Shown: positions 1 to 64,000 of the stretch, one piece after another
Layout of the letters: each line of letters opens with the position of its first letter
Position numbering within the stretch: position 1 is the first letter of the stretch
NCBI RefSeq assembly: GCF_963506605.1
Contig: NC_083276.1
Span: 32,984,001 to 33,048,000 of the forward strand
Direction of reading: 5' to 3'
From: Zootoca vivipara
Taxonomy: Eukaryota
Length of the DNA stretch: 64,000 bases
Notes under the pieces: model-generated
Databases searched by the model: none
What the model saw: the letters and a program-made list of their open reading frames with translations, nothing else
Told to the model about the DNA's origin: nothing
Made by a program: the position numbers and the translations under genes

Positions 1-374
1 TGCAGGGAGTTGGTTAGGCTCCCCTCTCTGTAGTCTGAAATGGTACCATCTACTCAGGATTCCCACTACTTCCTTCTGCTGTGTGTGTGTAGAGTAGGCA
101 AAGGCAGCCTGAGTCCAATCAAATGGCAAAAGAGCTCTCAGATCCCACATCTTAATATGGCATTTAAAGTCCTGGGAGTTTCCTCCACCCCACCCACACC
201 TTGTTTGTTAAAGCCAGCTACATAATATTTTGAACACTTAAGTCTGGCACTGGTATTAAAGCTGTTTGCAGAGAATCTGGAGCAAGCACAAAGAAAGGTC
301 TGTTTTGCTGGCTTTGGAATTGTGCCAACTTGACTGCCAGAATCTTTGGAGCGTTTGCTCTTCAGCCAAACCTT

Positions 375-376
<2 letters not shown>

Positions 377-410
<34 letters not shown>
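377..410. repeat. (AC)n microsatellite
   Basis: Direct reading. Confidence 0.97.
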
Positions 411-415
<5 letters not shown>

Positions 416-1565
416 ACCACTTGAGCATGTTGATATGCAATATTCTAGTACGGCCCCATTTATTTCACAGTGATGGCTGAATAGACCAAACATGCTCTTG
501 CTCTGCCAAAAAAAAAAAAGGCGAGTAAAAAAAAGATGTAGATCTTGTTGCTAAAAAGGCTAAAGTGAATACTGGTACCAGCTGCAGTGCCAGGCAACAA
601 GGAAATCCTAAGCGAGCTGTCTCACAACTTCCAGAAGGGAAGTCACAATTGGCAACAACAGTTTGCCAAAGAGAACGGGATGCTAAAGCTGGGAACTCTG
701 TCAAGAAGAAGTAGGATCACAGGAAACTCTCAATAACCGTGTAATTAATACTTTTGAATTTTTTTGGTTGTTCTGATGCAGGGGTAGCCAACATGGGAAT
801 TCCTCAGATATTGTTGGACTACAACTCCCAACAGCTCCAGCCAACATGGCTTGTGATCGGGGATGGTGGGAGATATTGGTTACCCTTGTTTCTGATGCAA
901 CACTTTGCAAGAATGTTTACTACTACTGTACTACGACTACGACTATTGGAATGGAAAGTATTGTTTCCTGTGAATAATTATAATTGTGGAAGAAACACTG
1001 ATATACACTACAGTTATTGGCACAGTCACAAGGACTAGACACTATATTCCTGTAGTGGATACTGAAATGTGGACAAAGGATTTGACACCTGAGATGATGT
1101 GTCCAATTCTGAAATCGTCATCAGAGACCACTCTAATTGCTTCTAGGGGGGGGGGGATTAAAGAACAAAAGATATGGGTTAACAATTTTTTCCTGGAAGG
1201 TTTTAGCATGATAACCCTCCCACCTTCTCTAATATACATACTAGTTTGTCATTAATTATGATCTCAGTATCAGTTGTTAGCTAGTGAACAAGATTTCCCT
1301 TACAAGGAAATATCCTCCTAAGTATGTACATAAGAATGTAATACGTCATCACACTCTGCAATATGTGTGGCCATCAGCAGGCAGCCATGCCAACTGCAGC
1401 ATGAGGAACAGCAGCCCGGCCCAAGCAAGCTGTATAATGGGTGGTGTTGAACCTTCCATTAAATGTGCCTGCAGCAAGGTTCAATAGAGGGGTGGGGGGA
1501 CCCTTTACCCAGCCTACAGAGGGGAGAGGTAATTCACAGAGCAGCTGCACTGTGAAATGCATGTG

Positions 1566-1566
<1 letters not shown>

Positions 1567-1598
<32 letters not shown>
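1567..1598. repeat. (AC)n microsatellite
   Basis: Direct reading. Confidence 0.97.
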
Positions 1599-1600
<2 letters not shown>

Positions 1601-3088
1601 CCTCATTTCATGTGGGATTGGCAAACTGATGGGCAGGTGGAAACTCACACCCAGCCCCACCAATCTCCTTCAAACCCCCTGAGGAGGATTGACAGGTGGG
1701 AAGTGTGTATGAGGATGGAAAGAGATATGGGGAGTTAGCATGGGGGTAAAATGAGCTGTGGGAGGTGGCTGTGGGGTGGAAGGAGCTGTGATGTTTGGGA
1801 GTGATGTGTAAAGCATGGGGAGTTGGCAAGGGAGGGAGGTGGAGTTGGCAAGCAGAACGAGCAAAGGTGGAGCTCCTAATACTGAAATAAATTCCTGGGA
1901 TCAATAGTAACAACAGGAATTTCATCAATAAGTAGGACAAGGCTTTCCCCTTTCAATATGACTTCATTGCCAGTGTCAAGATCCATTAGGAAGCGATGCA
2001 TTTTTCCCAACCATGGGCAGCTACTGTTTCTCACTCACAGGTTCTGTGCATAGGCCTACTGTTGCAGTCTGAATGCTGCCCTTCCCTTTTTGGCTGACTT
2101 CCAGTTCCATTCGCAGAGCAGGTAAGGATGGAAAGGAGCTAGCCGGAAAGGGCAGCTGTCAAGCACCACTGGGGTGCTTCTGTACCAGTAAGCCCCTATT
2201 CTTTGGAGTGAACTTAGCTGACAATGCTGCTCTGTTGGCTTTTACTTCTTTTCCAGCTTGGAGTACCAGATAAAAATGGAAGAAGGCATTCCAGAATGTT
2301 GAGCTTTGGCTGCCTTATACTGCCTTATATTGAGTCTGAAAAGGTTCTCTATCCCTGCTCTTCCCTGACTCACAGGGAACCACCAGGGTTGTAGACCAGA
2401 AGTCCTTCCCAGCCCTACTTGGAGATGCCAGGGATTCAATCTGAGACCTCTGGCATGAAAAGCAGGTGCTGTACCCCTGAGCTTCAGCCACTTCCCTTCG
2501 GCATGCTGCGGGCATAAGGACATTTGAGAAAAATACCCCCAACTCCAAATGACAGGTAGGATGATCAGACAGACTATAAGGACAACAGTTGTGTAGAATT
2601 GTGGCTTTTGGTTAGTTCAGTTATTCTTAACTCCTGCATGAGAAGCGATACTTGGACCTGCCCTAAGGTCCTGCCCAGGGCCTTAGTGGTCACCCTAATG
2701 ATAGGATAGCATTTGACTCATGAAAGGTCATTTTCATAGCTGCCTCCAGCATGGGGTCCTCTGCACACTATGACATCCAGCTGTGAGGGCCGTCATGGGG
2801 AAGTTCTTGTCACACCAGAACTCTCTACAGAGTTTTTGCACACTGTTGATCCACAGTGGTCAGTAGTCAATATTGGCCTTCTCACCGTTGCCTCAAGACA
2901 CATTATCTGCAGATGTCCCAGCTCACCCAGAGGACAGTATGGAAGTGGTTATGAATAGAGGCAATTACAAAATCTGAGTTCCAATCTTTGATCAGCTGTA
3001 AATTCCCTTGGCGCTTGATGTAAGTCACACAAAGTTCTTCATCTGTAAAATGGGAATTGTGGTGACCTTCTTCATAAGCTTGAATTAT

Positions 3089-3092
<4 letters not shown>

Positions 3093-3130
<38 letters not shown>
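3093..3130. repeat. (AC)n microsatellite
   Basis: Direct reading. Confidence 0.97.
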
Positions 3131-3134
<4 letters not shown>

Positions 3135-5223
3135 CAGCACTGTTACCTTAAGACTTGAGGATAGGGTAGATAATTCTAAATCTAAATTAAAACTACAGAA
3201 CTGAGCTGCCCCAGAAATGAAGAATGGTTCCTTTAAAGTATCCCTGGCTATTTGGCTTATGGGAATTGTAGTCCACAACTTCTGAAGGGCACTGTATTGG
3301 CTACACCTGCCTTAAAGCAAGAGGTATTTTGGAACCTTAAAAACATTAGTATGCAAAGTGAATCAGGGATTATGGATCATGGATCACTTGCTTGTCAGGA
3401 GCAACAACTGGTGATCCTAAAATTAATAACCAAAGTTGTTCAGACTGTGTGTGTTGTTCTGTCCCATTAATCTTTTGGTGTTTTTGTGTGAGCTTTCTTA
3501 GCTGCATTTTGGTATGCTGAGTCAAGCAACAACAAAAAATATCTAGCCTTTTAGGTACCACAGCATCGAGCATTCATCATCACTACTGTTGAGGAAGCAA
3601 AAAGCTGGCCTATCTTGGGGGGGGGGGTGAAGAATCTCATATTTGACTAAAGGGAGCCTCAGCTTGCAAGGTTTTCTAGCAATGAAACTGGTCAATAAAC
3701 CAATTAAAACCAACTCTGATTGAAATCTCTCCAAATGGTTTCATAGAACGTGTTTATCTCTCCTAGTAACAACTTTGGATCAGGGGAGTAAGATTGACGC
3801 CAGTCGCAGAGGAAACAAGCCGTTAGATGGAATGCAGTTAATGTTGGGAATTTCCAAAACTGCTTGACAATGAATTGCTCCCTTTCTTTTCCTCACAGTC
3901 CATTTGATCTTTAGAGATTGCTATGCAGAACTGGTTGGTACAACCACAAACAATGCAGCAAAATATACAAAACTGCCAGAAGAGTGTTTGTTTACGTTGG
4001 TGCATTTAGCTATCTCTGGCACAGACATCTTACAAAATCTGGTTCTCTGCGTACAGGATTTGGAGCTTGTAGGAATGGGGTGTGATTTTCATAATGCTTC
4101 TGTAAGCAACGAGTGGAGGAATCCTACTGTATCTTAAGACCGTAAGACGAAAGGTGGGCTATCAATGTAATGAGTAAATAAATAAATCAATGCCAAGATT
4201 GGTGCCAGGTGGGCTTCCCTGGGAGAGCATTCCATGCAGTTTGTCTCCTCCCATTTCCTCCTGTAGGAGAAGATTGGACACAGAAAGGAAAATGACCCAT
4301 CCTACCACATCCCACTAGGGCACCTTAAAGCTGAACAGCAATGATTCGGTGCTGCAGAATTGTCCACCCTTTATTCCAGTAGGACAGGACCCTTAAGAGA
4401 TTTTCACAAGTGCGACAAAATGTCACTCTCTGGCCATTAAAAAAGGTGGAGATTAGTATGGTTGTTGGTGTTTCTGCCACTCTAAAATGTCCTGCCCTAG
4501 CGTCTATTTTGCATTGCCTCGGGGTAACTTTCAAAGGCGCTCATCTCACTCTTCTTCCTCCTTCCTCCTTGAGGAATGAATATGACACAACAGACAAAGG
4601 GAAAGAAAATGGGTGGAAAAGTCCCTTGGAAACAGAAGCAGAAGAACATACAGGAAATGGCCTGTGAAAGAGTCCCATTCCAATGAGACGGAAGGAACAA
4701 ACACATAGCCTACCCATGGGTTGCTCCCACTGCTGCTGAAAAAAGCCCCACATACCATCAACTTCACGCTTTTAGTTTGAGAACGTGCTACCTATTTTAA
4801 TGGTCGGGATGGGCAGATAGTAGATCACTGTCTCCTGGTAGACTTCTAGGTTATTTGCAGTAGGAGATTCTGACTGCCACCCTTCAAATCAGCCGGTTAA
4901 AATTGTGAAAGCATGGGGTGACTAGGAATGGATTTTTGTATCCAAGAACTGCAAGCTCAGCTTAGTTCTAGACATTGAATCAAATCCCATTTCCCAGCAA
5001 CTGTTCAAACAAACCAAGTTCTTTTATTCTCCGTGTTCACATTTTCAACCTGGCTCTTATTATTGGATCAGGATTTTATTTTATTTTACAAAAATGTAAA
5101 GTTAGGTTTGCCATACATCTAGAATTGACGTCCAGGGAGAATTTCCGAAAGGTGGCTCTTTGTCAAGTCAATCGAAAAATCACAGTTTTGGGGAATATTT
5201 GGGGTCTTCCTATAAAAAGCTCA

Positions 5224-5580
5224 GGGACGCGGGTGGCGCTGTGGGTTAAACCACTGAGCCTAGGGTTTGCCGATCGGAAGGTCGGCAGTTCAAATCCCCG
5301 TGATGGGGTGAGTTCCCATTGCTTGGTCCTTGCTCCTGCCCACCTAGCAGTTCGAAAGCACGTCAAAGTGCAAGTAGATAAATAGGTACCGCTCCAGCGG
5401 GAAGGTAAATGGCGTTTCTGTGTGCTGCTCTGGTTTGCCAGAAGCGGCTTAGTCATGCTGGCCACATGACCCAGAAGCTGTATGCCAGGTCCCTTGGCCA
5501 GTAAAACGAGATGAGTGCCGCAACCCCAGAGTTGTCCGTGGCTGGATCTAATGGTCAGGGGTCCCTTTACCTTTTACTTA
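5224..5580 (+). mobile_element. Full-length Sauria SINE nested in an older TIR element (~5102-5644)
   Basis: tRNA-like head, (ACCTTT)n tail, TSD CCTATAAAAAGCTCA at 5209-5223 / 5581-5595; host ends TAGGTTTGCCATA...TATGGCAACCCTA. Confidence 0.9.
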
Positions 5581-6517
5581 CCTATAAAAAGCTCAGCAAC
5601 TTTTGGGGTGTCCTGGTATTTACTTTTGAAATATGGCAACCCTAGATTCCTCAAACATGGTCTGCCCACCCTAGGCTAAGTCATAGGAACATAGGAGGCT
5701 GCCTTATACCAAGTCAGACTATTTGGCCATTGAGCCAAGTACTGATTGCTCTGACTGGCAGGGACCAACTCTTCCTGGTCTCTGTAATTCGAGGAAATAA
5801 ACCTAGAACTTAGTACATGCAAATCATGTGTCCTATGGCAAAGTGAACTAGATTTGAAAGGGTTGGGTCTAATGGTGTTGCTCAACTGACAGTTAGCTTG
5901 CCATCAACAGAATTGGGGAAGAAAGCAATTGGGGGGGGAGTGAAGAGGTCTGGAGAGGACAGGAGGAGGACAGAGGTGCCAACTTGAATAAAATATTAGG
6001 CTGGGGCAGGTAAGCCCCACCCCGCATAATCGATCACAAGACGCGGCACGCACACACCATTTGAATGGCAATGCCCATCAACTTGGGGGGGGGGTTGGCC
6101 TTGAATATTTTATGGGGGAGCCCAAAGGGGCTTTGGCCCCTAGGAGTTGGCTCCTATGGGAAAGGAAGAGGGACTCCCACTGTGTACACAGAAGTATGTT
6201 GTAGGAGTGCAGCTGCAGCACTGGATACAGCCCATTTGGCATTTTGCTGTCCATTTCTTCTGCTATCCTAAGGCATAGCATCAGTCACTGGGGGAAGCCT
6301 CCAAGTGGCATTGCTCCACGGGGCAGGTCATAACATTTGTAAGCCACTTTTACAGGCTCAGTCTGTAAATGAAGGATCTTCATAACAAACACCAATGACC
6401 ACCAAAACGTGTGGTTTTCCAGGCTTGCATATAACACAAGGTCCCACAGACATAAAGTTCTGCCTCAGAGAAACGGGATTTGGTAGCCATTTTAGTGGGC
6501 TGTAGTTAATGAAATAG

Positions 6518-6828
6518 GGACATGGCTGGCGTTGTAGTTTAAACCACTGTGCCATTTGGATTTGCCGATCTGAAGGTAGGCAGTTCAAGGCCCCGTAATG
6601 GGGTGAGCTCCCATTGTTCGGTCCCAGCTCCTGCCAACCTAGCAGTTTGAAAGCACACAGTGCAAGTAGATAAATAGGTACCACTCCGGCGGGAAGGTAA
6701 ATGGCGTTTACGTGCGCTGCTCTGGTTTCGCCAGAAGCGGCTTAGTCATGCTGGCCACATGACCTGGAAAAACTGTCTGCGGAAGCAGACAAACGTCGGC
6801 TTCCTTGGCCTGTAAAGCGAGATGAGCG
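6518..6828 (+). mobile_element. Sauria SINE lacking its 3' tail
   Basis: High similarity to 5224-5580; TSD GTAGTTAATGAAATAG at 6502-6517 / 6858-6873. Confidence 0.88.
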
Positions 6829-7807
6829 GTAGTTAATGGTAGTTAATGAACTTAACGGTAGTTAATGAAATAGCTATGAGGGTGTTGATAACAGCTGGTC
6901 AGAGGAGGAGGGGCTGCAGAAGATATCCAAGTACTATTAGTGGTCAAACTTTGTAAGAAGAGGAGGCATTGTCTGTTGTTCTCCCTGACATCTTAGTTTT
7001 CTATGTGCAGGGATTTCTTTGGTTGTGGAAGAACATAAAATCATGTGAGCCACATCTACAAATCTCCCCCTTCCCCTGCTCTGCTCTTTGTGAGAACTAG
7101 GCCTTTGCTCACTGAACTAGGGAATTCCCAGGACATGGCTTCCTTCCTCCTCTTCAGTGCTGACTCTTGAAGAAATTCAATCACTTTGACATTATAGTGC
7201 AATAAAATTTTCTTCAGGCAAAATGCCATTATATTTTCCTCTTTGGTGTTGCAGCTGTTACTGTGGAGATTTAGGACAAAATTCTTTCAGCATTTTTGGT
7301 CTGTTCTCGAGAAAAAGATTAAGAAGATAGTCAGCATTTCATCAGACTGAGAGCTAATGCTGATGTAATATCCTACTTTGTAAGCACCAGGTATCTCTCA
7401 TTCTTAGCGAAAGGCTCTAAGAAGATTTAATTTATACACACTAGCAAGGTGTTATTTGAAAGTCCCAAGTGTAAATAGATGCTACTGGCATTTAATGTGA
7501 CCAGAAGGTGTATGTAGACTCTGTAAGTTAGAGTGAAATATTTATGTGTGGTCCAAATAAAGAAGTAAGCTGACTAGCTCACCGTACCAAAGTTTCTTCT
7601 GTGATGTCAGAGCAGCTAAGCCAATAGCGACAGAGGGACTATGATGTGCTGGGCCTGCAGGAAGCCCTCTGGTGTGATAGTGCTTCTTGTAAACCTAGGA
7701 GGAATCAGTGGTGAGATTATTGAACGAAGATAAAGAAGACCCAGGTCAGCCTTGAAGCTCACTGGGTGACTTTGGGTCTGTCACCATCTCTCAGCCTAAC
7801 CTACCTC

Positions 7808-7932
7808 CATGGGCATAGCCAGGATTTTTTTGGGGGGGGGCTTTTGTTGGGGGGGCATAACTTCATATTCATTTTGATTTGTATTGATTTCGATTTATTT
7901 GGGGGGCAGCTGCCCCCTTGGCTACACCCATG
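7808..7932. mobile_element. hAT-type MITE nested in a Squam3-like SINE (~7705-8015)
   Basis: CATGGGCATAGCCA...TGGCTACACCCATG ends; TSD CCTACCTC/CCTACCCC. Confidence 0.75.
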
Positions 7933-8015
7933 CCTACCCCCCAATATTCGTCTGAGGAAAGAAGGTGAAGGTTGTGCAAAACCTTGTGCTCCACTTTGAG
8001 CTTCTTTGGAAGAAG

Positions 8016-8690
8016 GGGGGTTCCCGCCTACGTCAGCCCGGAGCCAACAATCCGGCCGCCTGGGGGCGTGTCTAGCCGTTCTTAAGCAGACTGCAGGCGG
8101 GAACCCGGTCTCTTTCGCTCCAGCTCCCAGCTGCATCAGTTCACCCGCCCGCCCACCCTTTAGGCTAGGCTGACGCTGCTATGGACTTCGATTGGTCGCC
8201 TGGTTGGCCAGGCGCCTGGTAGGACTTTTCCCACTTGGGCTAGCCAAGATGGTTTTTTCGCCTACCTCGTAGCAATCCGTCACAACTATTGATTTGGCAG
8301 TTAGGCATTGGATATTATAGTAAAAGATGAGCGGGGGGGGGCAGGTAGCGCCATCACCTGCCCAGGAAATGGAGGAGTATTCCATTCAAGGTTTCTGGGG
8401 GCGGGGCTTGGTCCAGAGCCTGGTGAGGCCAGGGCCGTAAGGCACGCCCCTAACGGTGATCACAGGAGGAGTTTCGGTTGATATACATCACTGAGCTCCT
8501 TACTGGTGGTTAACTTCTCCCAGACTCCAACACACGGGTTGGAGTCAGACATAGTCGGTTAGGATCCAATGCCTAAGCCAATACTGCTCAACATCCGTAA
8601 CCAATAAAGTTGTGGCCTTTTCGCCCATTTAAATCTATCTTTTGTGTCTTGTGTTTTATTTCCACTGGGAAGGAGGGACATTGCCACACA
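8016..8690 (+). mobile_element. CpG-rich solo terminal-repeat-like element (LTR or DIRS/Ngaro type)
   Basis: Abrupt GC/CpG-rich block with TATA-like TATATTATAG and CCAATAAAGTTGTGGCC poly(A) motif; no TG start or TSD found. Confidence 0.5.
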
Positions 8691-9031
8691 ATGTTTATAG
8701 TTCATTATACTAACAGGCCATTGGATCTGCATATATTGTGTATATATTAGTGGGGTAGGAGAGCTGGAAAAAAAAATCACATCTGGAAACCAATGCACCC
8801 CTTTGGTTTCAAATAGTGAATGGGTAGATGAGTCTAAAAAGCCCGGGACACAAATTTTCATGGTCCTCTAGTGGCTGTGGTGGCTCATTTACCAGAAGCA
8901 ATGTATTTAGTGTTAACTCTGGATGTGTATATTCAGTTCTGACCAAGCTTAGTCAGAACTGAGTATACACTTCCAGAGTCTCTTTAAGAAACATGTCTGA
9001 TCTGTAGTTGAAGCTTCCCTCCTCGGATGTA

Positions 9032-9307
9032 CCGTATATTGGCCCAAATATAAGCTGCACCTGCAAATAAACTACACCTTTAAAATTCATGGGAGGGGGT
9101 GGAAGAGAAAAAAAGACAATACCCAAATATAAGCCGCTCCCTGAAAATTCCGCAGGCAGTCATACTCGTAAATAGCAAATGTGAAAGAAAATCCTACAGC
9201 AATATCGTAAACGCCAATTTTTCTAAGGTCAAGAATTTAAGCCGCACTTTAACTTTTCACGATTGGAATTTGGAAAAGAAGTGTGGCTTATATTCAGGCC
9301 AATACGG
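9032..9307. mobile_element. Tc1/mariner-type MITE
   Basis: TA-CCGTATATTGGCC...GGCCAATACGG-TA with subterminal TATAAG repeats. Confidence 0.8.
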
Positions 9308-9856
9308 TAGTTCCTTCCATAGTACTGTACAATAGGATCTAGCTGGAACTTTCATCTTGCCTGGGTCGCAAGTCCTAGCTGCTTATGTTGGTTGCTGTTC
9401 TGTTGTTCACTTCTTCCTGGTTTGGGGCAGATCCATTGCAAAGCTTCCTCACACAAAAACATGGCGTACTGTACCCCATCCCATGAGTTAGTGTGTGTTG
9501 ACGATGGTTTATTGGAACTGGTCAGTCATACAAAGTGTGCTAGGCTGGAATATGTTGTGAGCTGTAGTTTGAGCCAGCTAATGAGGCAAACTGCGTGATG
9601 ACCTACTTCACTGAGCCCTTTTCCCAGGTATGCATTTCTAGAACTAAAGTAATGGAAGGCTTGCAACACAGGCGGGAGTTGTGAGTGGTTTGTCCCAAGG
9701 CTTGTTTTCTATTCTCCTGACCATCTTCAGAAGAGGTTCAGAGGACAGCAACCATTTTGTTTACATCCTTCTTTGAAATGCAGGACCCAGAACTGGGCAC
9801 AGTACTATACAGCAGTTGAGTTGTGACTCATGAATGAATAAATAAAACACTATTAA

Positions 9857-9946
9857 CATAGCTGCCAAGTTTTCCCTTTTCTCGTGAGGAAGCCTATTCA
9901 GCATAAGGGAAAATCCCTTAAAAAAGGGGATAACTTGGCAGCTATG
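9857..9946. mobile_element. 90-bp MITE, TIR CATAGCTGCCAAGTT
   Basis: Perfect TIRs; flanked by TATTAA on both sides. Confidence 0.85.
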
Positions 9947-10224
9947 TATTAAGGAAATTAAACAAGGGGAATGGCAAAAGAGTTCAAAAGTATACCATTT
10001 TGAAGGCTACTTTATAATGCCTTGTGAACTATTGCAGTGGTGGGGAACTGCCACCTCATGGACCTAATCAGGCCTAATTTGGCCCATGAGGCCATTTTGG
10101 TGCCCACCTGCCCTATACCTGATGTCACATTTTGTTGGGAAACTGATATAAGATATGTATGCAGTGGAAGGTTGGCTCTTGTCACAGTACCAGTCGCCAC
10201 ACGGAAGCAGAGTAGTGTCTAAAT

Positions 10225-10360
10225 CAGGCATCCCCAAACTTCGGCCCTCCAGATGTTTTGGACTACAGTTCCCATCATCCCTGACCACTGGTCCTGTTAG
10301 CTAGGGATCATGGGAGTTGTAGGCCAAAACATCTGGAGGGCCGCAGTTTGGGGATGCCTG
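10225..10360. mobile_element. 136-bp palindromic hAT-type MITE
   Basis: TIR CAGGCATCCCCAAAC; perfect 8-bp TSD GTCTAAAT. Confidence 0.9.
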
Positions 10361-11569
10361 GTCTAAATCTTTTACAGTTGTAGAAGTAATAGGCTCAGCA
10401 AACAGCTTTGAGGGGAGTTCAGAAAATTAAGTTCTGGCTTGTAGGCTTTTCAGATACAGATATATACATATATGAAGTATAACCATTGCTGTAACTAGCA
10501 CCAACTAAACAAGAGACAAAACAGTAGCAATGGAGCAGGTAAAAGACACAATGATGGTTCAATCTTGCATAGCCCTGTGCAATGCACCTCACAAGCTGCC
10601 ATGACCAGTTTTGCAGGGCTTGCAAAGCATGGTAACTTTGATTTCGAACTAGATGGGCAAGGTTTTATTTCGAACTAGATGGGCAAAATGGGGGGGGGGG
10701 AGTCCCACTGATCTGAAGACATTTCTGAGTTGTTAACACATAGGATTTTGCTGACCCGGGTAAAAAGAGCTGAGTGTAAAACGGGTCTGAAGTTTATCGA
10801 GTGCTTTTGATGATGTGGCATAAAGAAGTTAGGCACGAGGCAGTTGTTGCTGTTAGCAGAACTGCTGACAGGATGTACCGCCCGGTCTGACTTTTGGACA
10901 ACCCTGTGAAGGAGTGGCTCATATTAATAGATGGTATGGGGTCAAACCTTCATCCCATAGGCACTCCCCTATATGAGGGTACAGCTGAAAATCTGTCCCT
11001 GCAAGAGACAGGTTGATGCCAATCTCTGTCATAGACTGAGAGCGCCTCTAGAGGATCTGCTTATGGAGCAATTGTTCTGATGTGCTTACGCAGAAATTAA
11101 TGTGGATATTATAATATATCTGTTCTTTGTTGAGCCTTCATTCTTATTTGCTTGCCAGGCAAGCAAGTTGTACAACAGTGAGCATTCATTCTGCATTCTT
11201 CCTGATTTGCTCGTGGGGGGGGGGTCTTCAATCATTCATTCCACACTTTTCGATGCATTTTCCTAACACTTTCTTAAGTGAAAAAAAATCTGCTTTTGTT
11301 TTGTGTGTGCTTTTTTTAAAAAGTGAAAGTGTTGTGCCAGGATGGCAGAGCACTCAAATCTACTGTTTTTGTTTGTTTGTTTCCCCACATCAATTTGTAT
11401 AGCGCTTAATCAGTGTCATATTTTAATTGTGGAAACCTAAATTTCTAATATGTGATTGAATCCCCTCCACAAAATACTGCAGGTAACTTGGCTGATGTCA
11501 AGCCCAAATAAGCAATCTGCATCTCTGCTTTCATTTTATGCAGCCCACAAGACCTCTTGAAGTTCATAG

Positions 11570-11720
11570 TATCATAGAATTGTTGAGTTGGAAAAGACCG
11601 TGAGGGTCATCTAGTCCAACCCCTTGCAATGCAGGAATCTCACTTAAAGCATCCATCACAGATGGACATACACCCTCTTCTTAAAAACATCCAGTGAAGG
11701 AGAGTTACCATCTTCCGAGA
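11570..11720 (-). mobile_element. CR1 LINE 3' end
   Basis: ATCATAGAAT tail and GTCATCTAGTCCAACCCC motif. Confidence 0.75.
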
Positions 11721-13797
11721 GAGAGAAGCAGGTCAATGGGCTCTTGGCAGATCCCCAAATATGCCTGTCCTTAATGTCAGTCCTGAGAAAGGCAGCTTAC
11801 TCTTTCCTGCACTGTAGGCCAGGTACCAAGGAACACCCCAGCTTGGCCCACAACATTCCTAAAAAAACAAACTGGGGTGTAACAAGTGCTCATTGAGGAT
11901 TACTCAATGTTTGTGCTGACTGGTAAGGAGAGGCAAGGTGGGAGATGTCAGCCAATCCACCTCAACATCCTTCCTTAGCAGCCTTACTGATCTTCAGACA
12001 TATGAGTTTCCTCAGGAAGTGAGGAAGGAGAGAGAAACGCCAGATGCGGCTTATTGCTACAGATGTGGCTCTTTTGTGTGTTTCTGTATTTTGCCCTGTT
12101 GCTTCTGTGGACAAGGGAAGAGGTTTTTCTTGCTTTGGACATTTGTAGGCAACCATTCATACCCCCTACCACTCAGAGTTAGAGCTGAGTGGTAGGGGGT
12201 TGGAAAGTGGGTAGTGGTGGTGAAAGCTGTTAAGTTGCTCAGAAACCACAGAGTGGGACCCTCTTGAAGTGAGAGACAGAGGAGGAGTGGACTGTCCTAA
12301 GTGGGGGGAAACAGGTGGGAAGTGTTGCTACGACCACTGGTTGCTAAATATGTCTGAAAGTCTTATGGTTCTTTTCTATTTAGGTTTTTGATTAAATTGG
12401 ACTTTGTAATTTTTGTCTTTTTAGTTTTGGTTGCCTTATGAGAGAATTGTTATTTTGTTGGTCTTGTGGCCTAAATAGAATGATTTTGTGATATTTGTAT
12501 GCTGTTGTTTTTCTCTGTTTATTTATTCCCTGTTCTGGGATTAAATGAAAAGTGGGCTGTAATTACTATAAATTAATTAATGGAGGGAAATACAAATGCA
12601 ACCAAATTTGAATTTGCCTGGGCAAATTTTGTGGGCAGTAGGTCATGGTCACACACCTGGGATTCTCTCACTGCACCACTATCCTAGGATAACCCAGGAA
12701 ATGGAGGATTTGGGCACGTGGAGATCTTTCCAGTCCAGTATTTGTAGAGATGAGAGTGCAAATGTTGATTCATTGTTTAGTAGTTGCTTCACACCTATCA
12801 CTGCATGGGGTGGTACACAGCATGGTACCCTCCAGATGTTGTAAGACTACAACTCCCACCCTCCCTGACCATGGGCCATGCTGGTTGGGGCTGATGGGAG
12901 TTGGAATCCAACGGTTGGTGGGCACCATGTTGGCTTTTACTGCCCATTGCCTTTCCTTGAGCTTCTTGCTAAGCCACAGTAAATTATCTGTTCAATTTTG
13001 GGAACTTGTGGCTCTTTGGATTCCATCAGCTCCAGCCAACAGGAGCAATGGTGAGCGATAATAAGAGCTGTAGTCTAACAACATGACGCATGTCCCCCAT
13101 CCCTTGCCTTAAATCATGGCAGAGATGAGAGAACGGAACAAGAGAGAAATATTATTTGTCATTTCCATTACAGTTGTGGACACTGCTGTCGAGTCAAGAA
13201 CAGTAAGAAAGGCCTATCTCTTTCCCAGATGTGCAAAGAGCCTGGATGTAAAGTGAAAGCTGGCAGAAGTTTCTTGTTTATAAGTTGGCTTTGATCGCTT
13301 GATTAAAATTTGCTTTCCTTTTGTCCAGATAGAGGCCACAGTGTGGGTGTACGAAATATGAGATGCAGCAGTTTATTGCAGGCGCAGGCAGAACTCAGCT
13401 CCATTTAAGGCTGGAGACAAACAAGAGTGGTCTTTTCATACTGACATTAAGATTTAAGTATGCACGACTAGTACATTCATAAAACTTATTAGGTTAATGA
13501 ATGTGTTTATGATCCCACAGCATTGCAGCAGAATTTTAAAAGGTATGACAGTAGCTACGAGTTGTTTCCAATGAAGCCATGCAATTAGTGCATGGAATTC
13601 CACATGTAACAGCAGGATTCCTTTATTTTCTTGCTTGCCCCTCACAACTCCAACATCTGTTCCAGAAGGTTACAGGGGAACCCAGAACAGGTTTGTGGGG
13701 ACATGAGAGGGGGAGGAAGTTCTGCTGCGCATGTGGAAGGCCTTTCACTAATGGACTTTGTTGGATAAAACTCTGTATTTTTACATATACTGTAGAA

Positions 13798-14189
13798 CAG
13801 GGGTCAGCAAACTTTTTCAGCAGAGGGCGGTTCCACTGTCCCTCAGACCTTGTGGGGGGCCGGACTATATTTTGGAAAAAAATATGAACGAATTCCTATG
13901 CCCCACAAATAACCCAGAGATGCATTTTAAATAAAAGGACACATTCTACTCATGTAAAATCACCAGGCAGGCCCCACAAATAACCCAGAGATGCATTTTA
14001 AATAAAAGGACACATTCTACTCATGTAAAATCACCAGGCAGGCCCCACAAATAACCCAGAGATGCATTTTAAATAAAAGAACACATTCTACTCATGTAAA
14101 AACATGCCAATTCCCGGACCGTCCGCAGGCCGGATTTAGGTGGTGATTGGGCCGCATCCAGCCCCCGGGCCTTAGTTTGGGGACCCCTG
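13798..14189. mobile_element. Non-autonomous hAT element with an internal 71-bp tandem repeat
   Basis: CAGGGGTC...GACCCCTG ends; 8-bp TSD CTGTAGAA; repeat units start at 13901, 13972, 14043. Confidence 0.9.
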
Positions 14190-14532
14190 CTGTAGAATGA
14201 ATTATAGGAAACCACGGGGCCCTAAAACCCAACTAGGCTCCCTTTATGCTGCAAGAGAAAACTATTACTTAGGGATAGTATGCCCCCCCCCAAAAAAAAT
14301 CATTGTTGCACAAAGTACTTTAATGAATAAAAACAGAGTTGTGCTACTTGCAAAACTGAGCTACGTTTCAAATCAAAGATGTTGCTTCCTTCTAAACAGG
14401 CTAAACCTGTGTGTTCTAGCCTGACTGCAGACTTTATGCCCAAAGCTCATGATTAGGACAGGAATGCTTAAACAAATTGAATGTGGGAATTCCCTCCAGG
14501 CTCTAATCAGAAATGCAACATTTAACCATGGG

Positions 14533-14612
14533 ACCAAGTAAGTTTGTCATGAAGGAATTTTTTTATTTGTTTCGACTACATCAGACCAACACGGCTACCT
14601 ACCTGTAACTAA
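14533..14612 (+). mobile_element. 80-bp Penelope-like fragment
   Basis: CAGACCAACACGGCTACCTACCTG end; flanked by 13-bp direct repeat ATTTAACCATGGG. Confidence 0.6.
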
Positions 14613-15354
14613 ATTTAACCATGGGTAATTGCTGCTCAATAAGTAGGCAAAATTTGCAAAACTAGGTTGAGTTTCATATATACTGCATTTTTAATGGAAA
14701 ACATTCTTCCACACTGGTTAATGCTGCTCTTTGACTCCTATGATTTTTTAAAATAATCTTTTGAGTCCTCTCAAGAAGCAAACTGCTCTGAGCAGAATTA
14801 TGAAGGCTAAGATCAGCAAAATGAGCAGCTTTCATCATTTTATACACATCACCAAGCTACACACTAGATAAACTGGTTGGACAGCAACATTTAATTGCCA
14901 CTTGTGAATTCTATATGGGTGTCAAACAAAGGGTGATTTACAGAATGTCATTTGGAGAACAGATAATTAGTGGAGGAAACTTACAGTACTGTCCACATTA
15001 AACAAGTGTGTGAAGAAGCCCAGATAATGCTGAGCAATACACTTCATATTTCAGGTTTTTGTATTGCTCATCAAATACAGTACTAGTACTGTGCACTGTT
15101 CACTTAGGACGAAGGGTTATTTCTACTTCAACATCGTTTGATAACTAACAGTGTAGCTCACAATTGCCTCAAGCTGTTACAGTAGCAGAAGAGATTAAGA
15201 AGTGGAGGAAGAAGGAAAAAGGAGTGGAAATGAATACCTGGATAACAGGCCAGTAGTTCCATGTTCTGAATGCAGTTTAGAAATACATTGCTGTTGAGAT
15301 GACGTGTAACAGGACTGTAGAAGTTAAGAGCTTTAACGAAATACACTTGGGAAT

Positions 15355-15444
15355 CATAGCTGCCAAGTTATCCCTTTTTTAAAGGGATTTCCCCTTATGC
15401 TGAATAGGCTTCCTCGCGAGAAAAGGGAAAACTTGGCAGCTATG
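15355..15444. mobile_element. Second copy (inverted) of the 90-bp MITE
   Basis: Reverse complement of 9857-9946; 8-bp TSD TTGGGAAT. Confidence 0.88.
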
Positions 15445-15481
15445 TTGGGAATAGCCAGCGTATACAAGAGAGAAAATTACG

Positions 15482-15647
15482 ACGTTTCCATGTGCTGCTC
15501 TGGTTTGCCAGAAGCAGCTTTGTCATGCTGGCCACATGACCTGGAAGCTGTACGCCGGCTCCCTCGGCCAATAATGCGAGATGAGCGCGCAACCCCAGAG
15601 TCGGTCACGACTGGACCTAATGGTCAGGGGTCCCTTTACCTTTACCT
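15482..15647 (+). mobile_element. 5'-truncated Sauria SINE
   Basis: 3' half with CCTTTACCTTTAC tail. Confidence 0.85.
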
Positions 15648-17588
15648 ATCCTAGTACTAAAAGAAAGCAGTATTAACACGGCAAAACAAAAAACAAGGAT
15701 GGGGTGATTAGCTTTGGTAAAACTGCATATACTGTACTTAAATTACTGTTTTAGGTTTGAACAGCATCCTTGGGTATATCACAGATAAACTGGGCAGGGG
15801 GAAGGGGACAGTGATACTTTAACTGCAAACCTATTATCTTGAGAGTAAGCCCCTTAGCAATCAATATACTTCAAAGTAGGATTGCACCATCCACTATTTT
15901 AAAGACTCACTTATATTAACATGATTTATAGGTTTTTTAACACGTAAGTAAACTTGAGAACTGTGTTCATAAAAAATGGTGGACTTCCTTAAAAACTGCT
16001 TGTTGTTAAGAAATAGCAGCTGCGATAACAAAGATGGGGGCCTCCTGGTCCAGCTAAAGAGAATTGGAAAGCAATTAAAGCAAAAACTGGGGGGGGGGGA
16101 TCTGTTGCATGACTAAAGAAAACATGGGAAACAGTACTGATATGGCAAAACTTAAGTCACCTGACAAAATAAACAAGGGAAAAATATGGTTTTAATTATT
16201 TGGTTCCATTTAGAATTAAGGTATGAATAAACTGCAGGGTTATTTTGAGTTAAGCATCTTGTGGTTATAAGATAGTTCCATTTGTGATTCATACGTTATG
16301 CATTCGAAGTTGTTGTATTTGCCTTATTAACAGTAATCAAATATGGTTACATATTGGTAACTGGAAAGTTTTAACACTTGTTAAATTTGTTTGGCTTTTA
16401 AGGTGCCTCAGAACTCGCTTTTGTATATTCTGAAACCAAAATCATGCCATGCATCTGAAACACCGAGAACGTATTAGCTTTATCGCAGTCTAGACTTTTA
16501 TACTTCACTAAAAACATGTATATAACTGTAGTGTGTTTGGTTTCCTGTCAGTCAATAGTGTTCATATCATACATTTCTAAAAGATTCAAAAGCAACCACA
16601 CCCTGACAGATTTGCATTAAGTGGCTTTGAGAAGACTTGCCGTAAAATGGTAATAAAAATTGGTAGCTGTGAAGGTTCATGTCAGTGAAACTTGACAGGG
16701 TCAGCAAATTAAATCCTTTATTAGGACCAAATATTGTAATGTGGAGATTCTCACATTATACAGAACTTCCTAAAGCTACATGGTTAAAAAAAGAAGGCAG
16801 TTTAGGGGTGAAGGTGTGGTGTGAAACCTTTTTTTTGTAGTTCACTGCAGTCCTAAAATCATAATAGAATAGATTTATTGCAGCCTATTTTGGTTAAGTT
16901 TTTGCCTTGAGTAAATATCTCGTTACAGACTTGTACCAGGATGGAACAATTTTCTAAGGATTTTCCTTTGGAAATGCAAGATAGCAGTGGAAACTCACGA
17001 ATAAAATGTAAACCAGTAAAATATAGTACCAGTAAAATATAGTATGTTCATTCCTCCTCAAGAACCTGTTAATTACTTTGATGATTCTCTGAAAAGCTCA
17101 GAACCTTATCTCTTAATTCAGATTTTAAGTATGGGTTCATTGAACGCTTACTATACATAAAGGTTCACATTTTTATTGTTCTATTTTGCATGCCACTCTA
17201 TTTGGATGATTTTAACATTTAAAATTAGGGAAAAAAGCAAAGCAAAACACCTTAACTCAGTGAGGCTTATTTCCGAGTAGACAGAGATAGAATTGTTCTT
17301 TTGAGTTCTTTATTGCTAGCTCTGGAAAAGTTACAAGCTTTCCTGCCTAATGTCCACCAGCAGAGAAGCCATTACTCTTCAGCAGGCAGGTTTAAGCATA
17401 GTACATTCACTCCCCATTATCTCTGAAAGTACTTTCTCAAAGCTGCTACTTGTGGTTACTGTGGAACTGCTATTATACATAGCTATTATTCATAGCTATT
17501 AAACACTGTAAATCTAAACACAGCAACTAATGTAAGAAGGTTAATTGTTGAGCAATGAAGAAATGACAAAGCTTTCCAAAACCACCGT

Positions 17589-17594
17589 TTTATT
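17589..17594 (-). terminator. PSMA6: PSMA6 polyadenylation signal AATAAA
   Basis: First AATAAA ~127 nt after the stop, followed by a GT/T-rich stretch on the minus strand. Confidence 0.75.
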
Positions 17595-17720
17595 CATACA
17601 GAGTAAAATACATCAGATAGTGAGCATTCCATTTTCAGCCCATAATCCAGAGCCATTAACAAGTTGGTTTTCACCAGACATTCTGGCCTGAAGTCACAGA
17701 ATTAGGAATTCTAAATAGAG

Positions 17721-17778
17721 CTAATCTCTTTCTGCTAAAGCAACAAGGTGTGTATCAATCTCTGCTTCTGTAAGGATC
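17721..17778 (-). CDS. PSMA6: PSMA6 exon 7 coding part (RILTEAEIDTHLVALAERD*)
   Basis: cttttag acceptor, TAG at 17723-17721; exon sum 76+95+82+156+179+95+58=741 nt = 246 aa + stop. Confidence 0.98.
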
Positions 17779-18342
17779 CTAAAAGAGGAGTGAAAACAAA
17801 GGAAACTATTAATTTTTCGCCTCAAATAGCTCTATTAAATACATAATTAGAAAACTCAGTTGAGAAATGTTTTCATAATAAGAAATCTATTTTTGTGCTC
17901 TTGAAGGCCTTCATCAAAACATGCACATTTTATAAAACTGTTTTCTGGTACCTCAGATGTTTTACTTATTTTATTTTGTTTCTTTTGGTTTAGTCTCTAG
18001 CTTTGTGGTTTGCTTCACAGAAGTTTTGGAAACAGCAGCTGCCAAACTTTTCTGAAGCCTAGCACAATCACAAGGATGAGCCCCTTTACCAATCTCCCAA
18101 GTCTGGGAGGAGGACAGCAGGTTATCCCTGCAACTGCACTGGGCTTCATAGTGCTATGAAGCAGGAGGCTTGCTACTTCCAAGCATCTCTGAAGCCCAGT
18201 GGGATTTCTACTGAGATCCTGCTCTTCCCCAAGACAGGAGAGAAGCAAGGCCAGTGGCAGCCACAAATTATGGCTGTCTACTAAGCTGTGAAAACTTCCA
18301 CCCTTCAAAGCACTGATGAGCCACTTTTTTCTTGCTCTTAGT

Positions 18343-18478
18343 CAGGCATCCCCAACCTGTGGCCCTCCAGATGTTTTGGACTACAATTCCCATCAGCCTT
18401 GACCACTGGTCCTGTTAGCTAGGGATCATGGGAGTTGTAGGCCAAAACATCTGGAGGGCCACAGGTTGGGGATGCCTG
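18343..18478. mobile_element. Second copy of the same hAT MITE
   Basis: Near-identical to 10225-10360; degenerate TSD CTCTTAGT/CTTGTAGT. Confidence 0.88.
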
Positions 18479-18727
18479 CTTGTAGTGAAGAGTGTTCAAC
18501 GCACCAAGAAACTGTTAACAGTAGGGAGTCAGTTCTGTGTAATAATGAATTAAAACGGGCAAGTGCTGGTGTTTCTGTTAATGGTGCACCATGCTATACC
18601 TGGTTCAAGGCTGCAGATTCTCTTGACAGATGCCCTTATATTGTTACCACTCATGATGCTGGCATTGCAACACTTTTCTCTTGACAATCTCCCACTGCTA
18701 ATTCAGGGATGCTAATAATCTCTTTTA

Positions 18728-19088
18728 GGGACCCAGGTGGCGCTGTGGGTTAAACCACAGTCTAGGGCTTGCTGATCAGGAGGTCGGCGGTTCAAATCCC
18801 TGCAATGGGGTGAGCTCCTGTTGCTCAGTCCCAGCTCCTGTCCACCTAGCAGTTCGAAAGCACATCAAAGTGCAAGTAGATAAATAGGGACCGCTCCGGC
18901 GGGAAGGTAAACGGCGTTTCCATGCGCTGCCCTGGTTCGCCAGAAGCAGCTTTGTCATGCTGGCCACATGACCCGGAAGCTGTCTGCGGACAAACGCCGG
19001 CTCCCTCGGCTTATAGAGCGAGATGAGCACCGCAACCCCACAGTCGGACACGACTGGACCTGATGGTCAGGGGCCCCTTTACCTTTAC
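18728..19088 (+). mobile_element. Full-length Sauria SINE in PSMA6 intron 6
   Basis: Head to tail; TSD TAATCTCTTT at 18716-18725 / 19089-19098. Confidence 0.9.
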
Positions 19089-19146
19089 TAATCTCTTTAA
19101 ACCCTGTTATACTCCAGTTCTGAGCCAGTGGGCGAATTTAGCAGCG

Positions 19147-19486
19147 TGTGGGTTAAACCACTGAGCCTAGGGCTTGTTGATCAGAAGGTCGGCAGTTCGA
19201 ATCCCCGCGATGGGGTGAGCTCCCGTTGCTCGGTCCCAGCTCCTGCCAACCTAGCAGTTTGAAAGCATGTCAAAGTTGCAAGTAGATAAATAGGTACCGC
19301 TACAGCGGGAAGGTAAATGGGGTTTCCGTGCGCTGCTCTGATTCGCCAGAAGTGGCTTTGTCATGCTGGCCACATGACCTGGAAGCTGTACGCCGGCTCC
19401 CTCGGCCAATAACGTGAGATGAGCGCCGCAACCCCAGAGTTGGTCACGACTGGACCTAATGGTCAGGGGTCCCTTTACCTTTACCT
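19147..19486 (+). mobile_element. Second Sauria SINE, nearly full length
   Basis: Similarity to the other copies; ACCTTT tail. Confidence 0.88.
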
Positions 19487-19874
19487 ATAAACATTGCATA
19501 CCCTAGGAAGTGAAATATGAAAGGAACACAGCAGCTCCTCAAGTACTTGGCCACATCCCAAATAGCAGTTACAGGCACGTGTACTTATCCATTCAATCAT
19601 ATACAGTAAAATGAAATGTTCTGGAACTCCAGTGCAAGGGATGTTTATTCAAGGAAGTCATCCTATACGCGCAAGCACTTTTGCCTGCACAATAGGACTT
19701 CCCTTCCCTCTCCTCTTCCAGTCCTCCCCAATCTGTCCCGGAAGGTTTCATCCTGTGTGCCAACAGGATGACCACACTGGATGAAACCCTGAGGTCACAC
19801 CTAAACTTTCTCCTTAAGAGAATGAAATTTAGTTGTGCATAAGCAAAATGGGAAAGTTCTGCATTCACTCTTTA

Positions 19875-19970
<96 letters not shown>

Positions 19971-20962
19971 CTAGAATTGAAATATATAGGAGACATTAGA
20001 AACACAGCATATAAAATCAAATTTAAAAATACTTCTTTGACATTCAAAACTTATCTTTCTCTTCTAAATTCATGCCCTCTTTGTGCAAAACTGAATTAAG
20101 AATATTTCAAATGCTGCAGAGTTCTAGCACACTTTAAACTTCTTTGTTGAGGGGCTGTGAAGATGACTATGCCAACAGTCATTCCTTGCAGTTGGGATTT
20201 GTTAAGACAACTGTGTTTCTAGCAACGTTCAAAGCTAAAAGTCCGACACTGCAGTGTACTTAAAATTATTACTTTCCAATTTTAGAGTAGCCACTATAGT
20301 TGAGGGAAGGAGTGAGCCTTTGTGGGGTGAAGTCAAACTGTTTGAAGGCTGCATGTTGCTAATATAATGTTGTCAAAGCAGTGTTTGAGGAAGGCAAAAT
20401 CAGTCCAGAAAGAAGTGGGCATCTGAAGCACAAAATTCTTAAAAAAATTAATGTCACTGAGTATCAGCCCCACCAATCTATTGCTCAATTCACCCATGCA
20501 ACAACTGTGAGGCTAGTGCAGAGATGTGAAGAATGAGGGATGGTGGGAGGGAGACACACATTGAAAATGTGGGGAAAGATTTCCCCATTCCCTCTTCCCT
20601 ACACCACCCCAAAAGGATTTTAGAAGATTCTGCAGACAGAATGGCCCGCCTGAAAGAATTGCTGCCGTCAATGAGGACAGTACTAAACTAGATGGATCAG
20701 TGGTTTCATTCTGTTTGAGGCAGCTTCATTTATTTGTTCTTACTATTATGACTTTATGAACAGGTTGCAAAGCAGAAACCACTAACTTCTAGACTAGGAC
20801 ACTGGTTCAGCAACATAAGGCATGAAAATAACAGGCAGTTGGGGGTGGGGTGGGTTTTTTTGGCTTTTGCAGAGCAGACATGTGAAGTGTTAAGCAAACA
20901 TTTTGACAATAACCACAGAGAAGAACTAGAGGGGGGAATGTATGTCCCCCCCACCAAACTCA

Positions 20963-21271
<309 letters not shown>

Positions 21272-22987
21272 CTAGTCAATCTCTTATTACTCTAACGGGC
21301 AAAACATGCAGCATTCCACTTCAACAAATCCACTTGCCATGGACAGTGTGCAATAAGATCTCTGGTAAGGGTGATGCCTTAATCCCAGCTCCAAAGCTCA
21401 GAGGTAGGTGGGGAATGGTCCAGACAGTTGCTTGATGATTTTCACGAACCTCTGAGCTTCAGAGTTCGGATGAAGTCTGGGGGTTGTTTGGCAACTGCAT
21501 GGTCAAAGCATTCAGAAAAGGAGGCTCCAGAACAGCAAAAGTGGACAGGGGAAAGGTTGATTACTGCTCCTGTTAAGGGTTTGGGGCACCTTCAAGCAGT
21601 ACCTAATAGTACAGGTTTCTCAGCCTCTTTTCAGGAAAGGCATGCTGGGGGGTGGGGAGGGTTGTTGGGAGGCGCTGCATCCAAAATGGCATGTTCCCTG
21701 ATAGCTTTCCCTTCAGAAATGGTGTTGGGAGGTAGCATGACAGATGGGGACTAGTTTTTAGCTTGGCTAGCCAAGGACCGTGGACCTCCATGCACAACTC
21801 ATTAACAAATGGCTCACCTATATCTGCACAACAGACAATTCATTAATTGCATTAGATTGCAGGCCCAACTCTGCACTGTTATCAGTAGAGAAAGGGTCGT
21901 CTGCTTCTTAAACTTGATTGTTTATTTTGCAGGACCTAAACCCCATGATGCCAATTTTAAAGATTAAACTGTTTACTATTTTAGAACGTAATTTGAAATA
22001 TATTCCCTTTTTCAAAATAAGTTTTACTTAAAATGCAAACTTCCAAATTTGAAAAAGGGATAGGAACAAAACCAAATCTCTTCTTGAACATCTGCAAAGC
22101 ATCTTGCATTGCAATCCAATATTATTCGAAAGTAGAGATTGAGAAAAATGTAACTGCATTACATGGAAGTAACTTCCTTTCAGAGTGTCTTGCAACAATA
22201 TTATGGTACCTGAAACCAGATTCCTTAAGAGCAGGTACTTCCAAGAAATCAGTTTCTCAGTAAACAGGTCACACTGAAAGTACTTACGAGAATAAAATCA
22301 AAGTTGGATACAGTGTTTTTAAAACTGCTCAAATAATTAAAATCAATTTCATTTGATGCTTTTCAAATACATATCTATCAGTCACGACTAGGAGGTTGTG
22401 TAGAATATGTAGTATTGGCACAAGACATAAGCAAATCTGTTGCACAACCTAATAATCTCAAGGCAAATCTGAATAAAGGGAAGACTAAGTTAATGCTAGT
22501 TGGTAGGTCGCAAAATCTAGAGCAAAAACATCTAGCAGCAGGACCTAGTAACCTTGATGCATACGAAGATGCAGCATGAAATTCTTTTCACCAGTTCATT
22601 TGACAAGCAGATTGTACCTTCTCTTTTAACTCAGCTTCAGCAGATTAAACTATTGCCTTTGTAATCTTATGACTGTGCTGTTGTGCAATTTACAGGCAGC
22701 TAACCAGTGACAAATTGGAATGACCCTGGTTCCATTTTCCTCAGAGATACAAAGCATGAATATATGTTTGAGAAACAGTCTCCCTTCTTCAGTGAGATGA
22801 GTTTGTAGGTGAGATGAAGACACTGCTTCTGGGCAAAGGTATTAGGATTTTCCTATGAGGTTTAAGCTTTCCAGGTTTCTGTATTGATTGCCTTCAAATA
22901 CCATCATGAAAGAAATTCATGAGAACCACGGAGAACCACAATGGGGTTGAATTACACTTTGCTCCGTGCAGAAGCAGCATCTTCTCA

Positions 22988-23293
<306 letters not shown>

Positions 23294-23519
23294 TCAAGAA
23301 AAAAGCTATAGGCAACTACCCCTTTAAGCACATTCAATATGTGTGCTACAGTACACACATACATCACGCCGAACCCGGAAGTGACCCCAAAACATTACAA
23401 AAAGAGGCAGAATTGGGCATTCGTAGGCTTTTTTCAATGGTGTTTCAAATATACGTGATTTCACTTAAACATGTGGTGCCTTGGAACGTAACTCCCGTGT
23501 AAATTGTGAGTTGCCTGTA

Positions 23520-23740
23520 CAGTCGTACCTTGGTTTGTGAATGCCTTGCAACTTGAACATTTTGGCTCCCGAATGCCGCAAACTATTCCGGTTTGTGAAT
23601 GTTCTTTGGAACCCGAATGTCCGATGCAGCTTCCGATTGAGTGCAGAAAGCTCCTGCAGCCAATCGGAAGCCGTGCCTTGGTTTTCGAAAGTCGAACGGA
23701 CTTCCAGAAAGGATTCCGTTCGAGAACCAAGGTATGACTG
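23520..23740. mobile_element. Tigger-like MITE in PSMA6 intron 3, abutting another TA-flanked element (~23309-23517)
   Basis: TA-CAGTCGTACCTTGGTT...AACCAAGGTATGACTG-TA. Confidence 0.85.
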
Positions 23741-23965
23741 TACTTAAAATCTGAATACAAAACTAATTTGAAATATTTCTCTTACACCTCCTGTAGACTT
23801 GATTAATAAAATAATTTATACCACCCTCTCCCCTCCCAGGGATATCTGTGCAATATGCACAGGATGACAAGAAAGTTGCCCATTCAGAAATTGGTAAGAC
23901 TTGCTTACTTTTAGAGGCAGTACTAAATCAAATGCCTCTGGCTCATAACAATTTACTTGATATTA

Positions 23966-24127
<162 letters not shown>

Positions 24128-24717
24128 CTAATGGAGAAAGCCAAAGAATAGTTTTAAACATTCTACTCAGCCAAATGAAGGTTTCCACATTAAGAAAAGA
24201 AAAAGAACTAAAAAGTGTAATTGTCACTAACACTGCCTTCAAACAACATCAATATCCAGTACTATTAAGATGAAAATAACATGGTGCAATGGAAAGCCTG
24301 AATAACCCTAACTAGCTTCTCTCTCTCTTTACCCCTAAATACCCTGGCTGGTGACAGCCAGTCTGGGGTGGGAGTGGGAAGTGTTGACTGAGTTAGTCTA
24401 CGGTGGTTTGAACTCTTCATAAGGCTTTGATTGACACCAGGATCAATCTTGCCACCACTCAAAAGATTTAAGAAAGCAATGCCCAGTGCCCACTTTGGGG
24501 CTGTGCGTTCTGGACTGTGATACTCTGCAGTGGGAGTAGCCTTACCTAAGTGTGTTTTCCTAAGAATTCCAAGTCCAATTCTTTATAAGCCTACTTATAT
24601 GCTCCAGATAATTCTGGTACTTTTAAGTAACAAGAATAAACAGCAGAGGAGTTAATTATTAAGGATCACCAAGGAAGCAAGTTATCCAAGCGTATAATAA
24701 TAATAAAAAAAGAATCA

Positions 24718-24858
<141 letters not shown>

Positions 24859-25419
24859 TCAGGAGATTTGACAACAATGCTACGTAGCATATAGAAGCTC
24901 CCAAATGCAAACTCTGGTTACTCATCTTCAGTAGTACTTTATAGAAAGTGTTACACAGCTTGAAATCAAAGCGGGCATACATTAGGTTTTTTCATATTTC
25001 TATCTAAAGAGCATTTGACACAGCCAAACTCCTATAGTCTTACACCTCTTTCATTCCACAGTTATAAGATGTGTTTTTGTCCATACTACCAGATACTTGA
25101 GTTAACTTTGCAATGCTGGAGTGTCCTGCTGCTAATCGTCAAGTTCACTCTCTCTCTTCACTTCAGTTTTGCAAAACCATCTTGGAGTTTACTTTTGTTT
25201 TTTAAGCTGAAACCAGTTCCACTCCCCTGTCCCAATTATCGTAAATGTGCAACGAACAGGGTGATTTGATGCAAAAGAAATCAAGAGCGCTGAAACGTCA
25301 ATAGTTGTTAAGAGAGTGGAATATTCAGCAAGTGCAACTTCGTCATGAAAAGGCAAGCAATAATGCCCCCCCCTTCGCAAGCATTGGGGTGCATTCTCCT
25401 TTGAAGCAGACTCCTTTCG

Positions 25420-26210
<791 letters not shown>

Positions 26211-26436
26211 CCCTCCCAGTTCTAAGGCCTGCACAGTGTAAAGGACCATCAAAATATATGTCATAGTACGTGCCCATTTTAGTGAAGGTTTAAGGTTAGT
26301 CCCTTTTTAATGCCGCCTTATATTGTACTGTAGGCTGTTCGTTGAGCCCCATTGATGAAAATCAGAAGCATTGAACCAACCACCCCTTCTCTGGTGTATA
26401 TTTCTTGGTGGCTCACTTCTTGGTAAAATGTGGTGG

Positions 26437-26591
26437 TGGTTGTTTAGTCGTGTCCGACTCTTCGTGACCCCATGGACCAGAGCACGCCAGGCACTCCTGT
26501 CTTCCACTGCCTCCCGCAGTTTGGTCAGACTCATTTTGGTGGCTTCGAGAACACTATCCAACCATCTCGTCTTCTGTCGTCCCCTTCTCCT
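26437..26591 (-). mobile_element. BovB 3'-end fragment between PRORP and the PSMA6 promoter
   Basis: Matches the 3' end of 41307-42263; probable TSD TGTGGTGG (26429-26436 / 26592-26599). Confidence 0.85.
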
Positions 26592-26907
26592 TGTGGTGGG
26601 ACCCTGCAAATGGCATGTATATAACCCGAAAGTCCTCCACCGCCTCTAGTAAAACAGTAGTAGCAGCAGCAGCAGCAAGTCACAGAGGTCCCCAACTGAG
26701 AACTTGGGAGAATATGGGCAGTACTACTAAAGTAAGTGGGTAACACTTTCTTCATCATAAACAAAGAAATATTGGTGCAGAGAAGCACCTGTGCAGAGTT
26801 TCTGGGAAAGAAGTCATCAGAACAAAATGTCTGAAATAGACACATTGGTAAAAATCAGGAATCTTTTTTTAACACAGAAATCAAAAATCAAAGATGAAAT
26901 AATTTTT

Positions 26908-27062
26908 TTTATTTTAAAATTGGTTATATAATATTCTCCATTTCCAATACATTATAGAAATAATAAAATATGAGTTGATAAGTTTCCGGGATTCGATCAA
27001 ATGTAGGTCTCTTGCAACAGAACATGAATTCCATAATAGGTACATTAAGTATCTGCTTTATT
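26908..27062 (-). terminator. PRORP: Candidate PRORP poly(A) signals AATAAA at 27057-27062 and 26908-26913
   Basis: Two AATAAA after the stop (a third overlaps the stop codon); the distal one is followed by a T-rich tract. Confidence 0.55.
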
Positions 27063-27110
27063 TGAGACAACAGTGCCATGTGTACATTTTTGTTTGGAGA
27101 AATGCATCCT

Positions 27111-27239
27111 TTATTTCTGTTGAAGACAAAGCCATTTTGTAGGCACTTCATAAGAAGATCTTTCCAAGATGTTGTCATCATAGGGAATATGCCATGTGTT
27201 ACCTGTAGTCTGTACGATTGTATCATAATTAAATACAGA
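27111..27239 (-). CDS. PRORP: PRORP terminal coding exon ([42 protein letters not shown])
   Basis: WHIP and WLC zinc-site motifs; taatag acceptor; TAA at 27113-27111. Confidence 0.96.
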
Positions 27240-27549
27240 CTATTAAGTAAAAAAAGAGAAATAATTGTTAGTTTTTACTTCCTATAAAAGGTATGTGTTG
27301 CATTTCCCAACATACATTCACAGATATGTTTGGTAAACAGAATAGGTACTGTGGGAATAAAATCCCAAAGAAATTATTTTGGGGGGTGGCCAGTAAATAT
27401 TACACCCACTCCACATTACCAACTTAATCCACCAATGTTATAATTTAATCATATTTTAAATCAGTTTATTATTCTGTGATGATCACATGCAGCCATTTGC
27501 CATTACTAGAACTAAATCAGCAGGAGGAGTGCATTAAAATAAGAAATAC

Positions 27550-27745
27550 CTCAAACTTTATCCTCTTTCCTGGTATGTAGTCAGATAGCACCATCTGATG
27601 TCCCCGCTGCCATTTAAAGAACAGCCGTCGAGTTAGACTATCAGAGAGACAAGCCTTATGATCACGTAACAGATCTCTGGTAACAAATCTACAGTGACTT
27701 CCTGAGTGAAGAGTGGCATAGAGCAGGAATGGATCGTCTTCAGAC
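27550..27745 (-). CDS. PRORP: PRORP exon, 196 nt ([65 protein letters not shown])
   Basis: Catalytic SEDDPF and TRDxxRDH motifs intact; tttaaag acceptor, GTATTT donor. Confidence 0.96.
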
Positions 27746-28092
27746 CTTTAAAAAGAAGGTGGAACATCACACACTGCTAAACTGCTCAGGAGCTCATTTA
27801 AACTGTGTTCTCATTTGTTAATTATGAAGTTACTAAGCTGTTGACCCTTTCCTATCTACATTTTTAACATCCACATTTAAGAAAATAGTATTTTACATTT
27901 AAAAATAGAAAACCATTGTCCTCCTTTCAATATAATCTGATACAATATAAGCTTGCAATCTAAAATAACTATCCAAACCAAAACACAAATGTAGCTAATT
28001 CTAAGTAGGAACTATCTTTCATCTATCAGATATAAACATAAAATAAAATAAAATAATTCCTTCCAGTAGCACCTTAGAGACCAACTAAGTTT

Positions 28093-28414
28093 GGCTTGCC
28101 AATCAGAAGGTCGGCAGTTCGAATCCCCGCAACGGGGTGAGCTCCCGTTGCTCAGTCCCTGCTCCTGCCAACCTACCAGTAGCAGTTTGAAAGCACACAG
28201 TGCAAGTAGATAAATAGGTACCGCTCCAGTGGGAAGGTAAACAGCGTTTCCATGCGCTGCTCTGGTTTGCCAGAAGCGGCTTAGTCATGCTGACCACATG
28301 ACCTTGAAGCTGTACGCCGGCTCCCTCGGCCAGTAAAGTGAGATGAGCGTCACAACCCCAGAGTCGTTCACGACTGAACTTAACGGCCAGGGGTCCCTTT
28401 ACCTTTACCTTTAC
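28093..28414 (+). mobile_element. Sauria SINE (slightly 5'-truncated) abutting a Penelope-like scrap (~28043-28092)
   Basis: Similarity to the other copies; (CCTTTA)n tail. Confidence 0.85.
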
Positions 28415-30073
28415 TAGGGCTCATGGAGTTGGTAGTTCAGTGACATTCAGGGGGCCACAGATTACCCACACCTGGTCTGCTGGATAGCTTTCAAAATTTA
28501 ACCATTTAATACAATTGTGTCTCTCAGTTTCACAGCGGATTTCTTTTCAAAAATTTACAGAAGCACATTCAATTGTACTTAAATAAGGTTTATAGAGTTT
28601 TGCTGCAAAAATAACACCATATGCTAATTCTGTGTTGTTTTACAATCAGAGGTAATTGAAATAGGTAAAGTTATATTGAGTGCTCTTTGTTAAGCATTTC
28701 AGGGTACTCTGCTTCTCTCTTGGCTTAACTGATTCTGGAATCAATTTTGGGCCCAATTCCAAGTGCCAGCTTTGACCTATAAAATTCTACACAACTAGAA
28801 ACATCAGTACCAGGGAGGATACCTACCAGCCCAGCCTTTAATGGCGAAGACTGAGACACCTTCTACATGTACCTCCTCAATCTGAAGTTTAAATAATAAC
28901 CATGAGAGAAAGGGCCTTTTCATTGTTTTCGGTCTGGTAAGCAATGCTGTCCCAAGTGAATCTCCCCTCCATTGCTGTCCTCCTGGCACACACACTCCAG
29001 CCTTTTAAGGTCATGTTATTTTAACCCCTATTAGTGATTTAGCGCCTGTGATTTATACTGCATTTTAGTATGTTGGGTTTTTTGTACTTGAGTTTTTGTT
29101 GAGCTGGATGTTTAAAGTCTATGTCACTTTTTATTGTATTATGTTTTTGTACAACCTCCAGACTAGAGAACTCATTTTATGAGACACCCAGCAGATGTAA
29201 GTAATAAATAGTATTCAAGCTTCTCTTTTATCTTCTCTGTTTTGACAGACGCTTCCATGTGATGAGAAATGTAATTTTCCCCAGTGTGCATGTAAGCACT
29301 GCCAAAACTTAATAGTAAATCAAGGCTATGTCCTAACACAAGATACAAGGTTGTAGCCAATGTTAATCATTGACCCATTGAAATTAATAGACATGACTGA
29401 ATTAGGCCCATTAATTTTAATGGGTATACTTTGAATTAGTTGGGTACAGCCCACTGTATCTGCTTCATTTCATTGTGTTTCCAGAATGAACTATACATGG
29501 ATGTAAGGAGGAGAAAGTATTAGAGAAAGAGATTAAATGGATAATGAGAGGTGTTTGATCTTTCGGCTGAATGCTCCAGTCAACCTAATTTCTCTATTAC
29601 AGGCTGCTCATCTAGCAGTTCTGGACAGTTTCGCCGATGCAAATTTGCTTGATCTTTTGGATGAGAGAGGCATGTTTTAACGAGCTCAGCTTAGTGTGAT
29701 AAACACCTCGTCGGCTGCTTGGCCTTAATGGCTAGGTTGGCACACTTACTGTGTTCAAATGTGGTTGGGAATACAAAGTAGCTGATCATTGATTAAATGC
29801 CTACAAGGGAAAGCTGCACTACTGAACAGCGACAACAAAAGACCTGCATTTGTTTTACATTACCTTGGGCCCGGAAATGGATTTAAAATACTGCAGAGAA
29901 GTTCAAAATTAAGAAATGCAACCCATCAAGAACGTACTGTTTGTACAACTAAAAACATTTGCCTTAAATGATCAAACTCAGGGTCTGCTTGTCAAAGTGT
30001 CTTAAGGCTACAACCTGAATCTAGTACAGTATAAATGTTTCTGAAGATGGCATTGTTAAACATCAGAACATAC

Positions 30074-30222
30074 ATGTTTTCAGTAAAGAAGAAGTATGCC
30101 TTCTTCTGCAGAGCAGCCATATGATTTCTGTGCCACTGAGAATATTGCTTCTGCATGTGTTTGCGTCCCAGTATAAGCATCCGTGGATTCTGCTGTGCTA
30201 GGTAGCTGACCACATTCAGCAG
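30074..30222 (-). CDS. PRORP: PRORP exon, 149 nt (LLNVVSYLAQQNPRMLILGRKHMQKQYSQWHRNHMAALQKKAYFFFTEN/M)
   Basis: LGRKHM motif; ttcccatag acceptor, GTATGT donor; phase 0-2. Confidence 0.95.
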
Positions 30223-33200
30223 CTATGGGAAGGAAGAAAAAGAAGTAGCAAACATTCAGTGAACCAGAATTTAAGACAATGAAGACATAAACAAGCTTCT
30301 AATATATGGACCACGCCTTGCATTCTTGTATTTCTAGCTTAATACTGGATAACACATTGTCCTCTATGGACAGATCTGAACCTCTGAATTATTGCAGGCC
30401 ACTGCTAAAGCTGTAATTACATTTAACAAATAAGCCCTTAGCACAGGGAGGCGGGGATCTCGGGCTCAAGGACCAAATACAGACCTCTCTATCTGGCCAG
30501 AAAACTGCTCCCCAGGCTACATACCTTCCCAAGCCAAACCCTCACCAGCCCTGCTTTGCACCCTGTTTGAGTGCTTTTCCCTGTCCGCAATGTGTCATTG
30601 AACTCTGATAATACTTCTTGCTTGCCTGGATGGAGGAGAGGAGCATCTATAAAAGTTAGCCTACTGTTCAAAGATAACATTTACTCTTCCCACTTTTGCC
30701 TCTGACCATTGGCTTGTCACATCGCAAAGGTTGTCCAGAAGGGAATGTGTCCCTTGAGCTGAAAAAAGTTGCCACCCCAGCCTTAAGAGAATATAGGCTG
30801 AAAATTCAGAAAAAAACAATATAGGTGCCTACACTTCTTTCTTCACTTTCCACTGCAGTTAAACTCCCACCTTTTCATATTTTTGGCTTTTCTCTCCCCT
30901 TGCATTCCTACCACCATCCACCCTCAATATCCTGGGGAGAGAGAGAATGCATTGAAACTGTAGAAATGGTTAGGAGTTGGCTGGCAATGAAACACAACAA
31001 GAAGCCAAAGTTATAATAGGAAGGGAGGGTTGGAAGTTGAATCACAGCAAGGATGAGCACAAAGTCTGGCCCAGCTCACATTCTCTTTCCGCCACAAACA
31101 GGGTGAGGTTTGCCCAGCTTGAACTAAGAGAACCTCCCAAGATGTCACACAGCATTTTGCGAAGCCAACTGTGCTACAAGCAGCACAAAAGACCAGATTT
31201 GGACATTGCTTCTAGCATAACCTGAGTCCCTTGAATTGTGTCGCTTCTGCCTACCCCATCTGTATGGTCAAACTGGCCTTGCGGAAAAGCAGTACAGTTT
31301 GAAGAAACCTAGCTTGGCCCTATCTATGGTAAACTTTGAAGGCAGTCTTCAAAAGCCTGATTACCAATGGAAAAGACTTGTGATCACTGTGGAGTACCTG
31401 AAAACAAATCCTGCAAGAATTCAGGATGGCAAAAAGCTATCCGTACTCAGATAAATAGGAAATTCTGCCTTCTTGTTTTGTTTTAGGAGCACTGAATGCC
31501 TCATTCTACCTGCTTCCTTTTATAGTAGTCTGTCTCTAATTTTAGGTGTGGATATTACTGTGGTGGTCTATACATAGCTACAATGAGATTTCCTGTCTGG
31601 TTATACTACTCCCACATATAACTGCTTCTTAGAAAAAGAGCACACAAGAGAAACCACTTTCTGTTAGTCATAAAGAAAACTGAATGGTTCAAATGGTTTG
31701 AATGAGTGAATTTTAAAGCAAACGTTTCTTGCTTTACAATTGCACATATATTCTCCCTTCCAATCACCAAATAATTATTTCCAAAAGGCAAAAACTATAT
31801 TTTTGGGTGCCCAACACACTGCAGATTTCTAATTACCATTGACCTGATCCAGCAGGTCTCTTCTTACATTCTAATGTTAAGATCAGGCCCCAAACGACAC
31901 ACTGCTAAAATCTTTCTAAAGTCTACTTCTAGATCTTTAAGGAAAACATAAAAACCCACAATAAAAGAGGGAAAGAAACAATTTTGCTGTGCTGTTTCTT
32001 TATATTCATCATACTATGTCTGAAAGCTTCCACTCACTTATAGCCCAATCTTCAAACGACAGAATCAAAGAAAAATGTTCCGAGAAATGGCTGGCACTCA
32101 CACTAGTCAAATGCTAAGGACTGTTGCTTTAGAATGGAAAATATTCACTGCTCAATGGGACAATCTGTTCTTAAGAAACTCAATGGAAGTTCATTTTAAA
32201 ATGTGAAGAGGTTTGCTTCTTTTCTGTTGAGAATATGAACCTATGGAGAAAAATATAGTAGCTGACAAAGGGGCTCTGGCCAAATGTGAAAAATGGAAGG
32301 GACTGAGGTGGAGCAGGCAGCAGCACACATGAGCCAGCTAACACATAAAAAAATATAAAAGCGGAAAGACAAAACAGATGAAAACCACAACATATCATAG
32401 GTGATAGTACTTCTTAAACTCGAAAGCACCAATGCAGGGCAAGTGCAAGGACTCTAGAGCGGTTGAGCAAAATTTTCAAACATAATGTGAATACTGTACA
32501 GATATAACATATTTTTGAGGAGATGCTGCAATTCTTTATACTCTGGTATAATATTGCATTCCTATTCACTACAAAATAACAACACTACCCTGAGCCAGCA
32601 TCCAATGGGTATACCTGGGGATCAGTACTGGATTTGTCAATATGCTCTTGGAAACATTTGCCTTTTTAAACTATATTATTCCTCCATCACCAGTTCTATT
32701 GACATCTCCTCACCCTCTGATTCTGCTGTGATGGTCCAAAAATGCTGACAGCCCCATTTGCTGTCACAGTGTAGTTCACAGCAGCTAAGGAAACTACAGT
32801 ATTCATACATTTTTTTAATGTATAGATTTTTTTTAAAAAAAACCAGCCCTGGAACCTTACAGTGAAGGGCAGGTAAGAAAACTACCGTAATTAAAAAAAA
32901 TACTTTAAATAATGCAACCTTTAAAAAAGGGGGAAGGAAAAAACTTAATTAGCAACAGAAGTGCAGATGATCAAATTCAGTAAAAAATGCTTTAAACAAA
33001 TGTGAAAATGTGGTGTGGGTGTGTGTATATGGGGTGTGGGGGGGTGTAAGAGAGGTGGTGAAAGAAGAAAGGAACTCAAGAGGAAAAGGTGGAATTGGCA
33101 ACTTGAATGCATCCCCTGAACAGCTGGGTAATGCCCAAGCATGTTGACAGTGTGATGAAAATTCCCCGGGTTTTTTAGATGGTTGCATCGCTACAAAGAA

Positions 33201-35505
33201 AGTCTGTCAGAATTGTGAATGGCAAATATGAATTCACATGCACAAAATATGCTTTGTCCAAGTTCACATGATACCAAAAGGTACCTTGTAATATTGGCTT
33301 TTGCCTTAATATTTAAAAAGTTTTAGGTGCCTCTCCCAAGTTTTCTGTGCAGATACTACTTGGGTGTTTTCTCAGTCCTAGCACCCCAACCTCGCTGTTC
33401 CTCCTTCCTCAATGGTCAAGGTGACACCACCGATGGGCTCTTGCACAGGGCCCTCCCAAAATCTTGTTAGTCTGTTGGCAGAAGAGGAATACTGATTCAT
33501 TTACCTTATTTGCTTTTAAATCCTGCCCCACATTGCACTGAGACATTCAAGTTAGAATGTAGATATAAAAATATCCCATTAAAATATATAACGTCCACAC
33601 TTGGTTCAAAGGCTGTTTACTGAAATGATTGCTTCTGGTTAGCACTGCAATATGGAATTCTAAGAGCATAGATGAATCATCCAAAGTTGATGATGAGCAG
33701 GTGAAGCGAAGACCCACCAGTATAAGTGGAGTAGATTAGGCAGAGTGGCCATGACTGACTCAGTAAATTTCATGGCCAAGTGGGGACTTGAACTCTGGTC
33801 TTCCAGGTCCTAGTCTGACCCTCTTAACCACTACACTACACTGACTCTCCAAATTATGCATGCTGCAATTAGAGGGCATTTCCCATTGTGGCACTTCCTC
33901 CCCACAGATGTGCATTTGTTTTCCCCAAACTACACCGCACCTGCCATACAGAGACATCATCCACCAACCTCTATGCTTCTGTTGGCTTTTCTACGTTTGT
34001 CCCTTTGGCCAGATCCAGTTTCCCACCCCTTCTCTGTGGCCCACATGATCCCACCCACTGCACTGACATGGTGAAAGCCATCACCAGCTACGTATTTGAA
34101 AACCTCCTGTTAATACTGAAGAGCATTGGATTTGCTCCTTGCTTTGTTTAGTTAAACAAGTATTTAATAATTGCTCCCTGCAGAAGATGTGCCCCTAAAT
34201 ACAAGGCATTTGTAGACAGCGTCCTATCATGTGAATTAGGGCAATTTTTTTTTTAAAAAAGAGAGAACATTGGCAGAGAAGTGGAGACAATTTCCAGGTG
34301 AGCCATTGCACTCAAATCACTTCCACAAGAGGATTGCTGCCACATGGAGCTACGGAAAAAACCTGCACGTGGTTTGCTACCCCACAATCATTGCCCTAGA
34401 GAGCAAAGAGGTTCCCTTCCCTGTTTTGTCATAGTCTCTCAAAAACCATCAGCAATAAGACAGGAAATCTAAAACAGCTACAGTACCACTGTAAACATTG
34501 TGTAATTTAAATCCTTTGCTAGAAGGTGGACCCTTCTTGCCAGAAGGAGAGGAGACCGCCCCACCACAAACAGAGTTTGACTTTGGGGTGCAGATATACC
34601 CCCACAGTCAGAAATGGGATATGTGACAAAAGGGGAATGGGTGAGAGAGTGCATTGTCATGTCTCACAATTGACCGGGGGATGGAAATAGTCACATATTA
34701 GAACACAGGTGCGCATTTGGGCGTAGAAGTTCCAGGCTGACATACGAAAACTACAAAATTATGTAATCAACAGTAGTGATAGTACAACCCCAAGATGACT
34801 GCAATCAATGGGAATTGAGACATCAGTTTGATGGAATTAAAACTGCACCAGGTTATCCGTACAAGCAAGGAACAGCAGCCAACAGTCCCAGTTCCCAGTC
34901 ATGGGCTCATAATCGTTGCACCACATAGCATAAAGAGTGTGTCACACTTTTTAAAAGGTCAGGGTTTTTGTACAACTATCTTCCTCCTTGGGATATGGGA
35001 ACATTTCTCAGAAGGGAATTCCCTGAGTGCTTTTGTAAGAAAAAAAATACAAATTATGACTCAGCCAAATGGCAACTCACCTGCCATAACTTTGTCACAT
35101 AGAAGGAAGTCACCTTTGGGTGAATTCACCTTTGCTGATACGAGAAGGAATACTTCAGGAGGTGGGGTTTTTTTGTGTGTTTTTGCCAAATAAAGGCAGT
35201 GAGTTTCAGCTTCAAGAGGAAAAAATGAGGGATGAGTTCTGGAATACACAATTTTCCCATTCATTTCATGGGAGGATTTGTGAGAGAAGGCCACAAAATA
35301 TACTACAGAACAAAGAAAGGTAGATATCATAGGCTGCAGCAGCAGCAAAAACTAAGCCTTGTAGTACTTTAACTGACTCTAGTCTATGAAATTTTATGCC
35401 ACCCTAATAGTCCTTAAGGTGCCACAAGCCTCTTTGGTCTTCTTCTGCAAAAGGTGACATGGAATTTTGTATTTTGTTTCAGTATTTACAAACCGTACTT
35501 TCATA

Positions 35506-35820
35506 GGGTGGTGCTGTGGTCTAAACCACTGAGCCTAGGGCTTGCCGATCGGAAGGTCGGTGGTTCGAATCCCCACAACGGGGTGAGTTCCCGTTGTTTG
35601 GTCCCAGCTCCTGCCAACCTAGCAGTTCGAAAGCACGTCAAAGTGCAAGTAGATAAATAGGTACCGCTCCGGCGGGAAGGTAAAAGGCGTTTCCATGTGC
35701 TGCTCTGGTTCACCAGAAGCAGCTTAGTCATGCTAGCCACATGACCCGGAAGCTGTCTGCGGACAAATGTCGGCTCCCTCGGCCTATAGAGTGAGATGAG
35801 CGCGCAACCCCAGAGTTGTC
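35506..35820 (+). mobile_element. Sauria SINE lacking tail
   Basis: Similarity to the other copies; flanking TTTCATAGG repeat. Confidence 0.85.
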
Positions 35821-36160
35821 TGGGGTTCGTATTTCATAGGAAATATTTCAAAGTGGTGTATTTGAAGCACTGGATTTTAAAAAAACTTTTCAGAGTCCCA
35901 GCAGCATATTACTTACAATACTTCAAAGGCATACAGTTGCAAGAGAAGAAGAGTGTTTTCCTCAATTGCCTAATTTTCGCAGATTACTCTTGCTAAATTG
36001 CAAGCTGCTATGGCTCAGTATTAAACAGATGTCACAATCCATAAAACACGGATTCTTCAGAGATCTGAGTTCCGGCATTAAGGAAACGAGACAGTCTATT
36101 TTGCAACACCACTGTCTCAAAAAGAGGTTTCCCAAATATGCTCAAGGAGCACTCAGTTCT

Positions 36161-36339
36161 NNNNNNNNNNNNNNNNNNNNNNNNNNNNNNNNNNNNNNNN
36201 NNNNNNNNNNNNNNNNNNNNNNNNNNNNNNNNNNNNNNNNNNNNNNNNNNNNNNNNNNNNNNNNNNNNNNNNNNNNNNNNNNNNNNNNNNNNNNNNNNNN
36301 NNNNNNNNNNNNNNNNNNNNNNNNNNNNNNNNNNNNNNN
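36161..36339. other. Assembly gap (179 N)
   Basis: Run of N. Confidence 1.
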
Positions 36340-39300
36340 ATCTACAAACCAAAACAAGGTGCAAAGGGCATACAGTTAGATTTAAAGAACAGTGTGCCTC
36401 TGAGCATATTCTGAGTTCAATCATTTGTTTTCAGTACCAGAACTGAACCATACTCATAATCTTTCCCCACAAAAGTCCATTTTGAGAGTGGCATTCAACT
36501 ATGTTTTATTCAAGGCAAACCCATTGAAATGAATGGACATGGCTATATGGTTGGTCAATTGATCTCAATCGGTCTACTCTGAGTAAAACTTAGTTGAATG
36601 CCCTGCAAGTTTCCTGCATTTAAGCAGCTGAATTTAAGGAGTAAAAGGTGCCCCTTTGTTGTTGCTAAATGTTAAAACAACTGGGCATCAGAAACTCTTG
36701 TTGATATAACATAAATCATTGCTCAGAAATCTACTATGAGATCCTAGCCTGCCTTCTGTCCAACCCTGCCTTCCAGTACAAAACTATTGGTTACCAATTC
36801 TCAGGGCCCTGGCCCTATAAGAATTATTTTCTTTCCTTGCATATTTTCTCTTAAAAGAATGCATTTCACTTTGACTTGCATAAAGCTGTCTCATACTGTA
36901 AGCTTATACTGACCATGCCCTCCCTGAAGATGCTGGGGACCTTTTCCACAGGAAGTGTGTGATCTCCCACCGAGATACAGCTTCTCCCACTTCAAAGCAG
37001 ATGGGCAAAGGGAAAGTTTAAAGGGTCTCTAAGTCAGCCATTTGGTCCTGATTGGTGAGGGCATAGAAGCTCTCTTCAGGCATTTGGGTGAATGGGCAAT
37101 GGCTCAAACCGTGTATGGGTGGGAGGATGTGGGTGCGCACCGACTGCTTCCAACTTTGCCATTTGTGCCAGCCGCACTCCCTCCGGTCTCAACTTGTAAC
37201 TGTAGGGAGAATCCAGCCTTGCTAAACCGACAACATGGAGGGGGCAAGGGCAGTACACATGGTGGCATTGGGGGTGGGCTGAAGGACGGACACTGTCATG
37301 AACTGGTAGGACACCAAGGAAGAGGAAAAGGATCCCAGCCATGACTGGTACACACCAGGACAAGCTGAAGGTGAGAAAGGGGAGGTTGGGGACTTAGGAG
37401 GATTCTGGGGTGGGGTGGGGTGTGTGCTTTAAATGTATGGTGTGTACAAAGCACCCACTCGCCAGATGTTACGTTATTTTAGGATTTACATGTTCTCTCC
37501 AAAGAAAACGTAGGAAGATTTAAGTAAATTTAAATCTAAATGAACAAAAGGGAATAAGTGAGAGAGAAAGAGAAGTAGGAGCAAGAGATAACGTACACCA
37601 TCCATCAGACACCTGCTGCACTTACACAAATGCAAGCACACCGTTGTTCTTGCTCTCTTGTCTGTGTGTGTTGGGGGGGGGGTGGAAGCACATTACATTA
37701 TATAGGTTGCTTCCATTTTACAATCTTGCCTGACTTGCATCGTGGCACCCTGTCCTTGAAAACAGTTAATTTGGTCCCTGGTTTACTATGCCAATGCGTA
37801 AGAAAAGTGCATCTCAGATTGTAATCTGAGGATGCAATATTCCAGAACCTTCCCCTGCAACCCCCCCCTCTCCATTTTTTTCAATTTCCACATTGTGGTC
37901 TGGATCCAAAGAGCTACTTTAAGCACATCAAAGGGCTTGTGTGCACCCTGGGGGAAATTGCCTTTGAACATCAGACCTCACATGCTGTTTTTGAAAATAC
38001 TCCCTGTTTCAAAAAAAAGTTTTCCCCATACAGCCCTGGCAGGAAGATGGGGAATATTCAGGAAACGTGGCCAAAGCCCCTTTGGGAACACAGAAATGGT
38101 TGTGCAATGGTTGTGCAATTCTTCAAACCTGGCCTCTAGCTAAGGACAGATGGAGGGAGAGGAGAATAAGATCACAGAAAACCTTGTGGCATTTACCAAA
38201 ACACAGCAACAGCTCGCTCCAGCAAGGCAAAAACATCCATGCCTCCAGGCTGTAATTTAGCACAAGCCTGCTGGCCTATCAATTGAGGATGGTTATTCTT
38301 TTTCCCCTGTCCAAATGGCTTTACAATCTTGCAGAATATAATACCTCTGCTCCGAGATCTGCACGGGATGCCCATTTGCTACCAGGCAAAGTTCAGGGTG
38401 TTACTATTCATTATAAAGCCCTTAAACTCTTAGGACGTGTTCCAATATATGCCCACCCACCTGCTTCAAGCTGTAGAACTGGCCATGTTATGGGTGCCAC
38501 ATAATATTCATTCAGTGCTTGTAATAAATTAATCTTTTAACATGGCAACACCTACACCTATGGAAACTACCTCCCTATTAACTAACATAAGGCAGCCAGG
38601 CGCCTTCACTGCACTGCACTGTTGTTCTCTGTTCAGTGCTGGCTTAAAACATTTCTGTTTAGGTAAGCCTACCCTACTGTTGATTTAAATCGTCTCTTGA
38701 ATGTTTTCAAATCCCTGCTAAACGATAACTTCAATGCTTTGTTTTATATTTGTGTAAACCACTTAAAAGGTTCTCTTACAGTCAAGCAGTACATAATTTT
38801 TATTAAATAAAGAAACCCAAATAAAATTGCTGCCCCACCGGGTGAGGGCTAATGCCTGCTCACTGCAGGGGGATACAATGGAAGTGCTTGTGTGCCAGTT
38901 CCCAGGCAGGGTCCATTCCAGGGTTGGAGGTGGAGTCGATATCATTCTGACTCCTATTTCTCTGCAAGGGCAGACAGAGGGTGTACCATGTTCTTCCTCC
39001 ACCTCCTGTATAGGCCCCAATAATATCTGCGCATGGAAACCCTACATGCAAATATCAAAAGGGATTAGTCTTTGAGTTTGGAAACAATGCTTATAATAGT
39101 TTTGGTTTGGATTTTGTTAAAAAAGAGAGAGAGAGAACAATTTAGAAAAAGAGTTTGTTTAAGGTTCATTTTGGTCCAACAGAGATTTTTAACCAACATT
39201 TCAGGTTTCTAGTTCAGGGGTGGGGAAAGAAAATATTTGATGTGGGTTTTTTTAAAAAAACAACTTAGGTTCGGTTAGACTGTCGGTATAAGATTGAAAC

Positions 39301-40226
39301 TCAGGAGATCAATTATAGATTAAAACTCTGTGTCTGACATTAGCAGATTTGCTTTCCATTGTGTGGTTTAAAAAGTGTTCCAAAAATACTCAACAGCTTC
39401 TTGCGGGTTAGTACAGTACACATGAAATTAGGGGAATCACCATTCAAAAGGTCTTGACCTGGGATTTCCTGATATTTAGTCCTGGCCTAGAACAAAATTT
39501 CCTTAATCCAAATACACAAATTATACAATAATTTGTATTTAAATGTGCGATTATTTGTAAAATGATTCTGATCTGAACATGAGAAGTATTTTATCCTACA
39601 TGCAATAATAATCTCTTGTCAGAATTGTCCAAGAAATAAATTAACCCAATCAAACCAAATTTAGTGAGTTAAGATACAGAGGGATTTTTTATACTGTATT
39701 TGAATGGGGCTGTTTGAGATAAAAGACCACCAGACACTTAGCAAACCAAACTAGTGCAAAACAGGGTACAGGATGGTTAGTGATAAAAAATTACCTCGAA
39801 TACAGCCTCTCTTGTGATGCATGTAAAAAAATATGTATGCACATTCATTTTTGGGATATGTGTAAAGCTTATCCCAAGTTAATTATGGAAATGATGCAAT
39901 CCACAAAACAATAGCACAAAGCAGCCCCTCAAATTTGGTAAGTGCTTTGGCCCTGTCCTTCAACCAACACCTGATCATGAAGTTGTGAAAAAAAGCTCAA
40001 TTTCCTTAGAGACATTTTCCTTAATCAATTTTGACTTTTTTTTTTGTCTCTTAAAGGTATTTCTCATTTTTCCTCCCACAGGAGAGCTAGACTTAGTGAT
40101 TTCAAGACTAAGTTGTTTTTCAGGCCCCATAAACACTCAGGGTTGTATACAATGTTAGTCATACTGAGAGTAGATTCATTCATTGAAATGAATGGACATG
40201 ACTAGCTTAGGTTCATTTATTTCCAT

Positions 40227-40331
40227 GTTGTTGTTGTTTAGTTGTTTCGTCGTGTCGAACTCTTCGTTACCCCATGAACCAGAGCATGCCAGGCACTCCT
40301 GTCTTCCACTGCCTCCCGTAGTTTGGTCAAC
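40227..40331 (-). mobile_element. BovB 3'-end fragment nested in a palindromic MITE (~40139-40380)
   Basis: (TTG)n tail plus BovB terminal sequence; host has AGGGTTGTA...TACAACCCT ends. Confidence 0.75.
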
Positions 40332-40419
40332 TTTAAGTAAGATGGTCTACTTTAAGTAAGATGTCATGGACTACAACCCTTGATCTGCTCCTACCAAGAC
40401 AGAAGGTATGAGAGATATA

Positions 40420-40832
40420 TAGTGGTACCTTGGTTTACAAACACAATTGGTTCCGGAAGTCTGTACTTAACCTGAAGCGAACTTTCCCATTGAAAGTAAT
40501 GGAAAGTGGATTAATCCGTTCCAGACAGTCCGTGGAGTACTTAAACTGGAGTGTACTTAACCTGAAGCGAACTTTCCCAATGAAAGTAATGGAAAGTGGA
40601 TGATTAATCTGTTCCAGACGGGTCCGCAGAGTACTCAACCTGAAGCGTACTTAACCCGAGGTATGAGTGTAATTGGTTCCGGAAGTCTGTACTTAACCAG
40701 AAGCGAACTTTCCCATTGAAAGTAATGGAAAGTGGATTAATCCGTTCCAGACAGGTCCGCAGAGTACTTAAACTGAAAATACTCAAACCGAGGCATACTT
40801 AAACCAGGCGTACTTAAACCGAGGTATGACTT
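40420..40832. mobile_element. Tigger-like MITE with three internal ~110-120 bp repeats
   Basis: AGTGGTACCT...GAGGTATGACT ends; repeated GAAGCGAACTTTCCCA(T/A)TGAAAGTAATGGAAAGTG. Confidence 0.85.
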
Positions 40833-41306
40833 TACAAGCCAATATAGTCCTAGAGAAACCATCCTGCCTAACACAAGGATTCACCCTGTCTTCACTCCTT
40901 TTGATCTTTCCATCTGTGCATTGTACCTGTCAAGGTGTCAGGAGTGCTTCATGCTTTGCTATGCTTCCATGCAGAGTATCCTACCTCCACCTCCTAAAAA
41001 CTGACTGGTTTGCCAACACCACCCCACTGGTTAAGGTCACACTTTTTCCTGGGGAGACTGTCAGTTCTTTCAAATTCATGATAGCTTTCCCTCATACAAG
41101 TCTATGAGTGTCTACTTCTTTCAGAGGTCAGTAAGGCCAAAATTGGGCACCCCCAAATGGATCTTCTCAATTATGGACCTTGTCCATTTTGCACCTCTTC
41201 AGCTGCCCGCACCACCCTAAATCCAACACAGCTTCTTTTTGCTTAGCAGTTTATCAAATCACTCCAAGGTTCGACAGACCAGTTTGGTTTCTTTTATAAT
41301 GTCTAT

Positions 41307-42263
41307 TAGAACTGGATATGGAACAACTGATTGGTTCAAAATGGGGAAAGGAGTACGACAAGGTTGTATATTGTCTCCCTGCTTATTTAACTTATATGCA
41401 GAATTCATCATGCGAAAGGCTGGACTAGATGAATCCCAAGCCGGAATTAAGATTGCCGGAAGAAATATCAACAACCTCAGATATGCAGATGACACAACCT
41501 TGATGGCAGAAAGCAAGGAGGAATTAAAGAACCTTTTAACGAGGGTGAAAGAGGAGAGCGCAAAATATGGTCTGAAGCTCAACATCAAAAAAACCAAGAT
41601 CATGGCCACTGGTCCCATCACCTCCTGGCAAATAGAAGAGGAAGAAATGGAAGCAGTGAGAGATTTTACTTTCTTGGGCTCCTTGATCACTGCAGATGGT
41701 GACAGCAGTCACGAAATTAAAAGACGCCTGCTTCTTGGGAGAAAAGCAATGACAAACCTAGACAGCATCTTAAAAAGCAGAGACATCACCTTGCCGACAA
41801 AGGTCCGTATAGTTAAAGCTATGGTTTTCCCAGTAGTGATGTATGGAAGTGAGAGCTGGACCATAAAGAAGGCTGATCGCCGAAGAATTGATGCTTTTGA
41901 ATTATGGTGCTGGAGGAGACTCTTGAGAGTCCCATGGACTGCTAGAAGATCAAACCTATCCATTATTAAGGAAATCAGCCCTGAGTGCTCCCTGGAAGGA
42001 CAGATCGTGAAGCCGAGGCTCCAATACTTTGGCCACCTCAGGAGAAGAGAAGAATCCTTGGAAAAGACCCTGATGTTGGGAAAGATTGAGGGCACTAGGA
42101 GAAGGGGACGACAGAGGACGAGATGGTTGGACAGTGTTATCGAAGCTACGAACATGAGTTTGACCAAACTGCGGGAGGCAGTGCAATACAGGAGTGCCTG
42201 GCGTGCTATGGTCCATGGGGTCACGAAGAGTCGGACACGACTAAACGACTAAACAACAACAAC
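41307..42263 (+). mobile_element. 5'-truncated RTE-BovB LINE with uninterrupted RT/C-terminal ORF
   Basis: GVRQGCILSP, YADD and C-terminal VHGVTKSRTRLND; (CAA)n tail; 11-bp TSD ATAATGTCTAT at 41296-41306 and 42264-42274. Confidence 0.95.
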
Positions 42264-44040
42264 ATAATGTCTATCTTAAGCCCCCTTTCCCTGCCGTGTC
42301 CAATAACTCAATAAACTTAGCTAATGCTTAATTTGGATCTCTGCTCCAAATGGAGAATTTACAACTCTTGACCTTTCTTCATGTGGCTGGCTATTCAGCT
42401 CTAAACCACAAAGAGAGAAGGAGGAGACACAACCAAGTCTTTATGAAATGGGAAATGATAAAACATTGCTTGCAGGTATTAATCCCATAAGATTATTTCC
42501 CACCTCACCCTGGGTTTTCTTGACCAAGGACAAAGTATGTGAAGGCACAGCAGCACTATACCTAAATTCAATGATTAGGGGCAGGTTTCCTGGGACAAAA
42601 TATACTCCTGATAGTCACAGAAGGCCAGAGGTTCAGCTTTTCCAACTAAACATTTTCCTCTTCAATATTTGAGCATATGGTATAAATGTTTCTAATAACA
42701 TGATGGAATATTCCTTTCAAAGTAAAATTAAGCTATGAAAGAAAAAAAGAGTCCTGCACTGTTAATTTTATCACATACTTTGGAGCATTCTGCCTTATTT
42801 ATTTGGATAAACCTCAAGGTAGGTCCAGCTTATGCCTGTTCTTTTTAAAGCAAAGACACCAAACACAAGTAGGATAAACAAAGCTATTATTGGAACTGGA
42901 GGAACAGAAAACGTGACCTCTAACAGCCACACCCAAGGATGCACATGTTACGGCTGCAATGAAATCACAAGGCGAAATCCTTACCAGGTACAACTAGCTA
43001 TTAGATTAATTAGGAACACTTAAAGAGCACTTTTCACCTTCAGAGCTTCTGGTAAACAATATGCCAGATTAAATCCTCACATCCTCCTGAGAAGGAGTTT
43101 GACAGGTGGCCTTATCCCATACTGTGTAGAGAAAAGGATCCAATTCATCAGTGACACTAAAGGGAAATGACAGCTATTTGTGTATGCACACGTTGAATGA
43201 CGCATGCCATCCTAGTTATCCCATTGTAAAGGTACACCAGAAGTCAACTCATTACAAAACAGGGAAATCTAAATTACTGACAGGACTAAAGAGATATGGG
43301 AACTCTTATTTAGTGCATCTTCTGCTCCTTCAGGGATCCCATGAGAACTAAGAGAACACATACAGACAATGGGGGAAGGGTAAATATTTTTTATTTAAAA
43401 ACAAGACAATTAATCAATATGAAACCGTAACATGACAAATGGCAAAAATAAAACCAGGTAAACAATCAAACAAGGGAGAGCTACAAATTCACAGTGGCTT
43501 ACAACATTTCAACGGATCTAAAAACCAAAAGATCAGGAAGACTTGGGGAAATTAAATAAATATTTGCCTAGTGCCAAAAGGATAACGTATATGGGTGCAC
43601 CCCTATCTCATGCATTTTAAAGACAAGGATCCAAACCCAAAGTGGATCACTCTGATCACAACCTGTTGCACATTAGATTGTGTGTATGGTGGTGGGAACC
43701 CAGAAGAAGGCATCCGTCAGAAGATGACCTCTCTAGGCAGGGAGCCTGATCCTGGGAATGCCATAGTCCAATCTGGCTCCCAAGGGGTGAAGGGCTTTAG
43801 AATACCAGCCTTGTGAACTGGGCTGGCAAATGGACCAAGAATCAAGACAGCTTTTTATTAAAAGAACAATCTGATTTGAAAGGTAACACCATGTAGAATG
43901 CATTGCTGCAATCTTGCCTTGAAGCTACTAGAACAGGGACAACTGTGGTCAAGTTACCTCCATCTTGGAGCAGCCACAGTTAATGTGCCAGTCTAAGCTG
44001 GTGAAAAGCACTCTGAACTAAGGTCAGATGAGGCTTCCAT

Positions 44041-44405
44041 AAAGGTAAAGGACCCCTGGACAGTTAAGTCCAGTCAAAGGTGACTATGGAGTTGTGGCGC
44101 TCATCTCGCTTTCAGGCCGAGGGAGCCGGCGTTTGTCCACAGACAGCTTTCCAGGTCATGTGGCCAGCATGACTAAACTGCTTCTGGCACAACAAAACAC
44201 TGTGATGCAAGCCAGAGTGCATGGAAACGTTTACCTTCCCACCACATTTATCTACTTGCACTGGCGTGTTTCCGAACTGCTAGGTTGGCAGGAGCTGGGA
44301 CAGAGCAATGGGAGCTCACTCCATCACGGGGATTCAAACCCCTGACCTTCCAATCAGCAAGCCCCAGGGGCTCAGTGGTTTAGATTACAGCGCCACCCAT
44401 GTCCC
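44041..44405 (-). mobile_element. Sauria SINE, older/different subfamily
   Basis: AAAGGTAAAG tail at left, GGGAC..GGTGGCGCTG head at right (reverse complement). Confidence 0.85.
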
Positions 44406-45451
44406 TACCACAAACATTGTCGTTATTGAGCTTTAGTTTACTTGCTATGTATCTGACTCTTCTTAGGTGGCTTATTTGCTTTCTGTCCATTAAGGCTGCA
44501 ATCCTATACCTATATATCTGGACAGAGCAGGCGCACAGATGAAGCTCACCTTAGGCGGCAGAAACAAAAGAGGCAGCACTCTGTCTGCCCGCCCCACAGC
44601 TTCTGCCATCACCAGAGAAGCTCTGCTTTGTTGCTGATCTTCCTCTGACCCTTAGGGGCAGAGGGAGGCCAGCATCAAAGCTCTTTGGAATGCCTCACTC
44701 TCACCAAGTTTTGGCAAGCGGGGGCATTCCAGGTGCCCTTGAAGAGTTTGCCCCTCCCCACCTGACAGCAAGGCTTTGCAACGGCTTTTATTCTCTGAGG
44801 GGAAGGCAGTGCGACATTTTGCATCAAGTGAAAAAATGTCTGGGGCCGCCGCTGTACTTGAGACTATGTCCCATTGAACTCAATGGGGCTTTCTTCTGAG
44901 TGGACATGTAAAAGGGCAATACCCAAGGATTAGCAAATGTTTCCAAATGTTGCATCACTCTTTCAGGGGCAGAGCATCCCGTGTTGCTGCTTGAGGCAAA
45001 ACAGGAAGTACCGCCCCCACTGATTTCAGACAAGGTCACACCAATTCTGGGTGAGATCTCGCCGAAAAGCACACACAACTTTGCCTGAAATTGGTGCCGA
45101 TGGCAGTGGCACTTCTCTGCCACTGGTGGAGGCAGGACACACATAGAATGGCAATCTAAGGCAGCAGCCTCACCCTGCCTAATGGCTGGGCCATCTCTGA
45201 CTCTTTCCTTAATCAATATTTCAAGTTACAAGTGTATGCAAAACGTGACTTGCCAGTTCTGGATTGTTCTGGATGCATAGGTTTCACAAGTCAGGAAAGA
45301 ATGTGAATCATATCGGCCATAAGTCTATCCTCATTAGAGCGTTAGGAATTCCTTTATTTAAATACATGGTATTATATATGAAACAATGCTATATTACTAG
45401 TGGGCAGTTAGCAGTGTAGATAATGTGAGATGGGTGGGGTATAAATAATAA

Positions 45452-45486
<35 letters not shown>

Positions 45487-45525
45487 CACTATCACTATTA
45501 TTATCATTATTATTACTATTACTAT
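45452..45525. repeat. (ATT)n compound microsatellite
   Basis: Direct reading; ATC/ACT variants distally. Confidence 0.9.
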
Positions 45526-46099
45526 AAATTTTCACTCATGCTACCTTAAAAGCCTTTTGCACATGTCACTTAAAACCTCCATCTCCATTTGTTTCATGTC
45601 TCATGGACACTTTATATACATTTGAGTCACTTTAGAAAAGTAACTTTTAATTCATATTTTAAAGCAAACTGTTATATATTATACATTATAAAGCAATTTT
45701 TACTACGAAGAAAGATTACAAAGACCCTGCTATGGGAATATATATACCATGACCACCCATGAGAAATTGTCCCAGAGATATTAAAACAAAATAATGAGAA
45801 CAATTTTTTTGTACTGTATTTTGTTTCTGTGTGTATTCAATTTTAATTATTATTCAATGGTACTGTCTTCATTTATTTTTGCTTGTATTTCATTGAAGTA
45901 TATTGAATATTTTCTTAAACTTGGTGTTGTTAGGTACTTGTATCTTCTAATACTTATACAGTGGTATCTCGGGTTAGACACTTCAGGTTACAGACTCCAC
46001 TAACCCAGAAATACTACCTCGGATTAAGAACTTTGCTTCAGAATGAGAACAGAAATCATGTGGCAATGGTGCAACGGCAGCAGGAGGCCGGAAACTAAA

Positions 46100-46403
46100 G
46101 TATGGTGTAGTGGTTAAGAGCGGTAGTCTCGTAATCTGGTGAACCGGGTTCGCGTCTCCGCTTCTCCACATGCAGCTGCTGGGTGACCTTGGGATAGTCA
46201 CACTGCTTTGAAGTCTCTCAGCCTCACTCATCTCACAGAGTGTTTGTTGTGGGGGAGGAAGGGAAAGGAGAATGTTAGCGGCTTTGAGACTCCTTCGGGT
46301 AGTGATAAAGCGGGATATCAAATCCAAACTACTCTTCTTCTTCTTCTTCTTCTTCTTCTTCTTCTTCTTCTTCTTCTTCTTCTTCTTCTTCTTCTTCTTC
46401 TTC
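46100..46403 (+). mobile_element. tRNA-derived SINE (Squam3-like) with (CTT)n tail at 46333-46403
   Basis: Box A TGGTGTAGTGG, box B-like GGTTCGCGTC, trinucleotide tail. Confidence 0.8.
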
Positions 46404-49400
46404 GACATCCCCATTTCATGGGGACAGTCCCTGGATTTACAAATCAGTCCCCATACAAAATCCATTGAAGTTGAAAAGTGTCCCCGGATTCATTGAAAAA
46501 AATCTGGTAACCTTATTTTATATACATCTAAAAATCTTCACTCCATTGCATACAAGTTTTGCGTCTTTTTAAGTTTTTACAATTAGATGGAGGAAGGGTC
46601 AGGCAAGGGGAAAGGGGTGGCAGTGTCTTTAAAATGTTTACTTCAGAGCCTGAAATTATAAAAAGTAATAAAAATAACGCCACCCTATGAACAGTGCCAG
46701 AATCTTTCTTAGGGCATATCTCATAAGCTATGGTTCCTTCTTGTGGCCAAACTGAGGTATTGATGTTTCTAACATTCTTTTAATTGCTTACTAGGGCTGC
46801 AATTGCATACACACTCATCTGGGCATGAGTCCCATTGAACTCACTTGAACTTACTCCTGAGGCGGCATGCACAGGCTTGTGCTGCAAGGTAAACAGTCCA
46901 AGAAAAAAGCTTCCTCTGTTTTGCCTTTCTAAGGCTTTGGGGATCAGAATCAAACTCAAAAGGGGATAAAAATACAAAATGCTCCCTACCACCCCACCAG
47001 TGCTATTTCACACATTTTTCCTGCGATAAGAGGGCTGATAAGACCAAAGATCAATCCTCCCTCACCACATTTTTAATTTTTTTAGGGGTTTCATTACAAG
47101 ATCATTAGGCGTCAGATGTTAGCTAAAGTGAAGAGGTTATGGAACCCTGCATATCCAACTACCTAACCCTGCTACTGTTATGTTGTCACAGCGATGAATA
47201 CTTAGGAGATATTGGCCCTTCAGTATTATTTTCACAGAAGACTAAACAGTGAATACCACCCCTATATGGTTTTATGCCTCAGGAGTCAGCTAACTCCAGG
47301 CTTCGAGAATCTTCTTTTTGGTTTTTGGTTTACTAGAAGCCCAAGACCTATTACCCAGAGCTGGGTGCGAAAAGCATTACAGTTAAAACTGAAGAACACA
47401 GTGCCTCTGACCATATTCTGAGCCAAGGAATAAGCTTTCAATACCAGAAATGATCTGAGCCCATAGTTGTTGCATAAGACTCCACTTTTTTATTTCCTTT
47501 TTATTTTCAGCAGCCTTATAGAGATGGGAAAAGTCATCTTGCTGTTGCTACTGTTAAATAATTGGAGTCACGACCCCTTGCTTATCTACTGCAAATCACC
47601 CACAGATGCTACAGTAGATCCTGATGCATCTTCTGTCCACCTCTGCTTTACAATAAGCACAGTAACCTTTAACATAATGTCATACCAGAAATTCAAATAT
47701 ATTTTATTTTGTGTTTCTCTGAATCTAGGTTCTTAAATGGTTCTGTTTATATAGGAAGATTAAGAACGTGTTGATTCCTTTTGCATATGAAAAGTAATCT
47801 AAAAGCTTGAAAAAAATTAATCGTGGGTTGTATTCAGTGGTGGCTCTGTGCCTACCAGAGAGTGATCCAAGAAAGTGCATCTGCTTTCCTAAAGCAAGGC
47901 ACCCAGTTCCACGGGGACTGTGGAAAGCTATTTCTGGGGCTTGGGAAGTACAAAGTGCTATAGAAAATGGGTTTTTAAAGGGTGTCCCCCCCACTTAATG
48001 AGCAGAACTGCTTTCCAGCACACAGCCGCAATTCCACAAGAAATGCAGTTCATTCAAATTTTAGTACATCATATGATAAAATGGGAGTTACTGCACAAAG
48101 TGGCAAAGATGAAAATTACCGTAACCTAAAGCAAGAGATGCAATTGGTAAAGTCTCTCTGCCTTCAACCAGGAAATATATTTTATTCATTCTTTTTACTG
48201 GCGATCCTGGGGAAGGAAGGAAGTAGGAGCGTGCTGGCGAAACATGCAGAAAAGAATGCAGAAGTTATGCAAGATGAACGTGATAACCTCATGAAGTGGA
48301 ACAGCAGAAAGGGAATTCAGTTCAAAAATCCCTTATAAAGGGTGACATCCAATGACAGCTATCCATCAGCACAATGGGCATTTGCTGATGCAAAGGGATT
48401 GTGTTTTCTTGCTTCTCCTCACTCTAGTCCCTCAACACACCACACACACACACATACACACAAGCGGCAGTGGATTGGTTGAGGGGACATAGGGTGGAAA
48501 AGCAGGTGGATATACATTATATGAGAGGCAGTCTGCACTAAATAGGATGTCACCCAATATCTATCTAGGGACCAATTACAAAAAAAAATGTTATCAAGCA
48601 GGAACTAAGCAGCTAGAAAGAAGCTGCTTAGTTCAAACAAGCTATGTTGATCAGAAAAGCTGAAATCTGTGACCTGAGTCAGCTATTTTAAAAAGTCAAA
48701 ATATATTTATTCAACTTAAGTTATGTCAGTAGCCATGCCTTCCCCACAATGAGGCACAAAGACTTGAAACACACTATATGTTAATGAGAAGGATTACCAA
48801 GAACAAAAATTTCAGCCTTTGCATGTTGTTACTGGCAGCTGTTACGGTCCAGGGACCACAGGACTGGCACTGGCACAACTGGAAGGAAAAATGTGCCTTC
48901 TGGAGAGTTCTTAAGAAACCACCTACTTTGCCAACCAATACCAAACTCCTTCTGCAGCTACAGTGGAGCATGTGGTGTGCTGAAGGCCATGTTTGTTCCG
49001 TCCCCCTATGATGCCAAAAACGGTCCACGCGTCAGCACCGATCGCACACCCATGATGAATTGCCTGTATACATGTGCTGATAGTGAGGCTCAATGGGCAT
49101 GGTTAATGCACCAATCCTCTGCAGCAAACAGAGGGACTGCTACCTGCCTGCCTGCCTCCTTGCCTACTGGGCCTCTGCAGGCAAACTAACACAGAAAAAT
49201 GTTCCCCCAAATAGAACGTTTGAAGAACAGTGCACTGGATAATGTCCACAGGTAGATTGATAATCCCCCTATAATCTCTAGAGTAACAAACCACATCCTG
49301 AGGATACCTGTCAAGACAACTCCATATCAATTTTAATGCATTTGGTATCTTAGGCCAGCAGGGGCTACCACCACTAACACACACCCTGCAATCTGGCCCC

Positions 49401-51250
49401 CTGAGTTGCCAATGATTTTGGTGGCAGTGAAAAAAAAAGAAAAATGGAAGGAGGTGGATCTCAGTGCCTTGCTGGAGGTGCAAATTGCCCCTCCCCTGGT
49501 CGTCAGATCAATCATTTGATGAGCAGAAGGGGGAGATAAGCCACTCCTCTGTCGATCTGCACAGAACAGCTGAGGAGGTGGCCATCGGCCTGTATGCGTG
49601 CCTGTCTACATGTTTGTATGCTAGAGTGTACATGCACAAATTGCACTAACTGCTGGCAAGTGGCCTCTGAAGGGCTGGCCAAGGGCAAATGAGGCCCTCA
49701 GGTCAGAAATGTTTAGGCACCCCTATTCTTAGGCAGTGATCTTTATCAATGGAGCTTACTTACAAGTACATTGTGTTTTAAATAGGGATATTAATCTCCA
49801 GAACAACCTACCCAACATGCACTGTTGTTATCAGTGAAAGTGCAAACACCACACCCAGTCTCTTATGTAACCGGCTGTTGTAAATGCAAACACCAAAGAT
49901 ATGTAAACCCCACAAAGTTCCTTTGTAGATGCAGATGTACTTTGAGCAACCAACTACCGGTAAGATGCATAGATGCTCACCTGTAATTACCCAATTTTAG
50001 GGATAGCTAGATGACCTCATGGCTCCCTATCTCAATGTACATGGATGGCAATAAAACAAATTAATCTGAGACCAAACAGTTTTGTACGAAGACCTTTAAA
50101 AAGAGATTCTCTGTTTAAACATGAACCAGCAAAATTTAAAGGCATTTCTACGTATGAATTCAATATGTCCAGTATGTGGGTAGTGACCTAGATAAAACAA
50201 AAATACCAATGGAAGAATTTAACACACCTAAAAATCATCATGACCTAAGAAAACATGTGAATGCTTCAAATTCCAAATATTTCTCAAGATGATACTTAGT
50301 TTTGTTCCTTAGACTCTCAGCTTAAATACACACACCCAACATAAAATAGGTTGCTATAGGAATCACTTATTCAACAGTGACTCACCAAGACAATTCCCTG
50401 AGCATTTACACAATTCAGAGATATTAGAGTGACGTTTTCAGTGACACAGAAGAACTACTGAGGCAAAAGAGAAATGTAAATACAACTTACCCACTAAAAA
50501 GGGATTTCCTATTCTAAATACTTGCTTTTGTGCCAACATGTTCGTTCCACTGAAATCATTACACTCACTGCAGGCAGCTATGTAGCAAGCTGGACACTAA
50601 GCTAGTATTTTTTTTTCAGGAAAAGCCAAAGGGTACACAGTCTTCAAAGGATGGAAGCCTCATAGCAAAGATCCTGTCAAGGTACTGTATTTGACAGAAA
50701 GCAGGCAGATGTGCATGGCTCATTCAAGGCTACAAGTGATGGGTGTTTGGAATTTTCCACACGGGTTCATAAATAGTTAGGAGGCTCATGTAGACCAAAG
50801 AACTGTGAATCTTCTGTGTAATGCCTTTGAGCTTTGCCAGCCAGATGTTTTGGATTTACAACTACCATCAGTCCCAGCCAGATGTTTTGGAGTTGTAATC
50901 CATAACATCTGGAGAGCACCAGATAGGTGAAGGCTGCTCTATAGTTTTCAGAGGAAGTTAAGGGCTACTCAAATCATCAGTATTAAGTTTCACATTTGAA
51001 CGTAACTATTTCCTCCATAGGAAGTAGCAAGGAGAAGTGAAACCTGTTAGTTAAACAAACAGAACCAAAGGGAATTTCCTATTGGATTTTTATTATTTTC
51101 CCACACTTCGCTATATTTATATTTTTATGTAGAACAGTCTTCCTCAGGAGGTGGTGGACTCTCCTTCCTTGGAGGTTTTTAACTGAGATTCCTGCATTGC
51201 AGGGGGTTGGATTACATGAGAAACTTGGGGTCCCTTCCAGTTCTATGATT

Positions 51251-51448
51251 TATATCACCTTTCCTTCAAGGAGCTCAAGGTGGCATGCATAGTTTTCATC
51301 CTTCCCATTTTATCCTCACAACAACCCTATGAGGTAGGCTTGGCTGAAAGTAAGTAACTGGCCAAAGGTCACCCAATGAGCTTTTGTGGCTGAGTAGGAA
51401 TTTGATCCCTGATCTTCCAGGTCCTAGCCCAACACTAACCTGGCTCTT
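51251..51448 (-). mobile_element. Squam3-like SINE preceded by a CR1 3' end (~51145-51250)
   Basis: TTTTATCCTCACAACAACCCT core; CR1-type CCCTTCCA..TTCTATGATT end. Confidence 0.7.
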
Positions 51449-53097
51449 TCCATGACCCCTCCTGCTTCTCAGTATTATCAAGAACACACTAGATCCGGAA
51501 TTACGTAACTAGTTTCTGTCTTAGGTGATAAATTTCATGACAGGTTGATTGTTACAAGGCAAAAAGGCTGCACTAGGAAGAGTTGACACAGAATGGGAGA
51601 TTGCATAACATAAAGGATTAAAGTTGAGAAATTTAGAAAAAAATGAACTTCTCATCTGAGGAGAAAGAGAAGAAGGTAGACAACCTGATGCAGTGTGCGT
51701 CATTTTTTAGAAGGATTCCCTGATCAAACCAGGAAGAAACTCGCTGCGTGCAGCACAAGTGGGAACACATTTCGGTTGCTGTAGCAACCACCAATACATA
51801 TTGAGCAACTGAGGCAAGTCTGTTCTATGGCAAGCATTAAACACTCTCTACAGCACGGCCAAAAGTTACAAAACATAAGAAGCTGCCTGATACCATGTCA
51901 AACCATTGGTCCATCCATTATTTCTACAATGACTGGCAGCAGTTGTTCTGCAGAATGTCAAACGGGGTTTCCCTCCCAGCCTTACCAGGATATGCCAAGG
52001 ATTGAAGTTGGGGCCTTCTGCATGCAAAGCAAGTGTTCTGTCCCTGAACTACATTGCCCTAAACAATGTTTTCAGTCTTCAGATCGGTATTAGAAACTCA
52101 GGTATATAAGTTAATCACTAAAGGTCACCTAAAGTAAGCCTAGACACTACCCCCCCCCCGTTGGAGTTTATTCTTAGTCTTATTAATTTCATTTCCATAC
52201 CAGTTTATATTTTAAAGAAAACATCTCAAAGTGGTTTACAACTCATTAAAACATCAAATAAAACAATCTAGAATAAAAGAAATTCAAGCTTCAAGGGAAA
52301 TATTTCAGAAATACTTCTCTAAGTGACATTTTGCTTTCCCCATATTTATTTCCCTACTTAATTCATATAGCTGCCCCATAGCAGAGGTACTCTAGCCAGT
52401 GTGGTGTAGTGGTTAGAGTGCTGGACTATGACCTAGAAGATCAGGGTCCAACTGGCAAGTTTCCAATTGCAACTATGTGGAGATCTGTGAATGTCAGGTT
52501 GGTGACAAACATCTCCATCTGGCTGGCCTCTCCAGCTTTCCAGTACTTCTGGGTCGCTGCGAGACGCAACCTGAAAAAACGTAACATGAAGCAAACGTAA
52601 CATGAGGTATGACTGTACTCCTTGGAGAAAAATGTGGGATATGAATGCAATAAATAAGCTCTTCTGCTTACCTGCTTAAGAAAGCTGGAGAGGCCAGCCA
52701 GATGGAGATGTTAGTCACCAACCTGACATTCACAGATCTCCACATAGTCGCAATTGGAAACTTGCCAGTTGCAAAACGTGCCTGGCTAATTTCGAACACT
52801 GCTTCAAATGGGAACATACACTAGGAACACTAGGAACAGGACATTGATTGTGGTGTGGCTCGATCTAGGAGCTTCCAACAAGGCCTCCAGAACTACCCTC
52901 TTACTGCAAAGACACCCATCCTATTTCTAACTTGCCCTGTTAGAAACACACGCAAAGGTCTGCAGCTTTCTCCCCAGCCATCCCCTCCAAATGCATTTTC
53001 CTCCCAGCTGGGTGCAGTTCTGGTATTAGAGCCTAAGTGTAGGGGGAAATGAGTTTGGGCAACAGACTATGGGAACCCTCTCACTCACTTGCCTATT

Positions 53098-53326
53098 TGT
53101 TGTTTAGTCGTGTCCGACTCTTTGTGACCCCATTCATGGATCAATGCCTTGTCGTGGCGAAGGAGCTTGAATAACTCAGAGAAGCTATGAGCTATGCCAT
53201 GCAGGGCCACCCAAGATGGACAGGTCATAGTGGAGAGTTTTGACTAAACGTGATCCACCTGGAGAAGGAACTGGCAAGCCACTCCAGTATCCCTGCCAAG
53301 AAAACTCCATGGACAAAGACAACAGG
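53098..53326. mobile_element. Rearranged BovB insertion: 3' tail (minus) joined to 5' UTR (plus)
   Basis: 12-bp TSD CACTTGCCTATT at 53086-53097 and 53327-53338. Confidence 0.8.
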
Positions 53327-55532
53327 CACTTGCCTATTACAGTTTAAGAATGAGTCCCTGGATTCCTCCTGCTTGCCTTATACTTTATTTTAGTAGACCT
53401 GCATTAGCCACTATTATGTCTAGTTTGAGCCTCATGTGACCTAGAAAATAAGCTTGACATAAGTTGATTATGCATTTCACCCACTTTCTCCTGAGTGTAG
53501 GCCAAGCAGCAGAATTGGGAGTGGGCGGGCACTGAAGAGTGAACTGTTCCACTTCACACATTCTGAATGCTCCCCTACCTAAAGCAAAAAACCGCCAAGC
53601 AAGCTGAAAAGTAGCACAGTAAGAAGAAACCCTCCCCTGATGAATTTTCCCTTTAAGCAGAAAATTTGCTTGTGTGGGGAAGCATTCGTTTCTTCAGCCT
53701 TCAGCCTGCATCTACAAATAGTGCAAACACTTCACAAAAGAATAGTTGTTCAAAAAACATGACTCAAAATGTGCTTTATGACCTACAATTGCCTACCATC
53801 TACATACGTGTTACAGAAATATTTGAGTTGCCGGAAGACACCTTTACATTACGCATCCAATTTTCCTAAATTTCAAAATACAATAGGGATGAGTGTGCAA
53901 TTAATCTGAACATTTCCTCCCGTCCCTCATTTACCCTTTACTTCTGGAGGGTTTTCTCCCTGCCCACTTTTGCATTGTAAGGCAAAATTATTGAAACCTC
54001 TAATGCAACATGGCAACTGCTGACATGAGACAACCCTAAATAGAAGATTAGGCAGCTGAGGTGCAATAGGTTTGGGTGGAAACCACAGCAGAAATGCAGC
54101 TCCCACAACAGATAGCCCTGGTGGAACTCCCCCAATATACTTTGTCAGCAAAGTTTCAGCCTGAATGGTTGAAAAGGGTTGTAGCAGGGACTTGCGCGAC
54201 CCAGAGGTGGGGCTCATCCTAACACTGTTTCCTGTACGTCAGTGGCGCTACTTTACACCAGCCCTAGACTTGGTGCTGAGGCAGGGTTGGGGAATCTTTT
54301 TCAGCCCAAGGGCCAGATTTCCTCACAACCAAGCTTCCGGGGGCCACATAGCAGTGATGGGCAGGGCCAGAAGAAAAAGTGTGCGGAGCCACACACAATT
54401 CGGATGTTTCTACACACACACCTCTCCATACAAGCAAGCAAGAGCTATCAGCATGGTTCAAGGACACATTCCAGCCAGGCAAACAGAGCTCAAGGAATGG
54501 GTGGAGCAGAATCAGTGAAGAGCATGGCATGCAAGAGCGGGTGACGTGAGGAAAGCCCAGACAGAGAAACCTGGAAGACTGCATTTGCCCACCAGGTTTG
54601 AGGTCTCCCCCCTCCCCCCAGCAGGTAACACATTTTGGTTCCACATACAAACAGTTCCCACCCATCACAGTTTTCTTCCTTCTCAGCATCACTTCATAAT
54701 ATTCCCTTCTGCTACAGTTGTGTGCCACTTATTAAATAAAGGCAAGCTCTCTGTGTTACAATACAAGGCCTGAAATTGCCTGATGTCTTGAAATTGCCAA
54801 ACACACACCCACACACTATTTTCCTGTGCTGCATTTTTGTTCAGATCCCTCAGTGTCAGGCTCCCATGGGAATTATTCAGAATTGTTTGCTTAACAAGTC
54901 ATGTCTCAGCTCTAGAACTGGTTTTAAATGCCTCCAATATCAGCCCTGAAACATGTAAAATGAGAATATAGGATCACATGCCTCTGATACACATCTCAAG
55001 GTGGCCTTTTGTTCAGGAGGTTTGCTTCGTGCGTATTTTGTATTTCCCCCAGGTCTTTTAGTCTGTTTTAATCTCAGCGAAGAGTGTTTTTAAATTGTGT
55101 TACATGCACAACATGCCGTAACATCAGTCCTTCATTCTCTTTCCTCTTTCTGGGCGCACCGCCCCCCCCCAACCGAGGAACAATTCTAAACTCAGAGCAA
55201 GGAAGACAGGAAGAGGAGGAAGTGTTGCTCCAGAAAACCTCCCTAACGCTTAGGAAAAATACAAATGGGATCCCTGGCATTTCCCACCATATCCTTACAA
55301 CAACAGAAACAGGGGTGGAATGGAAAGCCCCTGCGTTCCTCCTGGGAGACTACAATGGTTCAGCTTTTGGATAACTGCAGGTAACAAGGGGAAGGAAAGG
55401 GCGCAAAGGTCAGGCTGACAGTGAAGCCCACCAATGCTGCCTTGCAGGCACTTAATCTAGTAGTACCTCTTTTCCTCACTTGCCCAGTGGCAGTGTCTCA
55501 TTGGCTGGTTACTGAAGACAAACTAATTACAT

Positions 55533-55686
55533 GCCAGTTAGCTCAGCTGGTTAGAGCATGGTGTTAATAATGCCAAGTTCACGGATTTGATCCCCACATG
55601 GGTGCATATTCCTGCATTACAGGGGGGTTGGACTAGATGATCCAATGGGTCCCTTCCAACTCTATGAGTCTATAATTCTATGATTC
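55533..55686 (+). mobile_element. tRNA-head/CR1-tail SINE (Squam2-like)
   Basis: TAGCTCAGCTGGTTAGAGC head joined to GGTTGGACTAGATGA..CCCTTCCAACTCTATGA..TTCTATGATT. Confidence 0.7.
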
Positions 55687-57164
55687 ACATTTACATCACA
55701 GCAGCCTGTGCGATAGCTTGTTGGGTACTCTGGGGCCTGAACGCAGAAGCCCAAGGGCAGAGATCTACTGCAGATCTTGTATGCTTAGATCTCAAGGTTG
55801 TCACCAGGTGCAAGTGGGGATCAGTCAGGCCATCTGCCTTTGCTCAGATGGTGGAGCAGTCCCTTCTGCTTGTCGCAATTCAGCCACCAGCTTCCAGTTT
55901 GCCCAGCTCAAGCCACTGAACTCAGGGACCCCAAGCTAGAGAACATACCCTCCAGGGGTGGAAATCAGGTACGGCTGCCCACAAACTCAGCCTGGCCCTG
56001 CGGGAGTAGCTTAAGTTTTGACACTGACCTTTCAGAGTTCTCAGAATTATTTGTTTAGCAAAACAAAAACACACAGTATCTGATTAACAGAGATGACTCC
56101 TGGATAATACCACACTTCCTTTAGCTTGGACATGTAAGAGAACAGTGTGTACACTTTCTGTTTTACCTCATAACATGCTGAATGTGCTCCCATTCCAAGC
56201 TGGGAATTCCATCAATGTGTCTGATAGCATTGTTTCTTTTGGTCCTCCAAACACATCTAGAATCTCCTTCCAATTATTCTACTCATCAACTCCTACATGC
56301 GATAAGAATGTGGGGTGGGGATCTCCTCCCCTTATCCTCGTTCTGATTGGAGTTTTTCAGGTGGAAATTAAAGGCCTGTGAGAGATTACTTTCGTTTATC
56401 TTAAAAAGTGACATATCTGGAGACCTAACAGGATGTTGTGCTAGATTACCACAATGATTTTGCAGCTTCTGCAGAAGACACCAGGGATTTTCTTTTCTAG
56501 TCATAACAGTACATAGCTTCCTTTTTGCTGCGCTGCATTCCTCTTCAGTTACATATGCCTGATAAAATTATCATTTTTTGCCACGATTATCATCAACCCC
56601 AAATGTTGACTACCTGTACATGTTGTGTTGGGGGGGGGGAGTGCACACAGAAGTTAATCTTGGAATGTAGCCCCTTTGCCATGTGATTCGCTTCTTACAT
56701 TGTGTATTCATATAGTCCGGAATAGAGGTGTATCTAGGCTCCTTTGCACCCTCGGCAGAGGATCCTGCACACCTTGCCAGAGCAGCAGAACAGTGGCCCA
56801 GGGAGCACATGCCCAATTTAGAAAGAGTGGAAAAGGCGTGATTTTTGCACATACACCTGGGTTTGTGCCCTTGGCAGGTGCCAGCCTAACCAACCCCAAG
56901 GAATGTCTCTAGTCCTGATGCCCAAGGATCCAACTGCCAAAATGGAACAAAGGTGGGGGAACCACGCTGGCAGGGTATTTTTTGCACACGGGCATGTATG
57001 CAACCAATCTTCTTTTTTGGCTATCACTCGCAGCCAAGTAAGATTGCCTTCCATAAACACAGTGTTTGGGTTTGGGATGGGTTTTTGGAAGGCACCTGTG
57101 CGTGAATTTGTTTTATGTGTGTAGATCAGTGCACACTGACCAACGCACAGTCTCTGCAGTAAGG

Positions 57165-57423
57165 CTCTATTCCAATGGCATGAGTAATCATGATGACCAG
57201 TAGATTCTTATGTGCTGCAGCCTTCATAGCCATTGTAATATACTGCTTGTTATCTTCCGCCTGTTCTGCTGTTGAGGACTTTTTGGATCATTCTTTGTCT
57301 AGCTCCTCCCCTTTGACCTTACCGCCTTGGGTGACCCTGCTGGGAATACGAGTCTCCTGACGGCCTCGCTCACAAGGGTCACAGGAACATGCAAGCCCAT
57401 GCAACACAATAAGATGATGATTC
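57165..57423 (-). mobile_element. 5' UTR fragment of an RTE-clade LINE
   Basis: Reverse complement begins GAATCATCATCTTATTGTGTTGCATGGGCTTGC and contains GCAGGGTCACCCAAGGCGG, paralleling the BovB 5'UTR at 53135-53326. Confidence 0.55.
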
Positions 57424-58614
57424 AGCAAGTGAGTATGCAACCAATGACACAAACTGGCACATGTCTTGGATTTGCATTGACATACTGCATGTTTCTATAC
57501 TGGCTCACCATTGCTCCTCATATAAACTCTGAGCTTCTTCTCCCTACACCAGGGTTGAGCTGCAAGTTATCAGAAACTGTACTGAGTTCTCACTGCACCT
57601 TCTGCAACAGTACATGACAACAAGTAAATCCCTGCTTCCACCAGCCAATAACATAATAGTGACTTAGCCATAGATACGAAAACACCAGGAAAGATACATT
57701 ACAGGGTTAGGGAGAGTAATAGGAAGACCTTAGCATGGGCTGCCATTACGCCATGTTTTTGATAAGGCTTTTGTGCACCACCACAGCCTCAGTTAATACT
57801 CTGCCAGATGTAAAAGCTGTAAAATTTCTGTCAAAAGCTGGTAAGAAATCACCCTGTCAGACAACCACAAGCTGAACAAGCAATTCCCATGGCGATGGAT
57901 GTTTTAGTCCAAAGACTGCATGGAGCTAGAGGGACAGCATCCATTATGCAAAAAAGTGGCAACAAGAACTCTAGACACTCATGATTTTAAAAAGGTACCT
58001 CACCTCTGAGGTGCTTCTTTTTTTGCGCCCAATCACTAACTAAACTGATGTCATGAAGAGACCTTGAAGTCCTCCCATCCCAGTGGCTGCTTCTCATGAC
58101 AAATTTCACACTAAACTTTGATTGTATGCATGGGGATACCTGTTGGAAGTGGCAATGATCAGCACAGTGCGCAAGTGGGCTGTGCCTATCTGGAAACACC
58201 TCTCCAACTCTTGTCTTGCAGTCAATTCATTCTTCTCCTACAGGTCCTCATCCCTGGCATCCCTTTAACATTTTTCTGAACATTCTACTTAGAATGGGGG
58301 TCCTCTATAAAGAATGGCGTAAGCATTCTGTGCATGGATTCTAACATGCTGACCATGTCCAAGTTATCATATTTCAGCATAATAAGAGGGTATGAAAGAG
58401 CCTTATGGCAGCAAATGCAGCCCCTTTCCCTGCTTCCTACACACTAGGAAGGTAACAAACAAATCTTCACTTAACCAGAGTTTCTTGGTTAAGACAAAAT
58501 GAGAAACTATGGTCGATGGCTCCAGGAAAAGCCAGAACGTTAAACCATGATTTGAAGCGGTAAAATAGCTATTACACACACACACAGTTATTTAAGATAT
58601 AGAATGGTACTTAC

Positions 58615-58722
58615 AGTTTGAGATGGAGTGGCTTTGTTGTAAACTCTGCTAACATTGAGTCCATCAATCACAATATCAAAAGGGGGACATTGATTCACAA
58701 ATGTCTGAAATTCTTCAAGTTC
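58615..58722 (-). CDS. PRORP: PRORP (KIAA0391/MRPP3) internal exon, 108 nt (ELEEFQTFVNQCPPFDIVIDGLNVSRVYNKATPSQT)
   Basis: NYN-domain motif FDxVIDGLNV with first catalytic Asp; poly-T AAG acceptor, GTAAGT donor; phase 0-0. Confidence 0.93.
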
Positions 58723-59065
58723 CTTAAAAAAAAAGAAAGAGAGAGGGTAAAAAGTTGAAAGAAAAGCAACAATGAAACATTGTTTCATTATACCCTGCTA
58801 TTTTTGTTTTTTTCAACCAGGTTTTATATATATTCAATGAAAGAAAATAAATTGGTAACGGGCACAGAATTCAGCAACCAAGCTTTCTTTTATTGTTCTT
58901 TTTACTGTAGAGAAGTTTCTAGTCCTTATGTTTGCAATGATAAGCTTCAATGTATATGGGCAATATCTTATGAAGATTAAGAAGTCAGAAGTTGAAAACT
59001 TCTACAACCTGCATATTTATTTGCCACTCATCTAAGTCCATATAAAAAAACTGAAAATTAATGTA

Positions 59066-59222
59066 CAGTGGTACCTCGGTTTATGAACACAATTGGTTCC
59101 AGAAGTCTGTTCATAAACTGAAGCGAACTTTCCCATTGAAAGTAATGGAAAGTGAATTAATCCGTTCCAGACGGGTCCGTGGAGTACTCAACCTGAAGCG
59201 TACTTAACCCGAAGCATGGGTG
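59066..59222 (+). mobile_element. Left part of a Tc1/mariner (Tigger-like) MITE interrupted by the Gypsy element
   Basis: TA + CAGTGGTACCTC terminus; same family as 40420-40832. Confidence 0.8.
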
Positions 59223-59987
59223 TGTGACAAATTGAAGCACTTTTGAAATGTTTATTTCTGTCCGGCTGGCAAAGAGTTAACCCACCTTCAGCCTGACTGG
59301 CATAGAACTCTGATGGGGGCGGGACTGTGCCCGGTTTTAAAAAAGGAGGGAGAGTCGGTTTGGTCAGTTAGGAGGGAGAGGGAGGAAGGTGTGGTGTGGT
59401 GTTATGTGGTGGCTTGTATGAAGACAGTTAAGAGGCTAGGACAACTTAAAGTTAAATGTTTGACTGAGTTTATTTTGTACAACTGGAACAAAGCTAATTA
59501 ATAAATGACACGTTAAAGAATCACTTATGTTTTTAACACAATAAAACTTCATCTCTGTTTTTGCCAACAAGAGGTCCGTTTGTATTTTTCCAGCGAGGTA
59601 CCAGGACTCACAGCCGTGGTGACTCAAGAGAGGGCCAAACTCACCTCAGGCAGGGAGGTGGTGGTTTGTGTCCTGAAGTTACACGGAGGAGGCTTAGAAG
59701 GGTAACCTGAGGTGCCAAGAAGTTGCCAGAGTGCCTAGGGCAAACTTCTACAGTGGGGGAATCCAACTGAGGGAGACCCTTTACAGGAGGCAAGAGGTTA
59801 TTCCTGGGGGACAGCCTAGAGTTTCTTAAGGTACCAGGTCACGCAAGCTGGAAGGCTCTCCTTACTAAGAAACCCATCAGTAAAAGGGGTTGATTTTTGA
59901 GGCGGCAGGAGCAGAGGGTGGGTGTTTTCCCCTCTGGATTCCTGTGTCGCAGTGATAGTAGGAGAGAGTGGGACACGGGTCGTCACA
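59223..59987 (+). repeat. 5' LTR (765 bp, TGTGAC...GTCACA)
   Basis: Inverted terminal hexamers; internal AATAAA; followed by PBS; first 424 bp repeated at 63577-64000. Confidence 0.93.
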
Positions 59988-59991
59988 TTTT

Positions 59992-60002
59992 TGGTGGCAG
60001 CG
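59992..60002 (+). promoter_or_regulatory. Primer-binding site TGGTGGCAGCG
   Basis: 4 nt after the LTR end; complementary to the 3' end (CGCTGCCA-CCA) of vertebrate tRNA-Leu(AAG/TAG). Confidence 0.8.
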
Positions 60003-60071
60003 TCGTGATCGAAATTCAAAGCACACGCGCCTAGTTTGGTTTGAGTCTGTCAGGATTTTCCTGTGAGGAAA

Positions 60072-63000
60072 ATGACTCACGTAAGAAAACCCAGAGAGGC
60101 AAAAGGAGATGAAAGAACGGAAGGGGCTGAGGGAAGCCCAGGTTCTGAGGTAGAACTGATGAAACTACGAATTGAGATGGCCCGAATTGAAGCTGAGAGG
60201 GAAAAGATAGCAGCTGAAAGTGAGAGGGAAAAAGCCAGAATTGAAAGTGAGAGAGAAAAAGCCAGAATTGAAGCTGAGAGGGAAAAGATAGCAGCTGAAA
60301 GTGAGAGGGAAAAAGCCAGAATTGAAAGTGAGAGAGAAAAAGCCAGAATTGAAGCTGAGAGGGAAAAGATAGCATCTGAAAGTGAGAGGGAAAAAGCTAG
60401 AATTGAAGCTGAGGAGAGAATGCAGTCCGAGAGGTTAAGGGTTCAATTAGAACAGGACAGAATGAAGCTTGAGGAGATACGTTTGAGATCAGAATTAACT
60501 CGGAGTCCAGTTAACAATGATAGTATCGCAATTAATTTAAAAAGGTTCCCCAAATTTGGAAAAGACGATAATGTCGAATCGTTTCTATTTACCTTTGAAC
60601 GCGTTTGTGTGGAATTTCAAATACCTGAGGAGAACTGGATGCTTTATTTAAGACCTCAAATTTGTGGGATACTAAGTGAAATTTATGCTGACCTGAGGGA
60701 AGAAGAGCTGTCAAGTTACCAAGTATTTAAGCAAAGGGTCAGGGTTCGATGTGGACTCACGGCTGAACAAAGCATAAAGGCTTTTCGTGAGGCAAAAAAG
60801 GAACATAAAGAGACTTATGCCCAACTAGCTAGCCGCTTAGATAAATTACTTGACAGATGGATTCAAGGGAGTGGAGTGAAGGACTTTGATGAGTTAAAAC
60901 AATTAATTTGTTTAGAACAATTTTTTAAGCAAATCCCTAGCAATTTACGTTGGTTCTTGAGGGATAAAAAACTGAAAACTGTGGCACGGGTTGCTGAGGT
61001 CTTAGACGAACTACAAGGAGATTTCAATGAAATAGCATTCCCAAAACACTCACAGAAGGGTAATCCATGGAGAAACAGAGAAAATAAAGACAGGCAAGAA
61101 AATTTTCCTGTCAGGGAATCAGTTTCTGACAAGACAGGTTCTAAGAAAATCACTTGTTTTTTCTGTAATCGTGAGGGCCATGTACGTGCCAGGTGCCCCC
61201 TGCTGGTTAAGTCGCAAACTACACCTTCTGCAGCTAAACAAGTAAAACTGGTAATGCAGTCTCAGGAAAATAGCTCGCCTCAGACAGAAGACTCAGAGAA
61301 ATCAGACAGTCCAGCTGAGACTACTTCTAAGGTCTTACAGGTCTGGAGGGCTGAGCAGGAGTGCAACCAAGATTACATGGAGCCAATTGAATTAAATGGT
61401 CAGTCTTTTTTAGGTTTGAGGGACACAGGAGCAGAAGTCTCACTTGTCAAATCACAATTTGTTCCAAAGGAGCAGTACCTCAAGGGTCAGTCCTATAGTT
61501 TAAAAGGCATATGGGGCCCACATTTTGAAGTACCATTAGCTGAAGTTGATATTACCTACAAAGGATTTTGTGGCAAATGGAGAGTAGGAATCCTAAATGA
61601 ATTGGAGGTACCCTTTTTAATAGGGAATGACCTAGCTAGTCAGAAGCACCGTATTCAAGTGATAACTAGGTCACAGTCTCAAGTCACTGAGAGTAATCCT
61701 CCTGCAGTTATAGAGTCACCCATAGAGCCTGGTGAGGATGAAGGGCTGATTAGCGTGCCAGTGGTCCAGGAGCACGGTGCCCAATTCTTGAGTGATCAAA
61801 AAGAGGATGAAACTATAAAAGAGCTGTGGGGTAAAGCACAAAGTCCTACTGCAGAAGTAACTGTGGAGAACCCCTGCTTATTTACCACCATTGAGGGAAG
61901 ACTGTATAGAATTTCTAGGAGGAGGAAAACTGCTGCTGTTTGGGAAAGGAAGAAACAGTTAGTGTTGCCAAGAGCTTACCGGTTGCAAGTGCTACAAATG
62001 GCACACGACGCACCCTCAGCAGCGCATCTAGGCATTAGAAAGACTAGTGATAGAATCCAAGCAAGATTTTACTGGCCTGGGATGGGCAAAGACATCAAAG
62101 AGTATTGCAAGTCCTGTGTGATCTGCCAAAAAGCAGGCAAAAGAGCGGACAAAACGCGAGGCTTGTTACAGTCTATTCCTGTAATTACTGAGCCCTTTTC
62201 CAGAGTAGGAGTGGACATCCTCGGGCCTATCTCCAGAGTTACAAAAAGTGGGAATAAATTTATTTTATGCCTCGTGGATTATGCTACGCGCTATCCAGGA
62301 GCAATACCTCTGAAGGACATTGACTCAAAGACTGTAGCAAAAGCCCTCATGTCGGTGTTCTTAAGGCTTGGATTCCCCAAAGAAATTATAACAGATTTAG
62401 GGACATTCTTCACGTCCAAGACCATGGAAGAGCTTTTAACTCTTTGTGGGGTTAAGCATGTTAAAACTACGGCTTATCATCCGCAGTCGAATGGCTTGAC
62501 GGAGAAATTTAATTCGACCCTGAGCCGGATGCTAAAAACCTATTCCATCAATCATCCTAACGACTGGGATGAGAGGCTGCAACACTTCCTATTTGGTTAT
62601 CGCGAAGTGCCGCAGGAGAGCACAGGGTTCAGTCCTTTTGAACTCCTATTTGGACGACAGCCACGAGGACCCCTAGACTTGATGAAAGCAGCGTGGTCAG
62701 GGGAGGAGCAGATCGACAGCCCTGATGTTGTGACGTATCTACAGGAGCTGCAGAGCGACCTTCAAGAGCTACGGGAGCAAGCTGCTCACAACTTGCAGCA
62801 GGCACAGCGTCGACAGAAGCAGTGGTATGATGCACACGCAAGAGACAGATCTTTCCAGCCCGGTGACAGTGTGCTCGTGTTAAGAACAAGACTTCGAAAG
62901 AAGTTGGAGATGTCGTGGGACGGTCCCTTCAAAGTGGTCGAGAGGATATCAGCGGTGAACTATTTAGTAGAGTTAGATGGGGAAGGGGACCGATGTAAAA

Positions 63001-63263
63001 ACTTTCATGTAAATTTACTTAAGCCTTATTTTGACAGAAATAAGTTGGTGTTACAAGTAAAGGGGAAGGTGACCCAAGGGATTCATTTAACTGGGTGGGG
63101 AGAGCTGAGTAAGGGCACAACTCTAGCAGAGGTGTCATTCGATGAAAGTCTGACCCCAGAGCAAAAGGAGCAGTTAAAATTAGTCCTTGCTCAGTTTGCT
63201 CAGATCTTCTCAAACATCCCAGGGAGGACCAGCCTAGCAACTTATAAAATAGACACAGGGTAA
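60072..63263 (+). CDS. Gag(SCAN-like capsid, CCHC knuckle)-protease-integrase polyprotein, ~1063 aa from the ATG at 60072
   Basis: LEQFFKQIP SCAN-like motif; CFFCNREGHVRARC at 61155-61196; LRDTGA (Asp 61422); HHCC; D(62214)-D(62394)-35-E(62502); WDGPFKV; ends in the pre-RT linker IFSNIPGRT..IDTG*. Confidence 0.93.
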   Translation: MTHVRKPREAKGDERTEGAEGSPGSEVELMKLRIEMARIEAEREKIAAESEREKARIESEREKARIEAEREKIAAESEREKARIESEREKARIEAEREKIASESEREKARIEAEERMQSERLRVQLEQDRMKLEEIRLRSELTRSPVNNDSIAINLKRFPKFGKDDNVESFLFTFERVCVEFQIPEENWMLYLRPQICGILSEIYADLREEELSSYQVFKQRVRVRCGLTAEQSIKAFREAKKEHKETYAQLASRLDKLLDRWIQGSGVKDFDELKQLICLEQFFKQIPSNLRWFLRDKKLKTVARVAEVLDELQGDFNEIAFPKHSQKGNPWRNRENKDRQENFPVRESVSDKTGSKKITCFFCNREGHVRARCPLLVKSQTTPSAAKQVKLVMQSQENSSPQTEDSEKSDSPAETTSKVLQVWRAEQECNQDYMEPIELNGQSFLGLRDTGAEVSLVKSQFVPKEQYLKGQSYSLKGIWGPHFEVPLAEVDITYKGFCGKWRVGILNELEVPFLIGNDLASQKHRIQVITRSQSQVTESNPPAVIESPIEPGEDEGLISVPVVQEHGAQFLSDQKEDETIKELWGKAQSPTAEVTVENPCLFTTIEGRLYRISRRRKTAAVWERKKQLVLPRAYRLQVLQMAHDAPSAAHLGIRKTSDRIQARFYWPGMGKDIKEYCKSCVICQKAGKRADKTRGLLQSIPVITEPFSRVGVDILGPISRVTKSGNKFILCLVDYATRYPGAIPLKDIDSKTVAKALMSVFLRLGFPKEIITDLGTFFTSKTMEELLTLCGVKHVKTTAYHPQSNGLTEKFNSTLSRMLKTYSINHPNDWDERLQHFLFGYREVPQESTGFSPFELLFGRQPRGPLDLMKAAWSGEEQIDSPDVVTYLQELQSDLQELREQAAHNLQQAQRRQKQWYDAHARDRSFQPGDSVLVLRTRLRKKLEMSWDGPFKVVERISAVNYLVELDGEGDRCKNFHVNLLKPYFDRNKLVLQVKGKVTQGIHLTGWGELSKGTTLAEVSFDESLTPEQKEQLKLVLAQFAQIFSNIPGRTSLATYKIDTG

Positions 63264-63309
63264 GCACATAAGTGGGAAGGAAAACATCATAGCGGACGCT
63301 TTGTCTAGG
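63262..63309 (+). pseudogene. Out-of-frame RNase H C-terminal remnant KHISGKENIIADALSR
   Basis: The +1 frame at the ORF stop encodes the Gypsy RNase H terminal motif HxxGxxNxxADALSR. Confidence 0.85.
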
Positions 63310-63576
63310 TATATTTTTGAGAGGTATAGAATGGTGCAAAGTATTATATGAAACGGTGGTAACCCTAGCAAAACATTTGTGCTTAGGCGTTATAATCTAA
63401 CACATGTCAAACATGGTTTATTTGTGTACAAGTTTATGAGATGTTAATTTAGTTGACTTTGTAATATGAGTGTTATAGAATGCATTGAAGGATTTATAAC
63501 CCCAAGCCCATTGCTTTGGCATTGCTCTAGTTAGTTAAGAGCAAGCCGACGCAATGTCTTTGTGGTGGGGGAGATA

Positions 63577-64000
63577 TGTGACAAATTGAAGCACTTTTGA
63601 AATGTTTATTTCTGTCCGGCTGGCAAAGAGTTAACCCACCTTCAGCCTGACTGGCATAGAACTCTGATGGGGGCGGGACTGTGCCCGGTTTTAAAAAAGG
63701 AGGGAGAGTCGGTTTGGTCAGTTAGGAGGGAGAGGGAGGAAGGTGTGGTGTGGTGTTATGTGGTGGCTTGTATGAAGACAGTTAAGAGGCTAGGACAACT
63801 TAAAGTTAAATGTTTGACTGAGTTTATTTTGTACAACTGGAACAAAGCTAATTAATAAATGACACGTTAAAGAATCACTTATGTTTTTAACACAATAAAA
63901 CTTCATCTCTGTTTTTGCCAACAAGAGGTCCGTTTGTATTTTTCCAGCGAGGTACCAGGACTCACAGCCGTGGTGACTCAAGAGAGGGCCAAACTCACCT
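63577..64000 (+). repeat. 3' LTR (partial), preceded by PPT-like GGTGGGGGAGATA
   Basis: No mismatch seen by eye versus 59223-59646; duplicated ORF-track translations are identical. Confidence 0.95.

Follow-up and report, generated by a model that had tools for sequence, protein, structure and literature searches.

Semi-autonomous LTR retrotransposons are familiar as a concept; what is unusual is the retention of a whole integrase by one of them. The nearest working analogue of the element described here is the mouse IAP 1-delta-1 sub-type, a betaretrovirus-like ERV which, in the available text of PMC6466679, is internally deleted, needs proteins supplied in trans, out-transposes its parent and has kept an ORF with a reported cis action. 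Both are internally deleted sub-types that keep an ORF, but in the IAP element, as far as that account goes, a 1.9-kb deletion fuses partial gag to partial pol, whereas the lizard element keeps the whole of Gag, protease and integrase and its ORF just stops. Plants offer a series of semi-autonomous RT-less families: RLG_Sabrina_SA and RLG_WHAM (PMC9744471), RLG_Quinta (PMC11302176) and the TR-GAG elements cited in PMC13570524. These likewise lack RT, keep Gag or Gag-protease and need an autonomous partner, but in the portions of the sources available they lack integrase coding as well, and where INT is present in sugar-beet families it takes the form of partly decayed remnants (PMC13570524). 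In the barley pair BARE1/BARE2 the element has one ORF and is accompanied by a partly deleted, complementing variant, excess Gag being a stated problem of the system in the available text (PMC3735527). BARE2 has the opposite split to the lizard element, being without Gag and keeping Pol. Two further sources (PMC5473765, 10.1101/710657) contribute, in the parts available, only general precedents for non-autonomous elements.

Gmr1-like elements have the domain order SCAN-PR-IN-RT-RH, and their Gag is the origin of the SCAN domain (10.1101/2025.03.03.638093, in the text available). The same source terms them depleted in reptilian genomes, in contrast with the high read depth of the lizard family considered here. 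In the titles and abstracts searched, RT-less Gmr1 families are not described; the family may be catalogued in Repbase or Dfam.

The element at the end of the 64-kb window (the whole stretch of DNA analysed) is best read as a copy of an RT-less Gmr1 sub-family that occupies more than one locus in a lacertid lizard; the sub-family likely spreads on the RT of a partner and likely supplies its own capsid, protease and integrase. This reading is given a probability of roughly 0.58. The semi-autonomous LTR elements found described keep Gag, Gag-protease or a fused gag-pol; where RT-RNase H alone is lost, RT becomes the one function to be borrowed, and counts of such natural copies can show whether deleted elements act as parasites or as suppliers. 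The lizard element is also evidence that a squamate has a recently active, high-copy family of Gmr1, the lineage from which the SCAN domain came, although squamates are reported to be depleted of such elements.

Anatomy of the element

The element runs on the forward strand, as do all of its features below, from 59223 to beyond 64000, so that the window edge falls inside the 3' LTR. The 5' LTR (59223..59987) is 765 bp long, with TG...CA termini and 6-bp inverted ends. The 3' LTR (63577..64000) ends at the window edge, with ~340 nt and the target-site duplication (TSD) lying outside. No TSD is seen in the window, which stops inside the 3' LTR. Over the comparable part of the pair, 59223-59646 against 63577-64000, there are 0 mismatches in 424 nt, which puts LTR divergence below 0.7% (95% bound). 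An earlier note, made from the sequence alone, had called the element very young on the strength of LTRs without a visible mismatch over 424 bp; the identity is exact, and the age is bounded just as that divergence of less than 0.7%. At the rate seen for changes private to this copy, the probability of no LTR difference is 0.07. The letters common to both LTRs were considered as a possible inheritance from a mutated parent, a candidate that was downgraded: these letters are minority alleles.

A PBS-like stretch with a TGG start (59992..60009) begins 4 nt past the 5' LTR, and a polypurine-tract-like stretch (63562..63576) lies directly 5' of the 3' LTR, both as the earlier note had reported. 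The 64-kb window contains no tRNA genes against which to match the PBS-like stretch; the priming tRNA is presumably a Leu tRNA. The 5' insertion flank is a host repeat (59061..59222), 86-89% identical to stretches in 40415-40796, and the element is inserted in or next to a short host repeat with further copies in the window.

Between the LTRs lies a single ORF (60072..63263) of 1063 aa, without internal stop or frameshift, which reads through Gag, protease, integrase and a linker to a stop made by the deletion junction. The N-terminus of Gag contains a 27-nt tandem repeat (60180..60422), the unit number of which varies among three copies of the element. It is followed by a SCAN-like capsid C-terminal domain (60765..61022; PF02023, E 2.8e-11) and a CCHC zinc knuckle (61155..61196), for which the zf-CCHC match falls just under the Pfam cut-off and the residues were checked against relatives. 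The N-terminal part of an aspartic protease is matched at 61386..61520 (PF00077, RVP, E 6e-4, also just under the cut-off), and its catalytic D451, encoded at 61422, is the same residue in 94/94 relatives. The integrase comprises an HHCC domain and a D715-D775-E811 core (61968..62504), assigned by the Pfam H2C2 and rve profiles and by residue conservation (all three acidic residues are matched in 121/121 relatives), and a C-terminal SH3-like domain (62889..63029) that covers positions 1-35 of the 35 in the p58_C profile. The Pfam matches above cut-off are SCAN, H2C2, rve, SH3_Tf2-1 and p58_C. With 12/12 zinc or catalytic residues in agreement with nearly all relatives, the claim of an ORF of ~3.2 kb, free of stops and frameshifts and keeping CCHC, protease, HHCC and D-D35-E, holds. 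The word 'intact', also used of it, is right for the open reading frame and too strong for the protein: at two near-invariant columns of the 124 (residue 235 in the capsid, residue 743 in the integrase core) the window copy alone is changed, being unlike both sister copies and every aligned relative. The ORF is open, though in view of these two changes its function is not certain.

The linker (63030..63260, from alignment to P0005) precedes RT in full-length relatives. The end of the ORF aligns to residue 1057 of P0005, a 1481-aa protein of Pogona in which RVT_1 starts at 1105, 48 residues on. Pfam profiles detect no RVT_1 or RNase H in the ORF. Past the junction (63261..63266), the last residues of RNase H are encoded in the +1 frame (63262..63312), as found with a custom profile of the RNase H end built from 75 relatives: the 32-aa tail has no Pfam match, and it ranks top of 2822 six-frame segments with E 2.5e-4 against 0.25 for the runner-up. 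The element is ~404 residues (~1.2 kb) short of a full-length relative, and up to ~5 nt at the junction are compatible with both sides. These results agree with the earlier note on every point it had made about this region: an ORF that ends in the pre-RT linker, an RNase H end in the +1 frame, and the removal of RT-RH by an internal deletion near 63260.

The assignment to the Gmr1-like group is supported by the Pfam domain order and by the published definition, in the available text of 10.1101/2025.03.03.638093. A SCAN-like capsid, protease and integrase follow one another in one ORF, and integrase stands upstream of the RT-RNase H position, since the ORF ends just before the RT of P0005 and the RNase H tail comes after it. 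Paired LTRs with TG...CA, a PBS and a PPT are all present, the end of the 3' LTR lying outside the window. The pre-RT linker and RNase H tail are further points of likeness to Gmr1-like LTR retrotransposons; the difference is the absence of RT and almost all of RNase H, without which the element does not encode the enzymes of an autonomous one. Nor does it belong with TR-GAG or Gag-only elements, which have no Pol enzyme beyond protease and no integrase: here integrase is complete. Among the proteins compared, the nearest full-length relatives are Anolis P0312 and Pogona P0005.

The deletion at other loci and the longer form

The best homologue of the ORF, 98% identical to it, is a RefSeq protein of Zootoca vivipara, and the host is thus probably this lizard or a close relative. 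The homologue and its one cluster-mate are XP_060126466.1 (1018 aa) and XP_060129331.1 (1038 aa), both of Zootoca vivipara; they have the same end residue as the window ORF and no RT domain, and lie on separate contigs (48.7 and 102.3 Mb). Compared in pairs over 919 residues, the three copies show 18, 22 and 18 differences, and their numbers of Gag repeats are unequal; because of this they are not alleles of one young insertion. The same ORF end thus occurs at a minimum of two loci and likely at three, and the common stop suggests that the RefSeq copies carry the same junction. A one-off deletion, which the earlier note had named as fatal to its reading, is contradicted by this recurrence of the protein end.

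Sequencing data bear on the junction itself. The comparison covers 60450-64000 in four of 23 runs: X1 and X2 from organism A, X14 from organism B (a second organism label) and X21, which consists of RNA reads. A 700-nt contig of X14 covers 62595-63294 and so spans the junction, reaching 34 nt past it at a depth of 15.7 with 11 differences. In the same run one contig departs at 63266 and another joins at 63265; the unlike part of either is at least 255 letters long. The deleted and a longer form therefore coexist in X14. The search for a longer partner that the earlier note had proposed was in this sense successful, with contigs that leave and enter at the junction from the same flanking sequence; by its position, the extra part would be RT-RNase H. 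In X1 one contig joins at 63262. At the 85% setting the nucleotides 63262-63266 are compatible with either side of the junction, a pattern suggestive of a short microhomology. Two X14 contigs sum to a depth of 21.3 at 63243, and if the second represents the longer form, the ratio of deleted to longer would be ~3:1 in that run. Among the pieces listed for X1 or X2 there is no junction-bridging contig.

The family is abundant. In nine contigs of X2 the sequences that precede the LTR disagree with one another (agreement 0.49). Among the pieces listed, near-identical contigs have depths of 3599-4293 in X2 and of as much as 8911 in X1, against 9.8-23 for X2 contigs ~10-12% diverged. These figures point to a high-copy family of perhaps 'hundreds of copies', with the qualification that they cover both forms and that read depth is not copy number. 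Summed depth without a dip across the junction was rejected as a measure of deleted copies, the longer copies also covering both sides. Homologue searches (in the first, the best 7999 candidates by shared words, among proteins of up to 1861 aa) returned no near-identical RT-bearing partner protein; the next-best homologues have 43-47% identity in the first search, up to 66% on short pieces in a second, and 34% in a third.

Some minor features of these runs may be recorded. The element is found in X14 at about 98-99.8% identity, in both forms, and organism B may carry it as a close relative or through horizontal transfer. Three contigs of X2 in 61502-62933, ~88-90% identical and at depth 9.8-23, represent a low-copy related sub-family. 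One X1 contig (depth 24) omits 3053 nt, from 60528 to 63582, and is possibly a further-deleted copy; the match is weak, with 22 letters on the short side.

An RT-deleted class in Pogona vitticeps

A second set of RT-less gene models occurs in another lizard. The 191 proteins compared include 55 from one Gmr1 family of Pogona vitticeps: 15 with RT, 29 deleted, and 11 fragments or others, counts that form no ratio, being drawn from clusters with 15 of 26 and 15 of 45 members listed. One in-frame junction is common to 28 gene models (P0050, P0069, P0111 and others); two of the 29 deleted models were assigned by hand, one of these with a different junction. The class has RNase H but is without the RT polymerase and the C-terminal domain of integrase; the catalytic integrase D, D and E are retained in 29, 29 and 28 of 29.

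Its divergence is local. Just left of the junction, over the 58 integrase residues 881-938, deleted models are 18.5% diverged from P0005, against 2.2% for full-length copies, whereas its capsid, protease, integrase core and RNase H are no more diverged from P0005 than those of full-length copies. A residue near the junction is common to 24/29 deleted models and occurs in 0/15 full-length ones. On a protease-integrase tree the labels change 5 times against 11.4 when shuffled (36/44 rows; the other 8 were dropped for missing anchors), and the same tree, on the same rows, gives no support for monophyly of the deleted class. The Pogona class is apparently an independent origin of an RT-deleted Gmr1 form; it is known from gene models, in which the gap could be a predicted intron, although the residue near the junction that sets most deleted models apart tells against this.

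Single models without RT and with differing breakpoints occur in P0004 and P0027 (Pogona), P0036 (Sphaerodactylus) and P0012 (Chelonoidis). The P0012 alignment stops at reference residue 1057, like the window ORF, and one of its cluster-mates is full length. All four may be model artefacts or frameshifts.

Probable spread of the deleted form

An RNA that has LTRs, PBS and PPT but encodes no RT can be copied only when packaged with the RT of a partner. In the mechanism proposed, the deletion would have arisen when synthesis jumped from one short sequence to a matching one, most likely as a template switch during reverse transcription. Because integrase precedes RT in Gmr1 elements, the proteins upstream stay whole after the junction stop. 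The deleted and full-length RNAs or polyproteins would then co-assemble in one particle, the RNA of the deleted element being packaged in cis, and the RT of the partner would reverse-transcribe it. The deleted ORF would be translated and kept by selection, as in IAP 1-delta-1, whose ORF helps in cis. The Gmr1 order would ease such a deletion, since an in-frame join is unnecessary; the earlier claim that this order makes the deletion possible stands to that extent, although it is not the sole route by which an ORF can be kept, as IAP 1-delta-1 illustrates in the available text of PMC6466679. That the deleted form has been propagated by retrotransposition is very probable. That it also makes use of its own proteins is moderately probable, and it is here that the semi-autonomous spread put forward in the earlier note divides: the same protein end elsewhere and the coexistence of a longer form bear it out, and the use of its own proteins is the less certain part.

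Selection on the ORF bears on this second point. Variants were drawn from 40 of 99 rows, and 29 of them fall in the ORF. Twenty are common to part of the family, and of these 14 are synonymous and 6 are not, where 22-31% synonymous would be expected (p <=3.4e-4); none of the four listed indels lies in the ORF. By these counts the replicating family is under purifying selection, the variants being a mixture from deleted and longer copies. Since selected sequence could be imported by recombination with the partner, this selection is not assignable to the deleted copies as a lineage. The nine variants private to the window copy (2 synonymous, 7 non-synonymous) are as expected without selection (Fisher p 0.04 for shared against private), and the last branch to the window copy looks neutral.

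These data frame the strongest alternative, that the deleted form is a pure passenger: the proteins of the partner would do everything, and the ORF would have stayed open through youth and through recombination with co-packaged full-length RNA. The private changes do look neutral (7/9 non-synonymous), some of them at conserved columns, and in Pogona the deleted and full-length copies are interleaved on the protease-integrase tree, as recombination would give; moreover, the two RefSeq copies are visible only through their long ORFs. Refreshing by recombination alone, however, does not predict a divergence as one-sided as that in Pogona, 18.5% to the left of the junction and 3.5% to the right, and a cis role for the ORF of a deleted element has a precedent in IAP 1-delta-1 (PMC6466679, in the text available). 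The passenger account is accordingly a real but minority possibility beside a deleted form that uses its own capsid, protease and integrase.

Copying of the deleted form at the level of DNA, by segmental duplication, gene conversion or recurrent microhomology deletion with no retrotransposition of the deleted RNA, is improbable. It could draw on the ~5 nt compatible with both sides of the junction, and on the fact that neither flank nor TSD is seen for any other deleted copy; yet the copies lie on separate contigs ~2% apart in protein while the LTRs are identical here, and the same junction recurs under a second organism label. An assembly artefact, with RT-RNase H truly present at the window locus, is more improbable still. 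The window is part of a scaffold with an assembly gap of N at 36161-36339, but the independent X14 contig bridges the junction, which tells against the misassembly that the earlier note had named as a refuting condition, and two RefSeq models have the same protein end. Hardly credible, finally, is a domesticated host gene of SCAN-integrase type in place of a mobile element: the ORF is open, and vertebrates have domesticated both SCAN (10.1101/2025.03.03.638093, in the text available) and integrase domains, but the identical LTRs, the PBS and PPT in place, the high depth and the several flanks all argue against it.

Single-ORF elements require surplus Gag (PMC3735527, in the text available), and on that account a deleted form might benefit its partner. 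A broader and doubtful extension, offered tentatively, is that single-ORF Gmr1 elements, which have no frameshift to make surplus capsid, have repeatedly split in lizards into an abundant RT-less form, kept by selection as supplier of capsid, protease and integrase, and a rarer full-length RT donor, the lacertid and Pogona classes being two origins of this kind. If this were true, surveys anchored on RT would give too low a count of the Gmr1 families still live in squamates.

In RNA data for which no tissue is stated (6% of a single run), 39 of 7,521,828 records matched, and none of these lies over the junction. The 39 reads fall mostly on the LTR, none at >=99% identity. At 63577, 18 RNA reads of X21 pass into the starts of related LTRs from upstream sequence that disagrees, which suggests host transcripts reading through other copies of the LTR.

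Elsewhere in the window, a 343-aa open frame at 41221-42252 matches RVT_1 in part (E 4.8e-19), while its DNA does not match that of the LTR element; it is presumably a fragment of an RTE/BovB-type LINE. An inverted repeat at 52449-52771, with 92-nt arms that are 98% complementary, is MITE-like.
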